Part shown: one piece after another, positions 1 to 64,000 of the stretch
Layout of the letters: each line of letters starts with the position of its first letter
How positions within the stretch are numbered: position 1 is the stretch's first letter
Assembly: GCA_964252035.1 (NCBI GenBank)
Contig: OZ176200.1
DNA length: 64,000 nt
DNA from: Podarcis erhardii
Taxonomy: Eukaryota
Strand: one strand, 5' to 3'
Made by a program: the position numbers and the translations under genes
The notes under the pieces: generated by a model
Database searches by the model: none
Told to the model about the DNA's origin: nothing
Seen by the model: the letters and a program-made list of their open reading frames with translations, nothing else

Positions 1-2639
1 GGGTCCTTTAGCTTTTACCAGAAGTAGCTAGGTACTGAATGTTTCCTGTTCCATATCAGCATTTTAGAAACCAATAGGATTTCTCTTGTATAGGGAAATA
101 TAAGCCTGGAAGAGCCCTATCAACTTTAACAAAGTTAAAGTTTTCTAGTGATTTGAGTATGGTACCTATTATTTTCATCTCACTCTAACAAATTTAATGT
201 TTAGCCTTCATGACTGCAAGGGTGTAGTTTAAATTATTGTTGTGTGCTTAAATGTGCAGAAGAAGGAAGGTGGCTCTCATACAGTCCATTCCTGAGTTAA
301 AATGAACTGCAGATTTCAGGAAATAGAGATCTTAGATGGAATTTCAACTGAAAATAAAATGTGGGTATATATCAGGATTATCCATTGTATAATATATTGC
401 AATTAATATTGAGAGTTAATGTGTGTTTTAAATGCATCAACTCATAGCACAGAAACCGACTGATACATATAGGTGGAAGCATATTTTGAAAAGTACCTCT
501 TGAGACATTGAGACTGTGTGTTCATACATTCACCCCATTTCATGCAATCGGTCTTACTTGATGTACAGAGTGCATGGTTTTTTCTATCAGCATAAACCAA
601 TATGGAAGCAGCCTTCATTGCAAAATGAATACCATATATTGCATGTATATAGCTGAGACAGTAGTGCATCAAAGGATTCACATTCACACATTCTTCAAGA
701 TATGCATTCAGAAATTATTGGAACAGCAAAGCAGCAGCCTCAGTCTCGATACTGAATGTCTTAAGCTGTTGTGAAAAACATGCTTTTTCACCTGGGCACA
801 TCATCTTCATATATATGTAATATAGTATCCTCACCATGCATTCAGTACAGGTCCATTGTTGTTGTTTTTCCCTTGGGTAGCCTCATCCAAGTCTCTGTCT
901 CAAAAACCTGAGCTCTCTAACTTTTAAAAGAGCAAAATGACATCAGCTTGCAATCTGACCCTTTTGCTTCTCTGCGCCGTGATTCACACTGAGAATGCTG
1001 TGCGCTTGAAGGGCAGGAAAGAAGGCCTGCCAGGACAGAAAGCAATTTCCCATGGCAGGTGCAGGGAGCAGGTGGTACACAGCATTACCTGCAAAAAAAG
1101 GTAGTCTTAGCCTATGATTTTTATTATTTAACATGGAAATCTTATTGCATCCTGAGCCACTCTTGGTGAGGTGCCAAAACCCCCATGTCTGCAGCATGAT
1201 TTATTATGTGGAAATACCACTGAACTAATCAGTAGAGTTACTAATTAATACGGATCTGCATTTTTGCATAAGCAATTAGTGCAAAGAGAGGGTGCTCTGG
1301 AAAAAAAAGGAAGTTGGGTTTGTTTAATCTGAGCACTTATTCAAGCGGAAAGGCCCACCAGGGCAAGGCTGGGGCCCATCCACATTTGAAATTTCTTTCT
1401 TTTGATTAGTTAAAGGAACATAAAGGTCAGATTATCAATATTTAATTCAAATGGAAATGAGTTTTATTAAAGAGGGCATTTTTAAAAAAGAAAAAAAGAA
1501 AGCACCATACACCACACTTTATTTAAAGAAGGTGAGACTCTTCGTTAAATGCCCGGATCAAAAATAATGAGATTGTCCAGCTACAAATCCTGTCTGAGAA
1601 GAGTCCCAGTTCCTAATAATAGAGAAGGTTGACATCAATGAAAAAGGCTGTTGGTGAGATTGAGGTGGGGGTGGTCAGACAAGGCCTTATTACAACCCTC
1701 TAAACATAGATAGCTGTTGCACCCATTTTTAGATTGTTTTATTTCCTCTCCTTTTTTTAATCAAGTCAAATTATTTTTAAAAACTATTGTGATTTCATAA
1801 TTGTATGTCAGTGACCAAAAAGGCTCACTTAGCAAGCAGATAATTAAAAATTGAGTCTGGATGTAATTCCCATTAACTAAATAGAAGTTGTCATTTATAA
1901 AATTAAACAACATCATTTAGCAAGCAAGGGTAGGAAACAGAATGGTCCATTAAAATGAAGATGCTATGGGGGTGATTTCCTACACACACACACAAGCACA
2001 AAGGTTTTCTGAAACTGCAGTCTTAAATACAGGTGAAGCCCATTTCCATTTCAGCTCACTCACTTCCAAGTAGTTTTTATCTGAATGAGCGAGCTTCTTT
2101 CTAGGACTACTGCCTGTGTTTAGGATTAGGATTTTCATCAGTTTTTAAAAACGGGGCCAATGCAAAGGAGAGCAAATAGTTTTTAATGCATAAGCATGCA
2201 ATATTTATAGCACACATCCCATATTTAGAACACACACACACACTTGTTGTATACCTGTTTTTATATGCATCTATATGCAGATCAAACTTACCAGCAACAA
2301 TAACAATAGCAACAAAAAACCCATCCTAATTCAATGATTTTGAAACTGCACAGCTGAAACCTGAATACAAGATTCAGAAGGAAATTAAGGACTCTATTGG
2401 GGGTGGGGGTGTAAATGTGTTTTTTTCTGATTTGCTATAATGTCACTGTGTATTTGCCGTTTTTTTGTTTTTGCATAAGAACTCTGTATGCGGGGTTTAC
2501 CTAACGGATCTGTTCCTCCTTCGGTAGCTGATGGTTGTGGGGCTTCTAAGAACAACATTGGCGCATTTTTGTCCTAAACAAAATTCGAGAGAAGGAAAAC
2601 ACTGGTGTGTAGACTGTTCCTTCACTTTGATGCTTCCGT

Positions 2640-3278
2640 TTTTAGCAGCGGTTAGCTTCTGAAAGAAATGGGCAGCAGCCGGGGCGGATATTGACCTCCG
2701 CTTGGCAATTAAAAAAAGGAAAGGAAAGAAAAAACCCTTTTAGCGGTTCAGCATGGACCTTACAGGTCATTAGGGACTTGCCAAGAGCAAGCAAAACGGC
2801 GCCGGGTAAAGCCTTATAGCCGCAGGGTGATCTGCGGCTGTGAGCTGTCCAGGGTGCTGATTTCCCCTCTCTCGCGTCCTTTAAATTGCTAATTGGCCGC
2901 TTGTCCAAAACGGTGGTCCACCCAGTGAGCTTAGCCTGGGGAGCTGTTTTCCAACCCCCCACCCTATCTCCCCAGCTTCGTTTGCGCTCATTAAACTCAG
3001 CCAGATCGATAGATCACCTTTGTCCGTCGTCAAGGCCCTCTCGTCTGTTACCTGGCCCCGGCTGTCCTCAATCTGTTTCTATCGCAAACAGGTGTGAGAC
3101 GTCCCCCTCCCCGCACACACAACCCCACCACTGCCTGAAAACTCACGGCAAACACGGGCACGCCTCCATCTACTTCTTTGGCATACGAAGCCCAAAGCTG
3201 GGTCCCTGTTTAATGAGCTTGGCAAAAATCTGCCGGCCTTTGGTATAGGTATATTGACATACATGATTTAAACTTTAG

Positions 3279-3333
<55 letters not shown>

Positions 3334-4500
3334 CGAGCAGCTTCCATCTTCATTGGGCCTTATGTACTCTGTGCAAGGGTTGGAATATTCAAATAAACAG
3401 GACGCAGCCGTAGCTACTGCTGTCTGTTGCGGTCATAAATCACTCAATATTAAGCAGGGCTTCCTCTTTCCAATAGCTTTAAGCTAGGATGGGAGGGAGA
3501 GCGGGCAGAGAATCATTTTCTCTCCCTCCCTCCCTCCTCCGCTCTTCATTCTCGCAGGTGCAATATGAATCAATTATCTTAATTAAGATAATGCCGCAAA
3601 CCCCAGAGATTTCCTTGGGATGGAGTTCGCACTCTGGACAACTATAAGGCATTTTAATAGGGTTTCCACCGCCTTCGCCAGATCTGCAAGAAACTAGGAG
3701 TTCTCCGCAGGATATGTCGTCGGTTGCTTCGATGTCCGCTCCTTCCCATTATTTTTATATCTCTATAGAAAGTGTCGCCAACCTGCCTCGACTCCAGACC
3801 CTCACCCCCAAGCAGAATTTGTCGGTTAAAATAAACAACATGCTTAGGTTTCATGGGCTTCTTCGGTGCGGAGTTTCAAGGGAGAGGGGAAGACATGTTG
3901 ACTTCCGACAGAAATGGGCTTCATAAATTTGCTGCTCGAGGTGCCAGTGCTCCCCTGCTCCGTGCAGCAATCGCACCAAGGTGTGCAGGAACACGCGCCC
4001 GCGAGCGAGGTTCAAAATGTCATCTGTTTGGGAAAATCACATTGACTTAGCAGCAGAGAACAGAAAAGCGAAGAAGCTGGTCCTCCTCCTCTCGCGCTTC
4101 TTTCGACCTGCCTGCTGCCCCTACCCGCACCCTCAGCGGTGGGCGTCCTAAACGCTGGCCTTCGTGTTTTGTTTTCCTCTCCGACCCCCTCCCTCCCCCC
4201 CTCCCCCACCCTCTTGCTGCCGCTGCTGCTATATGGATGGGGCCGGGAACCAAAGTCAGCAGATGAGCTGCAAGCAGGCGGCAGAGGGGCGAGCAGATTT
4301 GGGACGCTGCAAAGGGGCAGCGAGCCGTGAAAGAGGCTTTTGTTGACAACGCGTGCGGCTCGCGTGCCGCTTGGCAGACAGGAGGAGCCCTCAAACGGGG
4401 GGGGGGGGGGTCGGAGAGGGGGAGCGGTGAGAGGTGTGTGTGAGAGAGAGAGAGAGAGAGAGAGGGGGGGGTGGAGGGGGGACTCTGAGGTGCCGATGAG
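2640..4500. promoter_or_regulatory. CpG-rich island / distal regulatory region upstream of NEUROD1
   Basis: CG dinucleotides and GC content are visibly much higher than in 1-2600. Boundaries were judged by eye. Confidence 0.6.
3281..3333 (+). repeat. (GAAA)n microsatellite
   Basis: About 13 consecutive GAAA/AAAG units. Confidence 0.95.
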
Positions 4501-5299
4501 GAATAGAAAAATAATCAAGGAAAGGAAGAAACTGGAAAGAAAAATAAAGGAAGCTTTGAGATAGGTAGATAGATAGATTAGATGACACGCACACGCAGAG
4601 GTATTTCTTTATCTCTAGACCTGAGTCTCTTGGTTTTGTTTTTGCTGTATTGTTAAAAAATAATTGCTTTATTTTACTATGCATTTTTACCATTACGGAT
4701 TTTAAAAAATATATTTTAACGTGGCATCACTGGGTTGTTGTTGTTGTTGTTGTTGTTTTAAAAAAACACTTTATAAACAGCTTTGAAGCTTTGTTTTGGC
4801 ATTCAGCGGCATATAAATAAGTACCATATTCGCAGCCCCAGTTCTTATTCCTCTTTGGTAGTTGTTTGGAAGTCAGTAAAACAAAATAGGAATAATAATA
4901 CCCTTGTTTCTTCCCTGGGATCAGCCATGGCTACTCAAAAGTAAGCCCCATTGAACTCAATGGGAATGACTTCTGAGTAAACGTGTATGAACTCAGACTG
5001 TCCACACACACCCTCAAAAAAACGGGGGCAGATGAAGAGAACTCAGGGGTTGGAGAGCAAAGTTAAGAAGCCCTCTAGTAGACGGATGAGGGTTGTGGCG
5101 GCAACAGAAACAAACAAGAAACTAACTGCAGGCGTGCGACCCAGTCCACAGTCAGGACTTTAACAGTGGGATCCTATATGTGCCTACTCAAAAGGAAGTC
5201 CCACTGAGGGGATGACAGACAAAGGCACATTTTAATAGCTTGAACTGCCCTGCAGTTCTTGTGGAATCCCACCCTCAACAACCCCTCCCCCCACATTAA

Positions 5300-5390
5300 C
5301 AATGCGTTCCTAACCACGTCTACTCAGTGGTAAACCCTATTGAATTCAATGGAGCTTACTCCCAGGTAAGTGGACTTAGGACTGCTGCCT
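5300..5390. repeat. Short palindromic dispersed repeat (MITE-like, family not identified); representative copy
   Basis: Pattern ctactcag..gtaa.cc.ATTGAATTCAAT.g.gcttactc.caggtaag..ttagga, with a perfect 12-bp palindromic centre at 5339-5350. Related copies at ~4930-4995, 5170-5210, 10285-10370, 28770-28860, 31325-31375, 42015-42090, 50680-50760 and 60425-60520. Confidence 0.7.
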
Positions 5391-8011
5391 CAGCCCTTAA
5401 GCGGCCTTACTTAACCTTCTGCAGAAAGAGATTGGGGCCCAAGGAGAGGGACGCCCAAATCCCCCAGGCTAAATTTCTCAGGGATCTGAATCCAGGCCCG
5501 AAGGCCTACCATTTGGCCCACGTATCACTTGTCTGAACTCGGGTTCAAAGTCGACGAATTGCTTCCAACGAGGGTAATATCCAGCGCTGCTACAGATGGT
5601 TTGGCTGAATGGAGCGCATAGGAGAACCACGAAGGAAGGAAAGAACTAAAATCACAAGGGATTAACCGTAAGAGGAAATTCCCACTTCCCAGACTTTCTT
5701 CCTGTCGCGCCTGACCCGCTTCCGACGACCAAGTATCTCTCCCATTTCTTCTCAACTGGCCTCTCCTGGCAGACTTTTTAAAGCAACCTGCTCTCTCCCT
5801 CTCTCACATGCGCAACCATTTTCTCACTTGCCAAGCAAGTTCCTGGAAAAGGAACGCTCATTAAAGGGTCTAGAAGCGCGTTCCTATCGCATGACGACGC
5901 CGTCTGTTGAGAAACAGGGCCGCTTTCAATTGCCCTGTTGTAAGTCCTGTCCCTCTTCTTCCTCCCCAGCTCCGTCGGGAGCCTCTTCTCTGCGTCGCCA
6001 AACACCTTTCCGGGATATGAAAATGGAGTGCTTTACTAAAGGCGGGGAGGGAGGGATGGCTTGTTTATACTGATTTATGCACAAAGCAGGCGACCAAAGC
6101 TGAAGAGGACCTTCTCCTTGAAGGCGTCAGCACGTTGCCCGAAGCATCGGTGACCCGTCCTTCAGTATTAGATGGTTGTGCTTCCAAACGCCCTGGTCGG
6201 CATCTACCATTGTGCGCTTTAATTGATTCTAGCAAGAACCCTGCAAGCTAGGTTGGTCTGGAGGTGGTTTGCTCCAGGCCACGCAAGAGGAACCTAGATG
6301 GCTGAACCTCCACCCACCTTCTTAGGAGAGCGAATCAATGGCATAACGAAGGGTCATCCAGAAAAGACTTTTTCCCCCTTTAAAAAGAAAAAACAAACAA
6401 GCCTAGAAAAATCTGGTGATGGAAAAACCATCTGGATCTAAAGAGACCCCTAACTCAAGCTCAAGAGCGAGAAGTTCTCATTGTGAAACGGCAAGTATCA
6501 ATAGGCTTTCAGTCCTTGTGTGATGCTTTGCTGATCACAAGTCGAAAAACAAATATCTGTTGGCGCTCGTTGGTTTTTTTCCCCTTCCAAGCTAAAGACT
6601 GTGGGTTTTCGAAACAGCCCAGCGGGGATGCATGTGGGGCAACCCTTCTGGTCTGTGGCTAGAGGAAAAGAGAGCTCAGTTTATAGAGTGGACTTTCCCC
6701 GTGATTTGTGCGCATAGAAACTAAAAATATAGAGTGTGGTGGGGCGGATCTGCTATTATTTTTAATTCATTTTGGATTGCCAGGTGAGGCGAGGAAGGAC
6801 GGTGCGCCTCTACCACACACCTCCCAGAAATGCGATTTGCAAACCCACCGAAGCAGCCCGTTCGAAGGCTCTGAAGACGCTGACCTAGTGCTGAAGCTCA
6901 GCTGGGAACCTGATGCGAACAGCCCTGCCCTCTTTGCAAGAAGCTCGGAGCCGAAGGGTAGGGGGAAAGTAAACAAAAGTTCCTCCTTTATTCTCTGCTT
7001 CGCTGTTGCTCAGTGGTAGTTGATCGTCTGCTTTGGAAGCAGAAGGTCCTCAGGTTCATTCCTCAGGTTCAGCATCTCCAGGAAAGGCTCCCGACCTGAG
7101 AGAGCCGTGCAGGGAATCTTGAGTTAGACGAACCAATGATTCAGTAGAAGGCAGGAAGGATCTTATAACTCGTTCGCCACTGTGTGCGATTATCTGCAGA
7201 CCACGACTGAATATTTGGAGACTGGTGGATCCGACCGTTTCCTAACCACTTCTGCTACCCTCGGCTAACAAAGGTGCGCGAATGAACCCACACATCACCA
7301 CCACTTTTATAAAGAGTTTATATATAAAAACCACCTATAATCGCTTTCCCCCTAGGCTGGAGATCTCTTGAGACTCTGTGGCAGTGGGCTGTCGCCTAGC
7401 AGGAAAGCTTTTGCCTCCAGATCAGATTCTTGGGTCATTGCTGGGCGGGAAGCGGATGGTTGCTGCTGTAACAGACCAGGGCAGCTTTCGCTGTTTCCCA
7501 CGTCTGTGAGCTGCACGACCTGGGAGTAGGCTGCTTGGCGCTCGGTGCTTTCCCTCCGGAGGGGAGCAAAGCTGCTCCCGGACCCCCGCCGGAAAAGCAT
7601 CCGAGAACGCGTTTCTGTTTCCATCTCCTCACCGAAAGAAGCGACGGCAACTAGGGAACCTCCTGAACAGGGAACTGAGCGCAATGCAAGGAGGAAACGA
7701 GCGCTGGTTGTACCCTAATGAGCCTTCCTCATACGTGAAATCGTTCTGCGAGTTCGGTGCTGGGTGGAGACCTTGGATGCTTACACAACGCAGCGCGCAA
7801 AGGATCTCCGCAATCTGGCAAAAGAAAGAGCCCGAAACGCTCTTTCTTTCTCTTTCAAGGAGGCTACTCCTAGTTCCTCTGTCAAAAGTAGAAGGGGACA
7901 ATCCACACCCCCCCCCCCTTTCCCTCTCAATATCCCCAAGCCTCGCGCGCCAGCGCAAGGGTTAATCTCTCCTGCGGGTACAAACAGGTCCGCCGAGTCT
8001 CTGGCTGGCGA

Positions 8012-8297
8012 CAGATGGCCACTTTCTTTCGGGCCACAAAGGGATGGCAGGGAGAGCCGGGCGGCATACGAATGGGCAGCTCACGTGACCCGCGCGAAGC
8101 TTGACGTGGGTGACCATATGGCGCGTGCCGGGGGAAGGCTGACGCAGTCGCTGGGTGGGTAGGGGGGGTGTAGCGGGAGGGAGGAGGAGCGAAGGAGGTG
8201 GAGCTTGCTGCCTGGCCATCCCCAGGGGGTGCCTTCGCTGCCCGCCCCCTCCTCCCCCTCCACCCCCCAGCAGAAGAGCCTCGGCTATATATATAAG
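8012..8297 (+). promoter_or_regulatory. NEUROD1: NEUROD1 proximal promoter: E-boxes, CRE-like site and TATA box
   Basis: CAGATG 8012-8017, CACGTG 8082-8087, TGACGT 8102-8107, CATATG 8115-8120 and TATATATATAAG 8286-8297. Proneural bHLH E-boxes are an established feature of NeuroD1 promoters. Confidence 0.8.
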
Positions 8298-8319
8298 CGG
8301 AGTCTCCTGCATGCAGCCT

Positions 8320-8448
8320 CAAGGAAAAAAACACACATAAATCCAATAAAAAGTGGCACGTCCCTCCGTCGTAAGGAAAGCTTCCCAGGAGCAACAGGGT
8401 TATGAGACCATCACTGCAAAGGACACGCTGAAGAAGAAAAAGAGAAAG
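8320..8448 (+). other. NEUROD1: NEUROD1 non-coding exon 1 (5' UTR); TSS approximate
   Basis: Starts about 30 nt after the TATA box and ends at donor AAG|GTAAAT (GT 8449-8450). NEUROD1 is known to have one non-coding and one coding exon. Confidence 0.75.
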
Positions 8449-10461
8449 GTAAATATTTGATTCCCTCCTTAGCACCCATCTCCTCTTTATACAGTATGGG
8501 TGAAGGATATGCCTAAAAAAGAAAAGGGGAAAAAAGCACCCCAACCCATCGCACGACTAGCTTTATTTCCCCAGAAGGCTATTATTTCCTCTATCTGAAC
8601 GAAATAAGGATGAACCATTGGATTGGCTCTTTTCACTATATTTTTATTTTTTAAAAATATTTTTTTAATGACCTTTCTTGTTGGCGAACTCTTTTCGCCA
8701 CACGCTTGGGTCCAGTACGATCTTACTCGGGAGTAAAGCATGGGCATAGCCAAGGGAGGGGGAAGGTGGGGTAGCTGTCCCCCTAAATCAAGTAAATCAA
8801 TACAAAATACTTAACTAGCTGAGGTTCTCCCCCCCCCCCACAGCATAAAGCCTGCTCCTCCCCCAACATAAATCCCGGCAAAACCCATGAAGTAAAGACC
8901 CGCCGATCCAGCGCTCTCGACCTACTCGCTAGAAAGCGCGCGTTGTATGACATCCTTCAGTTCCCCCCATCTGCGTTTCTGCTGCTGCGTCAAGCCGTGT
9001 GAGGCGCAGCGACACAAAAAATACGGTAGAAATGATCCGAGGAATCCGTAGCAATGCCTTGTTGCGCATGGCACTGGTTTTTTTTGGGGGGGGGGGGATC
9101 AGAGCCAAATCGAATCCAGTAGACCTTGTCCTTACAGATTGGAAGGAGTGTGGGCTGCAGTCTAGAACAGGTTCCGCTGGATTTCTTTCTTTCTTTCTTT
9201 TGGCGGTGGAAAGAGAGAAGAAAAATGGGGTGTCAAATCAGTTGATAGGACTCGCCCGTCCTTTGACAGGTCAGGATTGGGAACTGGCGGGTTGCTTGCT
9301 AAAAGGGAGAGGGAAGTTCCTATATGGGGAGAGGGAAAGTTGGCAACAGATGGGTCAGGTTTCGCTCCCCATTGCCGCTGGAGGGAGAGGGGCTGCGCTG
9401 GTGACGGAGAAGCAAACGGTTTCACTCAACTGTTGCATTTGGATCGCCTTGTAGTTCCGGAGGCTTCGGTAGCGTCGCTTGCCTAAGACGGTCAGGATCG
9501 GTCCATCCCCTTCATTAGCAAACGCTTCCTCTCGCAAGGTTGGGGATCCTCAGGCAGAAAGGGGGGTGGGGGGAGGCAGGGGAGGGGTGGTTTATTAGAG
9601 AGGCTGTGGCTGCACCTGATCCCCTGTCTGGGCGGCAGACTTTGGCTGGACTCTGAACAGTTGGGAAGTCTGCACGGCTATTGTAGGGGAGAATGAAGTG
9701 GCAGAATGAAATGTGGGCAGAATGAAAAGGGGCACCCAACTCAACGGATAAATCCTGCCCGGGCTGAATAATCGTTGGCCATTTGTCCCGCTGATTCTGC
9801 TGCTGCGTGATGTTCTCTCCCCCACGCCCGCCCCCCCCCCCGACACATTTTCTTCTTTTCGATTCTCTCCGTCAAATTTCATTCTATCTATAATCTCCTT
9901 AGAGAGCCACCACCAACACTAATATAAACACGTTATATAATGCTATTTGAGACGATCGGTCTCTTTGTGGCGGAGACGCGCGGAGAAAAGTCGAAGTTTT
10001 TTTACTGGGGAAGGCTTAGGAGTCAAGAGAGTCTAAAGCTGCAGTACTCTTTCGCCTCGGAGGAAACTCGGTTGAATTTAATAGGACGTCTCAGTAGACG
10101 GGGTGAGGATTGCGTCGTAAGTTTCAAATTGCTAGGAAACTTCTTTAAGAACCCAATTTGCAGAAAGTCGCATAGAAATGTAGGGGGTGGGGTGGTGAAA
10201 CTCACCAAAGCCAATTATCACATTGTAATCCATGTGAACGGAATAACTATTATAGAGCTTCCTAAATAATGCTGACAAGGAGAAAATCCTGTGCATTTCT
10301 ACTCAGAAGTAAACCTCGCTGGTTTCAGTGGCGCTTACTCCGTGGCAAATGCATTTAGGATTGTAGCCCCGGAGGAAGGGCTTGGAGGAAGTTATTGGGA
10401 GTGTCCTCTCTGCTAAATGCCTTTTCTCTTGTGATCTCTTCCGCGCGCAGGATCCTGCAGG

Positions 10462-11559
10462 ATGACCAAATCGTACAGCGAGAGCGGGCTGATGGGGGAG
10501 CCCCAGCCGCAGGGTCCCCCCAGCTGGACGGACGACTGCCTCAGCTCCCAGGACGAGGAGCACGAGGCGGAGAAGAAAGAGGGCGACCTGGAAGCTATGC
10601 ACGCCGAAGCTGAGGTGGACTCGCTGAGGAATGGCGAGGAGGAAGAAGAGGAGGAGGAAGAGGACGACCTCGAAGAAGAGGAGGAGGAGGAAGAGGAGGA
10701 GGAAGAAGAAGAAGAAGAAGACGATCAGAAGCCCAAGAGGCGCGGTCCCAAGAAGAAAAAGATGACCAAGGCCCGCTTGGAGAGGTTCAAGCTGCGGCGC
10801 ATGAAGGCCAACGCCCGCGAGCGGAACCGCATGCACGGCCTCAACGCGGCTCTGGACAACTTGCGGAAGGTGGTACCTTGCTATTCCAAGACGCAGAAGC
10901 TGTCCAAGATAGAGACGCTGCGCCTGGCCAAGAACTACATCTGGGCCCTTTCGGAGATCCTGCGCTCGGGCAAGAGCCCCGACCTGGTCTCTTTCGTGCA
11001 GACTCTCTGCAAAGGCCTGTCCCAGCCTACCACCAACCTAGTGGCCGGCTGCCTGCAGCTCAACCCGAGGACTTTCCTGCCTGAGCAGAGCCAGGACCTG
11101 CCTCCGCACATGCAACCGCCCAGCGCTTCCTTCCCGGTGCACCCTTATGCCTACCAGTCGCCTGGGCTGCCTAGCCCGCCTTACGGCACCATGGACAGCT
11201 CCCACCTGTTCCACGTGAAAGCGCCGCACTCCTACGGCGCGGCGCTGGAGCCTTTCTTCGAGAGCGCGCTGGCCGAATGCGCCAGCCCTTCCTTCGACGG
11301 GCCCCTCAGCCCGCCGCTCAGCGTCAACGGGAACTTCTCTTTCAAACACGAACCTTCCGGAGAGTTTGAGAAAAATTATGCCTTCACCATGCACTACCCC
11401 GCCGCCGCCGGCCTGGCGGGGACCCCGGGACACGGATCGCTCTTCTCCTGCTCTGCCTCTCGCTGCGAGATCCCCATCGACAACCTCCTGCCCTACGAGA
11501 GCCATGCCCACCACGAGAGGGTCATGAGTGCCCAGCTCAATGCCATCTTTCACGACTGA
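10462..11559 (+). CDS. NEUROD1: Neurogenic differentiation factor 1 (bHLH), 365 aa, entire CDS in exon 2
   Basis: Begins [35 protein letters not shown], then an acidic tract, KKKK NLS, bHLH ([56 protein letters not shown]) and ends [16 protein letters not shown]. Acceptor CAG at 10448-10450 lies 11 nt before the ATG. Confidence 0.99.
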
Positions 11560-13200
11560 GCCCTTCCAGAAGCGTCAGGGCAGAGGACCCAAGGGGCATC
11601 GAGGGGCTGCCTTGCTTCGGAAGGGGGACCCCCACAACACAGACACCCACCCACCCTAGGGCTCCAAGTGCAAAAAGCCCGGAAGGGGCAAAGGGGGGAA
11701 CTTCCAAACACCAGAGTCATCTATATAAATATATGGGGAGGCTACATTTTTCCTGGTCCCCCTTCTGTAAATCCCACCTCCCTCCGCTAAGCTTCCCAAC
11801 CCGCACGGTCCCGAATGTAAATCTGCACTATCAATTTAGTGTAGAAGAAAGTCAGCCAGTCTCCCCACTGATCTGATCGGGACAAAAAAAAAAAAAAATC
11901 ACAAGCAATAATTAGGATCTATGCAATTCTTATTATTATTTTTTTGTTTTTGAAACTAGACGTGGGCCAGTTAAAAAAAAAAAATCGAAAAAAGTATATA
12001 TAAAATGTCTATTTTTCAACCAGCATTTTTCCTACTTGCTACCTTTTCCCATGCCGAATTATTTTGTTGTGGTTTTGTACAGAATTTTTAATAACTTTTG
12101 ATAAACTATTTTAAACCATGCAGCTTCATCGATTTTTATACGTATTGGAAACAAAGTAGAATTATATCTAATTTATACGAAATAATTTAAGTAATTTAAA
12201 CCAGCAGAAAAGTGCTTAGAAGAGGTGTGTGGGGAGGGGGGGATGTTCTGTTGCCTTAGCACCTCCCCGCCCCGTTCATTTTCCTTTCACGTTCTTCACA
12301 CACACAAATGCACAGCGCCAGCAAAGTCTTTCCCATTAAAAATTTCGTTTCCTTCCAGTAAGAACCAGATTCCTACAGGGTTTTTGGATTTATTTATTTT
12401 TAAATGGAAGTAGGAAAATATTTATTTCCTATTGGAACATGTCAATCCAACGGAAGGTTTGCAAAACCTTATGTACGGATAGAGACACCCTCCCACCCGC
12501 CAGACATTCTTGTTTTCATAAAGAAATGCCAAGTTCTTCCCTTTTTTCCCGAATCAAAAGCTGCTTGACTATCACATTCAATTTGCACTGTTTCTTTTTA
12601 ATCTTTGGCGTCCCCGTCCTTTCTCCTCACGTGATTTTGAAGAGAACAGAGATAACTTGAAAACACTTAATGTTTCCAGGTAATGATAAATGCATGATAT
12701 ATATATTTTTAAATATATACATAGTCACATGAATCGGTGGTTTGTCATATTTCCGTCCAGGAGTCGAAAAGCCAATCAGGTTCACTATGGTTGGGGTTGT
12801 TATATAATATGCTGGTGGATTGTAGTCAGTAGTTTCAAACCCATTCGAACCATTTGACTTCGTAATTAGAACAATATAGTTATTATGCATGTACAATGCA
12901 ATCCGCAATAAGTGCTGTCTGAAATGTAACGCTGGTTCAACCGAACTCAATCTGTACTGTAATTTTGTTCGTAATCCTGTATATGACTATGTAATGCACA
13001 TTTGGGAATTTAGTAAGCACACCTTTGGAACGAGATAGTAAGGAGACGTCCGTCAAATGTTGCATTTCTCCTTAAATATGATTCCCCTCTCCTTTCCCCC
13101 TTCTTAGTGTGAGCAATTCCTATGGGATTATTGTAATAGTTCCTTAAAAAAAGGTGCAACCTTTACTTATTTGTACAATAAACGGAAGTTTAAGAAAAAA
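11560..13200 (+). other. NEUROD1: NEUROD1 3' UTR, probably ending after AATAAA at 13177-13182
   Basis: AU-rich sequence after the stop codon. TGTAC-AATAAA is the first canonical poly(A) signal I found. Confidence 0.7.
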
Positions 13201-13219
13201 ACAAAAAACAAGGTGCAGT

Positions 13220-13520
13220 CCAATAGCAACCTGACTACGGGTGGGAGGTGGGAGGAACGCATCGCTAGCGAGCAAGGTTCCCTCGGAAATCTGATCTGGA
13301 AGTCAAGGCGAGCTCGCATTCATGCGCTCACAGTAGCAACCGCTCACCGGGCCAAGGCCCTACGTAGCTGTCCTGCTCTGCGGTGCTGAAATCCCACAGG
13401 GAGAGACGGAAAGATCGGCCAGCAAAGCCAACTCCACAGCGCCCAGTGATTAATTTGTAGAGATTCTGCTGCTGCTCTGGACCAAACAGGAAGCCACGCC
13501 CTCTGACCTGTAAGCGCTTT
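13220..13520. promoter_or_regulatory. Small CpG-rich element just downstream of NEUROD1, containing a split RE1/NRSE
   Basis: Local CpG cluster. The minus strand at 13364-13390 reads TTCAGCACC-N8-GGACAGCTAC. Confidence 0.65.
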
Positions 13521-14637
13521 GTAGCCCCCCAAAGATGGAGAAGGGGAGCTGGCAATAGTTATTCGGTGGAGAGGGGGAAAGCTCTGCAGAGCACTGAATG
13601 TATGGTACTCAGACAGGTTCTGGGACTCTTACGCCTTGGGTGTGTGTTACTGCATCTGAAAGTAAACTGAAATAAGTGGTGGTTTGATTTCTCTGAAGCA
13701 AGTCAGAGAAGCGATTGTTTGGGTTGGATGGAGGGTGGCAGTCGCCCTCACTTTGTGTCCAGACCATCTGTGGTCAAAATTCAGGAGTGCCATATCCTAC
13801 ACACAAATCTTACCAGGAGTCATAGGTAGCTCTTGTTTGCTCCGCTCCTTCCTGCTCTCACTCAAATCTGATCAATATGGATATGTGTTCCTTTAGAGTG
13901 GGGAGGACACTTCCGTATGCTTGGGTTTCACACATGTAACTCTTCTACCAGGAATACATCTGTTTCCAGTCATCATGACATCTAAAGAAGTAAGCAATGC
14001 AACATACTTTGCTCTTTGCAATTATATTTTGAATGCTTCCAAGATCAGACCTCAGACCTTTCCAGGACATTCTGCCTCACATCTCCAGTACCATCTGAAA
14101 TTTGAATCTTGCTGCTACCCCTGACCTAGAGTATCTACTGGCACTGACAGCACCATAACTAAGATTTGGGGTCCTGCAGCAAGCAAGGATGGTGATGATG
14201 GGAACCCACCAACTGCTCATGGAAAGGCATAGAGAAGATGGTTTCTATTTCCCCAAGCAGGAGGTAGCATAGAATCCCCAGCATTCCAGGGATTTATTTT
14301 TTAGCCTTTGGTGACTGCCTTAGATATATAACAGCATCTGAATTCAATTGTGGTTGGTCTCCCCAGAACAAATCATGTTTCTGCCTGAAGCTGGTATTTA
14401 TGTGTTTAGGCCAACCCCGGTTTTTCAGTCTGCTCCTACCATTAATTGCTGCTGCCAAGTTGCTGGTGAATCAGGATTCAAGTTTATGTTGCTAACAAGC
14501 CCATTTAAAGGCTCCAGTGCAGGGAAAGTTTGGTACACACTAGTGCTACTGAAACCCAGCTGCCCTTTGCTAACAGTTGTTAATTCATGATCACTAGGCT
14601 TCCAGACTGCTGGCAGGCTTGCACAAATATCTTACAA

Positions 14638-14775
14638 TGAGGGATGGAGAATTTGTGGCCCTCCCAAAGTTGTTAGACTACAGTTCTAATGATCCCTGAC
14701 CATTGAACATGCTGACTGGGACTCTCAGGAGTTGGAGTCCAGCAACATCTGGTGCGCTGCAGGTTTCACACACCT
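14638..14775. mobile_element. Degenerate palindromic hAT-type MITE (squamate 'ccagatgtt..gactac..ctccc' family)
   Basis: Resembles the intact copies at 21916-22180 and 49152-49287. Other decayed copies at ~19555-19648, 25406-25532, 54035-54165 and 63182-63272. Confidence 0.55.
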
Positions 14776-17700
14776 ATTTCATGTTGTCTCCCTAATGCAC
14801 CATATACAATCAAGAGCAGACATCATGAGCTGGAGTAACACTGTTATGGATGTGTGTGACAAAAGTAGGAACTAGTTTGCATATACAGGGATGCATGCTT
14901 AAATCAGCATCCATAAGCCTGTTCCATTATGATGAACTGGTAACCCTACTGTTTGGTGTGAATATGTATTATGAGGTTCATTATGGCTACACCGTAGCAC
15001 TAAAATACTGAGGGAGGGATTAAACTATTGAGCCCTATCAGCAAAAGTTTTGTACAAGAGCTTCTACTTCTGCAATGGGGCTTCCCCACTCTCACCAACC
15101 CACATGCCCCCAAATTGTCTTGAGAAGGTTGGGAGAACCTCAAGAACAGTTTGCTGGGAGAGGAGGCAAGGACTCATTCCACCTGGCAAGCTGAAATGCT
15201 TGTCCTCATGTAACATCACCTTAGCATGTTGTTGAATTCTTCCCTGAGACACAATGTTCCTCAGGACTGTTTGCATTTCATTATGCCATGCACAGAGAAA
15301 GTGCAGAATGGGCTATTATGCTTCCCTGAGAATCTCAGCATTCTTTTCCATTTTCAAAGAAAAAAATATCTACCACTTAATTTCAAGTGTGGTTTATTTG
15401 GGTTGGGTTTTTTTGTGTGTTTTTTTTTTTTTTTGGAGGGGGGCAGTAATACTTTTGTGTTTGCAACAATGCAAAATAAAACACACACAAAATCTGCATG
15501 TGTTCAACCCCCACAAAAATAAAATTAAGGTCACCATGTGAGCCCATAAGATGAATCTCAACATCCACATGAGGGCAATACTTTAGTGGACCAACTAAAA
15601 TGACCAAGCTGTCACAAATGAGCGTGCAACAACATTTTGATTTCATTTTCTCCAGAACTCTTAATCAGGTCTGGTGGCAAACAAAGCAATGAGAAGGGAG
15701 GGGGGAAATGTTTGGTGGTGAAGTCAAGAGTCTGTTTTGGGAAAGAGGCTGAAGATGGAATGCAGGTGGAAGGAGCAGACATGCAAATGAGGTTCTGTAA
15801 GATGCTCTGCAGGTTTCAGGTTGCACCAATGCATCCTGGGAAGGAGAAATTTACAATGGCTAGTTTCCCACCTCTAAAAATACAAAAAGGCATCTGTTAC
15901 ATGTCTGTCCTTAGGAGAAGCACACAGCTTGCTTGGTAGGTGGAAAGCAGGAAAAAAGAGGGGGAAAGGCAGGTTTTATATAAATAAAGGTGGGAATTAA
16001 TTGTAGGTGGTGTGCTAGGTAAAAATATTCAACCCAGTAATCCTTTGTTCTCCAGATGATGCGCAGGGACAGAGGAAGTGTCAGTGTTTTTGTTGTATTT
16101 TTGGGGGGAGGGGACCCAGAAAGTTCCCTGGAGTTTGTTCCTTCTCTAACTGCTAGTCAAGGTCAAGGCCTGTCCTCCCCATGCCTAATGAAAGTGTGTG
16201 AGAAATGCCTGGTGAAAACCACAAAGCCGGAGGAGGAGCTGCTGCTTTACAGTGATCATAAGAGCACAAGAAGATCCCGGCTGGATCACAGCCAATGACC
16301 CCTCTAGCCTAGCATCCTGTTCTCCCACTGGTCAACTAGATGCCCGTGGGAAGCCTACAAGACAGACATGAACACCACACCACTCAGTGGGCAAGCAAAC
16401 AGAAAGGAAGGGTGCAAAAATACAACGTAAAATTCATCTTATCCTTCTCAGATTTCTGTTTTTCTTGGTGCGCAGTTATCTTTTCTAAAGTTTTTTTTTT
16501 AATGCACAGCCATGAGGATAGTGGGCAGGGTATATTACATTTGCCTTTTCAAATGCATATGCTTTTATTGTTTGATGTGGAGGAAGGGCAGAATAATTTA
16601 CTGGTAGCAGGACTACCTTTGTTTCCTGCCTGCCCTGTAGGTAGCAACTTACTGAGCTGAAACCCTTTCTAGTAGTTCTGGAAACAGAGAAGCAGTTCTT
16701 AGCTGCCTCTCCTTTGTGCCTAGTTACTATGAAAGGAGATCTGCATTCAGGAAAGGGTGTATGCAGTCTTCATACTGTCTCTTGTTTCCTCCCTGGGTTG
16801 CCTGGCAGTTGAATTAACACAGTGATAGCTTCCTACTGCTTCCAGAGTTCTTAACCTCAGCAGCCTTAATTTAGAAAGGGGAACATTTGGTGCTCCTGTT
16901 GTTAAACAATTGGGAGTCAGAATCCTTGCTGACCACTTACAGATCTATCCATAGATCCCAGTCTACTTTTTGCCCAGCTCTGGTTTGTTGTCTTGAAGAG
17001 CAGACGGGCAGAAGGCAATTGCCCTGAGGCAAGACTGTGGGTGTATGATTGCAAATACAGTATTATTTACATTTACACCCTAAATTTCATCCACGGAACT
17101 CAAGAAAGCATGCATAAAAATCCTAGATAGTCTCCCATTTTGGGACTGATCAAATGCAGACCTGTTTAGCCTAGCAAAGTGGTTGTATCATGTACCTGCA
17201 GAACATGCTCTGGAACTGTTAGAATGTTCACATATCAACAAAACCTTCCAGAACTTTAAGCCTCATCATTGAGGTAATGAAACCGTGTATCTCTGAACAT
17301 CCTCAGCCACAACTGCCATTTTTCAAAACTCCATTCTTCTCAATATTCCAAATGGATGATGCTGAAATTTGTTTCTTCTTTTTAAAATGAAAACAAACCC
17401 TGAGTACAATTGGTCACTGGTAATCTACTGATTGACACGCACAAGCATGTATTTGACAACCTGGCTTCTCTTTGATGGAGCAAAATCCTAGAATGGCAAC
17501 TTAATGGTTCCTCTCACAGCATCTGAGCTTGGAGTGTTTTCTCTGCTGTTGCATGCCAGAGACTCATCTTGGCTCTGAGGCAGTAAGAAAGCAATTTGCT
17601 TATTCCAGGATGCAGGGCATGCATCCTTTATGGAGAAGTAATGGATTAGAACAAGTTGCCTGGAGAATAATGTTTTGGCACCACCCTCTAAATATTCAGC

Positions 17701-19479
17701 TGCCATATTCCCCATACTAAGCTGTGTTTACTGCATAGCTTTCCTTCTTGAGACAAGGTCATGATCTCAGTTTACTATGCCCAATTATGTTATTTTATTA
17801 TTTTTAAAAGAGTGACACATGTGGTTTTACATTTTCATTTTTCTTACCTTTCAGGGTTCTTGCACACAGGCTGAACAATAAGTGATCTAATCAGGCCAAC
17901 AAGAAGAAAGTAGTTACAAGCATTGTATATAAGAGCTGCGGGACTTCATCATGATTGTATGAAAATTCTGTGGCGTTTAGAGGGTTTTTCTGGTAAAAAA
18001 TGAGGTGACGTTATCGTATCTTGATAAAAGTGCTGTGCATGTCAGCCAAAAATGCAGCAAAGAAGAGGTGGTGGCAGTCTGTGTTGGTGAGTACCAACAC
18101 AAAAAAGCACCATGAAAATTATTCCAAATCAAATGAGTGAGATTTGGCTACTGTAGGCAAACATGACCCTTATGTTTAAAAGACAAAAAAATCCAAAAAA
18201 ATCCCAACATAAATGCCAGTCAGTTAGACCAAGACAGTTGCAAGATGATTGTCTTCCAGTATTTTATTTTTTTCAATTGCAGCATATATAAAGATTTGTT
18301 CACTTTGTTCACTTGTTCTGGAGAGTTAGTTCTGAAGGTGGAAAAGTGGTGTCACAAGGTCTAAAAAAGAGAGAGAGAAATCTGCTCCGTGTTTTGTTCC
18401 TTTTGGTTAAGTGCTTCCATTCCAAATAGAAGGATTCTTCCAGTCAGTCAAGGGGCAACTCAGATGCCACCATCTTTTATTCAAAGGCAGGCACAGATGT
18501 TCCTTCTGCAGGGGAGGTTTTAATTTATGAAAATGATATTGTTTATGCATGAATGCACTCCACATAACACACAGTACTTCCATCTGATGAGAGAAAACTG
18601 CAGAACCAGTGCCAATGTCAGGAACATATTCTGCAAATTTAGTCACTTAAATGTTTAATGAATATTTGGAAGGCATTTGCAAGCCACAAGAAAGCTTTTC
18701 AATTATTTCCCCCTCTTCACAGCTAATAATCATTTTCACCTCCTCCAGCCAATGCAATTGACTGTGGTATGACAAATGTTTGATGCTGTAGTACTTCAAA
18801 ATAAATAATAATCAAAAGAACAAACAAGCTCAATTGGATGGTGGTGAAATATTTGGGTGGGCAGATGATTAACTTTACACATTACCTGGGCATTTTTTGA
18901 AAATCCAAGCCGGTAATTTTTCTCATGAAGAATTTTGTACTGGAATATATATTTTTTTATTAGCTAGCAAAGGCAAGCTGATAAGAATTGTGTTTCCAGG
19001 TATTACTATTAATGACACTGATAGAAGTTGGCAGTGGTGCACAGCTCTGATACCAGCAATACAAGGAAGAAGAATGCCAGTAAATTGATCTGTCAATTGT
19101 GGAAAGCGGTGGCTGGGAGTAAATCTCTTAATTTACAAATCCAGCCTTATAGAGTCGCTACTGTTGTTTTGTCTCAAATTTGTGTAGAAGGCATTTCCTC
19201 ACCACAGCTGCCACAAGCCTCTTCCATTTTCCTAAAGTGTTTTTGGGGAGTGATGCAAGGTAGTCCACTCTAAAGCACCTTTCATCTCAAACTCCTGTCC
19301 ACTCAAGTTAACCTCATTGTACACAGGTGTGTGTGGGGAAAATATCAGCTCTTGAGAGGTGGCTTAAACAAACAAACAGAATAAAATCTGCTCCAGTCCT
19401 TAGAAACTTGTTTAACAAAAGTTATTACTTAATAATCATCAACTATCAAGAGTGGGGTAGTGGGTGGGTGGTTAACTGT

Positions 19480-19552
19480 GTCCTGCCAGTTGTTGGAAGT
19501 CTAGATGACTCTTTGGGTCCCTTCCAGCTCTATACAATTCTGTTATTCTAAT
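19480..19552 (+). mobile_element. CR1-type 3' tail fragment
   Basis: ctagatgac..gggtcccttccagctct..attctgttattcta matches the recognisable CR1 3' end. Confidence 0.65.
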
Positions 19553-19659
19553 TCCCACAATCCCTAACAATTGACCATGCTGAAGGGTCCTGATATGGGA
19601 GTTGACGTTCAACAGTGTTTGGAGGGCTACAAGTTCTTTGACCCTGAACATAATCCTAG

Positions 19660-19725
19660 CACTGTACCTGAGCCCGGCTTCGGCTGGGGAGGGCGGGATA
19701 TAAATAAAATTTATTATTATTATCA
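19660..19725 (+). mobile_element. L2-type LINE/SINE 3' end
   Basis: gggaggcgggatataaataaaatttattattattat is a typical squamate L2-related tail. Confidence 0.5.
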
Positions 19726-20861
19726 GTAGCAGACACTTTATTGTAAAAGAAGGACATACTTTTGTTGCTTAGTTCTACAAAAGCACTTTAAAAAAAAGAA
19801 AAAGAAAGGCGCAGCTCTTTATATTCTACCAAACTAGATTGGGCCCCAAGTGACTGGAATTTACCATGCCCCAAAGAATAGCCTAAATAGGTCACTTAGC
19901 TGGAAGACCACTACTATGACTGGTTCTCCCACAACATAAAATATATTAATACATATTAGAGTGGTGAGTTGGAAATTTGGTTTGCAACCGAGCTGTTGTT
20001 TAAATGCATATGTGTTTTTCCCTAATTAAAAATACATACATACATTGAAATATGTACTTAACAAGCTGTCACAAGTAAGGTAATCCAAATTAAGCCTGAC
20101 ATCACTCTTAATGCATTCACTTATACTATTAAATTGTTGGCAGGGTGTGCAAGGCATTGAATTGCTGCATTTAATTTTCAGATTCTGGGCACTTTGCGTC
20201 ACAGACTGAGTGATATTTAAGATGGAAAGCATAAATGAATACCTGTGGTATGTAGCCTGTAACATCATTCTGGGAACACCATCCTACAAGGCGGAATCCC
20301 ACCCCCCCACCCCCAGTTAATGGGCACTGCCATTCAAATGGTATGTAGGGGCTGCATCTTGGGGGCAGGATTGGGCTTACCTGTCCCCCAATTCTTAATT
20401 CACCTGGTCACAGGTGAGAGTTGAGTGCAGGATGGGGAGCAAAGGTGGACAAGCCAACCCAGAAGGAGCATGACATGTCCCCCATCAGAGTACTACCCCT
20501 CCCCTAACACCCGATACAACCAAGACTGTGAAGCAGGGCCAGTGAAGTTTGTGGCTTGGGGACTTTTTTGAGGCTCCGGCTGTACTGTGAGGCTGGGACA
20601 GTCATATTTGGTTCCCAGGCCTGAGGTTCTGCACAGGCCTTATCTATAACACCAGCCTTCACCACCCTGACCCCCTCAATGCTTTGGAGCACAACAGATG
20701 TTTTGTAGCCCAAAGGTGTTGGGTTAGTAAAAGCTGCACCAACCCTGCGCTCAACCAGCCTGGCTCTCTATAAACTGCCTGGCTATCTGCATCAATAAAC
20801 AAATAGGAAAATTCACATCACCAAGGTTGCTACCCCAGTCTCCTTGGACTTAGGATCATAA

Positions 20862-20900
20862 TGCAACAACAACAACAACAACAGCAGCAACAACAACAAT
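20862..20900 (+). repeat. (CAA/CAG)n microsatellite
   Basis: caacaacaacaacaacaacagcagcaacaacaacaa. Confidence 0.9.
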
Positions 20901-21915
20901 ATAGAAGGAGGAGGAGGAGAATTTATTGCTCTATGCTCAAGCAATCAAATTGGAGATGAACATATCCAGTGCTTTTTTAAAAAAAAAATGTTTAGGGGTA
21001 CTCTTATTTTCCTACTCATATTGAAATACTGCCCCTCAATGAGGCCAAACCTAGATTCACAAGATGTTTAGATTTATGCATCCCCCTGCACCCCCCCCCC
21101 CAGAAAAAGCACTGAACATATTTATAAAATCCAGGTTAGCAATTTTCATCCTGTGCTAATGTTGCATTCACTGATTGGATAGAAAACATGCACTGAGAAG
21201 TGGCTTTTTGGTGTGAATATTGCAGCAAAACCAGGAATTCATTAATGTGAGTAGCAAACCTCCCACTATTTTTCTTTTCTTTTCAGAAACAGAGTGTGTA
21301 CATAAATGTCATATTTAATCCTTCTGAGGGGAAAAGAGGCAGGAATAGGTCCATCTTTTAGGTTTGTTGCATTTGTGAGAGAGTAGGAATAACTTCCGAA
21401 AATGAGCTACATACTGACCTCTTTAAGGAAACGTAACAATCGGCTTGCGTACTCTAACCATGGTGACTCAGACCAGGTAACAGTGCAAAGATTTTAGATT
21501 TCAAGAAAGCATTTCTAAACAATCATGTGCCCCAGTTTAGTAACTGTTGATGGGCACTGCCACTTCAGTGCTCAACTTGGCCTTATATTGCCTTACATGC
21601 CTTTATTGGTGCCATATATCCCAGGGGCCAATATTTGGCTGTTGCTTCTGCGCAGCTGTCCTCAATTCAAAAGCCTTTTCCCCAAAGACTTCACTTTCTC
21701 TGGGAAAATAAGACTTTTGTAATTGTGGTTGTAGAGATTCTCTGTGAACATTTCTGGGTGTGGGTGTCATCTTACTCCCAAACAAGTTAATGAATAGAAG
21801 ACTCTCTCCAATAACTTCTGCAGGGAAACGAAGAGGATGCATTGGCAGAAAAGGTTGGGGAAGGGTGTCGCTTTTATTCTTTTGAGCAAGCAGTTTATAA
21901 ATTAATCCATTATAC

Positions 21916-22180
21916 CAATGTTTCCCCAACTTTTTTGGACTACAACTCCTATCATCCCCTAGCTAACAGGACCAGCAGTCAAAGGATGATGGGAACTGTA
22001 GTCCAAAAACAGCTGGAGACCCAAGTTTGGGAAGCTCTGAAGCAGCCTTTCTCAACCTGTGGGTCCCCAGATGTTGTTGAACTACAACCCCCATCACCCC
22101 TAGCTAGCGAGGCCAGAGCTCAGGGATGATGGGAGTTGTAGTCCAACAACATCTAGGTACCCACAGGTTGAGAACCGCTG
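21916..22180. mobile_element. Two adjacent palindromic hAT-type MITEs (21916-22039 and 22043-22180)
   Basis: Each has inverted ends (e.g. ctcaacctgtgggtcccc...cccacaggttgag) and inverted internal arms (actacaac.ccc atca / tgatgggagttgtagt). Confidence 0.8.
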
Positions 22181-23220
22181 CGTGAAGTAAACCAACAGGC
22201 AGTTTGGTGATTGGATAACACCTGTGTCCTCCCCACCCCTTTCCCTCTGAGGCAACTGAGCCGCGCTTTTCCGTGCGGAGGAATTCAAAAGAACCATCCC
22301 TCTCAGTCTCGCGGCTCTTTTCCCGCCTTTCAGGAAAAGTTTCCCTCCTCCTTGAGGCCAACCCCGTGACCAGGGCGGGGCGGGAAACGGGCTTAAAAGT
22401 TGGTCGCGAGGGAGGCGCGGAGATGGCCGAGGTCGCGCGCCTAAGCTCAAAGCCGAATGCGCGCGCACGCTCCCCCTCCCCCTCCCTCCTCCAGCTGGAC
22501 CCGGGACAAGGGGGAGGAGAGCGGCTCGCTGCCTTGGTAGCGGCGGCGACGCGCTGAGGCGCCTTTCCTGTCCCCTTTCTCCTTCCCAGCTGGAGGAGCC
22601 TGCCTGCCATGCACCGCCCCGGGAGGAGGATAGCCTGGGCCGCCGAGAGCCCGGAGAACCCTTTCGGGGTGGCGGCAGCAGCAGCAGCAGCGGGCGCTGG
22701 GTGGAAGGGAAGCGACGGCGCCCCCTCCTCCCGCTCCTCTTCCTCGACGGAGGAGGAGGGAGCAAAGGGGGCGCCCCCGGTGCGGGCGGCGGAGGCGGGG
22801 GACGAAGACGAGCAGCCCCTCCTGAGGGGGATTTTCGGCGTCGGCAAGAGGAGCTGCGACGTGGTGCTCAGCGCGCGGAGGCTCAGCTGGAGCCCCATCC
22901 AGCCCGAGAGGCCCGTAGGTGAGAGCGAGCCAGTGTGAGGAACAACAGCAAACGCCGCTGCTTGGATTTTTCTTCTGCTCCGTGCAGAGCTTCGGCGGGG
23001 TTTACCGCCGCGTAAGCGGAGCTCCAGCCCGAGCATAGCAGGAAGGGCTGCTGAGTTCACAACGGGTCTCGAACCCGCTTCGGCAGCGCCTGCAGCGCAG
23101 CCTCAGTTCCTTTCGTGCCCTCACATTCCGCCGCCTCCATCCCGCCCCCTCTCCGCTGTGTCACTCAAAGATACAGGTGGGCAGGGAGGACGTGACGTCA
23201 GAGGGTAGCCTGCCTCTCTT
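22180..23220. promoter_or_regulatory. CERKL: CERKL CpG-island promoter (TATA-less)
   Basis: Very GC/CpG-rich. Contains a GC box and GCGGGAAA (E2F-like) at ~22373-22387, ATTGG at ~22210, and a full CRE (TGACGTCA) at 23193-23200. Confidence 0.8.
22609..22918 (+). CDS. CERKL: Ceramide kinase-like protein, coding exon 1
   Basis: GCCATG Kozak context. Encodes [33 protein letters not shown], matching the CERKL PH-like start. Donor G|GTGAG at 22919, phase 1. Confidence 0.92.
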
Positions 23221-25574
23221 AGCGAAAGAAAAGTTTTGTTAACTTTGGGACTGGGTTACTTGCATAGGAGCCACCTCCTAGGGGCTGATGTCCCTTTGCC
23301 CCCCCCCCAATAACATATTTGAGCCCCACCCCAGAAAGTTGATTGGCAATGCCATTCAAATTGGATGTGTGATCGATTATGTGGGATAGGGCTTACCTGC
23401 CGCCTCTCAATATTTTATTCAAGTTGGCACCCTTGATAGAAGGGGCTGGTATTCCTTCGTGCGCCTCCCCCGTTAAATATTTTTTTGGGGGGCCAGCCTC
23501 CCCCCCCCAGTTGGCCATTGAATGGCCATTGGCATTCAAATACTGTGCGTGAACCACATCATGGGATTTTGCAAGGCAGGGCTGCCTCACCCACCAATAT
23601 TTTAGTCAAGTTGACATCTCTGGTTACCTGAGAACCAAATTATACTCTTGAGTGCTGGATCATGGGCATCTGAAACAAGGAATAATCTGCTGTCTCTCAA
23701 GCTGACATCAGGATGGATCATTTTGGCAGGGAATAGTTACAGGAAAGAGTTTGGTTCTTTCCTAATGAGCATTGGAATGCATAAAAGAGAGGGTAATGTT
23801 TTTAGGCACTGACTGCAAGAGTGTGGCAGTCACACAGGGTCCCTGGATGTTTCACCGTCTATTGATCCCTGTGCCACCACTTTATTTCTCACTGGCACCA
23901 CTCAGGTCCTACCTGGTACAATACTGAGTTTGGTCAGGGTTAAATTGGAACATAAACTTCTGTATATTTATTGTAGTTTAACAAGCGTGTGGTTTCAAAG
24001 ACAGTATCGGTCCATTACAATCATGGGGTGCCTATCCAGACCTATATCTTCCATTACCTGCTCTCACTCACTAAACCACCTCTCATATTTACTTGTCTTC
24101 CTAGTTCCTAACTGTTCCTGACTCAGCTTATTTCGCTACACTAACTCAACCTACCCACAGACTCTATCCCAATTCACTCCCACTCCAACCAACCACCCAA
24201 CTCCCAATGAACTCCTCCTTTCTGCCCCTCCCAGAGCTGGTTTTATAGTCCCTCTGACTCCACCCCCCTGGGTTCTGATTGGGTAACTTGTTTAACTATT
24301 TCACCTCCAGAACTCTCATATGTTAACGTCACATAGAGGCCAAACAAAAAGTTGGGGGCTGCCCAATAGCCATGGAAACATGGAATGGGTTGTGCTTGTG
24401 CACCCAGTCTCTCACATTTTTGTCGCATGCACACATTAACAGTCATCGCTCTCCCACTCAAAGAATCCCTGTAACTTTGTTTTCTGCCCCTTTCTGCATG
24501 GCTAACTGAATGCATAGGGTGACGAGATGGCATCCTTCCTGTGCATGTTTATTGGGAAATGAGTTAAATGTTCATGAAATTTCCAACTCTGGTTGCATAC
24601 TTAGGAGAGTAAGGAAGAGGCATGAGTGTGGTTGCTGATGCTGTTTGCAGAGCAAGCACTATAAGGAAGTGATAGTTGTGAGTTGATTTGTCAGCCAGTA
24701 AAGGAACTGGTATGTAAAACTCAGCAAGGTCCTATTTAGGAAAGCAAGTAAAGATGATGACATAATGGCAGCCACATACCTAAAAGAAATAAAATATGAA
24801 AGTCTAACATACTGGTTGCTCACAACACAACAGTCTGAAAGGGAATCCTAATATTCATTGTATGTGACAAGGGCTCAATGGTCCATGTATGTTTTGGCCA
24901 CTGAGCTTAGATACATGCCCGATGCTTTTTATTGTTTTACATTCAGTTCAAAGCATTTGTAGATGAGTTGGTGACCTGGTTGTTGTGCGGGAGACAGTGC
25001 TGTGTCCCTGTCTTTCTAATTGCACAACATCAGACTCAGTCTATAGCCATCATTGGGTTTCCTCCTCTCACCTCCTCCCAACCTAGGCATTAGTTTGCCC
25101 ATTGATATGGGAAGGTTTTTCTAATGTTGCAAAATCAATTTGGATCTGATTTATGATGTTCATGTTTCTTATATTTAGTAAACAAACGAAAAAAGGATGT
25201 CATGCTCATTTTACATTGTGTGTGCGCGCGCGTGTGCTCGCATATTAATACCCAAAACCCAAAAGTTTTTTTAAGTGAAATATTTGATTAGGAAAAAGAA
25301 ATAATGCATTATAAGAGTGGATTCTTACAGTGTACAGTTGTAAGAGCTTGTTATGATACTACAACAAAGCAGCCTTCTCTGGACACATTAACTCTGTTAA
25401 GTTTTAAAGGGTGGGGAATCTATGGCCCTTCAAAAGTTTTTGGACTCCTGACTCCCACCAGCCAGACTCAGCATGACCAATAGTCAGAGGTGTTGGGAGA
25501 TGGAATACAATATCTGCAAGGTCACAGGTTGGTTGCAAGTTTATCCTTTTGGGGCAAGGTACTCAAGTGGGTAA

Positions 25575-26345
25575 TAGCTACCCATGTCCAAACACCTTTG
25601 TGTGATAGAGATTAAGGGTTATAAACCCATTTCTTTCAGGATTCTGACTTAGTTTTGGGACTGAAACTGCTTTGCATATTCTGGTTGATGGTCCGTTGCT
25701 GGGAGACAGACCTTCATTGATTTTATTGGACTTTTTGGTGGCTTTCACAACCGTGGAATCTTTCTTAAGGACCTTCTGTGGTTTTTAGTGGGATTCTAAT
25801 ACATCCATGAAATGACTGGGATAGGTTAATAGATTTGAAGTCTGCTGTTACCAATACAGTGCTAGATGTCACCCACACTGCTGCCTTTCAGCTAATCACT
25901 GTTATTGGTTCCAGTGAGCTACCTGGTCCAATTCAAGGTTTTGGTATTAATTTATAAAAGCCCTCAGTGGTTTGGGACCCAGATATTTGCTAGAACAGCC
26001 CCTCAGCTGACCCAGTTGCACTGCTTTTGGTGCAACAGAACACCGACACCAGAGCAGCGCATGGAAATGCCATTTACCTTCCTGCCAGAGTGGTACCTAT
26101 TAATCTGACAATGTACACAATTTATTTTCAGCTTTGTAATCTTGCTGGTTTTTATTTTATGGCACCTAGACACTCCGTTGTGGTGACTGTCACTGATTTG
26201 AAAGGTGCCATTTGGTGAATAGTTTATATAGCTGAGTTTCTATCACTCAGCTAAGGACGGCATTGAGGGGGTGGGGAGGAGTTAGGATTGCTTTGTAACT
26301 CACTGCATTTTTATTACATTTTACTCTTTGTGAAGTCACTTGAAT
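25575..26345 (+). mobile_element. Degraded L2 LINE remnant with internal deletions
   Basis: Decayed RT motifs near 25660-25760 (GTETAL-like, LLD..AF.TVD-like) and the L2 ORF2 C-terminal motif PVSYLVQFKVLVLIYK at ~25910-25960, followed by an AT-rich tail. Confidence 0.7.
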
Positions 26346-27964
26346 ACAGTTTGCAGAAATGCAGATTTCAAGTTTTAAGAATAAATAGGTGCAACTCTCC
26401 CAGGATCATTAAATTGTAGCAAGCATTATTTTCATGGTTATTCCCCCCCCCCCCCCGTTTGAACACATGAGACAGAATTGAAGGGATATCAGAATTTTAG
26501 TGCATTTTAGAATCTTCCACTTAATTATACCCTTAGCTTGAGGTGGCTCGTCTATGTTTCTTGCATAGTGGTGTCCTATTAAGAAAAAAATACTGAGGTG
26601 TGAAAGAATTTTACTGTATGGTGAAAAACTCTAAAGCAGTAGCAAAATGACTGTTCGTTATCTTGGCTTGCTGCTTTGTTCACCTTAGCAAAGTCCTTTG
26701 TGTTTGCATTATTTTGTGATGTTCTATTTTTGTTGATAGTGGAACTTAATCGTTACCTTTATATTGCATTTACAGATCACATCTGAATAGCTGTGAATTC
26801 TGAGCAGTATGTGCTCGCATGCCTTAATAGCCTGCTATAATCTTTATGTAGCTTCTCCTTGTTGGGGGGGGGAGGGGAATCTGGCATTAATTTCTGCTGG
26901 TTATGAATTCTTATCGGAACATTCTGTTGAAACATAATGTGTTGTACATTTGATACATACATTACCGTTCTGCCATAAGGGCCTGCTATTATTTTAGACA
27001 CCAACTGATTTTATGATGGTATTGGATTTCTTTCACATATGCTTATGTTTTTGTCCAGATGAACTCAAAGAACATCTGTTACTCTTGTGGTGGTATCTGC
27101 TGTTTCCTTTTAGAATTTGACCTTTTGGTTAATTGCAGCTACAATTCTCTAGTTTTTCAGTATTGTGTGACTTAAGCAAAAAATAAATAAATAAAAAATT
27201 CTAGTACTAATCACCTAACTGTAGGAAGATAGTTGAGTTCTGTCTCCCTTTGTCATATCTACATATTAGACCCAATTGTTAAATGGGCATGGTTATTTTG
27301 TTGTTATTGGGCAGAGCAATTGTAATAGGAGACCACCGTTGCTCAGAGCTTCTGCCACATTTGAAGATCCATTAGCTCCAGCTGGTCTGAGTGCAAGGGG
27401 CTGGCGGGGGGGGGGCATTGTGTGTTTTGTGCACAAGCCGTTTTGGTTACGCTAACTCCCAGCTGGTCAGCAAAGCTACGTCTCCTGCAAACAGACTGAC
27501 ATGGGATCCAGGGATCCTTTTCTGACACTGCCCTGCCTCTGCATTTTGAAGTCTTCCAGCAGGAACACCATCCGATGTAGCTTCACAACAGCCTACTCTT
27601 TCTGTGGGCACGATGGGGACTTCCCAGTGTCAGAACTTGCTCACTGCCAATTCCCCCCCCCCCCGGTAGTGCAAGATTAAGATCGCTCCCTTATTCCCTT
27701 AATATTTTTAAAGTTATTTGAACTGTGGAAGCTTTATTGTTTGCCTGTCCTATGGGTGTTTCAAAGGAGCAGCCATCTAAAGTAACAACCTTCACAAGTT
27801 GCAGTTGGGTTAGACTCTATTCCAGTGCCACATATTCATTCAGAATAAATTATTCTGTATGAGTGTAATGCTTTGGTGAAAGCAAGGGTGAAGCAGGGAT
27901 ACTATGGCAGCTTTCATTGCACATCATACTAGTATTTGAAGCATTTGGGGTGAAGTCTTGGGAG

Positions 27965-28310
27965 GGACGTGGGTGGCACTGGGGGTTAAACCACAGAGCC
28001 AAGGACTTGCCGATCAGAAAGTCAGCGGTTCGAATCCCCGCAACGGGGTGAGCTCCCGTTGCTTGGTCCCTGCTCCTGCCAACCTAGCAGTTCAAAAGCA
28101 CATCAAAGTGCAAGTAGATAAATAGGTACCACTCCGGCAGGAAGGTAAATGGCGTTTCTGTGTGCTGCTCTGGTTTGCCAGAAGTGGCTTAGTCATGCTG
28201 GCCACATGACCCAGAAGCTGTATGCCGGCTCCCTCGGCCAATAAAGCGAGATGAGCACCGCAACCCCAGAGTTGGTCATGACTGGACCTAATGGTCAGGG
28301 GTCCCTTTAC
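27965..28310 (+). mobile_element. Full-length Sauria-type SINE with 8-bp target-site duplication
   Basis: tRNA-like head with B box GGTTCGAATCC (28027-28037), typical body and cctttac tail. TSD CTTGGGAG at 27957-27964 and 28311-28318. Confidence 0.92.
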
Positions 28311-29628
28311 CTTGGGAGAAACGGACTTCTGGAAGAAATATGCAGTGTTGTTTGGCAATGGCACCATAAAGTATTATAACAGGCAGAGCTAATATCAGCA
28401 CATGTTGTTGTTGGTTAATCCATGCCTAGAACTGCCATCATAGGTCTGCTGACTTCTGGTGGAAAGTTACTGTTGCACGGCACAGTCCCATGAGTGTAAG
28501 TTTTTACCTAATGATCCAAAGCACTTGAAAAGAGCAAAATGGGTTTTTTTGGACAGTCACCTTGTTTTTAAACCCTTTTATTACCTGTCAGTGTGCTGGG
28601 TAACTTTCAGATAAAGGCAACGGTTGTTTGCATAGAACACTGAATAAGTTGCAAACACTTCTAAACATTTACTATTGTTGATAGTAAAGCTTGAATTTTT
28701 TGCTCAGGCATTTGCTAGGCATGAAGGCTGGAGCCTGTTGTGATTTACTAGCTTACTGGTTGTTAACTTAGGGCCATATTCAACTTATTCAAAGTAGACA
28801 CATTAAAATTAACATCCCTAATATCTATTTCATTGGGTCTACTCTGAGTAGGAATACAACCCATAGTGAACAATGGTGGCTTTTTCTGTTGCATTTCTTT
28901 TTAAAATGTAACACTTAAAAATGTAACACACCAGGCTCTGAGATTGTGAAGAGTGGATAAGAAATATATTAAGTAAATAATATTTAATTGTATAAACTAA
29001 TTCTTCTTGAAATGTTGAAAATAGCATGTTTGCACTCTTGTTTGGAACTCTGCAAGATTGCAGGTATCAGTTGAGAATTTAGTTTTCTTTGGGGGCTTTT
29101 AGTTCTCTGGTTAGACTAGGAAGCATTCCCTTGATAAGTAAACTTCTAATGATCTGATTTTGTATGCATTCAACATTTAATTTTTTTATTGCATTAATAA
29201 ATTAATATATTTCAACACAACATAACTTAGTAGGCAATATATTTACAAAGAAAAGAAACTGATTTAAAAATAGATGCAATATTTACTTGCTTTTTGACAA
29301 GAAGATTAGAGCAGAAACTGATCAGTGCAGCTTTTAAATGACAGAGCTGTATACGGTGTACAGCTAACTTGCCGTGTTCTAATTGATTTGAGTTAAGACC
29401 GCATATCTTCCCTGTAAATTGACCTAATAGCAGGGTATAGGAAAGTATGCTTAGGCAGGTTCTGCAAACCTTTCAATCTCTGAAGCGACAGATGTTATGA
29501 TCTACATAGTAGTGTGTGTCTTGGAAACAGAGAGAGTGTTAGAGAAACAAAAAAACCTGAGCCAACGACATACTTTCTAATACCAGGAATAAATTCTTGT
29601 CATTGGCTATGATGTGATGTAGTTATAG

Positions 29629-29631
<3 letters not shown>

Positions 29632-29690
<59 letters not shown>
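29632..29690 (+). repeat. Compound (GT)n(GA)n microsatellite
   Basis: Seen directly in the sequence. Confidence 0.95.
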
Positions 29691-29691
<1 letters not shown>

Positions 29692-32600
29692 AAAGATTAT
29701 ATAAGAAATATTAAAGTGATAGTGAAAAATAACTGAAGTGTAATAACAAATTCATGTCCTGAGCTTGCCCCCCCCCATTTTGAAATAGCCCTATTGGTCA
29801 TGCAGGGCTTCATCCTGCTCTCTGTACATAGATGCACAACTTCTAAGTGGCCAGTACCAGGCCCCTCTTATCAATCAACAACAATTTGGGTTGGGTAGTT
29901 GTGATAGAATAGTGGGGGTGGGTAAGCTGGTCTGTCATGTGCCCCCCCCCCTCCACAAGCCAACCTAATGTCATAATTGGGATGATTCTAGTGAATGAGG
30001 ACTTGGTGGACCCCCCTACCTCACAGTCCCCTGCTGCAATATAGTAATTAACCAAAGTCTCTTCTGTCCCTCTTGGTCAACAACAGAAGGGTGCTTGTGT
30101 TCCCCACCTGGCTGGACCACAGCTTGATAGTTGGCACCTTTAGTCTGTGGTCCATAAGATTTCCTCATCACACTTCAAGCAGGGGCAGGATGTACAGGTG
30201 TCCATGGCTGTCTAATGCCTGGGGGTGGGGAAGGGATTTTAGCTCTACAATGCCAGGACAAGGGTGGGAGGGAAGGGGGACGTTATTATCATGTGTTGTT
30301 GTGTATTTATAGGAATCAGATTCCTAACCAAAATTTCTGTACGACACTGTCTCTTTTCTGCCCACTGCTTAGTACAGTTCTTGATGCATATGTGGTCTTT
30401 GTTTGTTTGTTTGGATATAGTTGGTAGGAATAAGATGAGATAGAAATAAGACTACAGTTGCAGAGAATGGTAGGATTAAGAATTATGGTTACCATGGATA
30501 AAGGCTGCAGAGTAATAATGAAATCTACATACAGGATTAGCTTTTCTCCTTATGCAGCTGACAAGTATATTACAAAGAAGAACACAGGCAATGCTTTTCC
30601 AGACTCATCCTAAGTCAGCACTGTACGGTTTTGTGTTCTGCATTGACTGATTGTGTTGCGTTGATGCACTTTCACTTGTGTGCAACATCTTGTATTATCA
30701 GGAATGTGAGGTTTTTATATTACGTTTCTGACCAGTCAGCTTACTGTTCTTGACCTGATTGATTGATCTGATTCACAGGTGGATATAATGATTACAAGCA
30801 CCACACAGTGCAACACATGGCACAAAACAACATGGGGGAAAGAGTACACAGTTTTAACTGGAAGTAGTTTTGTGGTCTGAATGTTGTGTGCTTGCCCATT
30901 GTGTGTGGTATCTGCTTCATAGGAAGCACAGATTGCCTTGATGTTTACATACACTAGTATATAAACACTTATAAAACTGTTTTCACTTAGGGTGTGTATG
31001 CACACTCATACACACACTTTGGTAAAATATTACAGTACATACAGATTATTATATGTTTACTATATGTTTTGGAGACATGCTTATTTGTTATCGGATTTGG
31101 TCACCTTTTCAGATAGCACAACCTAATTTTCTTCCTGTGATCAAGGAGCAGGCTTTCATCTATGTGTGGATATAACTGGGCACCATTTTGTACTGAGTTT
31201 AACCACTGGGTACCTAGAATTTCCAAGCAATATTGGGTATGAGAATACTAGGGCTTAATATTATTCTAAGGATGGTAGTCAACAATGTTTTACTCAGACA
31301 CATTAAAATTAATGAACATGACTAAGTTAAGTGAATTGAGCTCACTGGGTCTACTCTGAGTAAAATTTAGTTGAACCCCCCACCCCATGGGCACTATGAG
31401 AGGAATTAAACTTTGCACTAAAATGTGAGTTTTGTCATGACAAGCATTTTGACTTTCCAGATGGAACACTTCCCCTATCCTTCCCCTAAATGCTGTTTTG
31501 GGGTTCTCCCAACTCCACCTTGAGCCAATTTGGGAGGCATGGGACACAGGGGAGGGGAGGTGGGGAAAGCCATATAGCACAGGACTTTTGCAGACAGAAC
31601 TCATTAGTTGACTCCTACCCTATTTTTAAACAACCTAGTAGTAATTATAGTCTGCATCCTGCAATAGGAACTTTCAGTAACTCATTTCACCACATCCTCG
31701 AATATCTCCAGGTCAATTCACACATGTATGCTCACTGCCTAATGGCTGCAGCATAAAACAAGGAGTGGCATGTGTTGAGCATGAGAAAGAACTTATATAT
31801 TCACATATTAGTTTTCCCCACACTAAATGGTGGTAGTTCATATGCGCAACTGGGAATCAAAATGGTATGAAATACTGTATCAGTAAATTGGTGTGCATGT
31901 GTGAATAAGCCCTTAGTGCCATGTGTCTTTTGAAGTTTCTGAGCTTTATCATTTAATCCTGCAGCTATACTTGCTGCAGTTCAACAGAGTGCTGGGTCAT
32001 ATTCAGTGATGCTTTACTGTTTATACAGAAGATACCTCTGAAAGGAAACTTTCATTCATCCGTAAGAAATGGGCTTTTCTAAGAGACTGCACAGTATTAT
32101 TTAATACTGTGATTTCTTGCTGTGAGTGAAAAGTAGGTTTGGTTCAAATGGATCAGATCATATTGCTGTCAAATTTGTCTGGAAAATATTTGACAGGAAC
32201 ATTGAGCATATTTGCTTTGTACAATGAGGTTTACCTCCAGTTGCTTTGAAGTAAGTGTATAGAATGCAGTGTTAGACATACCTTTATTTTTTAATAGCCA
32301 TGTATGTAGCCATGTATTAGGGTATTTTTTGCCCTAAGACACACAGTTCGGCCGTGTTGTTACTTGTGCTACTTTGTGTTACTTTGACACAAGACAGAAA
32401 AGAGAAGTGTTTTAATCCAGAGACTTAAAATATCCAGAGTTAATCACTATATGAGATGTTCTGCTTTATTCAACAGATAGCACTTTTCAACTCATAACAA
32501 AGGTGATCCTTGGGTGCTGAGGGAGGGGCTGGAATAGCACATCTCCCATACAAACAAGTAATTGGCATTCTCTTGAATTCAATTCTGTGACAGTAATGAG

Positions 32601-35600
32601 CTGGTCTCATTTATTACTTTTAGCATTATGTATTCAACAAAGTCCTCTGGATGGTTAGAAAATGTGGGCCCAAGGGTGTATCTTCTCCGAGGCCAATCCT
32701 GTGAGACCAGACCACCCCATGGTTATTTAATCTCTGTGGGAGTTCCGGCCAGCAACTTATATTGCCTGCTTCCTGCCTAACTTCTGTTTTCTGGCACCTT
32801 TGGGGATCCAGAAATAAGAAAGGCCTTCAAAGCTTGGGATATTACTTATTCTCATAGCCTCCAAACAAGAAGACAATGCAGGTGCCATTTTGGCTGAGGT
32901 CAAGCTTAGCTAATACAATCTCTCCTCACACTTCGCCTCAGCTATGAAGGAAAAAATTGCCCTTCAACTTAAAAGACTCTTGTGAAGGCTGGGATTTTGC
33001 CTCGGATTATATGTATCTAAGGTACATATTCTGTGGGGCCAGTTTTCTCTCTTCCCCTATCCCTCAGTTTGCATCCCAAAGCTGAAGGAGGAAGCAAGGA
33101 GAAAAGAATGAGAAATCCTCTTCCCCTTCATTCACTCTCAGGCTGAAGAGAATTAAGGTTTAGCAAAGTGTGAAGAATTTTTCAAAGGTAATTATAGATA
33201 GTAATTAGAGGAAAATGCACGTCTGAACCCATTTTAGGAGCACTCGTTTACTTAAGAATATAGCATGCCTTATCCAAGTGCGTAACACATGCTGGTAGAA
33301 ATAACTATCTTAGCCATACTTATTTTTCATGCTGTATTTGGGGGAAATGGACATGTGCAGAAACTGTGAGTACAATTAGCGTCAAGCAGATAAATCCAGC
33401 TAATCCTGTTTATGCTCTCTATCAAGCAGATGTGCCAAAATTGATGTAGACAAGCTCTTGGCTTATAATAATATTTTTAAGAGCTGTGTAGTATTGTTTT
33501 TGTTAAGACCTTTCTTAACGTTAAGTGTAGTTAAAAATGGAAGAGGACCTAACAAGTGCAGCCTACTTTATGAAGGTCCCTGCTCTGCTCTTACGGTGAT
33601 GGAACAACCTGGCAGGAAAGATTATCTTTATTCCTTGTAATTAAATTGACTTGGGGGAAAAATACAATGGGAAGTGGGTGCTGAATTAAATAAATAGCAT
33701 GATATCTAATGTATACTTAAACCCCTTATAAGAACAGATGGTACCCTGTATCCTTCTAGGTAATATGAGAGGATAGTTAATGTTTTGAAACAGCTAGGAA
33801 TAATCAGTATGATACTAATGAATGGATAGTTCTTGAATGGAAAGAATTACTGTGTGGGGGGTTTTTTAAAGGCAAGTTTAGCTTATTTAGAAGATTTTGA
33901 CTATGGGAAATAAAATAGTTTCTTTTTTTAATGTAGTGAGAAGCAGGTGTTCAAAATTCCATAGATGCAGATGAAGTCAAAAGTTTGAAAGTTGAAAATG
34001 TATTTCTAATGTTAATGACATATAATCGTTGTACATCGCCATTGTACAACGAAAAACCCATTGCATTGAAAAAGTGATTTTAGAATTGTAAGAAACAATG
34101 CACTGTGATTTCCATGGTTCCTAGGAGGAAAGTCTACATATACATTCTAGTAAGGCTTCTCCATAAGATGTCAATCTAGAGTTTCAAGGAATGCAACCAG
34201 TCATTTATTTATTTTTACATTCCAACACCAGCAACCAGAATAGCTGCAAGATTGCTTTTATGCTGTCTTACTATAAAAAAGCTAAGAAAAGGAAACAGAA
34301 AAAAAAGAAATACTTTTGGTTGACCAGTCTTTGTCTGTCTTATAAGTGGCATGTAACCAGAGGGATTTGTTCAAGATGCTCTTTTTGCTCCCTTGATTTG
34401 TTGGCCATGGGCCTTTGGCCGTGGTATTTCACCATCTGCAATACCAGCCTTAATGGATGAAAGGACACACGAAAACCATTTTACTCAGGAGCAGGTGGCT
34501 TCCCTGCTGCATGGATACTTTATCATATACTCCAAGGTAGACTAGAACCTCTGAGGCATGCACGTTAAGAGAAGCTTATAGAATAGGTTACTTCCCCTGA
34601 AAGCTTCAAGAAGAGGTACGTGGCCAGCTTGATAGTCTGCTGCAACTGCTGTGATCATGTTTTATTCCCCATTTTGAAGGCTGTGTCCACAGTGCAACAG
34701 AAGGTGATAAAGGAGGTTCAGCCTTTTGGTCCCGGAGTCTATTTGCTTGTTTTTGCTAATTTCATCCTAAAGGAAGACAATTAAAAAAATGGCTTCCTAA
34801 CGATGAGACTGTTCATACTAAAGGCCATTGTTTAATGGTGACATTGATGGGGGGGGGGGCGGAATTGCTGTGGCTAAGGACAAGAAGAATAAATCATAAA
34901 GTCCTATCAGAGTCCTTCTAGAAGAAATATGACTCTCTTAAAGTCAGTTATCCAATTTGGAGTCCCAGAGGCAGCCACATCTTGTTTGATTTTTTTGCTT
35001 CTGAGCAAAGAAAGGAACCAGTAGGTCATGGTAAACCCATAGTTACCAAACTGATGATTTGGCCACTTTGCCCCTCCACAATAGCATACCAAGGAAAGAC
35101 ACTACAATTCCTTAGTGTTGTGTCCAAACCAAGGTTCATGGTTTGTTTTCCTGTAAGCTATGAACAAACCTTGTTTACAGATCATGTTGGGAATGAAACA
35201 AGACAATGATCCTTGGTTCAGACATATGTAAAATTAACTATGGTTTACTGTGACATGCAAATAAGCACTGTGTCTCTGTGGTGAAAGGAATTCCAGCCAT
35301 TCTGATAAAGTTACTCAGTGGCATATTGACTTGCATATAACCCATTTTGTGAGGGAAAACCAAGAATGGGAGAGAGGTAGTGAACCTGTGGTGGAGCTTC
35401 CATGATATATCCCGAAACTGCTTTAAAAAAAAAAAAGATTTTGTGTGAGGGATTTAAAGAAGCACTTTTGGAACTGTATGTAAAAGGGCAGCTGCTATCA
35501 AAATTAAGCAGCGGTGGGGGAGGACGGGGCTTTTACTCATAATTTTTTTACAGATGTAAAGGGAGATATTCATCTCTTGACCTTGTGAACCATTAGAGAA

Positions 35601-35917
35601 GGAGTATAACATAATGTGGAGGAGAGTAGCACAGTACTTTCTGTGAAGAAGAAACAACTTTAAATATTACTGAGTGTGGTATGGAAGCAACTGTTGTAAG
35701 TCCTACATGGTTGCCAGCGATGTAGAGTCTGGCCCTCTCTTCACAGTTCATGAACAGCCCTTAAGTATCTCTAAAACTATTTTTTCAGGGATGCATTCAG
35801 GAAAAAAGTGACAATAATAGATATTTTGTATGTGCACTTTTAGTTAGGAAGGAACCATAAGGGATTAAACTGTGATGTGGTATGAAAATAAACACTCTTT
35901 CTTCCTCCTTTGGGCAG

Positions 35918-36160
35918 GTGGTTCCAACGTGGGCTTGACAAATGAAGAGGAATATGTCGAAATGAAAGATGTATTTTCCGTAAAACTGAAACGCCGTCGT
36001 TTTGCTGGGCAGCAAAAAGGTGGCCTATTATTAGGTATCACAGTTTTTGTCTGCCTGAAAAAAGAAGGAAACAAACTTAAGGATTCTGTCATCAACTTAA
36101 GTAATTTAAGTGAGGACCATTGTTACCTGTGGTTTAAGCATTTGAAGGAAATTTTGAATG
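35918..36160 (+). CDS. CERKL: CERKL coding exon 2 (243 nt)
   Basis: CAG| to |GTAAG. Encodes [19 protein letters not shown]...[18 protein letters not shown]...[19 protein letters not shown], with the KLKRR NLS retained. Confidence 0.97.
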
Positions 36161-37762
36161 GTAAGCACTTTTCAGAAAGACTTTATTTCTATATTTTCTA
36201 AACATTCTTAACCTTAAAACATTACAGTATGAGGCTGGACATGTTTCCTGAGAAATAAGTTCTATTGATTTCTGTAGGACTTTCCCCCCAAATCAGTATG
36301 CTTAGAATTGCCATCTTATTCTGTTAGTGACATATTCCACTTAGCTGATTTTAAATTAGTCTAAGCCTCTGTTAATATGTAACAAGAAACCAAACATTTT
36401 ACTGGCCAGGCTCACCAATAAAAGTCTGATTTATCACTACATGCACAAGCTTCAGGGCTTGCACACTCAATTTACCATTCCTCCTTTGGCACATCTGTGA
36501 GGATGAGATGGGAAGCTTTCACTTCTGTTTTCAACTAATTATAATTACTTGTTTTGCATGAACTCAAACTGTGGTTATTCTTAACTGTGGTTTACAGAAG
36601 CAAGCAAATTTTGAACCATGGTTTACAAACCTGACCTGTTTCTCTAAATTGTAATTAACATTAAGCACATTTATTGGTTTGGACAAAAGAAGTAAAATGC
36701 AAAAACTTCTGATCTCATTGGAACTGTGCTGGAGGGAGGGGTTGTACTGGTTGTTTTTGTACTGCTAAACTGGTTTAATGTCACATCAAAACACTGCCAA
36801 TGCCTGTGCTTGGATAAACATAATTTGGCTTACCAAGCCAATATATGCATGAACTCTTTCGTCTGCATATGCAGCTACTTCATTCCTCCCTTTGTGGCAT
36901 GCAGCAATTAAACCAGCAAATCTCTAATTAACTAGAGTTTTCCATTTCATCAGAAGCAATGTCCTCTTTGAGGATAAGATTGATACCATTACACTAGCCA
37001 TAGTAAAATTGCTCTTGGAGGCAGTAAAAATCAGAAATCAGTATGTACAAACTGAAGCTACTCTGTTGGCTAGCAAGGCCGATCTTACACCTTAATAACA
37101 TTTGATATACAATCATTGTACCGTATTTTGGTTCTATGGACTGTAGTAAAGCTCTGCGTGTGATTTCAGAACAACCCAGTCTCATACACCATGATTTGAA
37201 GTTTGTTTAGCATACTAGCTTGCTCTAAAGTTGGTTACCATAGTTTCCTGGTTTGGATGAAATGAGAAACTATTGTTAATTAGATGCTTAGTGATTTGAC
37301 TGTGGATTTCAAGGAAAAGGCTTGTTCATAACTTGAATTAATAAACAGATCCAAACCAGGCTGTTTTCTAAGCTTGCGGCTGCCCTCAAACTGTGATTTG
37401 TTTGGGAGCTGACAACGTAGGATCTGAAATCATGAGTTTGTGCTAACTCTAGTTTGCAGTAGATCTCTTGTTTAGAAATGCAAATATGATTTATTATTGC
37501 TATTCATGGATTTATACCTCACTTTTTTCTGCAAAAGTACACCAGGAAAATGTATACAAAATGGAGATAGTACAAAATAATATAAAAGTACAGCATAAAA
37601 CCCAAACAAAATGCAACCAGAAAACAAAACAAACAAGGAAAACCAGCAGCAGTTAAAGACAAAGACAGCAGTGTTAAAAGCATATGACACAATAGGAGAC
37701 TGGGAGTCATGAGAATGCTTTCTCCTTCTCTCCTCTGGTTCCAGTTTGTTTTTCCATACTTA

Positions 37763-38288
37763 CCATATATACTTGAGTATAAACCGAACTGAATATAAAC
37801 TGAGGCACCTAATTTTACCACAAAAAACTGGGAAAACTTATTGACTCGAGAATAAGCCAGTTCACCACACCACAAACCTCCTGGTGGGTCAGAGTGCGTG
37901 AGTGCGCGCGCTCATGCACACATGGCAGAGGGGGTTTCTCTTCCCACCCCCACCCCCAGCCCCAGCCCCTCCCATCCCCCTGTCTACCCAGGGTGCTGTC
38001 AAGAGGCAGAGGCCGGTGGCGGCAGCAATGGAGAAAGAACAAGCAGCCCAAAAGGGTTGCTTTTGGGCTGCTCGTTCCTCCTCCGCTGCCAACAACAGCC
38101 TCTGCGGCTACTGTGCCCGCACTTGGCAGAGCGGAGGCGGCACGAGTGGTGGCAGCAAACAGCTTGCTCTGACGAGGGGCTGCTGGAAATGTGCTCGGGT
38201 AGGACCCTCATTCGAGTATAAGCCGAGGGGGGCTTTTTCAGCATAAAAAATGTGCTGAAAAAGTTGGCTTATACACGCGTATGTACGG
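37763..38288. mobile_element. Non-autonomous Tc1/mariner (pogo/Tc2-like) element with TA TSD
   Basis: Imperfect TIRs (ccatatatacttgagtataaaccga / ttggcttatacacgcgtatgtacgg), TA at 37761-37762 and 38289-38290, and internal repeats of ctcgag.ataagcc. Confidence 0.75.
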
Positions 38289-38406
38289 TAACCAGGTTCC
38301 TTCTAAACAAGATTTGAAACCAGGAATCTATGTGAAGTGGGGAAGATTGGTGTGGTTACTTTAGTTTGTTGTAGTATTCGAAAGAATACTGTGTAATATA
38401 AATCAA

Positions 38407-38583
38407 GGATAACTCAGTCCATAGAGCATGAGACTCTTAATCCCAGAGTTGTGAGTTCAAGCCCCAAATTGGGCAAAACATCCCTGCATGACTGCTGGGA
38501 TAGCTCAGTTGGAAGAGCATGAGACTCTTAATCTTAGGGTCGTGGGTTTGAGCCCCACATTGAGCAAAATATTCCTGCATTGC
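38407..38583 (+). mobile_element. Two head-to-tail truncated tRNA-Lys(CTT)-derived SINE heads (Squam3-like)
   Basis: Two copies of gatagctcag..agagcatgagactcttaatc..agggt.gtgggtt.gagccccac.ttg.gcaaaa..tcctgcat. Both lack the CR1-like tail and have mutated A/B boxes. Confidence 0.75.
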
Positions 38584-39844
38584 CAACTCAACAATTCTAT
38601 GGTTTTATGAAATATTAAGATAAAGCATCGAAAACCAGAAAAGGTTTGTTTCAACGCAGCCATATTTTCCTTTTAAAAAAAAAATGTGATAATTTTTGGT
38701 TAAAATTAAAACTACGTAATTTAAACAATCTCTTAGGAGAGATTTTTAGTCTAAATTTTTGCTTGACTTTAGCAGTGAGCAATATAGAGCTATGCTTTCA
38801 GTATAAAAATTAAGAGTTCCTATTTTATAGAAGAAATTTGTTACAGAAGCTCCTTTTACAGCATGCCTCTCACACCAAGTTTTTAATGTGAACATCGAAA
38901 GCTTCATGCGTGAAGGTTTAATTATCCCATTAATGTTATACATTAACAGTGTAGCATCAGCAGTGGTATATCTCTAGTTAGCATGAAAAATGTTTATTCA
39001 CATCATTACTTCTGTCTTTATGTAGCAGTTTTCTTATTGCTTGTTGTATAAAATATTAATAACGTATGTGACAGTGACATCATTTCAAGCCCTTAACTTT
39101 TGTAAACATAAGCCTGCTGCCATAAAACTAAACAGTGAAAACAGCACAGATGTGTGTCTGAGGATAGCGTCTCTGCTGCCCTATGAGCTTTTGTTTTCAG
39201 AGCTCCCTGATTAACCTCTACCTTTCATGGTTCATTGATTCACTGATAGATCAAGTTTAAACTAGTGCATATTAGCACATTTGTTACTACCAGAGGAACA
39301 GTTGGCTATTTTGTTTTAAAGTCCTAGTTCACTTTAGCAAAGGAAGCTACAATGAGCAATTCAATAGAGCATAGGCTCTAATGATGCTAAAGGCTACAGC
39401 ACTTATATGCCGGTAATGAGACCTGAAACTATTTAACATTATTAGATTATAAAGTTGTTTGCTGTAAGACTGCTGAATAATATATTTTGGGAAGGAGAAA
39501 ACAAAGTCCCTGGTGAATCGAGATATCGAAGCAAATTCTCCAAACCCTTTGGGAAATCATTTTAGGGTTGTATTGATGTTTCTGCAAATCATTTTGCTGG
39601 TTTCATATATAACAACTTCCAACTCATAAACCATTGGTTATTGGACTGAGAACAAGCCATGCATGTACCCATGCATGTCCTTTTACCACACTCTTGTGTA
39701 CACTATGCATGACCAGTTTTAGAAAAGATGTGGTTTGTTAAGCCATGGTTTCTCCACTTAGATGTTATGGTTAACTCTGGTTTAGCAAAGTCTAATATGT
39801 TCATTAAATCTGGATCCACAGTGTGAATGGGACAGAGGAGAGCA

Positions 39845-40290
39845 TGTCAGGGCCCCTGACCCCAGGGGCCTTCAGTACTTTGAGGAAGATTCAGAGGAAG
39901 ATGAGGCACATGCTGCTGCCTCCAGGGAATAATCTTCAGTAGCTTCTCTCTTGCTATCTTTGCCGGAGGACGTGGACCTGAAGACAAAACCCCAGCAGCA
40001 CACCCCAAAGTAGCTAATGGATACAAAATTAGGGAAAGGCCTTTAGAAAAGCAAAGTCCCCCTTCAGGTAGATAGAGTCATCCTATCGCAGGCCTTGTTA
40101 GCCTACAGCATCCCTCTATAGTTGCAGTAGGAGGGAGAGCTCCAACTAGCTAGCCCTAGAGCGATCTGTCCTTGGTCCTGACACCCCTGACCTCTGCTTG
40201 GAGACTTGACATTATTTTGCCTGTCCAGGAAGTTCATGCCTGAGTGTGTCCATTTCCCCTGCAAGCCTCAAGTCCCAATGAAACAATACA
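39845..40290. mobile_element. Possible solo LTR
   Basis: GC-richer 446-bp block that begins TG and ends CA, flanked by GAGCA / GTGCA (5-bp TSD with one mismatch). Family not recognised. Confidence 0.4.
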
Positions 40291-40346
40291 GTGCACAAAA
40301 ACAAAATTTATTTTTGGTGTGATAAACCATGGTCCTTAGTTAAGAG

Positions 40347-40415
40347 TCCTGGATAGCGCAGTTGGTTAGAGCATGGTGCTGATAATGCCAATGTTGTAAA
40401 AAAAAAAAAAATATC
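40347..40415 (+). mobile_element. Truncated tRNA-Ile-like SINE head followed by an A-run
   Basis: ggatagcgcagttggttagagcatggtgctgataatgccaa resembles the 5' half of tRNA-Ile. There is no T arm or acceptor stem. Confidence 0.55.
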
Positions 40416-41293
40416 AAAAAAATTGTAGCTGTTGTTTTATTTTTGGTGTGTGTTTTTTTCACTGAAAATTATGGGGATATCAGAGAGGGGCAAATAACTG
40501 CTAAACAAATGATCCTTTGAATTATCACCTGATGTGTACACGATTAGGATCGATGATAAATAATGTTGTATGGTAGGTGAAAGTTAACAAGATAATTTAT
40601 TTTTAAATGCTGTAGTGATAAAAGCACAGATTATCAACAAGACATGTTGTTTCAAAATGTGTATTTTGGCTTTCATCCCCCTCCCTTACTCTCATACCTC
40701 TATTTTATTGATCCTTTTAATCAAGGGCAGATTTCTTTTGCACCTGTGCACCTTCTGTGTGGCATGAAACATAATCTGTAAATCCTTAAAATTGTAGTAT
40801 CGAATCTCCACGGCAAATGTGAAGGGGTACTATTATCAAATCCTTGCTGACAGGCACTTCCTTTTTTTAAATTCTCGGGAGAATATTCTCTTCTCACTTG
40901 ATCTCCCTCCTTCTTTCAGGTTTGAACCATGACCTAAAACCTCTTTCGTGATAGCTGTCACATAATGCTCTTGATGAGGGTGACTGACTCATTTGTACTA
41001 GTTATTCTTAGCTGTAGAGATAGATGCACAAACAGGTCAGTTGCTCCAGTTGTTTCAGGATTACGTAGATGGCATATATAAGTAATGAGCAGCTTCGTGC
41101 AAAAAATAAAGAAAAAAAGATGGCCACAGACACAAACCAGAATTTGCTGTACCTTTTCAGGATGCAAATTCATCTGCAGGTGTTAATGTTTGCAATCCAT
41201 GCTTTTATTCTTTTGCAATGCTGTGTGTTCAAAGTGGTTTGAATTATCCTTAAAAACCCTGATGTGGTTTTTTCCTTGTGTTTTTTTTTAAAG

Positions 41294-41425
41294 GTTTTCC
41301 AAATAGGCCAAAGTCATTAAAGGTGTTTGTCAATCCAAATAGTCATAGAAAAGAGGCTGCTCGCATTTATCACGAACAAGTTGCACCTCTCTTTAAGCTT
41401 GCTGACATCAGGGCTGACGTTACAG
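41294..41425 (+). CDS. CERKL: CERKL coding exon 3 (132 nt)
   Basis: AAG| to |GTAAG. Encodes [44 protein letters not shown]. Confidence 0.97.
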
Positions 41426-41709
41426 GTAAGATGCTTTGTGGAACATGATTCGATCCATTTTTGGAGGTAGCATCTCCGCAAATGGGTCAGTCTGCATTTA
41501 ATGTTTCTATTTTAATGACATCACTTAGCACACATGATTTTAAAGAAATAAATTCCTTGTTAGCGAAAATTATTTTGTGTTGATGTGCAGTCATTGGTTT
41601 ATCTTTTAGTTAAATATTTTCATATGCTCTTGGTTTGTTAAATACCTTTCTCCATCCTGTTTATTAGTTACTGAAGTTATAGGAAATTAATGAAAAAATT
41701 AGTATAATA

Positions 41710-41951
41710 CAGTGGTACCTCTGGTTAAGTACTTAATTCGTTCCGGAGGTCCGTTCTTAACCTGAAACTGTTCTTAACCTGAAGCACCACTTTAGCTAAT
41801 GGGGCTTCCTGCTGCTGCCACGCCGCCGGAGCACAATTTCTGTTCTCATCCTGAAGCATAGTTCTTAACCCGAGGTACTATTTCTGGGTTAGCGGAGTCT
41901 GTAACCTGAAGCGTATGTAACCTGAAGCGTATGTAACCCGAGGTACCACTG
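41710..41951 (+). mobile_element. Tigger/pogo-type MITE (CAGTGGTACCTC TIR), TA TSD
   Basis: TA|cagtggtacctc...gaggtaccactg|TA, with internal repeated ttcttaacc / gtaacctgaag motifs. Confidence 0.92.
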
Positions 41952-43862
41952 TATGTTATTCACTAACCCTGCAAAAGGCAAGACTTTCTAGGGAGTAAGA
42001 CAACAAACCTGTACACAATCAAACTGGGAGTTAGCCCCACTGAACTCATTGAAACATGCTTCTGGGTAGCCATGCATAGGATTGCACAGTGATAGAATGG
42101 AAGCAGTTCAATTACTCAGTCCCGGGTGGGGAGTTGGAACTTGTCCAACCTTATACAGAGTTGCATTCCAAATATGAGTGCCCCCCAATGTAGTATCAAA
42201 TATTATATTATACACTTATATTTCCCCACCTACGCATTGTCGCAAGCACCTTTCTATCAGGTGCACAGCACTTTCTTTCTGTTCCTCTCTCATAAAAATC
42301 AACATATGCAGTCACACTCATACACACCCCAGATGGGTTTGCAGGCACAAACAGTAGTAGACTGTGTTGTGGCAGAGGCAGTTCCACCAGACCTGGGAGA
42401 GGTAAAGCAAGGAAGATGGTGCAAATATACTTACAGGACCACTGAATCGGCTTCATTGGTGTGTTTGCAACATGCCAACCTCACCACTGCATTGCCCTTT
42501 CCCCTTCTGGTAAGTAGCAGTGACTTACCTGCCAGGAGGTCAGGTAAGCAGCTCTGACCCATCATGCTGGCTCCTAGTAGTCATGCAATCACACACACAC
42601 AGAACATATCCTTTCCTCTCTGCTCCAGCACTGAGATAGGAATGGCTAGAAAGTTCACTCTGCCTACCTTTTAGATCTACCTAGGCTGCCATTTACTGTC
42701 CAAGAGCAGGCAGAGGACCTATGATATCAAGTAATTGGCAGTTGGATGCAGTTTGTCTGAAGCTGCCTTGCTGGTCAAATTCAGAGACCTGGTGGACCTA
42801 ACTAGGCCTACAGGTCAGAGGTACCCCATGACTGCTCCGTCCAGAGATCTCTGGGACTAGCACTTCTACTTGCTTAGATGCTGAATAGATTATTCAGTTC
42901 TTACAGGCCCAGTAGTGTTTTTGGCTCGTTCCTCCTACCTTTCCAGACAGGCGAACAGTGCTTTCAGAGCTGAAAAACTGCTTGCTGGCACATGCCTGGT
43001 GCATGTGTACGAAACATGTACTCTGGAGATAAATGTATGCCATGACAATGACATGCAGAGGAAATCTGGAAGAGTTTTTGTGCATTCACACTATTCTTGC
43101 TGAAGAATTGTGTCCTTTTATTATTAAATCCCAAACTTTCTTATCGTAAAGTCTGTTCATAGCATATTGCTATGGTTAGTGGTTAACACTCCTCCTACAG
43201 GTTAATTTGGAAAATGACATGTACTTCGGTTTTGTCAGATATAATTTTATCAGACCAAGAAGTTCTTCTGCTGTGTATCAACTGACATAGATTGCACATG
43301 GATATATGAAATTTATTTTTAATAGTAAAATCATAAAAATGTGCGCTAGGTATTTATGCAGAACTGGAGTTCAAGAAAAAACATGCTTACTGATTTTTTA
43401 TTAAAAAAATAAGTGTGTTGCCTTTAAATTAAATCATCCTTCATAGTTTATGTTGCTCAGCCAATCAGAGGAACAGTCTGTAAAGTTGAGATATATTTCA
43501 GTAGAGCAGGAAGACTTTAATTAGTAGACTGCTAGAATCTTTTTTGTGGTAAAACCCCTTCAGTCTTTATGTGAGCAAAACCTTTCTTCACAAATCTAAG
43601 ATGAAAGTAAGGCTTGGGAGGGTCCTTCGTTAAAATGAAAACTCCATACTATAAGCTAAATTCTGCAACCTGCATAATTTAAGCATTTGGCTATATTTAC
43701 TTATTTTGATTTTGCTGAGGCACTTTTGTTTTAAAATTGTGGATCTGTTTGCTGTCCCAGGCTCCTTCGGAAGCAAGGGCAGAAAATAGTTCAATAAATA
43801 AGAATGATTTTAAGAAAATTCATACTTCTGTTCCACACAATGCTGCTATATTTTGCCGTGCA

Positions 43863-43892
43863 GCATCATCATCATCATCATCATCATCATCA
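43863..43892 (+). repeat. (CAT)n microsatellite
   Basis: Seen directly in the sequence. Confidence 0.9.
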
Positions 43893-45969
43893 CATTTATT
43901 AGATGCTTTTTCTTGCTGCTACTCAAACCAACTTTCAAAAAAATTAAAATTGAATGAAACACTAAACTATGGTTTAATGCTATAAGAAGAGCCCTCAACT
44001 TGTTTCCTCCACTCCTCTCCTCCTTGGGTGTAGCAAGCAGGGGAAAATCAAAGCACATGCCCCTGTTTTCAGTGAATGGTGGTTTGTCATTATGTTTAAA
44101 CTGGGTCAGGCTTTGCTTAGTTCTTAGCTATTGCATGTCCAAGCTGGCCATTATGCATGGGCTTGGCTTGTTTGGATAAACCATAGTTAAATCCATCCAC
44201 CATTTTGATTCAGCCATAATGGAAAAACTACAGTTAGCTGGAAAAAAGAAAGCCAATGCTTCTGATATCTTACTTCTGCCTACACATAACCCTAAACAAG
44301 GCGAGAGCAAAACTAGATTCAGACATAATCTCACTCTCACTCTCACTCTCGTCTTGGCTTCTGACTATTTGCATTTGAGCTTATTGGTTCATATTTGCCC
44401 TTCATGTTGGCCAGTGAGAGTGTCAAAGAAGCAGGGGAAATGTATACCTAAGCATGTTTTGAGTACATGATTCCCGAGCCTTGCTAAGTCATGCTAAAGA
44501 TGGGATGCGTAGAGCTATAAGAGCATTTCAAACTTGCCTCCCAAGGATTGTAAAAAAATCTTTGTAGCTTCTGGCACGATTCTAGCTTTGCAGGCATATA
44601 TTTGAGCAGGGGGCCCTTCTTTCTACGCATCTCTACAGCTTTGAGGGGTGAGAAACTTGTTTACACATTAGTGACAGTGCTACAAAGCTGCTTCTGGGCT
44701 CTTCACTTTGCACTCTTGACCTTTTAAGACTAAAGGTCAAGGGTTTAGCATATGTAGAGACGAGATGTTATGCTGTTTTGTGGCTGGAATTCCCATTTGC
44801 AGCCCCAGGTGAGAAACTGTGCTATGGTGTACTGCACCGTTTTTGTTGTTGTTTTTTGCTTTAGGACTTTGCTACCCATCCTAATGAAGCAGGCAGGAGG
44901 CTAACTCTAAGGCAAAATACAAATAATGATGTGTTTATGAGTTGTTTTTAAATAACCACCGAGTGAGCGCAACAATATTTAAAAGCACTGGAGAGCGAGA
45001 ATGTACTCTCACCAAAGACAGACAAGCATGAAAGATTAATGTAATCTTGCATATAATAATGCACATTCTTACACAAAAAATCCATCTGGAGGTGTCATGT
45101 CAGTCAGCAGAAATCTTTGATGAGCGGATGCAGCTGGGCTGTCTCTTCTGGCAAAGATGCCCTAGAAAATGCTAAATGTGGTTATGATGCTTGATGCCAT
45201 CTGCATTATGCCAGTTTAGTCTTTCTTTGCCGGATTTGCTGTACTGCATTGGATATCAACAAACAGAGACAGCGATGTAGAGTGACAGATTCCTTTTCTC
45301 CAGAGGCTACAGACTCTGGTGTATACTTGTACCACCACCCTCCTGTGTTATATTCTTTCGTTACTGGTCTCCGGTCTTTGTTATTTCCATGGTTAACTTG
45401 TCCAACTTAGAAATGTGCATTTACTGATGCAAATACCATTTCGTTTTCAGATAATTCAGTTCTGTGTGGTGTGATATGATTGCATCTAGTAAAAGATGCC
45501 AGTTTATTCTTGTGCAGACGCTTGCATTTCAAAGATCTACAATTATAAATCGCAACATAACCATTGTATTGCTATGGAAAGAGCAGATAATGTACTGTAT
45601 ATAACTGAGTATCCACATAATCCTAGTTTACGAATTTGCAAACAAGTAACTGACTTTTTCTTGTTCAAAATATAAGGGAGAAATAGTGCCCATGATCACA
45701 ATCCATGATTAGTTCTGTCTACGCACTGGGGCTCTAGAATATATTTGTGTTTCTGGCATGCTGAGTGGCAAATGTGCTTTTGATATCCAGGAGAACTTAG
45801 ATTAGGAGATCCTTATGCCAAGTACTAAGTGAAAAACCCCAAAGATCTCCTGGGCATAGCTCTCTGAATTGTGAATTATGACTTCCAAAACAGATTTGTC
45901 AATTTACACTGAGAAGTTGAATGTTGCTGAAATTGTCTGTTTATGCATATTTGTCTGTTTATTTCATAG

Positions 45970-46033
45970 TTACAGAATATGAAGGACATGCTCTTAAATT
46001 ACTTAAGGAATGTGACCTGACGTCATTTCATGG
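45970..46033 (+). CDS. CERKL: CERKL coding exon 4 (64 nt)
   Basis: TAG| to |GTAAG. Encodes VTEYEGHALKLLKECDLTSFHG. Confidence 0.96.
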
Positions 46034-47535
46034 GTAAGTTTAACTTTTAACTGCTTTCTTCAACTGCAAGGATGCTGCTAATTCAAGGAAAGGGCAATCA
46101 GTGGCATAGGCACATAGCTTATTTTAAATCTTGGGGTTCTATCCCATGCATCATGTCTCAGAGTTTTGCTACAAACCCGTTATTCAATGCAGGCATTCCT
46201 GTGCACACCCAGAATTACCCCGCCACCATTTGACTCCCTACCAAATCAATCAGTCTGGGTTCACAGAAGCTCTCTGTATCATAGCATCCACAGGCTTTTC
46301 TATTGAGCTGGCTAATTTTAGATTTCCCCAGATGAAACAGGTGTAGGGTATCATAATATGTAATTCAAGCAATTCTGAGTTATGGTTTGTTTTATTAGTT
46401 TAAGCACATTATTGTTCTTATTTATTTCTTAGAATATTTTAATTAATTTAGAATCTTAATAAAGGTTCTTAAACCCTCAGACTTGAACAAGACAACAAAA
46501 TAAATTTCTCTTTCAAATAGCCAGTTAATTGAAACAGTTAGCGGTGTTCAATAAATTACTACTTGAGGCTTTTTACAGATAGGCCGTACCAGCTTGCACT
46601 AATTTTTATACTTCTGGATGCTATGCAGAAGAGTTGGGAGTAGAAAGCATATAAGCTTGCTCAAAATTTTGGGATCAGCAAGCCAACATTAAAGATAGCT
46701 GTGCATTTAGTTGTTCTAATTCTAGCTGTCTAGCTATATCTTGCCCTTCCTTTTAGGAGTTCAGGGCAGTGTAAATGGCTTTCCCACTCCCCACTTCATT
46801 CCCCCAACTCTGATGACAGTGACTGGCTCAGAGGCACCTAATGAGCTTCATGGGTAAGTCGGGATTTGGCCCTGGCCTCTGAAGCCTTAGTTCCATACTG
46901 TAGCCACTATAAGCAAGCTGGCTACTCTCTAACATAGCTGTTAAAGGCAACACAAATATGTCTAATTGCAGAAGCGGAATAAAATTCACAAGCAAAAGGT
47001 ATGGGATTTGACCGTTTGTGTGGTACAGCCACTACAAGACCAAGCTTCTAATCTGGCAGTCCCTGGTTTGAATTTTGTTTCTGCCATGAACACAGTGAAG
47101 GTAAGCTAGGCTGTGAGACTGCTCATAACGCCCCCTAGTGAGCTTACAATTTCTAAAGTATTGCCTTGAATAGATACAGATGGCAGAAATTTGGGTAAGA
47201 TAGCGAAGTGTCTTCGTTAATAACTCTTGCTTTGTGTTGCATTTTGTTTGCATGTCTAAGAGGTAGGGGCTCTTACTTTTATTGGGAAGGCTGGATGATG
47301 CAACTAGATCAGCATCAGCAGAGACATTTTTACTGCTGCTATTATTGGTATATTAGTGTTTCCTATTTTGTATGGTTTTTCCTATGCTGTAAGCTCCAGT
47401 GGAGAAGTTACTATATTTTGAACACTGCCATAGAAATTAGTTAAATAAATAGTTTAAGGGAATGTGATGAAAGTTGCTTTAATGGTTAAATAAATGGTAC
47501 AAACACACACTAGTACAAATTGGGTGATATCCAAC

Positions 47536-47888
47536 AGAGACATTGGCTGGCTTTGCTGTTTCCCCCCACTGTGATTTTTGCATCTCACACACACAAACCA
47601 AAAATTATGAAACCAATATCGCACCATGGATTTCAAACCAGTTTTGGATGATATATTGATATATTGCCCGGCCCTATTCTCTATATGAAATATAACTTGG
47701 GTATTACAAGTGAGAGAGATACTGCAAGCTGATGAGACTAATTTAATTTGGTATCCAACTCAAGTGTTAATTATTTTATCATGGATATGCTACAGTCAGT
47801 CTTGGGTGACATGCTTCATGCTATAAGAATGTTAGTTTTATGCAGAATTACAAAACCTGAGTTTTAACTTAGCTGGTTATCAAAATCA
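47536..47888 (+). repeat. Copy 1 of a local ~355-bp direct duplication
   Basis: Near-identical to 49292-49649 (roughly 90-95% by eye). Confidence 0.92.
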
Positions 47889-48402
47889 ATAGACCTGTTG
47901 AAATCAGCGGACTTCATTTGCATAAATAGTATTGTGTAATTTGACTAATGTGGGATATTGCCTGTTGACTGCATGGCAGCTGGGAGAAGTGCAGAGAGCA
48001 GAAATGCCATGGTGCAGCAAATCCGGATGCCTTCATCAGCCCCACCTGCAATGAAACAAGTCTCTCCCATATCGGCAGCAGGCACTGTAACTCTCAAACG
48101 GTTTGACTTTACCCCCAAAAGTGCACACTTCCATTATCTCCTGAGACAGACGGATGCCAACAACATATTAACAGGGGGAAGGGGATGAGAAAAGCACACT
48201 TATCATATTTGCAAAGCTCAAAAGAAGTCAAAGCTATGTAGAAAATTGTTCTGGAGCATATTAGTTCAATAAGCTGTCCTAGAAAGATTATAATCTGTTT
48301 CAGCTTGATCATATGTAATGCCTCGCACTATCTTTAGCCTAAAACTAAATGGTTTTTGAACTAAATTGTAATGAAGAGAGACCTGCCACTGTTTTGCTGC
48401 AG

Positions 48403-48545
48403 GGTGGTTTCCGTTGGTGGAGATGGGACTGCCCATGAAGTTGCTCATGGTCTTCTGCTTAGAGCCCAGATGGATGCCAGGAGGGATGTTGATGACATAA
48501 TTGCACCAGTTAGAGCACAAGTTCCTCTTGGAATAATACCAGCAG
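48403..48545 (+). CDS. CERKL: CERKL coding exon 5 (143 nt), containing the GGDG motif
   Basis: CAG| to |GTGAG. Encodes [48 protein letters not shown]. Confidence 0.98.
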
Positions 48546-49151
48546 GTGAGAGTATATAAAGCAATGAATACAAAAAATGGTACACGTAGTTTTTATGGTA
48601 TTGTGACAGAATCACTTTCAGATTTTATACTGTCTTGGGTTCTGTTATATTGTTCTCTGCTTATTGTTTGATTTATTTCTAAATCCCCAGTTATTTATTT
48701 TTGCTCCTGGCACAGTCCATATTCTTTATATGGCACTCTGGAGATGCCCACCTTTTCCTCACAGACCTAAGTATGGCCTCTGTAAACCCAACTTTGATTC
48801 TTAAGTGGACAACTGTTTATGGGAGTATGGGCAAGTTGCTGATCTCCATTTATCTTTCTGAGTAGTGGTCGGATCATGGCAGACTTCATGTACCATGCTG
48901 GGTTACCATGGAGGAATATGCATGTAAAGGGGGTGGAAGCCCTGAGTGGAAAAGTCCTCTCTGGTCTACCAGTAGGTACAAGATGTTTCATGCCATGTCA
49001 TTTCAGGAAGCACAAGAGATTCCCAGGGGAAATCAGTGAGAGATATCACCTGGGCAATACCTGTTTTTCAACATTGTGATATATCACTAGCTAAACATTG
49101 TGATATACTGATATATCACCATGTCTGAAATAAGGATGGAACAATGTAGAG

Positions 49152-49287
49152 CAGGCACCCCCAAACTCAGCCCTCCAGATGTTTTGGGACTAAAATTCCC
49201 ATCATCCCTGACATCTGGTCCTGTTAGCTAGGGATTATGGGAGTTGTAGTCCCAAAACATCTGGAGGGCCGAGTTTGGGGATGCCTA
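49152..49287. mobile_element. hAT MITE with 8-bp TSD, nested in an older hAT-like element (~49045-49437)
   Basis: TIR caggcacccccaaact / agtttggggatgccta. TSD ATGTAGAG at 49144-49151 and 49288-49295. Confidence 0.88.
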
Positions 49288-49291
49288 ATGT

Positions 49292-49649
49292 AGAGGCAAT
49301 GGCTGGCTTCACCGTTTTTCCCACACTGTGATTTTTGCATCACACAAACACACACAAACCAAAAATTATGAAACCAATATCGCAACATGGATTTCAAACC
49401 TGTTTTGGATGATATATTGATATATTGCCTGGCCCTATTCTCTATATTAAACATAACTTAGGTATTACAAGTGAGAGAGATACTGCAAGCTGATGTGACT
49501 AATTTAAATTGGTATCCAACTCAAGTGTTAATTATTTTATCATGGATATGCTACAGTCAGTCTTGAGTGACATGCTTCATGCTAAAAGAATGTTAGTTTT
49601 GTGCAGAATTACAAAACCCGAGTTTTAACTTAGCTGGTTATTAAAATCA
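49292..49649 (+). repeat. Copy 2 of the local ~355-bp direct duplication
   Basis: Matches 47536-47888. Confidence 0.92.
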
Positions 49650-51486
49650 GTTCTGAGTAGAAAACTAACACCCAGTTCTAGAATGTTAACAGTCATTCAG
49701 CATTGTGCTAAATTGTAGTTTTCCTTGAGGGAAAAAAACAACAACGGAAGAAAGGTTTCGTTAGACCAACATAACAAGCTACTATACTGTGGTCAAAATA
49801 AAACCAGTCGGATGGAGGAAGCCTGTGGTGGTACTGCTGGCTATTTAGGAATAGTGTTTGTTGCTATGGGAACTACAGCTGAGGAACTGTACAGAGGGAT
49901 TTGGAGACAACTGGAAGGACTGGGGGAAAGCAGATTAATTGTTATGAAATTGTTATGAAACAGAGGAATTTTATATATATTGACTGTAAATCTCATAGCC
50001 CTGAGATTTCCGTTATTTCCTGCTTCCAATTAATTTGTGGAGAATAATATATTGTTAATGAGATTTTCAATTTCCATGATACTTTGGGCAAAGAACCACG
50101 GCGTTGGTGCAGCTTTCGTGAGATTCTTAGATATGCTTGACTAGGAAGTCATTACATCACATTTATCTGTTTGGATGTGGTGGAGACATTAACAGACTTA
50201 TGAATATTCATGTTGTCTGGTTAATTAAGTTAATTGTTCTGCAGGAGTGCTTGCACTTCCAAAGACATTTTCCCCCACAATTTCTGTCTGGTACCTTCAT
50301 CAGTCAGGCTTTACGTGAACTGGTACTTTTCCCCTTTCTCCCACACTTTAGCACCCTTTAGGAGAAGGTTTGGTTAGCAGGAACAGAAGCATTGGAATAG
50401 AAGTTTCATTTTATTGGTAGTGTTGTCCATTTTAAAAATGTGTCTTTTGTAATATGTTGGGAAACACCACAACTTAAGAAGCCGCAACATTGCCATTAAT
50501 AAGCAGTCTTTTAATTACCTCTGCACAGTGCTGTCACTTGGGAAATGAGAAATCCATTGGCTTGGATCCAGGATACGTTAGTTGTGCTTAGTTCCCATTG
50601 AAATCTGTGGAACTTAACATAGCTGTGATTAAATTTTTAGATTGATTTTAATGGACCTTAGTGCAACTAGGACTGCAGCCCTATACATAGTCACCTTGGG
50701 AGTAAGTCCTGCTGAGCTCACTGTGACTTATGAGTATACATGTATGTTAGGATTGTATTATAATTTAGCCTAGATCCAATCCTTTATTTCCATGGAATAA
50801 GTAGCCTTTAGTTACTGTTATTTGTTTGTATGCTAGTATTATTGCTAGGACCAAATACATGTTGAGCATCAGTGCAATAATAATATCATGGGACTGCAGA
50901 AATAATCAAAAGAATACATTACCTGGAGCCTTTGTTTCGTGGAGGGAGGCTGCATAGTGCAAAATATTTAATTAGACTTTGAATCTTTCACACAAGGATT
51001 GCTGAGATCCAAAGGTTTTATGTATTTTGACCTTGACATAGCATAACTTCTTATGTCAAAAAAACACAACTGGAGCTCTTCCAGGTGCATGTTTAGGATC
51101 TGTGTAACAGACAGGTTAGCTGTTGGAACTCACTCTTGTCCTAGATTAAAGCCAGAGTAGTAAATGGAAACAGGTCAGATCATGGCTGGCTTTCAAAATT
51201 CCAAGGCAAGAACCCCAGAAAGGAAAAGTTGAACTGAACATTGGCCACTGAGGCAACATGGGCTGGAGCCAGGCTTCTTGTGAATGAAGTTCTGTTCGTA
51301 GGTCACATCTGAAGGAATGGCAGGAAGAGGCAATTTTTTGCTGTTTCCTCCTTTGCCCTGTAGTCTCCTGTGCCCCCTGGAAAGCTCCTCTGGAGAGTTG
51401 GGGAATCCTCTGGAACAGCATAAGAGGTAGTGCTGGGGTGCAAGGGGAAAGATAAATGGGCAAGAATTGTCTTCCATAAGGAGGCA

Positions 51487-51725
51487 CAGTGGAACCTTGG
51501 GATACGTACCGTCCTTATGAATGCTTCGGGTAAGGAGCTCTGCTAACCTGAAAGTAGATGCTCCTAGTTGCGAACTTTGCCCCAGGATCTGAGCAGAAGT
51601 CGTGCGCCAGCAGTGTGGCAGCAGCAGGAGGCCTCCTCAGTGAAAGTGTGCCTCATGTTAAGAACGGTTTCAGCTTAAGAACGGACATCCGGAACGAATT
51701 AAGTTCATAACCGGAGGTAGCACTG
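51487..51725 (-). mobile_element. Tigger/pogo-type MITE, diverged copy in opposite orientation to 41710-41951
   Basis: The reverse complement of ~51605-51725 aligns with 41710-41830. Right end is cactg|TA; the left TSD is mutated. Confidence 0.8.
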
Positions 51726-51936
51726 TATGCTTCAAATTGTATGCTTTTTTAACATCTGGTTGTGAGACACTGCCATAACTCTACATTATAGAAATCAATT
51801 GACTTGGGCAAATGCTTTTACTAAAGGAATTCAGCTCCCCACTGGCTTAGAGGATTCATTTTGAAATATTCTCTTTTGTTAGAATGATCTTATTCACTTT
51901 GCTTTCATTCTTGGACACATTGTTGAATATTTACAG

Positions 51937-52011
51937 GTTCTACAAATATTTTGGCATATACTGTGAATGGCATACAACACACAGTAACTGCAACACTGCA
52001 CATAATAATGG
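51937..52011 (+). CDS. CERKL: CERKL coding exon 6 (75 nt)
   Basis: CAG| to |GTAAG. Encodes GSTNILAYTVNGIQHTVTATLHIIMG. Confidence 0.97.
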
Positions 52012-52869
52012 GTAAGTATCCTATATCTGAAACATTTTAGGAAAAGAATTGATTAAAAAAAAAACCCCATGCTAATTTCCATTAGGAGGAGCACTCACAC
52101 TTCTAATATACAAAGGTGAAAAGACTGCATTTGCATGAGGAGGGTGGAAGGAATTAATTTCCAATCTGCTGGGCAGGATGATTTTATTTTTATTTTATTA
52201 AATTTCTATACCACCCTTTATCCAAAGATCACAGGACAGTTTACAACATCCTCTGGTAGCATGTGACTAGCTCTACCTCTTTCGTCCTCTTGTATTTGTG
52301 AATGTGGGTTGAGGAAGAGGAACATTTGCATTCAGGTTACTTCAGAACCTTTTTGCATTTAGTAATATTAGTTTCAAATAACAATGTGGCACTTCCTAGT
52401 AAGATGCTTGGCATTGTTTTCTCAACATGAATGCACAATGCCATTATTTGTTAATTTCTGGAATAAAATCGAACAATAGCTTTGTTTCCAGTATGCATTA
52501 CAGTTAAAGAGAGGACCACTTCTAGGCATTATAATTACTGCTAAGCACGGCACCTGCCTTTCGAAGAGAGGATTACTTTGAACATTTCTTGCCATTGTTT
52601 GGAAGGAGGGTTTGTGACAAATGGTCCACTTTGCACTCGCATCCTTCCTTTGGCCTATTGAGAACTGCATACTATTTCTTTCACAGCTTGGTCTCCCACT
52701 TAAGTGACACTGACTCATTGTCCCACTGCGACAATGGCTCAAAGGACTCTAAGGAATGCTCTTATTTTGTGTGTTCTGCCTGCCCCCATTTCTTACAACT
52801 GTTCTATTGTTTCACATCCTCTTGTGAAAGGGAGTAGCAGTTGCTAATCTTGCTAGGAGGGCATTGGAG

Positions 52870-52995
52870 GCAGTCTCACTCTTAATCTCAGGGTCTTGGG
52901 TTTGAGCCCCACTTTGGGCTAAAAAATCCTGCATTGTAGGGTTTGGACTAGATGACTTGCATGGTCCCTTCCAACTCTACAATTCTCTGATTCTC
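52870..52995 (+). mobile_element. 5'-truncated tRNA-Lys-derived SINE with CR1-like tail (Squam3-like)
   Basis: ctcttaatctcagggt..gggtttgagcccca...ggactagatgac...ggtcccttccaactctacaattct. Confidence 0.8.
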
Positions 52996-53669
52996 TCTCT
53001 CTCTGAATTTTGAGTCTGAAATCACAGAGTATTCCAGATTCATGCTCACATTCTGTATGCCTTGTGCCAAAGTCTGTTCCAGGAATAATTGGTGGGTAAA
53101 CATTTAACTAGGAAAAGAAATTTCTTACTGGCTTATACATAAGACTGTCACTTTATTGGGAAACAGTGGGTATGGGAGTAATTAGTATTATTAAGATCTG
53201 CCCTAGAAATATATTTGAAAGATAGGGTAGAAATGCCTGCAATCAGTACAGGTTTTGCTCAAAATAAGCTATGTTTATTTGCAAGGGGAAAGACAACTCA
53301 GTGTAATAAAGGCACATTTAAATCAATGTGCTCTTTGTTTATTATGTTATGTTCACATGCTTACTTTGTGTTTGTGCTATTTTACCTGAATTCTAAGTAA
53401 TCTGTCTACTTCATAGCTGAAGGTTACAGATTTTCCACCTTTATTGGATTAATTGGAGTGACTTTCTGGAGTTAGAAAACAGAACATTTTCATTCATCTA
53501 GGAATTTAATATTGACAGAAATGTATATAGGGGTCCTGACTTTGCAGATATTTTAATTGCCTTTTAAAATTGATAAATACTGAGGACTCTCATTTGGTTG
53601 TGGGCCACCTTGAGGCCTGTGATGAAAGTTGAGGAAAAATGAAATAATATGTGTATGGTACCATTTCAG

Positions 53670-53847
53670 GGCATGTACAGTCAGTGGACGTGTGCACTTT
53701 CAGTAGTCCAACCAAGCTTCTTCGCTTTGGGTTTTCATCAATGTTTGGGTTTGGATCAAGGGCTCTGGCTTTGGCTGAAAAGCATCGTTGGATGCCATCA
53801 AGTCAGCGAAAAGATTTTGCTGTGCTCAAGACACTGGCAAGTCTGAA
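53670..53847 (+). CDS. CERKL: CERKL coding exon 7 (178 nt)
   Basis: CAG| to |GTACG. Encodes [60 protein letters not shown]. Confidence 0.95.
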
Positions 53848-54406
53848 GTACGATGAATTTGGTTTTTTAAAATTATGTTTGTGTTAGTTTTTAGTTTAGT
53901 TTTTTTTTTTTTTAAAAAAAAGAGTTGTACCATTTGGACCAAAACACATGATTTCATATTATTACCAGTTTGCAAAAGTTCAATGATTGTAGTTGGGTAG
54001 CATTAGTAGATATTATACAGATAATAATGACCAGTGGTGGCTGACCAGTGGCCTTCCAGCTGTGGTTGGGTCATTTTCCATCAGCCCTAGCCAGCCTGGC
54101 TGATGGACAGGGATGGCTGAAATTGTCATCCCACAATATCTGGAGGGACACAAATTAGGTACTCCTGATCTAGACTAATAACTACGGTTGGGTTGCAATC
54201 ATACCCAGCTCCGTGTCAGTAAACCCCTCCAAATTCAGTTCTCCAAAACCAGTGGGATTTACTGTGACATAGATATGTATAGGACTGGATTGTAAACCTT
54301 ACAGAATAGTAACGTGAAGAAAAAATTGTAATTGTTTAAACCTTGTTGTGTGCACACCTAATAAACATAAGATAAGATATAATAACTAATCTTGTTCTGT
54401 CCTTAG

Positions 54407-54466
54407 ACCAGAATATTGTGAATTATCATTTCTACCTTTGGAGCAAGATGTTCAGGGGGAGGATAC
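54407..54466 (+). CDS. CERKL: CERKL coding exon 8 (60 nt)
   Basis: TAG| to |GTAAG. Encodes KPEYCELSFLPLEQDVQGEDT. Confidence 0.92.
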
Positions 54467-54941
54467 GTAAGTAAGACTCAGACAAACAACCACAAGTCTG
54501 TATATTCCAAACTTTATCCTATAACAGTTGCAACCCAAGTTCAGCTAAGTTGTAATGAATGTAAGCACTGTTTGATTTCAATGCAATTTAAATGTGACAA
54601 GCATTAGTTGGATTGGGCCCATTGTATTGCAGATCATGTTTTCTTAAAGAAAATGATTAACCATGCACTTAGATATTATTGTTTCCGATTTTATTATAAG
54701 TAGTTCAGAGCTGTCACCAGCACACTCCGCCCCGAAAGCTTTAATCAGAATTCCTGTTGTTTTAGAAATAATGTGCTTAAGATCAAAATGAAATCCCACT
54801 TTTCTTTCAAACAATAATTTGCATTTCCTAGCTGAGTGTTCAGTCTTCAATTAAATCACAAACATGTTGTGCTTGTTTTTATTTTTTGTTCCACGTCATT
54901 CCGTGCCCATTAATTATTTTATCTGATGTGTTTATTTTTAG

Positions 54942-54967
54942 AAAGCAGCAAAAGAGACTTAAATCTG
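54942..54967 (+). CDS. CERKL: CERKL coding exon 9 (26-nt microexon)
   Basis: ttttttAG| to |GTAAG. Encodes KQQKRLKS and is needed to keep frame between exons 8 and 10. Confidence 0.88.
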
Positions 54968-55043
54968 GTAAGTTTCCAAGTTTAATCACTTAGCAGGAGA
55001 ATTAGGTTTTACTTGAAGTAATACGGTGTGGTGTTATATTTAG

Positions 55044-55152
55044 ACAGCAGGGATCACTGGCGCAGAATCCAGGGTCATTTCCTGAACGTGAGCATTATGG
55101 CAATCCCTTGCCTCTGCTCAATGGCACCAAGAGGCTTGGCACCTAATACCAG
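55044..55152 (+). CDS. CERKL: CERKL coding exon 10 (109 nt)
   Basis: TAG| to |GTCAG. Encodes [37 protein letters not shown]. Confidence 0.96.
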
Positions 55153-56554
55153 GTCAGTAAGGATTTACAGAATTAGAGTAATGTCTCTAAATTCTGACAA
55201 CTTATTCTAATGCCTTGGCTTTCCCAAGAATGCGTGCTTGTGTCATGAACAGTCTAGACCCTGTGAGGTTCATGGGGGGGGTGAAGATAGTTGAGTTGGA
55301 CTACCATTGACTCCCTAATCTCAGGAATTGTAATCAGTTTTTGGAGCAGGCAGCTGAGGTCACCCACCTAGAAATAATCATTGGATAATTACAGTGATTA
55401 AATTAGTTTACAAGTCTGACTTAAGTGGTAGTCATCAAGTAATAATCTCCCTGGGGCTTGTTGATAGGAAATCTAGTTCTTTAGATCTGACTGATTGATT
55501 GTTTCAATACTTTTCTTTCTTTGCAGTTTTCAGTATTTGTTACTACAATAACGTCATCTTGACAGTAAATCAGTCAGATCTTATTGAAGATACTTTGACA
55601 TAGTTTGACGGCAGTATTTGCAAAACTCTTAAGATTTCTATGGTGAAGAAGACAAACAATTTTAAGATTTTCTACCGGAGCTCACAATCTCAGGGTAGAT
55701 ATCAAACTGTGGTTGTGAGAAATAACTCTTTGGGTCCTCATCAGTCTCTTTAGTGTTCCCCAATGTGGCCAGTATAGGATCCTTGCCACAATCCACAAAA
55801 TTACTGCATTTCCTTCAGGTCAAGTAAGTTGAAGCCCTTAAGGGTTTGACTTGCTAGTAGCTGCCACTACATGTTACAACATCAGCATCTTACGCCATCA
55901 GTGGGACTGACTTGCATATGATTGCACTCCCACTGTACATACAGTTGAGGAATTGATCCAGCATGTGTTTCCTTTTCCTTTCTTGTAGTGCCTCCTACCT
56001 TTCATTTTGGGTAGAGTGTCTGTTTTGCCTAGGCTGAATTTGTGGCAGGCATTGGATTTAGTAACAAAGTAAAAAGGGTCATGTAGAAATATAGTTAGAA
56101 TGGTATTTTAACATACAAAATTGTACGGATAAAGGAGACTCCCAAGTCTGGAACAGAAACTATTGGTTAACATTATGTTTACAGAACCGAGGAGTGTGCC
56201 AGCGTTTTCCTGTTCCCACCTCTGATTTTACCAGAAGGGTGTTTTGTTATCAAAGTGAATCACAACAGGTCAATTACTAAAGGCTGCCCCAAATGAGAGT
56301 GAAGGAAAGACGGTTAGCACTGTAGAGGAGCTTGGACTGAGCATTTTCATTTTAAAATATTGGCATGGTAGAAATAATGGAGCCAATGAAGTAGTTACAT
56401 TATTTACAAAAATTGTTAGTTTTTATTTATTTCTGAAAATAAGTATAACCTGTAACCTCACTGATAATAAAAATAGATGATTTTGAATAAGTCAACAATG
56501 AGATCAAAGATAATTGTTTTGGTTCAATACTTTAATGAACTATGCCATTTTTAG

Positions 56555-56651
56555 ATTGAATGATGGAAGCATGGCGCTTATTGTTGTGCGGAACACTTCT
56601 CGTCCGGAGTTTGTTAAGCACCTGAAAAGATATGCTAGTGTGAAAAACCAG
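56555..56651 (+). CDS. CERKL: CERKL coding exon 11 (97 nt)
   Basis: TAG| to |GTAAA. Encodes [32 protein letters not shown]. Confidence 0.97.
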
Positions 56652-57259
56652 GTAAAGGTTTACTCTTATTGTCTCTGCAACTCATTTTGATTTGATTTCT
56701 TTAATCACTGTGCCCAACAGAGGACACAGAAGATGGAAATGTGCACAATACACCCCCCTCCCCCCCAAAAGAGTATCTAAAACATAACATGATGAAGCAG
56801 ACAAAACTTTAAGATGGGAAGTAAATGCTCCAGGAGATAGTAGTGCCTTGGTAAGGAGACTTAACCTCCTGTCAGAGTAGATTAGCCCACTTTTATCTGA
56901 TTTTTGAAAATCACCAATCAGACTAATACCGATTAGCCTATTTCCACCCATCTGTTGTGGTTTAGTTATATATGGTTCTTATATACAGGAGTTACTAGAG
57001 TGTAAAGCTGCTAAACTGATTTTAAAAGGGGGGTGGGGGTGGTAAACCAGAAACACTATTGTATTTAAACAGAGACTTCACTGAGATTAAGGGCAAGTGG
57101 AGACCCTACGTTTTGTGGGTGGGATTATTTTTTTTTAGTTTCACCAATATGCAGCGCACAGGTGGACAACATACACAAGCAGCAGGCAACCCAGTATCAA
57201 ACACCACAATTTATCCACAAAGCTTCAATGTACATGTTTGAGAGTGCATACATGTGTGC

Positions 57260-57266
<7 letters not shown>

Positions 57267-57308
<42 letters not shown>
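57267..57308 (+). repeat. (CA)n microsatellite
   Basis: Seen directly in the sequence. Confidence 0.95.
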
Positions 57309-57309
<1 letters not shown>

Positions 57310-58006
57310 CACTCATCCAGTTCAGTATATCTGGAGTCTTGGGGAAGGTGCTTATCCAGATTCATTCTGTAGTACTCAGCAATGAAGAGCATCACATTAA
57401 ATTGGATTGGGAATCCATATGGTTTTTTTGGGCTCTCAGCAGCCTCAGCCAGCATGGCAAATGGTTTGAGATTATGAGAGTTGTAGCCCAACGCCATCCG
57501 AAAGACCACAGGTTTCGCCCTGCCCAACCCCAAGATTTGGAAAGCAGGGGATTCAAGATACAGGGAATGAAGTATTATTCTAAATTAATGACCAGTGTGT
57601 TGAGTCTCCAGGTTAAGGCCACACTAAGGTTCATTGTCTTTGGGCACAACTTCTGGCTGATAAAGTGAACTGCAATGTGGGGCTTAGTGTGATGCATTGC
57701 TGCCATAAATCCAAAGGAAAAGAAGGAGCTTTACTTCATCTTATTGAAATGGATAAGACAAGTCCTCTTTAGGAGTTATCAGTAGCAGGAAACATGAGAG
57801 CAGGGGGAACGCAGGCTTTCTTGGTTCTTTTGCTTTTAAAACTACATGTTTAAGGAGATGCAGCTAAACTCTATGGAGTCATTTGAGATTATTACTCCAT
57901 CTTTTTTCTTTAATGAAATGAAAGCATAAGGTAACACCAATCCTATAAGGGGAGGGGGGAATGTCCTGTTATATTTACAAAATTGTATCTTCTGTTTTTG
58001 TGTTAG

Positions 58007-58179
58007 TTCAATTTTCCATTTGTTGAAGCTTTCATTGTTGAAGAGGTAAAAGTCCAATCAAGAACTAGAAAGGAACGCATCACTAGAGACAACTTGAATT
58101 CCATAGATCCTGAAGAAAAGAACTACCCATGGAATATAGATGGAGAGTTAATGGAATGGCCATCGGAAGTTTGTGTCCG
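58007..58179 (+). CDS. CERKL: CERKL coding exon 12 (173 nt)
   Basis: TAG| to |GTAGG. Encodes FNFPFVEAFIVEEVKVQSR...YPWNIDGELMEWPSEVCVR. Confidence 0.96.
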
Positions 58180-58200
58180 GTAGGGTGAAGTGTAGTGATA

Positions 58201-58203
<3 letters not shown>

Positions 58204-58238
<35 letters not shown>

Positions 58239-58255
58239 AGATTGATGATTGATTG
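58204..58255 (+). repeat. (GATT)n microsatellite
   Basis: Seen directly, 25 nt after the exon 12 donor. Confidence 0.92.
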
Positions 58256-58513
58256 TTGTAAGCACTAAGTGGTCCATTAATCAATGCCTGCTGTTCCTCT
58301 ATTTTTTAAAGTTTGATATACTATAGTTCAAGACTCTGAACTAGAGAATTGGCAAGTTTATCAAAAACCATGTTGAGTGTTTTGCTTAATCCCTGCGTTT
58401 TTGCTCCATTTTCTGTACAGCCCTGATGCTATTGTAGCTCTGCAAGTGCACACACAGAATGCAATACTGGAATTCCACACTGTGCTTCTGCATGAGTCTT
58501 TCTTTAGCCACTA

Positions 58514-58766
58514 CAGTGGTACCTCAGTTTACGAACTTAATCCATTCTGGAAATCCATTCCTAAACCAAAACCATTCTTAAACCGAGGTGTGCTTTCCCT
58601 AATGAGGCCTCCTGCCGCCGGTTCAGATTCCATTCAGATTCCATGGTTCAGATTCCATTCTTAGACTGAGGTAAAGTTCACAAACCGGGACACTACTTCC
58701 GGTTTTGGGGAGTTCTTAAACTGAATCGTTCATAAACAGGACTGCTCTTAAACCAAGGTACCACTG
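58514..58766 (+). mobile_element. Tigger/pogo-type MITE, diverged subfamily, TA TSD
   Basis: TA|cagtggtacctc...aggtaccactg|TA. Confidence 0.85.
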
Positions 58767-59711
58767 TATTCCATTAAGCAAAGTACTTTTGCCTTCTTCC
58801 TGGGCCATTGGTAATATTGGGATCCTTGGCTGGGGTCTTTGCTTCTGACTCCAGCCTGATGCTGCTGGCTGAGCCCTGCTCAGTGCCCTTTCCTCTGCCT
58901 TCTTTATCTAGACCCATACCTGGGACGGGGAGAGCTTGTACAATAAATAGAAGTCGAATCACACCAGCTCGCACCTGTATGTTGCCATTGTTGATAGACC
59001 ACATGTGAATTTTGGTAGGGTACAGACTGCATTCTGTGGATGTTAGGCCCGTATCCAGTGTGCCAAAATTGGGCAGTGCAGACTTAACATTATACCAATC
59101 CCTTATTATGCACATTGGAAATGTGTGCCTAGAGTTTAGTGCTGAGTGACACATTTCAACATCATTTTATGATACATTGTTCTCTTTAATAAATGCTTTA
59201 GGCCATATCTAACCAAATCACATAGCCCTGTAGGCCAGGAAATGTCACAAAATTGCAGTTGGATTTTACTTCCTTTCTGCATTCTGTTGTTGTGCCTGTT
59301 GTGATTGCATAGCAAAACCTTCAGCAGGCCATTGAAACCAGTAGTCCAGTTCTAGCTGATAGCATTGGTTTACTTCTCATGAAGGACAGACTTCAAAATC
59401 TCTGTCCTTGAAATTTCACTTGTGCTGTATTTAGTAGTGATGCTACATAGTTCAGAGTCAATTCAGTTTTACCAAGCTTGCTTGCTGCATGAATGACCCA
59501 TTGATATTAATTCCATACACAGATATCCCAGGCACTAAGGCGGACCCATATAATCTAGGAAAGTAACTTTATGAGAAATGTTTAGATTGTAATAGGAAGA
59601 GGATTTTTAAATTTTCTCTAGTTTATCCTGTGTGTAAATCTGTGCTCAGATAAAATGCCATAGCAATACTGCAGAGAAGTAATGGATTTCCTGTTTTCTT
59701 CCTATTACCAG

Positions 59712-59793
59712 GGTACATCCCCGATTAATTAATCTCTATGGCAAGAGTGTTGATGCAGTGGATAATCCAAAAGGATCATGCAGCTGTCTATAG
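59712..59793 (+). CDS. CERKL: CERKL terminal coding exon 13
   Basis: CAG| then VHPRLINLYGKSVDAVDNPKGSCSCL*, with stop TAG at 59791-59793. The joined CDS is 1692 nt (563 aa). Confidence 0.95.
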
Positions 59794-61577
59794 AAACAAT
59801 CTAGGAAGAGAAATTATGGTTTTTGCTGCTAAATCGAACAATTCAGTTTTATAGGATATGACTGGTGCAGATTGAAACCCAAGCTTCAATGAGGCAAATC
59901 CCCAACGCATACTTATTTCTGCAGGAAAACTGAATGGTTTTTATATACTTGATTGACATTTTTCAGAGACTGAGGAGAGGGGCTGCAGGGATACGCTACA
60001 CAGGTAAGGAAGGTGTGGGAGGTTGTGGGTTTGTGTGTGCCCTTCAGCAGAAGAGAGAGGCCCTGGAAATTGGGTTCTATGGCTGGTTTTTTTGCTTCTT
60101 TCAAAGCGGCAGTAGGCAGAACATTTAAGCCTCTCCACCTAAGCACACTTTAGGCAGGGTAGCATTCTTCACCCAAGCTCCCATGCATTACTCAGTGAGT
60201 CTAGCTTTTCCCATTACTTTTTATGACTTCCATTGTTTCAGTTCTGCAAACCATTCTGCACATTTCAGTACTGCTGGAAAAAGTGCGTTCCATTAAACAT
60301 TTAAGAAGACTCTTAAATTTTTTGCCATCTTCAGTCCCTCCCTAATGCAAATAATTAAGAAAAATGCTTAATTTTGGATTGTGGCCCTGTGAGAGCCAAT
60401 TACAGTTGAGTAAACATGTTATAGCATAACTGTACTTGTACCTTTTGGCTGCATTCCTGTGCATGCTTACCTGAGAGTAAATCCACCTGAATACAGTAGG
60501 ATTTTCTAATTGAATATGATTGCACTGGTAATCTTCAAGGTGGGGGCGAAACAACAAAACTAATTTTGCCAAGTAAGTGTTTTAGTGTAAATCCTACTCC
60601 TCCTAAGTATTCTGGAATAATTTGACAAATACTTCAAATACAAAAAAAGTGAATTTATTGAAGTTGGACTCTGAGCAGTTACAATTGATATGTGGATTTA
60701 GTTATTTTTAACTGGCAGAGCATTTTGAACTGACATGGTATCAGATCTTATTTGTATGCAAACTTTTATTGTTATTTTCATAACGACACTTTTATCCTTG
60801 TTTGTAAGTTAAATTATGACAACTTTCTAAACATTTGTGCGTCATTGAATTGGTAAAAAATGTAGATCCAGGTCACTTTTGTGCTATGTTTCAGAGTGTT
60901 TAATGCTGTTTTAAACTTTGAGGTATACTTTGTGACAGCACAATGATTTGGGAGTTAAAGTGCAGTGTTTCACCTCTGTCTCGAACCCTATTTTAAAAGA
61001 TGATAATTAAAATATATTGAACAACAAAATCTGCTCTAAATATAATTTCAGACCGCCTTATATAAACCTGCTCTTAAACAAAATAAATAGAATGGAAGGA
61101 ATATGACTGCTACATTTCCCTGATCAAAGAAGTCAGTGGGAGAAGAATTACTTCAATATAATTTTAATTTGGATGCTCTGATTGGATATATCTACAAAAA
61201 AAAATCAAAAAAAAATCTGGCAAACTGGAATCTAAAGACTGCACATTAAAAAAAATATATATCATAGATTCCTGGTTCTGATGGTTTTGTTCCATGAACA
61301 CACGCAGCTTCAGTTCACAGAAGGTGAGCTCCACGTAGGTGTTGGGGCAGCTATCTTGTGAATGGAAACTCCTATTCGCTAAGGATCCTGCAGTCTTGAG
61401 TTTCATTAGGGGCAGACCTATCCAAGCTTCTGAAATGCTGGAGAGATGGAAACCTCTCCTGTTAGGGGTAGCCAGCAGAAACCCTGAAATGAGGGAGTTT
61501 GGGGACAGGGCCATCTCAAAATCCTGTGCTGAATCTCATCCACCATCACCAGGGAAAGGGCCCAGGGCTTGGATTTA

Positions 61578-61815
61578 CAGTGGTACCTCAGGTTACATAC
61601 GCTTCAGGTTACATGCGCTTCAGGTTACAGACTCCGCTAACCCAGAAATAGTACCTTGGGTTAAGAACTTTGCTTCAGGATGAGAACAGAAATTGTGCTC
61701 CGGCGTCGCGGCAGCAGCAGGAGGCCCCATTAGCTAAAGTGGTGCTTCAGGTTAAGAACAGTTTCAGGTTAAGAATGGACCTCCGGAACGAATTAAGTAA
61801 CCCGAGGTACCACTG
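61578..61815 (-). mobile_element. Tigger/pogo-type MITE in the presumed ITGA4 3' UTR, TA TSD
   Basis: Reverse complement of 41710-41951, differing by about 9 substitutions and a 4-nt indel. Confidence 0.92.
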
Positions 61816-62510
61816 TACTCCTAAACCACTGTCACCTTCAGAAAGTAGATGCTGTGTTGTGGCACAAATATCAATTTTACATGCACGTGTTGGGGTGTAG
61901 AGGAGGGTGAAACAGCTGTGCTCATGTTGCGTCTTGGGTCCAGGTTTGCCCTGGAAAAATGCCCTATTTGTTTGTAGCCCTAAAAGTCCACGATAATATG
62001 GGATTGACAAAGTCCATACACTGATTGTACAGATGACCAAATTCATTAATTTAGTAGGGTCTCTTTCATGCAGATGTACATTAGATAACTTAAGCTCTGA
62101 TGTAGATAGAAAAAAAGGGTTTGTGTTTTTAATCATATAAAAAGGTACTGTTGGTTGCTGCATCCCAAGCCTGTTCATAATGTTGTTCCTTTTTATATAT
62201 TCAGCTGAATCCCTGGGCAGTGGAGCTATGCACTCTTAATTCAAGTATGATTCAAATGGCCAAAATTCGTTTTAGCAAGTAGTAGCTCTTTCATAGTGTT
62301 TTCGCTGGTTTTTCTTCATCTTTGGTGGTCTCGCTTATATTTGCCATTTTTCTTCAGACATCCTACGATTTGTATTGTAGGAAGCTGAGAAAGGTGAAAT
62401 CTTTCTTTTCACTTGGATATATCTATGGCAAGGATTTATGACATATCAATTCTTGCAAACGGTGCCTTCGATTAAAAAAATATATATCCATGTACTATGT
62501 AGAAAAACTT

Positions 62511-62618
62511 TTAATCATTGTCACTGGTGTCCTCTTGTTTGCTGTTTATAAAGCTCCAGCTTTCCCTTCCATTCTGTTCTTGAGGAAGAAGTTTATATTT
62601 TCTTGTAAAGAAACCAAC
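62511..62618 (-). CDS. ITGA4: Integrin alpha-4, last coding exon (cytoplasmic tail)
   Basis: Minus strand tcttctAG| VGFFTRKYKLLPQEQNGRESWSFINSKQEDTSDND*. Aligns with the alpha4 tail (GFFKR..Y...RRDSWSYINSK) and fits the known synteny. Confidence 0.95.
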   Translation of the reverse strand, partial: VGFFTRKYKLLPQEQNGRESWSFINSKQEDTSDND

Positions 62619-63764
62619 CTAGAAGACACAATTTCAGAACCTATGAAGAAGATGTTGGCAACTAAAAAATAAAATTTACAATTCTATTATACAGTAGTAT
62701 CTCCGCTTATCTGTGTGGACAGAGCCCTCTTCCACTGAATAAAAGCAGCCCTGATCACTGCAATTGTCTGTGTAAGCAGAGTCCTCTTCCAAAGCTGAGC
62801 TAACTAATCAGTGTTCAAAACTCCCATTGCTCTAGGTACATTTTGCAACAGGGAATTTCATTAATGCAAGCAGTTTCTGAGCTCTGGGTGCAGTAATGCA
62901 GAGTGAAAGGAAAGGACCTTTTTCTGCCTCTCCACTTCCAGCTACTCTATGAAGACTGGAGAAGAGACCCTCTTAAGAATATTAGGGGGCTGGGCAGGGG
63001 AAGGACTAGAGTAGACCATGTGAAAAATGAACATATTTTAGCTGCAGTTCATTCATTTTCAGCTTTGTATTCTTATAAAAAAGTGTGCCTAGACATTCCG
63101 TTGTTGCGCCCATAACCTAGGCTTAAGGTGCCATTTAGCTCTTAGCTTTCATATCTCAGTTTCTAACACTGTAACTAATGCGTGCCCTACCCAGATGTTC
63201 CTGGACTGCAACTCCCACTGACTGTGGCTAATGGGATATAGAGTCCAACAACAGCTGGAGGGGCCACATGATTTAAACAAAAAGGAAAATTTTGGGGTGG
63301 CTGTTCAGGAAACTATCAGTTTCCAGAAAGCATTCTCTTCAGCAGTTGCCAATAAATAATCACAACAGTGCCAACACAAATGGCACTGTAAACTGCAGAA
63401 TGTCTATTATGCATCAAAGGCCATTATTTGGTAAGATAGAAATGAGTTAAAAGCTTTTTTACCTAACTTTACCCTAAAAGTCTGGGTCTGCAGATGTGAT
63501 AACTTACCAATGACTGCTTTAGAAATAAAAGTGGGAACTTTTCCAGGGAAGAAAAACTTGTCATTCCTCAACCCATGTAATGACCAAAGCCTCCCTCCGA
63601 TGAAAAAAAGAACTTTTAAAAAATGAATATAAAAGCTGCACTTTAGAATAAATTTGTGGGCAGTGGGGAAGCAAGGGTGACTCTTCCATTGTGATGAGAT
63701 CTAGGGGGGGGGGGAAACAGTCCAAAAAGCAAATAGATGTATGAATTAAATCTGCAGTACTTAC

Positions 63765-63884
63765 CTTCCATAAAATATATGCAAGAATCAAAAGCAAAGC
63801 AATTCCAACTAGTGAACCCAGTCCAATGAGCAACATTGTTACACTAGGTTTTGGTTTTTGGTTATGAAGTCCCTCCAGAATGAC
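63765..63884 (-). CDS. ITGA4: Integrin alpha-4, penultimate exon (transmembrane helix, 120 nt)
   Basis: gtgcAG| VILEGLHNQKPKPSVTMLLIGLGSLVGIALLLILAYILWK |GTAAG. Phase 0 at both ends; upstream exons are outside the window. Confidence 0.95.
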
Positions 63885-64000
63885 CTGCACAAATAAAGAA
63901 CATCCAGCAGTTAACCATCAAGGATTCTATAGAGACTGTACCAGGTTTCTCATACACACAAACTTATATGGCTTGTATCCTTCAGGGTGTATAAATTAGA

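What the first reader, a model, noticed from the sequence alone, without database searches (positions are those of the whole stretch)
8449..22611. NEUROD1 promoter may drive CERKL through a dedicated splice acceptor 19 nt before the CERKL ATG
Seen: the CERKL first coding exon is preceded by a strong acceptor, cctttcctgtcccctttctccttccCAG|ctgg (AG 22588-22589), which a purely first exon does not need. The nearest clear upstream + strand donor is NEUROD1 exon 1 (GT 8449). Joining 8448 to 22590 gives an intact full-length CERKL ORF and skips the uORF at 22423-22557. Established (recalled, not checked here): human and mouse retina produce CERKL transcripts starting at the NEUROD1 promoter. Inference: this two-gene transcription unit is ancestral to amniotes, has a hard-wired acceptor in lizards, and may explain why the genes stay linked.
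Basis: partly seen in the sequence, partly recalled or inferred. Interest (0 to 1): 0.8.

Follow-up and report, generated by a model that had tools for sequence, protein, structure and literature searches.

The report
Acceptor-like tract before lizard CERKL start
A splice-acceptor-like pyrimidine tract does sit 19 bases before the CERKL start codon of this wall lizard (Podarcis), but it lies in ordinary promoter/leader sequence, is not conserved across lizards, and nothing here shows that the neighbouring NEUROD1 promoter splices into it.

Summary
Every coordinate in the finding checks out: NEUROD1 exon-1 donor (GT 8449), uORF 22423-22557, pyrimidine tract plus CAG (AG 22588-89), and CERKL ATG 22609. 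In a pyrimidine-collapsed model the site scores like a real acceptor, ranking 41st of 4397 AGs. A twin site 95 nt upstream scores as well, and 16 donor-like GTs lie nearer than 8449.

The tract directly follows a palindromic element conserved from lizards to turtle. In eight species, a tract ending in CAG close to the ATG occurs only in Podarcis, Rhineura and Thamnophis. It is absent in Elgaria, Anolis, a skink-like genome, Eublepharis and Terrapene.

Published work already shows that NEUROD1-promoted CERKL transcripts occur in human, mouse and chicken but not frog or zebrafish, and that they skip CERKL exon 1. RefSeq isoforms lacking exon 1 exist in Zootoca, Hemicordylus and Anolis sagrei.

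The decisive RNA test could not be run.

Verdict: the tract is most likely promoter or 5' leader sequence with incidental acceptor potential. The dedicated-acceptor idea is untested and somewhat disfavoured, and the two-gene unit is already known.

The parts
8284..8298 (+). TATA-like box of the NEUROD1 promoter (ggctatatatataag)
   Evidence: Read directly. Its function is inferred from its position about 150 nt upstream of the exon-1 donor.
8320..8448 (+). Inferred non-coding NEUROD1 exon 1 (5' end approximate). It contains a 9-codon uORF, ATG 8402 to TGA 8431.
   Evidence: The exon is inferred from the TATA box, the donor and the exon-2 acceptor. No RNA evidence was obtained.
8449..8450 (+). 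GT of the NEUROD1 exon-1 donor (AAG|GTAAAT)
   Evidence: Donor matrix score is 7.1, above 21% of 38 real CERKL donors.
10451..11559 (+). NEUROD1 exon 2 from its acceptor (cgcgcag|GAT) to the stop codon; CDS 10462-11559, 365 aa
13177..13182 (+). AATAAA, the likely NEUROD1 polyadenylation signal that a read-through transcript would have to ignore
   Evidence: pattern only.
18300..18870 (.). Deeply conserved non-coding element between NEUROD1 and CERKL.
22423..22557 (+). 44-codon uORF in frame with CERKL, closed by TGA 22555-57. It is relevant only if the transcription start lies upstream of 22423.
   Evidence: Its ATG and the second upstream ATG (22457) are absent from the aligned Rhineura and Elgaria sequence.
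22470..22494 (+). Twin site: a C-rich pyrimidine tract ending in CAG|CTGGA (AG 22493-94), also containing CAGCTG
   Evidence: rank 26/4397. It lies within the block that is 92% identical to Rhineura.
22528..22541 (.). Palindromic 14-mer GCTGCCTTGGTAGC, the core of a promoter block conserved from squamates to turtle
   Evidence: alignment A2. The resemblance to an RFX X-box is recalled from memory, not tested.
22562..22589 (+). The finding's tract: 25/26 pyrimidines followed by AG 22588-89, with a putative exon start at 22590
   Evidence: Whether it is used as an acceptor was not tested.
22486..22598 (+). Inverted repeat (arms 22486-21 and 22563-98) that includes the tract. As RNA it would form a hairpin of about 110 nt with the palindrome at its apex.
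   Evidence: z = -2.1. Rhineura gives z = -2.8 to -3.2. It is not significant in the six other species.
22609..22918 (+). Coding part of CERKL exon 1 (103 codons plus 1 nt); donor GT 22919-20
   Evidence: The peptide is 96% identical to Podarcis lilfordi CERKL.
35918..36160 (+). CERKL exon 2, the acceptor used by published NEUROD1-promoted isoforms. It contains the conserved internal Met (VEMKDVF).

Best explanation
The tract and its CAG belong to the CERKL CpG-island proximal promoter or 5' leader. The promoter is built from alternating pyrimidine-rich and purine-rich runs around a deeply conserved palindromic element at 22528-22541. The run just downstream of that element varies in length between species, and in some lineages it happens to end in CAG, which produces an acceptor-grade sequence.

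Canonical CERKL mRNA most likely starts locally in this island (inferred). If lizards make NEUROD1-initiated CERKL transcripts, they most likely follow the published amniote pattern: the NEUROD1 exon-1 donor joins intergenic exons or CERKL exon 2 (acceptor at 35918), exon 1 is skipped, and translation starts at the conserved Met in exon 2.

Shown here: the sequence features, their partial conservation, and the existence of exon-1-less isoform models in other squamates. Inferred: the position of the transcription start, and that AG 22589 is not used.
For: - GC content is 0.64 in 22001-23000.
- Two near-identical tract+CAGCTGGA sites lie 95 nt apart and form an inverted repeat. This points to local compositional architecture, not one dedicated splice site.
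- The block 22469-22556 and the 14-mer are conserved in all eight species. The segment between the 14-mer and the ATG varies greatly in length. It is CT-rich in most species (only a few pyrimidines in Eublepharis), but it ends in a clean YAG near the ATG only in Podarcis, Rhineura and Thamnophis.
- Published NEUROD1-promoted isoforms in human, mouse and chicken lose exon 1 entirely. In chicken, primers in the neuroD1 5'UTR and cerkl exon 2 or 13 recovered only exon-1-less forms (PMC3650063).
- RefSeq models lacking exon 1 exist in Zootoca (a lacertid), Hemicordylus (four transcripts for isoform X7, plus an alternative first coding exon in X5) and Anolis sagrei.
- About 40 AGs in the window score as well as this one, and only about a quarter of those are real acceptors.
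Against: - No RNA data were obtained, so use of AG 22589 is not excluded.
- The site scores like the real exon-2 acceptor.
- It is unlikely under local shuffles (P = 0.018).
- No AG occurs between 22559 and 22587.
- The CAG is retained in Rhineura and Thamnophis although the sequence after it differs. That is what a splice site would predict, and an E-box would not.
- The transcription start was not mapped.
Confidence: 0.55

Rival explanations
1. Transcripts started at the NEUROD1 promoter skip NEUROD1 exon 2 and its poly(A) site. They splice 8448 directly to 22590 and give full-length CERKL with a short leader that lacks the local uORFs and hairpin.
For: - The donor and acceptor are both of usable quality.
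- The join keeps the ORF and removes uATGs 22423 and 22457 and the 5' arm of the predicted hairpin.
- The NEUROD1 promoter is a proven alternative CERKL promoter in amniotes.
- The CAG is kept in Rhineura and Thamnophis.
Against: - Published chimeras skip exon 1 in all three amniotes studied.
- The AG is absent from 5 of 8 species.
- The only adenosine 18-40 nt upstream is A22557, in a weak branch-point context.
- 16 nearer donor-like sites exist.
- There is no RNA support.
Confidence: 0.12
2. AG 22589 is a genuine acceptor, but it is used by another upstream first exon or by unspliced read-through from an intergenic promoter, not by NEUROD1 exon 1.
For: - The sequence is acceptor-grade.
- Many donor-like sites lie in 13.2-22.5 kb, for example 20413 and 21476.
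Against: - The conserved intergenic blocks look like enhancers, not exons. The donor-like GTAAGG at 20075 is not conserved.
- There is no RNA support.
- The AG shows the same lack of conservation.
Confidence: 0.15
3. The tract is kept as the 3' arm of a structured leader, or a DNA inverted repeat, that pairs with the purine run 22510-22521 and regulates CERKL translation or transcription in lacertoid lizards.
For: - An inverted repeat of 36-nt arms is present.
- The predicted hairpin has z = -2.1 in Podarcis and -2.8 to -3.2 in Rhineura, with the conserved palindrome at its apex.
Against: - It is not significant in the six other species.
- GC-rich pyrimidine/purine runs pair easily.
- It is unknown whether the 5' arm is transcribed.
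Confidence: 0.1

Closest known systems
NEUROD1-promoted CERKL isoforms of human, mouse and chicken (Garanto et al. 2011, cited in PMC7917623; Riera et al. 2013, PMC3650063; Domenech et al. 2020, PMC7425692)
   Same: The gene order and strand are the same: NEUROD1, then CERKL, then ITGA4 on the opposite strand in the comparison loci. NEUROD1 has a non-coding exon 1 with a good donor. The idea is the same, that the upstream gene's promoter serves as an alternative CERKL promoter in amniotes.
   Different: The published isoforms drop CERKL exon 1 and its ATG. Chicken adds an intergenic 5'UTR exon. No such form is reported in the papers read here.
Conjoined or read-through transcripts between tandem same-strand genes
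   Same: The model requires skipping the upstream gene's terminal exon and poly(A) site (AATAAA at 13177) and splicing its first-exon donor to a downstream gene's acceptor.
   Different: Such transcripts normally enter at the downstream gene's exon 2. An acceptor inside or just before the downstream gene's first exon is unusual and has not been demonstrated here.
CT-rich / GA-rich elements of TATA-less CpG-island promoters
   Same: The region has GC 0.64, runs such as CCCCCTCCCCCTCCC followed by GGGGGAGGAGAG, a variable-length CT run next to a conserved factor-site-like palindrome, and a position within 150 nt of the ATG.
   Different: No factor binding or transcription start has been mapped here. 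The tract ends in a clean CAG in three lineages, which a promoter element does not require.

Membership tests
NEUROD1-promoted CERKL transcription unit | NEUROD1 lies immediately upstream of CERKL on the same strand | tested here: met
   NEUROD1 CDS is at 10462-11559 (+). CERKL exons run from 22609 to about 59790 (+).
NEUROD1-promoted CERKL transcription unit | A non-coding NEUROD1 exon 1 ends in a functional donor | tested here: inconclusive
   The TATA-like box, the AAG|GTAAAT donor and the exon-2 acceptor 11 nt before the ATG are present. The exon is inferred, because no RNA or cross-species check was possible: none of the loci reached NEUROD1.
NEUROD1-promoted CERKL transcription unit | Chimeric junction seen in RNA | not testable with these tools
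Exact look-ups of window proteins found nothing.
NEUROD1-promoted CERKL transcription unit | Chimeric isoforms lack CERKL exon 1 and its initiator Met (the published pattern) | tested here: not met
   The proposed 8448^22590 join keeps all of coding exon 1. It is therefore not the published type (PMC3650063).
U2-type 3' splice site | Polypyrimidine tract followed by YAG, with no AG in the last ~30 nt | tested here: met
   25/26 pyrimidines in 22562-22587, then CAG. The previous AG is at 22557-58. Rank is 41/4397 in the pyrimidine-collapsed model.
U2-type 3' splice site | Plausible branch-point adenosine 18-40 nt upstream | tested here: inconclusive
   The only A in range is 22557 (CUGAG), a 4/5 fit to yUnAy. 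This was read; the consensus is from established knowledge.
U2-type 3' splice site | AG conserved in related species | tested here: not met
   A clean tract+CAG near the ATG occurs in Podarcis, Rhineura and Thamnophis only. Elgaria, Anolis, the skink-like GCA_029204185.1, Eublepharis and Terrapene lack it.
U2-type 3' splice site | Used in transcripts | not testable with these tools
CpG-island proximal promoter / 5' leader | GC-rich island at the 5' end of the gene, with conserved non-coding motifs just upstream of the ATG | tested here: met
   GC 0.64. Block 22469-22556 is 92% identical to Rhineura, and the 14-mer is conserved to turtle.
CpG-island proximal promoter / 5' leader | Mapped transcription start within the island | not testable with these tools
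   No CAGE, 5'RACE or read data were available.

The most novel reading that the evidence does not exclude
Lacertoid lizards, and perhaps snakes independently, evolved an acceptor just before the CERKL ATG. Transcripts initiated upstream, at NEUROD1 or at an intergenic promoter, could then encode full-length CERKL while bypassing a structured leader that carries uORFs. This would be a full-length variant of the amniote NEUROD1-CERKL unit, which otherwise yields only N-terminally truncated protein.
Probability: 0.12. Interest if true: 0.55.

Novelty: already known. Interest (0 to 1): 0.25.

Why it matters
[quoted passage not shown] Its many promoters and isoforms have already defeated one mouse knockout design: deleting exon 1 and the proximal promoter gave only a knockdown (PMC7425692). 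If a vertebrate lineage made full-length CERKL from the NEUROD1 promoter, it would show that the shared transcription unit can deliver the canonical protein under neurogenic or photoreceptor control, and it would offer a natural comparison for isoform function. As things stand, the two-gene unit and its restriction to amniotes are published, and the linkage is better explained by shared conserved enhancers. The lizard-specific acceptor remains an inexpensive hypothesis to test, not a result.

Tried and rejected
   - One search ran a local tblastn of CERKL proteins against it. Searches counted AG sites for background.
2. Exact look-ups of the window's exon-1 ORF and NEUROD1 protein found nothing. 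Look-ups of Varanus P0001 and Hemicordylus P0113 and P0114 also found nothing.
3. A homology search with the exon-1 peptide returned only three Logan ORFs that read into intron 1. They look avian or non-squamate and show no 5'UTR splicing.
4. The T-weighted acceptor matrix was rejected as a fair judge, because it scores the GC-rich acceptor inferred for NEUROD1 exon 2 at 0.0.
5. The E-box reading (CAGCTG, a NEUROD1-type site) was considered. It is weakened because Rhineura (CAGCGG) and Thamnophis (CAGGGA) keep the CAG but not the E-box.
6. Candidate intergenic exons were examined.
   - The top-scoring acceptor at 17855 aligns only to Rhineura.
   - The conserved block 19720-20300 is AT-rich with TAAT motifs, and its GTAAGG is not conserved, so it looks like an enhancer.
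7. The share of words held by the RNA runs (0.23-0.30) fits an exon starting at 22590 and one starting about 70 nt earlier equally well, so it is uninformative.
8. A search for the Hemicordylus alternative first coding exon (MVGMPYTC) in the window found no match.
Full report
**What is in the sequence**

The window carries NEUROD1 and the whole CERKL gene on the + strand.
- The NEUROD1 ORF is 10462-11559. It is preceded by an acceptor, cgcgcag|GAT, so exon 2 starts at 10451.
- About 2 kb upstream there is a TATA-like box at 8284-8298 and a donor AAG|GTAAAT with GT at 8449-8450.
- CERKL exon 1 codes from ATG 22609 to 22918, with donor GT at 22919. Exon 2 starts at 35918. Further exons run to about 59.8 kb.
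- The exon-1 peptide is 96% identical to Podarcis lilfordi CERKL and 92% identical to P. muralis, so the window comes from a Podarcis wall lizard.
- The uORF from ATG 22423 to TGA 22555-57 is real and is in the same frame as CERKL.
- Joining 8448 to 22590 keeps the ORF and removes that uORF. NEUROD1 exon 1 contributes its own 9-codon uORF, 8402-8431.

**Is the feature more than chance?**

- Sites with at least 18/20 pyrimidines plus YAG occur 18 times on the + strand of the window, or one per 3.5 kb.
- In dinucleotide shuffles of the 200 nt before the ATG, at least one such site arises in 1.8% of trials. Two are observed.
- The second site (AG 22493-94) has almost the same ending, tract+CAGCTGGA.
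- I built a matrix from 38 real CERKL acceptors recovered from the window and six other loci. With that T-weighted matrix the candidate scores only 1.9, rank 498 of 4397 AGs. The same matrix gives 0.0 to the GC-rich acceptor inferred for NEUROD1 exon 2 (no RNA check), so it is biased against GC-rich contexts.
- When C and T are treated alike, the candidate ranks 41st, the twin site 26th and the real exon-2 acceptor 43rd.
- The sequence is therefore acceptor-grade. But about 40 AGs in the window score as well, and only about a quarter of those are real.
- The statement that NEUROD1 exon 1 is the nearest clear donor does not hold. Sixteen GTs between 8449 and 22560 score at least as high.

**Context and conservation**

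The region 22001-23000 is a CpG island with GC 0.64. I fetched the CERKL 5' regions of seven other species:
- Thamnophis sirtalis
- a skink-like genome, GCA_029204185.1
- Rhineura floridana
- Elgaria multicarinata
- Anolis carolinensis
- Eublepharis macularius
- Terrapene carolina triunguis

All share a block whose core is the palindromic 14-mer GCTGCCTTGGTAGC, at window 22528-22541. The segment between this element and the ATG varies greatly in length. It is CT-rich in most species (only a few pyrimidines in Eublepharis).

A tract ending in a clean CAG close to the ATG is found in three species:
- Podarcis, 19 nt before the ATG.
- Rhineura, where ...CTTTCTGCTTCAG|CGGCTGGAGGAG is homologous by eye to Podarcis ...CTTTCTCCTTCCCAG|CTGGAGGAG.
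- Thamnophis, with ...TTGTTCGCAG|GG, 17 nt before the ATG.

In the other five species the best AG in the last 120 nt either scores below zero or lies upstream of the conserved 14-mer:
- In Elgaria and the skink-like genome the tract is followed by a G-run and then AAG.
- Anolis has CCAAG.
- Eublepharis has essentially no tract.
- Terrapene has TTGGAG.

So the AG is not a general lizard feature.

In Podarcis the two tract+CAGCTGG sites are arms of an inverted repeat, 22486-22521 and 22563-22598. As RNA, this folds into a hairpin of about 110 nt with the palindrome at the apex. The z-score is -2.1 in Podarcis and -2.8 to -3.2 in Rhineura, and it is not significant in the other six species.

**What is already known**

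- Riera et al. 2013 (PMC3650063) report that human and mouse CERKL use the NEUROD1 promoter.
- The same paper reports that RT-PCR from the neuroD1 5'UTR to cerkl exon 2 or 13 is positive in chicken but negative in zebrafish and Xenopus.
- In chicken a new 5'UTR exon between the genes is used.
[quoted passage not shown] - Domenech et al. 2020 (PMC7425692) restate that the NeuroD1 promoter is an alternative Cerkl promoter. They attribute the drop in NeuroD1 expression after Cerkl deletion partly to NeuroD1 regulatory sequences inside the Cerkl locus.
- Synteny of the region extends over 1.8 Mb between human, Xenopus and zebrafish.

The 'amniote-ancestral two-gene unit' is therefore published. 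Linkage persists in lineages without chimeric transcripts. The intergenic element at about 18300-18870, conserved to turtle at 77-89%, fits the shared-enhancer explanation.

**Indirect transcript evidence in squamates**

RefSeq protein models lacking exon 1 exist in three squamates:
- Zootoca vivipara X3 starts at the Met of VEMEDVF in exon 2.
- Hemicordylus capensis X7 has the same start and four transcript accessions. Its X5 has an alternative first coding exon.
- Anolis sagrei X2 also lacks exon 1.

These show that squamates use alternative 5' exons that enter at exon 2, as mammals and chicken do. They do not say where those exons lie. All Podarcis models keep the canonical N-terminus, so they are uninformative about the leader.

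**What could not be done**

- The window's own NEUROD1 and exon-1 products are not in the contig collection.
- No squamate transcript contig with a CERKL 5'UTR could be retrieved.
- The word shares of the RNA runs (0.23-0.30) do not discriminate between an exon start at 22590 and one somewhat upstream.
- The decisive junction test therefore remains open.

**Verdict**

But it lies in compositionally biased promoter or leader sequence, has an equally good twin, is kept in only part of Squamata, and would produce a junction unlike any published NEUROD1-CERKL isoform.

| Reading | Probability |
|---|---|
| Promoter or 5' leader sequence with incidental acceptor potential; any NEUROD1-driven CERKL transcripts follow the exon-1-skipping pattern | about 0.55 |
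| AG 22589 used by some other upstream exon | about 0.15 |
| Structured-leader or inverted-repeat function | about 0.10 |

Interest is low to moderate. The known part is already published, and the new part is untested but cheap to test.

Noticed in passing
window 22528-22541 (block 22469-22556): The palindromic 14-mer GCTGCCTTGGTAGC is nearly invariant upstream of the CERKL ATG in seven squamate and turtle loci. It matches 10/14 positions of the RFX X-box consensus as I recall it. It may be a conserved CERKL promoter element.
   Followed up: partly
window 22486-22521 and 22563-22598; L003 9845-10006: An inverted repeat folds as a hairpin of about 110 nt around the 14-mer. It is significant against shuffles in Podarcis (z = -2.1) and Rhineura (z = -2.8 to -3.2), but not in the six other species.
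   Followed up: partly
window ~18300-18870: An intergenic non-coding element is conserved at 77-89% in all seven loci, including turtle. It is probably a NEUROD1/CERKL enhancer.
   Followed up: partly
window 19720-20300: An AT-rich element with TAAT/TAATCC-type motifs is conserved in Rhineura, Elgaria, Anolis and the skink-like locus. A donor-like GTAAGG at 20075 is not conserved, so it looks like an enhancer and not an exon.
   Followed up: yes
proteins P0227, P0232, P0233, P0235 (Zootoca, Hemicordylus, Anolis sagrei): RefSeq CERKL isoforms lack exon 1 and start at the conserved Met in exon 2 or at an alternative first coding exon. Where their 5' exons lie is unknown.
   Followed up: partly
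window 8402-8431: A 9-codon uORF lies inside the inferred NEUROD1 exon 1. It would also head any NEUROD1-CERKL chimeric mRNA.
   Followed up: no
window 10462-11559: The NEUROD1 protein has an unusually long acidic run before the bHLH domain, about 35 Glu/Asp residues nearly uninterrupted.
   Followed up: no
L002 10001-10130: In GCA_029204185.1 the gene model starts at an upstream ATG that is in frame with CERKL, extending the N-terminus by 42 residues. The homologous ATG in the window (22457) is out of frame and closed by TAG 22538-40. The extension is probably an annotation artefact.
   Followed up: partly
P0052 (Gavialis gangeticus CERKL model): The predicted N-terminal extension resembles retroelement-derived sequence joined inside exon 1. 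It is likely a spurious gene model.
   Followed up: no
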